Assembly: GCF_055900595.2 (NCBI RefSeq)
Contig: NZ_CM148325.1
Direction: 5' to 3' (one strand)
DNA: 64,000 bases
Of this stretch, positions 1 to 64,000 are shown piece by piece. Made by a program: the position numbers and the translations under genes. Each line of letters begins with the position of its first letter. Position 1 is the stretch's first letter. The notes beneath the pieces are model-generated. The model did not search any database, had not been told where the DNA came from, and saw only the letters and a program-made list of their open reading frames with translations.

Positions 1-25696: not shown

Positions 25697-25701
25697 GAAT
25701 G

Positions 25702-25739
25702 AAGGTGCCAGTGAGTGCGAAAACTGGCACCTTTCCTCT
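25702..25739 (+). terminator. Hairpin terminator between the small secreted ORF and yjbH
   Basis: ggtgccagt / actggcacc stem with a 10-nt loop, followed by tttcctct. Confidence 0.6.
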
Positions 25740-25742
25740 GAC

Positions 25743-27839
25743 TTAGCGGAAATTGACGCTTCGGTCGCTGGTCATGTCATACAACTGGAACTTACGCCCA
25801 AGTTGCTGACCACCGTCACGCGTCAGCGGCGTCCAGCCAATTGCCGCTCGGCTACGAGTCGGGCCAGACGAGAAGAGATCCAACGGTACAGAGATATACA
25901 CGCCTTTGGTGAAGTCCCCTTCGCCGTACTCCTCTTTCGAAACATTCGTGATCGTGGCATACCCACCCACCACCACGCCGCTGTCAAAGCGTTTGGCTAT
26001 TTCCAGCGTGCCGCCTTTATCCCCTGCCAGATACTGCCCGACGCTGGCTTTCACTAATACATCCTGAGCGAAAGATGGCGTCCAGTAGGCGGTCAAATGA
26101 CCAGTTTTCACGCTGTAATCGGTGAATTTCATCATATCTTTCGCACTACGCCAGTCGCGCTGTTTAACGTAGTTAGCATCCAGACCAAACGCCCAGTTGC
26201 TATCCAGCGGGCGATACAATACTTCTGCCCCCGCGCCGCCAAACATGGTTTCGAGATAACCACCGTAGACCTGACCGTAGAAGCCGTTGCCCAGATGCTG
26301 AAAGTAGTTGGCTTGCAGGTTATTCACATAGACATCATTCTGCACATACTCACGCACATGGGTACGAACGCGCGGTAAGTGCGAGTCCTGCGGTGGATTG
26401 GTGTAATTAAACTTGTCGTAATTGTTCGCCAGGTTAGCAAACAGGCTACCGGTGGTCAGCAGATGGTCCGTCAGCCACAAATCCGCCGTTCCCATCACGC
26501 CCAACTGGTACATGTAAAAGTTTTCCGGGCCCCCGACCGACTGGTTCAGCACCGGATCGATATGGAAATCAAAGCGCGATTTGTCGATATACCAGCCCTG
26601 CTCAGTGGACGCAGGAACTACCGGCTCGACGCGTTTTTGCGCCAGCGTCGTTTCGTGGCCCAACGGCTCTCCGGCAAGATGATTTTTCAGGCTGGCGACA
26701 TCGGTTTCCGTCGTCACCTGCGGCATGTTAAGGCGATTTTCTGTAACGCGGATCGTCTTGATCCCCTCCGGCAGATCGTTCATCACGATCCGATTAGCAC
26801 GGATGATCCCTTCACGCGAATCACGATATTTCACCTGCTCACCGGTGACGTACAGCGTATCGCCTTTCGTCTGGATCTGCGGATCGGCCAGTCCGGCGTT
26901 GTATTTCAACAGCGTTAACTGATTCGCCACCACCGAATGCTGCAAAATGGCATCCTGTGGTTGCGGTTGATATTGCGGACGGGCGTTATCATTGTAGGAC
27001 GGGCGTAGATCGTTAAAGTTGGTACGCAGCGTGACGCCAAACATAAAGGTGTTACCGCGTTCATAGCTAAGGTTAACGTCGGCCCAATCGGTAACGCGAT
27101 AAATCGCCCCGACGTTAAACTTACTTTTTTGCTCCAGCTTCCCGGCAAAATCCTGCTGATAATTATTGCCTTCATACTCCAGTTTCAGACGCAGCGGCTG
27201 CCAGGGCGTCTGGTATTCCACGCCGCCAAACAGTGAGGCCGGACCGTGGAACATCTGGCTGCCGTCGATAGATCCCGCTTGTTTGTAGCTGTTATCGCGA
27301 TAGCAATATTTGTCACTGGCTGAACAGAGCGGATTTTTCACGTTACCGCTGGTGCCCAGATATCCCCAGCCCAGGCCGAGCGTAAAATCGAATGGCCCCC
27401 AGGCTTTGCTGGCGACAAGATATTCCGCATCGAACAGCCCCGTACCGCCGATATCCCGCGCACCAACCGCCACCTGTGGCAGCCAGTAACTCTCTTCCCA
27501 TAAACGCAGTTTGAGATCGAAGGCTTTATCTTTATACGTTTGATCACCAGAGAACGCTTCGACGCTGCTGTACTGCCGAGTGCGCACATCGGTATAACGC
27601 AGCGTTGTTTCCAACCACGGGAAGAGTTGCACCGAAGCAGAGTAATAACGGTACTGATCGTTATCGCGATAGTTCAGACTCAACTCCCCTTCCCGCGCCA
27701 TGCGCGCGGTAGGTGTTTGTAATAATCCTACACCACCGAAATCCGATTGCGACGGACCAATGGGCGCAGGATATGTTTCGCCATAGCAAGCCGTGCTAAT
27801 GCCCAGCGCCAGTAAACTAAGCAGATGTCTTTTTTTCAT
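25743..27839 (-). CDS. yjbH: YjbH, putative outer-membrane lipoprotein/porin of the yjbEFGH exopolysaccharide-associated operon
   Basis: 698-aa [54 protein letters not shown]...; its start overlaps the yjbG stop. Confidence 0.9.
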
Positions 27840-28576
27840 TATTGCGGTATCCGCTGCGTCAGAGTCTGAAGAATGTCGGCGTTAAGTGCATCAGGTGTCT
27901 CACTCCAGACGGAGTCCGCGAGGCCAACATAAATAATGCTGCCGGGCATCGGCTCTACGTGACGCTTGTTCCAGTAAGCCACCGGCGCTTTTTGCGTGCG
28001 TCCGTCCGGGTAAACCACCCACGCGTAGCTGCGATCCGCACCGCTGAGCAGGCTCTGGTCAGAGAGATAGCTCGCCACGTCGCGACCTGGAGTGAATGGC
28101 TGATTGCCAGGACGGCTGATAAGCCCGAATAACGTGACCGTGGACGGTGGTGGTCCGACCCACAGCGTGTAGTTGCCCTGCAACGGCGGGTTACCGCGTT
28201 CGGCAACGCGCACGATATCAGGATCAAGATTGATTTTTTGTCTGCCCGTCACCTTCAACGCCTGAATTTGCTGGCGTAAGGCGTTAATGGCGGCGGCATC
28301 GTCGGTGCTGGATTCTGAGGCCAGTTCTGCCAGCCTTGTCAGCAACGCCTGCTGCTGCCGTAATGCCGCCGCCGTTGCCAGCTCTTCGCTAATCACCGCA
28401 CCGGGCCACCAACTGTTTGCGAGCCGCGGTTGACCTACCAGATCAATTAAATGCTCTGCGCCTGTCAGCGTTTTGGCCTCATTGCTGCCATTACTGAACA
28501 CTTTGACGGTGCCTGCCGCAAAGACCGATGACGCTCCCACGCTCATAATCAACGCAGCAATAGTTTGTTTAATCAT
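27839..28576 (-). CDS. yjbG: YjbG, periplasmic protein of the yjbEFGH operon
   Basis: 245-aa product from the internal ATG ([27 protein letters not shown]...); ATGA overlap with the yjbF stop. Confidence 0.88.
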
Positions 28577-29211
28577 TGTTTTGCCGCCTTGATGAGAGTG
28601 GTTTTCACCGGGAAATAATCCGCGCCGAGATACTGTTCCGACTGGCGAATTTGCCCTTCGCTGTCGATCCAATAGCGGTTATGCCAGCGTGCCTGGTCGG
28701 TGGAGACTTCTTCGTCCAGCACACGAACCGGAGTTTCATCGCTACCGACTTTGACGGTATCGGTGCCATCCCATTTGAAAACCGAGCGTGCGGTGGCGTA
28801 GCGCACCTGCTGGTACTCGGTCCAGCCCATCGTGCGCGTCCAGGTTGCGCCATCAACAATTTGTGCGGGTTTTATCAGCGGGTCGGCGGCAAGGTTATTC
28901 ACTTCAATCAGGTTGTCGCCGCCAAGCAAAGTCTTCACCAGACGACCATGTTGTGTGACGAGAGTGGCCTGATCCTGAGTGACCCATTTTTGTTGTCCAT
29001 CTTCAGCGAAGGCCAGCACCACAAACAACTGCGGCCCGCCATTAAGCTGCATGTACTGGCTGGCATAGGGCATATTTTGAATATCATCGTCCGTCAGCTG
29101 TACGCCTGGCGTACCGAACAGACTGTCCCACAGTGAATTGCCCAGCTCTTTAGTCGTGGCTGAACAGGCCTGTAATAGCAGGCAGATAAGAATGAGTGCA
29201 GGTCGCTTCAC
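28573..29211 (-). CDS. yjbF: YjbF, lipoprotein of the yjbEFGH operon (GTG start; upstream in-frame ATG at 29241 possible)
   Basis: ORF with the lipobox-like segment LLQACSATT; 212 aa from the GTG at VKRPALILICLL. Confidence 0.85.
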   Translation of the reverse strand: MKRPALILICLLLQACSATTKELGNSLWDSLFGTPGVQLTDDDIQNMPYASQYMQLNGGPQLFVVLAFAEDGQQKWVTQDQATLVTQHGRLVKTLLGGDNLIEVNNLAADPLIKPAQIVDGATWTRTMGWTEYQQVRYATARSVFKWDGTDTVKVGSDETPVRVLDEEVSTDQARWHNRYWIDSEGQIRQSEQYLGADYFPVKTTLIKAAKQ

Positions 29212-29325
29212 GACTCTTCTCCAGAGGGGCAGAATAACCACACCGGAGTGTGGTTATGGTTAATCCCCGTCATACTTCAAGCCACAGATGCGATGACTCG
29301 AATTATTTTAGGGATACATACTTTA

Positions 29326-29568
29326 TTACTGGGTACTGGTGGTTGTGGTTGTTGTGGTCCCGGTATTAGAACCATCACCGCCACCGGTTGCCGCGAGCGC
29401 GACACCCACCGCCGAGCTTACGGTGCTGACGCTGGTCGCGGAGGAGCTACCCGCCGAAACCGACGTTGCTGCCGCCCCTGCCGCTTCGCCCACCTGTACA
29501 GGTGCAGCCCACGCAGAAGTCGCCGCAAGCGCAGATATGGCAAAAATGCCATACAGAACTTTTTTCAT
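29326..29568 (-). CDS. yjbE: YjbE, small secreted Ala/Gly/Ser/Thr-rich low-complexity protein
   Basis: 80-aa product [43 protein letters not shown]...[11 protein letters not shown]; first gene of the yjbEFGH operon. Confidence 0.88.
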
Positions 29569-29873
29569 AACAATTTCCCTTCATTGAATGAATGGAGATT
29601 TACCCAAAAACATTTCGGGCGGGATCGAGTATACACAACTAAAGCATGCGAATTACGGCGTGGGGAATTAGTGATGGGGTTTTAAGATAATTGGAATTAA
29701 TATCAAATATAAGTTTCAACTTATATATAAATAAGTTTAAAAATCAAAAAGTTAAAATAAAATCAAAAATGATTGACCTACGTATTTTCCGAAATAACCA
29801 CGATTAAAAATCTATTTTAGGATTAACCTCACGGTATGATTTCTGTTAAATCACAGACAAGGGGATTTATCTG

Positions 29874-29907
29874 ATAAAACAATGCCGACTTATAGTCGGC
29901 ATTGTTA
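29874..29907 (-). terminator. Candidate hairpin terminator downstream of pgi
   Basis: Perfect 13-bp inverted repeat aacaatgccgact-tata-agtcggcattgtt with a T-run on the minus strand. Confidence 0.5.
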
Positions 29908-29974
29908 TTAAGGTTATTTAATCAATCCTGCTATGTATTAATTGCCGAATACGATGTACATATCGGCATCGACC

Positions 29975-30054
<80 letters not shown>

Positions 30055-30082
30055 TATCATCGGCATCAGGTTCGCTCGATGA

Positions 30083-31732
30083 TTAACCGCGCCACGCTTT
30101 ATAGCGGTTAATCAGACCATTGGTCGAGCTATCGTGGCTGCTGATTTCTTTGTCATCTTTCAGCTCTGGCAGAATACGGTTCGCCAGCTGTTTACCCAGC
30201 TCCACGCCCCACTGGTCGAAGGTGAAGATGTTCAGGATCACGCCCTGAGTAAAGATTTTGTGCTCATACAGCGCAATCAACGCCCCCAGGCTGAACGGAG
30301 TGATTTCGCGCAACAGGATAGAGTTGGTCGGACGGTTACCTTCGAACACTTTGAACGGTACCACGTAGTCAAGCGTGGCCGGATCTTTACCCTGATCGCG
30401 ATATTCCTGCTCAACCACTTCGCGGGATTTACCAAACGCCAGCGCTTCGGTCTGAGCGAAGAAGTTAGACAGCAGTTTCTGGTGATGATCAGAGAGCGGG
30501 TTATGGGTGATAGCCGGGGCGATGAAATCGCACGGCACCATCTTCGTACCCTGGTGGATCAGCTGGTAGAACGCGTGCTGACCGTTAGTACCAGGTTCAC
30601 CCCAGATAATCGGGCCAGTCTGGTAATCCACAACGTTACCGTTACGGTCAACATACTTACCGTTGGACTCCATATTGCCCTGCTGGAAGTACGCTGCGAA
30701 ACGGTGCATATACTGGTCGTACGGCAGAATCGCTTCAGTTTCCGCGCCAAAGAAATTGTTGTACCAGATGCCGATCAGCGCCAGCAGTACAGGCAGGTTT
30801 TTCTCTGCAGGTGTGGTGGAGAAATGCTTGTCCATCGCGTGTGCGCCGGAAAGCAGTTCAACGAAGTTATCAAAGCCGATGGAGAGAACAATCGACAGGC
30901 CAATCGCTGACCATAAAGAGTAACGACCGCCGACCCAGTCCCAGAACTCGAACATGTTGGCGGTATCAATACCAAACTCACCAACGGCTTTGGCATTGGT
31001 TGAGAGCGCCGCAAAGTGTTTCGCAACGTGTTTTTCATCACCTGCCGCTTTCAGGAACCAGTCACGCGCGCTATGGGCGTTGGTCATAGTTTCCTGAGTG
31101 GTGAAGGTTTTAGACGCTACCAGGAACAGGGTGGTTTCCGGGTTTACTTTTTTCAGCACTTCCGCGATGTGAGTTCCATCGACGTTAGAAACAAAGTGCA
31201 TGTTCAGGTGATTTTTGTACGGACGCAGTGCTTCAGTCACCATGTATGGGCCGAGGTCAGAACCGCCGATCCCGATGTTCACTACGTCAGTGATGGCTTT
31301 GCCGGTATAACCTTTCCACTCACCGGAAATGATCGCTTCCGAGAAGGTTTTCATCTTCTCCAGCACGGCGTTAACTTCCGGCATGACATCTTTGCCATCA
31401 ACCAGAATCGGGGTATTGCTACGGTTACGCAGCGCTACGTGCAGTACGGCGCGGTTTTCGGTGCGGTTGATCTTCTCGCCAGAGAACATCGACTTAATCG
31501 CACTCGCCAGATCGCACTCTTTCGCCAGATCTTGTAATTTCGCCAGCGTCTCTTCAGTGATGCGGTTTTTGGAGTAATCCACCAGCATCTGATCGTCGAA
31601 GGTTGCGGAGAACTTAGAAAAACGATCGCCGTCTTTAGCAAAAAGATCGGCGATCGTAACGTCTTTCATTTCATCGAAGTGTTTCTGTAGTGCCTGCCAG
31701 GCAGCGGTCTGCGTTGGATTGATGTTTTTCAT
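30083..31732 (-). CDS. pgi: Glucose-6-phosphate isomerase
   Basis: 549-aa product [61 protein letters not shown].... Confidence 0.97.
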
Positions 31733-31974
31733 TAGCAATACTCTTCTGATTTTGAGAATTGTGACTTTGGAAGATTGTAGCGCCAGTCACAGAAAAATGT
31801 GATGGTTTTAGTGCCGTTAGCGTAATGTTGAGTGTAAACCCTTAGCGCAGTGAAGCATTTATTAGCTGAACTACTGACCGCCAGGAGTGGATGAAAAATC
31901 CGCATGACCCCATCGTTGACAACCGCCCCGCTCACCCTTTATTTATAAATGTACTACCTGCGCTAGCGCAGGCC

Positions 31975-32256
31975 AGAAGAGGCGCGTTGCCCAAGTAACG
32001 GTGTTGGAGGAGCCAGTCCTGTGATAACACCTGAGGGGGTGCATCGCCGAGGTGATTGAACGGCTGGCCACGTTCATCATCGGCTACAGGGGCTGAATCC
32101 CCTGGGTTGTCACCAGAAGCGTTCGCAGTCGGGCGTTTCGCAAGTGGTGGAGCACTTCTGGGTGAAAATAGTAGCGAAGTATCGCTCTGCGCCCACCCGT
32201 CTTCCGCTCTTCCCTTGTGCCAAGGCTGAAAATGGATCCCCTGACACGAGGTAGTT
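31975..32256 (+). promoter_or_regulatory. lysC 5' leader containing the lysine riboswitch (LYS element)
   Basis: Long structured leader directly upstream of lysC beginning AGAGGCGCGTTGCCCAAGTAACGGTGTTGGAGGAGCCAG..., which I recognise as the E. coli lysC lysine-riboswitch aptamer. Confidence 0.8.
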
Positions 32257-33606
32257 ATGTCTGAAATTGTTGTCTCCAAATTTGGCGGTACCAGCGTAGC
32301 TGATTTTGACGCGATGAACCGCAGTGCTGATATTGTGCTTTCTGATGCCAACGTACGTTTAGTTGTCCTCTCGGCTTCTGCTGGTATCACTAATCTGCTG
32401 GTCGCTTTAGCTGAAGGACTGGAACCTGGCGAGCGATTCGAAAAACTCGACGCAATCCGCAATATCCAGTTTGCCATTCTGGAACGTCTGCGTTACCCGA
32501 ACGTTATCCGTGAAGAGATTGAACGTCTGCTGGAGAACATTACTGTTCTGGCAGAAGCGGCGGCGCTGGCAACGTCTCCGGCGCTGACAGATGAACTGGT
32601 CAGCCACGGCGAGCTGATGTCGACCCTGCTGTTTGTTGAGATCCTGCGCGAACGCGATATTCAGGCACAGTGGTTTGATGTACGTAAAGTGATGCGTACT
32701 AATGACCGATTTGGTCGTGCAGAGCCAGACGTAGCCGCGCTGGCGGAACTGACCGCGCTGCAGCTGCTCCCGCGCCTCAATGAAGGCTTAGTGATCACCC
32801 AAGGATTTATCGGCAGCGAAAGTAAAGGTCGTACAACGACGCTTGGCCGTGGAGGCAGCGATTATACGGCAGCCTTGCTGGCGGAGGCTTTACACGCATC
32901 TCGTGTTGATATCTGGACCGACGTCCCGGGCATCTACACCACCGATCCACGCGTGGTCACCGCAGCAAAACGTATTGATGAAATCGCGTTTGCCGAAGCG
33001 GCAGAGATGGCAACTTTTGGTGCAAAAGTACTGCATCCGGCAACATTGCTACCCGCAGTACGCAGCGATATTCCGGTGTTTGTCGGCTCCAGTAAAGACC
33101 CACGCGCAGGTGGTACGCTGGTGTGCAATAAAACTGAAAATCCGCCGCTGTTCCGCGCCCTGGCGCTTCGTCGTAATCAGACTCTGCTCACTTTGCACAG
33201 CCTGAATATGCTGCATTCTCGCGGTTTCCTCGCGGAAGTTTTCGGCATTCTCGCGCGGCATAATATTTCGGTGGATCTCATCACCACCTCCGAAGTGAGC
33301 GTGGCATTAACCCTTGATACCACCGGTTCCACCTCCACTGGCGATACGTTGCTGACGCAATCCCTGCTGATGGAGCTGTCTGCACTATGCCGGGTAGAAG
33401 TGGAAGAAGGTCTGGCACTGGTCGCGTTAATTGGTAATGACCTGTCAAAAGCCTGTGGCGTTGGCAAAGAGGTATTTGGCGTACTGGAACCGTTTAACAT
33501 CCGCATGATTTGCTACGGCGCATCCAGCCATAACCTGTGCTTCCTGGTGCCCGGCGAAGATGCCGAGCAGGTGGTGCAGAAGCTGCATTTTAATTTGTTT
33601 GAGTAA
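32257..33606 (+). CDS. lysC: Aspartokinase III (lysine-sensitive)
   Basis: 449-aa product MSEIVVSKFGGTSVADFDAMNRSADIVLSDANVRLVVLSASAGITNLLVALAEG.... Confidence 0.97.
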   Translation: MSEIVVSKFGGTSVADFDAMNRSADIVLSDANVRLVVLSASAGITNLLVALAEGLEPGERFEKLDAIRNIQFAILERLRYPNVIREEIERLLENITVLAEAAALATSPALTDELVSHGELMSTLLFVEILRERDIQAQWFDVRKVMRTNDRFGRAEPDVAALAELTALQLLPRLNEGLVITQGFIGSESKGRTTTLGRGGSDYTAALLAEALHASRVDIWTDVPGIYTTDPRVVTAAKRIDEIAFAEAAEMATFGAKVLHPATLLPAVRSDIPVFVGSSKDPRAGGTLVCNKTENPPLFRALALRRNQTLLTLHSLNMLHSRGFLAEVFGILARHNISVDLITTSEVSVALTLDTTGSTSTGDTLLTQSLLMELSALCRVEVEEGLALVALIGNDLSKACGVGKEVFGVLEPFNIRMICYGASSHNLCFLVPGEDAEQVVQKLHFNLFE

Positions 33607-33615
33607 ACACAGTAT

Positions 33616-33653
33616 GGCCCGAAAGACATTATTTCGGGCCGTATGTTTTTCTT
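33616..33653 (+). terminator. Rho-independent terminator after lysC
   Basis: ggcccgaaa / tttcgggcc stem with a 7-nt loop, followed by gtatgtttttctt. Confidence 0.75.
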
Positions 33654-33857
33654 GTCATTATGCCCATCAATAAACGAGTCTATTCCCTGTTAACCAGCAT
33701 CTTTATCTAAGAATAATTACCTTTAATTTTTTATCTGCATCTCTAACTAATTATCGAAAGAGATAAATAGTTAAGAGAAGGCAAAATGAATATTATCAGT
33801 TCTGCTCGCAAAGGAATTCCCGTACACTGAACTCTCCGGCTCACTGAGGGCACCATC

Positions 33858-34130
33858 ATGGCACTCCCCCGTATTACCCAAAAAGAGATGACTGAACGCG
33901 AGCAGCGTGAACTTAAAACACTGCTGGATCGGGCGCGTATTGCGCATGGTCGCGTGCTGACCAACTCGGAAACTAACAGCATTAAGAAAGAGTACATCGA
34001 TAAATTAATGGTTGAGCGTGAGGCTGAAGCAAAAAAAGCCCGCCAGTTGAAGAAAAAGCAGGCTTATAAACCCGATCCCGAAGCATCGTTTAGCTGGTCG
34101 GCAAATACGTCAACGCGCGGCAGGCGCTGA
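33858..34130 (+). CDS. yjbD: Small basic protein YjbD (DUF3811-like), 90 aa
   Basis: ORF MALPRITQKEMTEREQRELKTLLDRARIAHGRVLTNSETNSIKKEYIDKLMVEREAEAKKARQLKKKQAYKPD...; conserved position between lysC and rluF. Confidence 0.75.
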   Translation: MALPRITQKEMTEREQRELKTLLDRARIAHGRVLTNSETNSIKKEYIDKLMVEREAEAKKARQLKKKQAYKPDPEASFSWSANTSTRGRR

Positions 34131-35003
34131 TTAGCGCCCCTTCTTTTTGCGCCCCGGCGAGGTGAAACGTTTACCGTTGGACGTCGGGCGACCGCCTTTT
34201 TCTGATGTTTTTTCCATCTTCACCACCGGGCGTTTAATGCCCGCCGTTTTCGGTTTGGCCTTCGCTTTGGGTTTTACCTCAGAAGTGGAATTCTCAATTA
34301 ATTTAAAGAGATCTATTAGCTCATCGTCGGTTAAATCGCGCCACTCACCCAGCGGAATGCCGCTTAAACTGACGTTCATAATGCGCGTACGCTCCAGCTT
34401 TTTCACTTCGTAACCAAAGTGCTCGCACATGCGACGGATCTGACGGTTCAGTCCCTGCACCGGGGTAATGCGAAAAACAAACGGCGCTTCTTTTTTGACT
34501 TTGCACTTTTTCGTCACCGTCCCGAGGATCGGCACCCCCGCCCCCATACCACGAATAAATTCATCGGTAATCGGTTTATCGACCGTAACCAGATACTCTT
34601 TCTCATGATCGTTACCCGCACGGAGGATTTTATTCACCAGATCGCCGTGATTGGTGAGGAAAATCAGCCCCTGGGAATCTTTATCCAGGCGGCCAATCGG
34701 GAACACGCGTTTGCTGTGGTTAACAAAATCGACAATGTTATCGCGCTCGCCATCTTCGGTGGTGCTGACAATACCGACGGGCTTGTTCAGGGCGATAAGT
34801 ACCAAATCTTCGGCTTCCCGAGGCTCAATCAACTGACCATTTACTTTCACAACGTCGCCGGGTTTCACCTGATCGCCAATGGTGGCTCGCTTGCCGTTAA
34901 GGAACACATTGCCTTGCTCGATATAGCGATCCGCTTCGCGGCGTGAGCAAATTCCGCTTTCGCTGATGTATTTATTTAAACGGACTGATGAGTCGGGCAG
35001 CAT
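34131..35003 (-). CDS. rluF: 23S rRNA pseudouridine synthase F
   Basis: 290-aa product with an S4 domain ([33 protein letters not shown]...) and the RluA/RsuA-family catalytic motif [12 protein letters not shown]; basic Lys-rich tail. Confidence 0.9.
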
Positions 35004-35214
35004 AAATTCTCCTGTAAAAAACGGAATATACCGTACCTTTGGGTTGATAAAAAATAGTCATGAGCGAACTATTTGTTATTTCCATTGGCTTGAATTCGTT
35101 ACCTGCTCAAATCACTTTCCAGAAGCAATGTGCGACATCGTGAGCCATGTCAGTAAGCGATTAAAATCACAGTGATAGCATGCCTCCCGTGATTTCTTAC
35201 TAACCGGAGAAGTA

Positions 35215-35904
35215 ATGGAACTGCTTTTATTGAGTAACTCGACGCTGCCGGGTAAAGCCTGGCTGGAACACGCGCTGCCGCTGATTGCTGAACAGTTGCA
35301 GGGTCGCCGTTCTGCGGTATTTATTCCTTTCGCGGGCGTAACGCAGACCTGGGATGATTACACAGCGAAAACGGCTGCGGTTCTCGCTCCGCTGGGTGTT
35401 TCTGTCACCGGTATTCATAGCGTTGTCGATCCCGTTGCCGCGATTGAAAATGCGGAAATTGTGATTGTCGGCGGCGGTAATACTTTCCAGTTGCTGAAAC
35501 AGTGCCGCGAGCGCGGGCTGCTGGCACCAATTACTGACGTGGTGAAACGTGGCGCGCTGTATATTGGCTGGAGCGCAGGCGCTAACCTTGCTTGCCCAAC
35601 CATTCGTACCACCAACGATATGCCGATTGTCGATCCGCAAGGTTTCGATGCGCTAAATCTGTTCCCGCTGCAAATCAACCCGCACTTCACCAACGCGCTG
35701 CCGGAAGGCCATAAAGGTGAAACCCGTGAGCAGCGTATTCGCGAACTGCTGGTCGTCGCGCCAGAACTGACGATTATTGGTCTGCCGGAAGGTAACTGGA
35801 TCACAGTAAGTAAAGGTCACGCTACGCTGGGTGGCCCGAACACCACTTATGTGTTTAAGGCTGGTGAAGAAGCGGTGCCGCTGGAAGCGGGTCACCGTTT
35901 TTAA
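35215..35904 (+). CDS. pepE: Dipeptidase E (alpha-aspartyl dipeptidase)
   Basis: 229-aa product [42 protein letters not shown]... (S51 peptidase, GWSAGAN). Confidence 0.93.
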
Positions 35905-35911
35905 GTGAATT

Positions 35912-35985
35912 GCCGGATGCATGATCCGGCATCTTGTACATAGTGCCTGATGCGACGCTTTACGCGTCTTATCAGGCCTATAGGG
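35912..35985. repeat. REP-like palindromic units between pepE and yjbB
   Basis: gccggatgcatgatccggc and gcctgatgcgacgctttacgcgtcttatcaggcctat. Confidence 0.65.
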
Positions 35986-35993
35986 TCACGGTA

Positions 35994-37625
35994 TTAATAC
36001 TCGTCCCGTACTTCATCTTCATCCGGCTGTTCCAGCACACTGTAAGCCACCGAACAAAACAGCGAGTTCAAACGCTGCATATCGCCCAGTAAGCCTAAAT
36101 GTAGCGAACTGGTTTCAATGCTCTGCACGTTTTGCTGATGCAGGCGATCAACGTGGGCGTGAGAATAACGGCGATTAAGAATGCGAAAACGATGCTTGCT
36201 GCGGCGTAAACGACGGGCGCTGGCAACATCGCCAGAGAAGAAAACCGACATTGCCAGTTTTAAATTACTGAGCAATTGCTCATAGAGTGCATCCAATTCC
36301 TTCAAGCCATCAAGCGAAAATGCTCGCCTTGCTGCCAGCGATTTGTCGGCAATTTCACTCCCCATGCGCTCGACGATATCGGAGGCCTGTTCAAGGTTAA
36401 GCGACATTTCGATAATCTCCGCCCAGCGACGCGACTCTTCCTCCGCCAGCTCTTCTTTTGGCATTCGCGCCAGATACAGCTTAATGGCGGTGTAGAGAAC
36501 GTTGATATCATCTGCCAACTTACGCAGCTCTTTCTCCTGCCGTGGCTCGCCGTGCATCACTTTATTCAACCCTTCCATCATCTGTTCCATGGCGTCGCCA
36601 ATGCGCAGGGTTTCGCGGGCAGCGTTCGCCAGAGCAAGCGTGGGCGTATCCAGCGCGCTGACATCCAGATGTTTAGGCCGTAGCTGGGTATCCAGTTCCG
36701 GTTCATCGCGAATAATCGTTTTGCAAAACCGTGCCATCGGGTCAACGAATGGCAACATGACCAGGCAGCGTACAAGGTTGTAGAAGACGTGGAAATAGAT
36801 CACCAATTCCGCTTTTGACAATGGCAACTTCCCCATTGTCTCTGCCAGCAAATGGACAAACGGCAGGATAATCAGGCTACCCACCAGCTTAAACAGCAGG
36901 CTACCCAGCGCGACACGGCGGGCTGCGGCATTGGCGGCACTGTTGTTGAGCATCGCCAGCAGGCCGGAACCGAGGTTTGCACCAATCACCAGACAAAGCG
37001 CCACTGGGAAAGAGATAATGCCTGCGGCGGTCAAAGTCGCGGTCAGCAGTACAGCAGCAAGGCTGGAGTAGCTGATAATGGCGAACATCGCGCCAATCAG
37101 CGCATCCAGCAGAATATCGCCGGTTAGCGAGGCAAAGATCACCTGAACGCCGTTTGCCTGGGTGATCGGCGTTACGGCCTGCACAATCAATTCCAGCGCC
37201 AGTAAAATCAGCCCAAGACCAATACCGACACGGCCCAGTTGCCCGGCGCGTGATTGTTTGCGTCCGAGGAAAAAAATCACGCCGATAAAAATAAGTAGTG
37301 GTGACAACCAGGATAAATCGAAGGTGAGAATACGCGCCATTAGCGCGGTCCCGACATCTGCACCCAGCACAATGACCAAAGCCGGTGCGAGGGCAACCAG
37401 ATCCTGAGCGACGAACGAAGTCACCAGCATGGTGGTAGCATTACTGCTCTGCACCAGTGCGGTAACGCCGATCCCCGCACAAAAGGCGAGCGGCTTTTTT
37501 TCGACGCTCCGGCTCAGAACAGTGCGCAGACGTGCGCCGAAGACGCGCATTACGCCTGTTCGAACAATATGTGTCCCCCAGACCAACAGGGCGACGGCAG
37601 AAAGCAGGTGAAGCAGCGTTAACAC
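35994..37625 (-). CDS. yjbB: Na+/Pi-cotransporter family protein YjbB (PhoU-like C-terminal domain)
   Basis: 543-aa ORF with a polytopic N-terminal half and a soluble C-terminal half. Confidence 0.88.
   Translation of the reverse strand: MLTLLHLLSAVALLVWGTHIVRTGVMRVFGARLRTVLSRSVEKKPLAFCAGIGVTALVQSSNATTMLVTSFVAQDLVALAPALVIVLGADVGTALMARILTFDLSWLSPLLIFIGVIFFLGRKQSRAGQLGRVGIGLGLILLALELIVQAVTPITQANGVQVIFASLTGDILLDALIGAMFAIISYSSLAAVLLTATLTAAGIISFPVALCLVIGANLGSGLLAMLNNSAANAAARRVALGSLLFKLVGSLIILPFVHLLAETMGKLPLSKAELVIYFHVFYNLVRCLVMLPFVDPMARFCKTIIRDEPELDTQLRPKHLDVSALDTPTLALANAARETLRIGDAMEQMMEGLNKVMHGEPRQEKELRKLADDINVLYTAIKLYLARMPKEELAEEESRRWAEIIEMSLNLEQASDIVERMGSEIADKSLAARRAFSLDGLKELDALYEQLLSNLKLAMSVFFSGDVASARRLRRSKHRFRILNRRYSHAHVDRLHQQNVQSIETSSLHLGLLGDMQRLNSLFCSVAYSVLEQPDEDEVRDEY

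Positions 37626-64000: not shown

Follow-up and report, generated by a model that had tools for sequence, protein, structure and literature searches.

The yjbEFGH operon of Escherichia coli and its AT-rich upstream control region: a conserved Thr-tailed small protein set apart from its partner genes by an invariant hairpin

The feature examined here lies in a window of 64,000 nucleotides, the whole stretch of DNA that was analysed, and is very probably the yjbEFGH operon of E. coli plus the control region in the spacer between pgi and yjbE. Its first gene, yjbE, most likely encodes a dedicated small envelope component that works with YjbFGH, as GfcA does with GfcBCD. The operon, its activation by Rcs/RcsA and its link to the production of an uncharacterised exopolysaccharide are published and already known, and the operon finding as stated adds nothing new; the title of a 2007 paper by Ferrieres, as cited by later papers, reportedly states that yjbEFGH is an operon. 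The genes are as follows.

25743-29568, minus strand: yjbEFGH operon (Pfam matches and RefSeq annotation).
29326-29568, minus strand: yjbE coding sequence, 80 aa (open reading frame list, Pfam PF11106, annotation and composition).
29219-29222, minus strand: yjbF Shine-Dalgarno sequence GGAG, separate from yjbE (sequence).
28573-29211, minus strand: yjbF, a 212-aa lipoprotein with a GTG start (Pfam PF11102, 7e-64, and annotation).
27839-28576, minus strand: yjbG, 245 aa, GfcC family (Pfam PF20616 and PF06251).
25743-27839, minus strand: yjbH, 698 aa, an outer-membrane double beta-barrel (Pfam PF06082, 9.5e-271).

The initial annotation of this DNA had named the genes and their order, yjbE-F-G-H, and both the Pfam matches and the RefSeq annotation, matched in a RefSeq genome of 99.9% identity, agree with it. 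YjbE covers profile positions 1-79 of 79 in PF11106 (4.8e-33, 113.7 bits against a cut-off of 27.9). All four genes are intact in the window, and the locus was found in 5356 of 5426 complete E. coli genomes. YjbF is a GfcB-family lipoprotein, YjbG a GfcC-family periplasmic protein and YjbH a GfcD-family outer-membrane double barrel, the last covered in PMC8346858; the AlphaFold model of YjbH has two barrels plus a central domain. The order of a small Thr-rich leader gene followed by GfcB/YjbF, GfcC/YjbG and GfcD/YjbH is kept in 80 loci.

Translational coupling had been claimed throughout the operon, and the overlaps that point to it are present at two of the three junctions. The yjbF/yjbG junction is an ATGA overlap, kept in 70 of 78 species, and yjbG/yjbH is a 1-nt TAATG overlap, kept in 65 of 73; coupled translation of yjbF, yjbG and yjbH should yield the parts of the export machinery in matching quantities. 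Between yjbE and yjbF the claim fails: from the yjbE stop at 29326 to the annotated yjbF GTG start at 29211 there is a gap of 114 nt (60-187 nt in other species), which holds a conserved hairpin, and yjbF has its own GGAG Shine-Dalgarno sequence. We suggest that yjbE would be translated independently and that yjbF would restart from its own Shine-Dalgarno sequence and GTG.

The control region upstream of yjbE contains several elements, some conserved in sequence and others only in composition.

29576-29597, minus strand: invariant leader hairpin CTCCATTCATTCAATGAAGGGA, which pairs the Shine-Dalgarno sequence AAGGGA (RNAalifold).
29603-29623, minus strand: small variable hairpin CCCGCCCG...GGG near the presumed mRNA 5' end (RNAalifold).
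29625-29639, minus strand: invariant block GTTGTGTATACTCGA with a -10-like TATACT at 29628-29633 (conservation, 77 species).
29650-29810, no strand: AT-rich core, GC 0.19-0.27 (AT-richness conserved, sequence not).
29818-29831, minus strand: RcsB/RcsAB-like box TGAGGTTAATCCTA (published consensus; conserved block in 77 species).
29874-29906, minus strand: pgi intrinsic terminator hairpin, readable on both strands (sequence; stems covary among species).
29765-29913, plus strand: match to Rfam STnc430 (RF02053), a candidate enterobacterial sRNA, on the strand opposite to yjbE and pointing away from it (72.1 bits, gathering threshold 47).

The DNA upstream of yjbE had been described as very AT-rich, and indeed the lowest-GC 200-nt stretch of the entire window starts at 29681 (GC 0.235), with a GC of 0.19 over 29700-29799. 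The minimum 100-nt GC is 0.30 or less in 77 of 77 species, against a locus GC of 0.545, and the differences from K-12 cluster in the AT-rich core. About 350 bp had been assigned to the promoter; this stretch does hold the AT-rich control DNA, but it also takes in the pgi terminator. A REP/BIME element lies at 29979-30050, beyond that terminator. Since AT-richness is kept between box and promoter while the sequence is not, the intervening DNA may play its role through its shape or by binding nucleoid proteins. Promoters silenced by H-NS are expected to have AT-rich, curved DNA, and the AT-richness is found here, as judged by the lowest-GC stretch of the window and by all 77 species; the literature search found no statement linking yjbE and H-NS.

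No recognisable -35 was seen upstream of the -10-like TATACT, and a consensus scanner found no minus-strand promoter in the window; CTATACT is also present in Pantoea. A promoter of this kind, its start placed from sequence, would probably be activator-dependent, and RcsA-RcsB would bind the candidate box at 29818-29831, although the literature search turned up no report of binding at this site. The box has one mismatch to the published RcsB box TN(G/A)GAN4TC(T/C)NA (PMC7913699), and Pantoea has a perfect TTAGATAATTCTTA at the equivalent place. It is the only match to TNAGNNNNNTCCTA in the window, where 0.78 are expected by chance, so that the pattern alone is not statistically unusual. Allowing up to three mismatches, the full RcsAB consensus TAAGAATATTCCTA gave no match in the upstream region; the site is matched more closely by the core pattern and by the published RcsB box. 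The upstream distance from the -10-like element to the box is about 190 nt in E. coli and about 340 nt in Pantoea, so that either the box acts from afar or another promoter exists.

An envelope-stress-induced promoter had also been claimed, and published induction of all four genes bears this out. Colicin M gave log2 fold changes of 5.7, 5.7, 4.3 and 5.2 for yjbE, yjbF, yjbG and yjbH (PMC3599342), while a LolCDE inhibitor induced yjbE/F/G 15-46-fold and yjbH 5-10-fold (PMC5105897). All four genes are induced together on activation of the Rcs phosphorelay, and RcsA-RcsB dependence of yjbEFGH is stated in PMC5461412 and PMC5651002. Nearer the gene, the pairs of the small variable hairpin are kept by one-sided changes (UG/CG/UA), and the leader hairpin, folded with RNAalifold over 25 species, has 7 pairs essentially without variation. 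Lying as it does over the ribosome-binding site, this putative hairpin may control the start of translation.

The plus strand of the same region could instead carry an independent sRNA gene, STnc430, that starts near 29765, runs antisense to the pgi 3' UTR and ends at the bidirectional pgi terminator (29913). The Rfam score above the gathering threshold speaks for such a gene, as do matches in 14 of 19 species from many genera, in the pgi-yjbE spacer, always with this orientation and reaching 164 bits. The sole sigma70-like match in the region (TTTAAA-16-TAAAAT, 29736-29763, plus strand) ends 2 nt before it; however, that is one match where 2.4 are expected by chance, and none occurs at the equivalent place in Salmonella. 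Covariation is absent outside the terminator hairpin, the RNAalifold structure for 14 species has 6 pairs and 1 compensatory change, with 3 of the 14 sequences breaking two pairs, and the conserved blocks are those of the RcsB-like box and the pgi terminator, two elements that would be conserved anyway. Moreover, sRNAs such as MalH are included in the curated K-12 RefSeq record, yet it has no such entry at this locus, and the literature search found nothing relevant. We consider a separate sRNA gene unlikely, and read the region as the control DNA of yjbEFGH.

The product of yjbE had been described as an 80-aa signal-peptide protein composed mostly of Ala, Gly, Ser and Thr. This is confirmed: the signal peptide spans aa 1-21, and the 59-aa mature part is 76% A/G/S/T, or 88% with Val included. 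Two stretches of the coding sequence are of particular interest.

29338-29358, minus strand: Thr7 tract, aa 71-77, codons ACC ACA ACA ACC ACA ACC ACC.
29332-29412, minus strand: near-invariant C-terminal half of YjbE (column conservation 0.94, synonymous codon heterozygosity about 0.4).

The protein had been said to end in the Thr7 run, and the run is there, although it is not the literal terminus, since STQ follows it. About 75 of 80 species have a run of exactly this length, while each of its positions is encoded by 3-4 synonymous codons. Length variation of the tract across strains, which the initial annotation had proposed checking, is not borne out: in 58 of 60 sampled E. coli genomes YjbE gave a gap-free match, and one of the 60 carries an in-frame Thr9 allele, made by a third ACAACC unit. 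The codons of the tract are mixed (ACC/ACA/ACG), so there is no homogeneous repeat, and with a Thr7 that is also fixed across genera the tract does not fit a phase-variable contingency locus.

Selection on the YjbE protein is indicated by amino acids that do not change even though each site is encoded by 3-4 synonymous codons. Mean identity to the window is 0.90 for mature YjbE, 0.80 for YjbF, 0.66 for YjbG and 0.88 for YjbH. The parts under selection are the A-x-A|AP cleavage site, a G-E-A-A-G..A....G.S motif, a Gly/Ala/Val stretch and the Thr7-ST tail; in an alignment of 31 family members, distant ones included, the signal peptide, GEAAG..A....G.S, the Gly/Ala/Val stretch, GGGDGS.T and the Thr-rich tail are shared. 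The GGGDG.NTG-T7-ST part is kept in Pantoea and in distant family members, and the hydrophobic stretch before it differs there. Judged by these alignments, YjbE is not generic low-complexity filler, and selection acts on the protein.

A segment resembling a membrane helix precedes the Thr tail in distant members of the YjbE family and in GfcA, and for this reason the term "secreted" is uncertain. The corresponding stretch in the clade of the window is only weakly hydrophobic (KD 1.24, Hessa +5.2), which makes membrane anchoring uncertain as well; YjbE is possibly membrane-anchored, with its Thr tail on the cytoplasmic side. AlphaFold, given the 31-sequence family alignment, returned a pLDDT of 56 for YjbE and a low-confidence helix at 33-61. 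In a YjbH-(GGGGS)6-YjbE fusion YjbH folded, while YjbE was unstructured (pLDDT 21-26) and no docking was predicted, a weak test given the monomer weights, the linker, a shallow and partly paired alignment and an invariant YjbE. An exact-sequence cluster look-up with YjbE gave no match, and a word-indexed search gave mainly fragments and frameshifted variants, probably on account of low complexity; a profile search was used instead.

Taken literally, the initial annotation would amount to a fully coupled operon with a freely secreted low-complexity leader, a poly-Thr tract that varies and a silenced promoter, with H-NS as the presumed silencer, and we find that picture rather improbable. Much of what it was built on is real, namely the signal peptide, the composition, the overlaps at F/G and G/H and an AT-richness that is both extreme and conserved, and the second hydrophobic stretch of the enterobacterial proteins is so polar that a membrane helix cannot be assigned to it with confidence, which makes a soluble periplasmic or exported YjbE possible. 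Against it stand the 114 nt between yjbE and yjbF with the latter's own Shine-Dalgarno sequence, a Thr7 that is fixed across genera and gap-free in nearly all sampled E. coli, the membrane-helix-like segment of distant homologues and GfcA, and a literature search that found no H-NS data for the promoter. We favour a small envelope component conserved at the protein level and encoded by a gene separated from its partners.

The yjbE-yjbF gap holds two elements.

29262-29324, minus strand: ERIC/IRU-like repeat remnant, an insertion between the yjbE stop and the hairpin.
29234-29257, minus strand: invariant intercistronic hairpin ATAACCACAC-UCCG-GUGUGGUUAU (folding, conservation).

The repeat is a dispersed element that E. 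coli genomes carry in a median of 10 copies; a Citrobacter locus has a full-length copy at this very site, and E. coli EC-1639, which lacks the remnant, has a basic 63-nt spacer. The hairpin (-14.8 kcal/mol, z -4.85) has an 8-bp stem that is exact in 79 of 79 Enterobacteriaceae loci and the same in Pantoea. Its loop, closed by C-G, is UNCG in all 79 (UUCG in 71, UCCG in 3, UGCG in 3 and UACG in 2) and UUUC in Pantoea. In contrast, the pgi terminator of the same genomes has 61 distinct hairpin sequences among 66 loci.

A T-rich run follows the hairpin in most species (UU(U/C)G after ...GGUUAU), and the E. coli U-tract 3' of it is weak (UUAUUCUG). A terminator scanner calls the Pantoea copy a terminator, whereas neither the copy in the window nor that in Salmonella was called. 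Strong termination after yjbE is unlikely because yjbF is induced as strongly as yjbE, although such fold changes are uninformative on the absolute levels of the two. Literature searches on yjbE with terminator, RyhB or sigma70 variants found nothing relevant. We suggest that the UNCG hairpin would act on the RNA, either by terminating transcription weakly or by stabilising a 3' end, and would thereby set the amount of YjbE relative to YjbFGH.

It is also conceivable that the palindrome in the yjbE-yjbF gap works as DNA, as an operator to which a dimeric regulator binds, and not as an RNA hairpin. A perfect inverted repeat, AACCACAC-N4-GTGTGGTT, fully invariant and free of compensatory changes, is typical of protein-binding sites. 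However, over the 79 loci the central four nucleotides vary only within the UNCG family, which is a signature of RNA structure with no obvious meaning for a DNA site. The T-rich run in most species and the terminator call in Pantoea likewise fit an RNA element, as does the non-homologous gfcA-gfcB gap, which has a hairpin and U-run at the same position. A DNA operator is thus very unlikely, and we retain the RNA hairpin.

Two long open frames run antisense across yjbE.

29339-29587, plus strand: antisense open reading frame, 82 aa, a composition artefact (simulation, orthologues).
29248-29685, plus strand: second antisense open reading frame, 145 aa, with the same cause (open reading frame list; absent from the initial annotation).

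The first had already been suspected of being a composition artefact, and simulation and orthologues uphold this. When the YjbE protein was kept and its codons were replaced by random synonymous ones, the 29339-29587 frame was open by composition with P=0.51, versus 0.03 in ordinary gene segments, and the 29248-29685 frame was stop-free over yjbE with P=0.23, versus 0.31 in ordinary gene segments. The orthologue check and a Pfam scan covered the 29339-29587 frame only: in orthologues it is open over a median of 60 codons and, at the lowest, over 3, the start position varies, 10 species have no start codon, and the scan of its translation matched no family. A synonymous-site test is uninformative for this frame because its third codon positions coincide with those of yjbE. 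That either frame is a genuine overlapping gene is extremely unlikely in our view: both are open across the whole of yjbE, and the coinciding third positions leave the synonymous-site test unable to exclude coding in the first, but composition explains the openness of both, and the first is broken in orthologues and has no Pfam match.

The closest parallel to this arrangement is gfcABCD, compared here in E. coli K-12 (NC_000913.3); the yjb and gfc operons are treated as paralogues (PMC11494523, PMC8346858). The families and their order are the same (a Thr-rich signal-peptide protein, GfcB/YjbF, GfcC/YjbG and GfcD/YjbH), and the first gene is again followed by a gap, of 106 nt with a hairpin, and then by overlaps of 4 nt and 1 nt; the short overlaps of the gfc genes are also noted in PMC8592465. 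GfcA, which is annotated as an inner membrane protein, has the architecture of YjbE: its AFA|AP signal peptide is joined by a hydrophobic stretch of Gly/Ala/Val and by an acidic-Gly motif, after which comes a Thr-rich tail with R at its end. There are differences as well. No wza/wzb/wzc-type genes adjoin yjbEFGH, and the mature parts of GfcA and YjbE have no detectable homology: the Pfam YjbE profile misses GfcA, and hhalign aligns the signal peptide only. Threonines stand mostly before the hydrophobic stretch in GfcA and after it in YjbE, and the gfcA-gfcB hairpin is unrelated in sequence to that between yjbE and yjbF.

Intercistronic stem-loops set unequal expression within operons, for example at papB-papA and at the malE-malF REP. 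The yjb operon resembles these in having a stable hairpin right after a small first gene and before the genes for assembly or export machinery, where its function would be similar. It differs in that the yjb hairpin is far more conserved in sequence than is usual, and the induction ratios have no drop after yjbE.

The proposed promoter can likewise be set beside the RcsAB-box promoters of wza/cps colanic acid synthesis, RcsA-RcsB dependence being reported for both (PMC5461412, PMC5651002). The candidate box at yjbE resembles theirs in being pseudo-palindromic, with a single good TAGGA half-site, and in lying far upstream of the promoter. At yjbE, however, the distance from box to promoter is long and is not conserved between genera, and the DNA between them is extremely AT-rich.

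A bolder reading, which we offer as a long shot, is that leaders of the YjbE/GfcA type are sequence-specific, possibly membrane-anchored, Thr-tailed components of export, serving either as a protein primer or carrier of the exopolysaccharide or as a polypeptide threaded through a FapF-like N-terminal barrel of YjbH, with dosage set by the UNCG hairpin. The strong protein-level selection on the Thr7 motif is compatible with such a component, as is a hairpin conserved far beyond a normal terminator; no analysis here pointed to a direct contact between YjbE and YjbH. If this were true, part of what is scored as "EPS" would depend on, or contain, the YjbE mini-protein. Two details may be useful to work on gfc/yjb-type export: YjbE has a conserved Thr7 tail in a wider family that looks membrane-anchored, and between yjbE and the machinery genes stands a hairpin with the same stem throughout the Enterobacteriaceae loci compared. 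These are direct handles on a protein that recent papers call entirely uncharacterised.

The operon at 25743-29568 (minus strand) was correctly identified as yjbEFGH and is already known. Pfam assigns YjbE to PF11106 (113.7 bits), YjbF to YjbF/GfcB (PF11102), YjbG to the N- and C-terminal GfcC domains and YjbH to PF06082 (900 bits), and RefSeq annotates the same four genes in K-12 and in E. coli strain Z0117EC0005, to which the DNA is 99.9% identical. The locus was found in 5356 of 5426 complete E. coli genomes, and the local gene order is malG (+), psiE (-), yjbT (+), yjbH-yjbG-yjbF-yjbE-pgi (all -), a lysine riboswitch and lysC (+). The operon is listed among RcsA-RcsB targets (PMC5461412, PMC5651002), and osmotic induction and a negative effect of RpoS have been reported (PMC3599342). 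The comparison drew on 80 orthologues of the locus in different species of Enterobacteriaceae (YjbF identity 64-99%) and on one locus from Pantoea; in Escherichia whittamii (locus L003), YjbE is identical and YjbF 99% identical.

Several observations concern the neighbouring genes. The riboswitch (31969-32165, +), upstream of lysC, is full length at 99.5 bits and is also annotated by RefSeq. xylE, present in K-12 between psiE and malG, is absent from this lineage (24617-24720); at the junction (24625-24717) the malG 3' region matching the K-12 sRNA MalH is kept, terminator included, and similarity to K-12 ends directly after the T-run. Between psiE and yjbT lie weaker, partial naRNA4 REP/BIME copies (25228-25375) and a 47-aa ORF (25274-25417, -) that PGAP calls a hypothetical protein in two E. 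coli genomes and that is not in the curated MG1655 record.

Features of yjbE, the yjbE-yjbF spacer and the pgi-yjbE control region
29248-29685, plus strand: second antisense ORF, 145 aa
29262-29324: internally deleted ERIC/IRU-like remnant, about 52 nt extra in Escherichia, between the yjbE stop and the spacer hairpin
29326-29568, minus strand: yjbE ORF, 80 aa
29339-29587, plus strand: antisense ORF
29576-29597: invariant CTCCATTCATTCAATGAAGGGA, able to pair with the Shine-Dalgarno sequence
29603-29623: small variable hairpin in the upstream region of yjbE
29625-29639: invariant block GTTGTGTATACTCGA, containing a -10-like TATACT without a -35
29765-29913, plus strand: Rfam STnc430 match, above gathering
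29818-29831: putative RcsB-like box TGAGGTTAATCCTA, a conserved block
29979-30050: REP/BIME element in the pgi-yjbE intergenic region, beyond the pgi terminator (Rfam naRNA4, 74.7 bits)

The initial annotation described all four genes as translationally coupled. This holds for yjbF/yjbG, which overlap as ATGA (the 4-nt overlap is kept in 70 of 78 species), and for yjbG/yjbH, which overlap as TAATG (65 of 73). It does not hold for yjbE and yjbF: the yjbE stop is at 29326, and the GTG start of yjbF, with its own GGAG in front, lies 114 nt downstream at 29211. In most species this spacer is 60-65 nt long and is centred on a hairpin, UAACCACAC-UUCG-GUGUGGUUA, followed by UU(U/C)G, a C-rich stretch, the yjbF Shine-Dalgarno sequence and GTG. 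The 8-bp stem is exact in all 79 loci, and also in Pantoea. The loops of the 79 loci are UUCG (71 loci), UCCG (3), UGCG (3) and UACG (2), so that variation among them is confined to the free position of the C-G-closed UNCG tetraloop family. The pgi terminator of the same genomes served as an internal control: among 66 loci its hairpin has 61 different sequences, and compensatory changes are obvious. The spacer hairpin folds at -14.8 kcal/mol (z -4.85). A consensus scanner scored it as a terminator in Pantoea, where the tail is UUUUACUUUG, but in neither Salmonella nor the window, where the U-tract is weak. Strong termination is unlikely, since yjbE and yjbF are induced to a similar degree. We infer that the hairpin is an RNA element, acting as a weak terminator or a 3'-end stabiliser, which would uncouple yjbE dosage from yjbFGH.

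Insertions are found on both sides of this hairpin. A full-length ERIC/IRU-like element occupies the same spacer site as the Escherichia remnant in Citrobacter (locus L030, 3314-3450); the element is dispersed, at about 10 copies per E. coli genome, and the insert is polymorphic within the species, EC-1639 being without it. A weak Rfam isrH match at 29263-29315 is probably this same repeat, and a further locus cited beside the insert is L084 (1741-1803). On the 3' side of the hairpin, just 5' of the yjbF Shine-Dalgarno sequence, several Citrobacter and Enterobacter spacers (L004-L006, L009, L010, L024, L033, L036, L038-L040) carry a REP-like insert, GCCGGGTAAGCG..CGCCACCCGGC. With repeats on both sides, the spacer is therefore a repeated landing site, which small mobile repeats have entered more than once while leaving the hairpin undisturbed. 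IS1 insertions between yjbE and yjbF and within yjbF have been described with sedimentation phenotypes (PMC8117528), and in a laboratory strain derived from K-12 MG1655 (L089, NZ_CP010439.1) a copy of IS1A sits between pgi and yjbE, about 400 nt 5' of the latter.

The yjbE ORF is real, and its product has a signal peptide, as initially proposed; it is of the standard Sec type (MKK, then a hydrophobic core and AWA|AP). The mature 59 residues are 76% Ala/Gly/Ser/Thr, with two charged residues and no aromatic ones; the Thr7 run is present at residues 71-77, but the protein ends in STQ rather than in the run itself. Across the 80 Enterobacteriaceae loci the C-terminal half is essentially invariant, and Thr7 is fixed except in the Kluyvera group, where it is T5-S-T3. 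Mean identity to the window protein is 90% for mature YjbE, 88% for YjbH, 80% for YjbF and 66% for YjbG. Conserved YjbE positions use 3-4 synonymous codons per site (heterozygosity about 0.4-0.7), and because codons vary freely at fixed residues, the constraint is on the protein and not on the DNA or RNA. The invariant half and fixed tract rule out a drifting low-complexity protein. Variation in tract length between strains, which the initial annotation proposed to look for, is rare, since among 60 E. coli genomes sampled evenly down the ranking the tract region was gap-free in 58, and one had Thr9, the 6-nt unit ACAACC being present three times. In Citrobacter amalonaticus AUH_CA_2023_1 (L043) the YjbE N-terminus is swapped for out-of-frame sequence, likely through a frameshift or an error of assembly affecting the signal peptide; similar switches into antisense-like or alternative frames occur in several entries listed as 'YjbE' in databases (e.g. 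P0026, P0192).

When 1.84 billion cluster representatives were searched with a profile, no more than 37 relatives of YjbE were found. Leaving aside several frameshifted fragments and a single spurious match, they share a layout: behind an A-x-A|AP signal peptide come the motif G-E-A-A-G..A....G.S, some 20 residues of Gly/Ala/Val/Leu/Ile, GGG(D/N)GS.T and finally a tail rich in Thr, whose last residue is often R or K. In distant members the hydrophobic stretch equals their own signal peptides in hydrophobicity (KD 1.9-2.5, Hessa about +0.3 to +1.8) and resembles a membrane helix; the window's clade has a version softened by Ser/Thr (KD 1.24, Hessa +5.2). K-12 GfcA, annotated as a 'threonine-rich inner membrane protein', has the same architecture, although no homology is detectable between the mature proteins, and the gfc operon is arranged like yjb, with a 106-nt, hairpin-containing gap after gfcA and then overlaps of 4 nt and 1 nt. 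In recent papers GfcA and YjbE are still described as uncharacterised and as natively unstructured, and the N-terminal barrel of YjbH is placed in the FapF family (PMC11494523, PMC8346858, PMC9603273); glycosylation of GfcA and its export through GfcD have been offered as speculation (PMC8592465). AlphaFold modelled YjbE at low confidence, placing a helix at residues 33-61 and leaving the tail disordered, and a modelled YjbH-linker-YjbE fusion gave a folded YjbH and an unstructured YjbE (pLDDT 21-26), with no structural support for contact.

The upstream region is indeed very AT-rich: the lowest-GC 200-nt stretch of the whole 64-kb window starts at 29681 (GC 0.235), the next lowest lying at about 6600-7100, 15300-15500, 16200-16400 and 42600-42800. 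The 350 bp originally described also contain the pgi terminator hairpin (29874-29906). Every one of 77 species has a 100-nt stretch with a GC of 0.30 or less, against a locus GC of 0.545; composition of the core is conserved, sequence is not, and it is here that the differences from K-12 are concentrated. When 29200-30100 was compared with E. coli genomes, 14 of 5471 matching records were at least 99% identical and most 94-95%; the AT-rich core and REP content account for most of the differences. Composition suggests that the promoter may be silenced; a literature search found no statement on H-NS at the yjbE promoter. The RcsB-like box is one position off the published TN(G/A)GAN4TC(T/C)NA (PMC7913699), and Pantoea has a perfect match, TTAGATAATTCTTA, in the same place. 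In E. coli the box lies about 190 nt from the putative promoter; in Pantoea the distance is about 340 nt.

The STnc430 match, to a candidate sRNA family, recurs in the same orientation in 14 of 19 species. Its 3' hairpin is the pgi terminator on the opposite strand, and one conserved internal block is the reverse complement of the RcsB-like box. With RNAalifold no structure was supported by covariation, the sigma70-like hexamers just 5' of the match are not conserved in Salmonella, and the curated K-12 record has no RNA gene at the site. An actual sRNA seems to us unlikely, and we treat the match as conserved regulatory DNA plus terminator that an Rfam model incidentally fits. A perfect palindrome, TTATCTGATAA (29867-29877), adjoins the pgi terminator inside the match and is nearly invariant in 14 species.

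The antisense ORF at 29339-29587 is, as first suggested, an artefact of composition. A stop in its frame requires a yjbE Tyr, His or Gln codon preceded by a pyrimidine, and none of the three such codons in YjbE has that context; with the protein held constant and synonymous codons randomized, the frame was stop-free in 51% of simulations, versus 3% for ordinary gene segments of equal length. Among orthologues the median length of the open stretch is 60 codons and the shortest is 3; the position of the start shifts, and 10 species lack a start codon; a Pfam scan of the translation matched no family. The second antisense ORF is probably likewise a product of composition.

What this adds to a known operon is modest and testable: an invariant UNCG hairpin and a strictly conserved YjbE tail.
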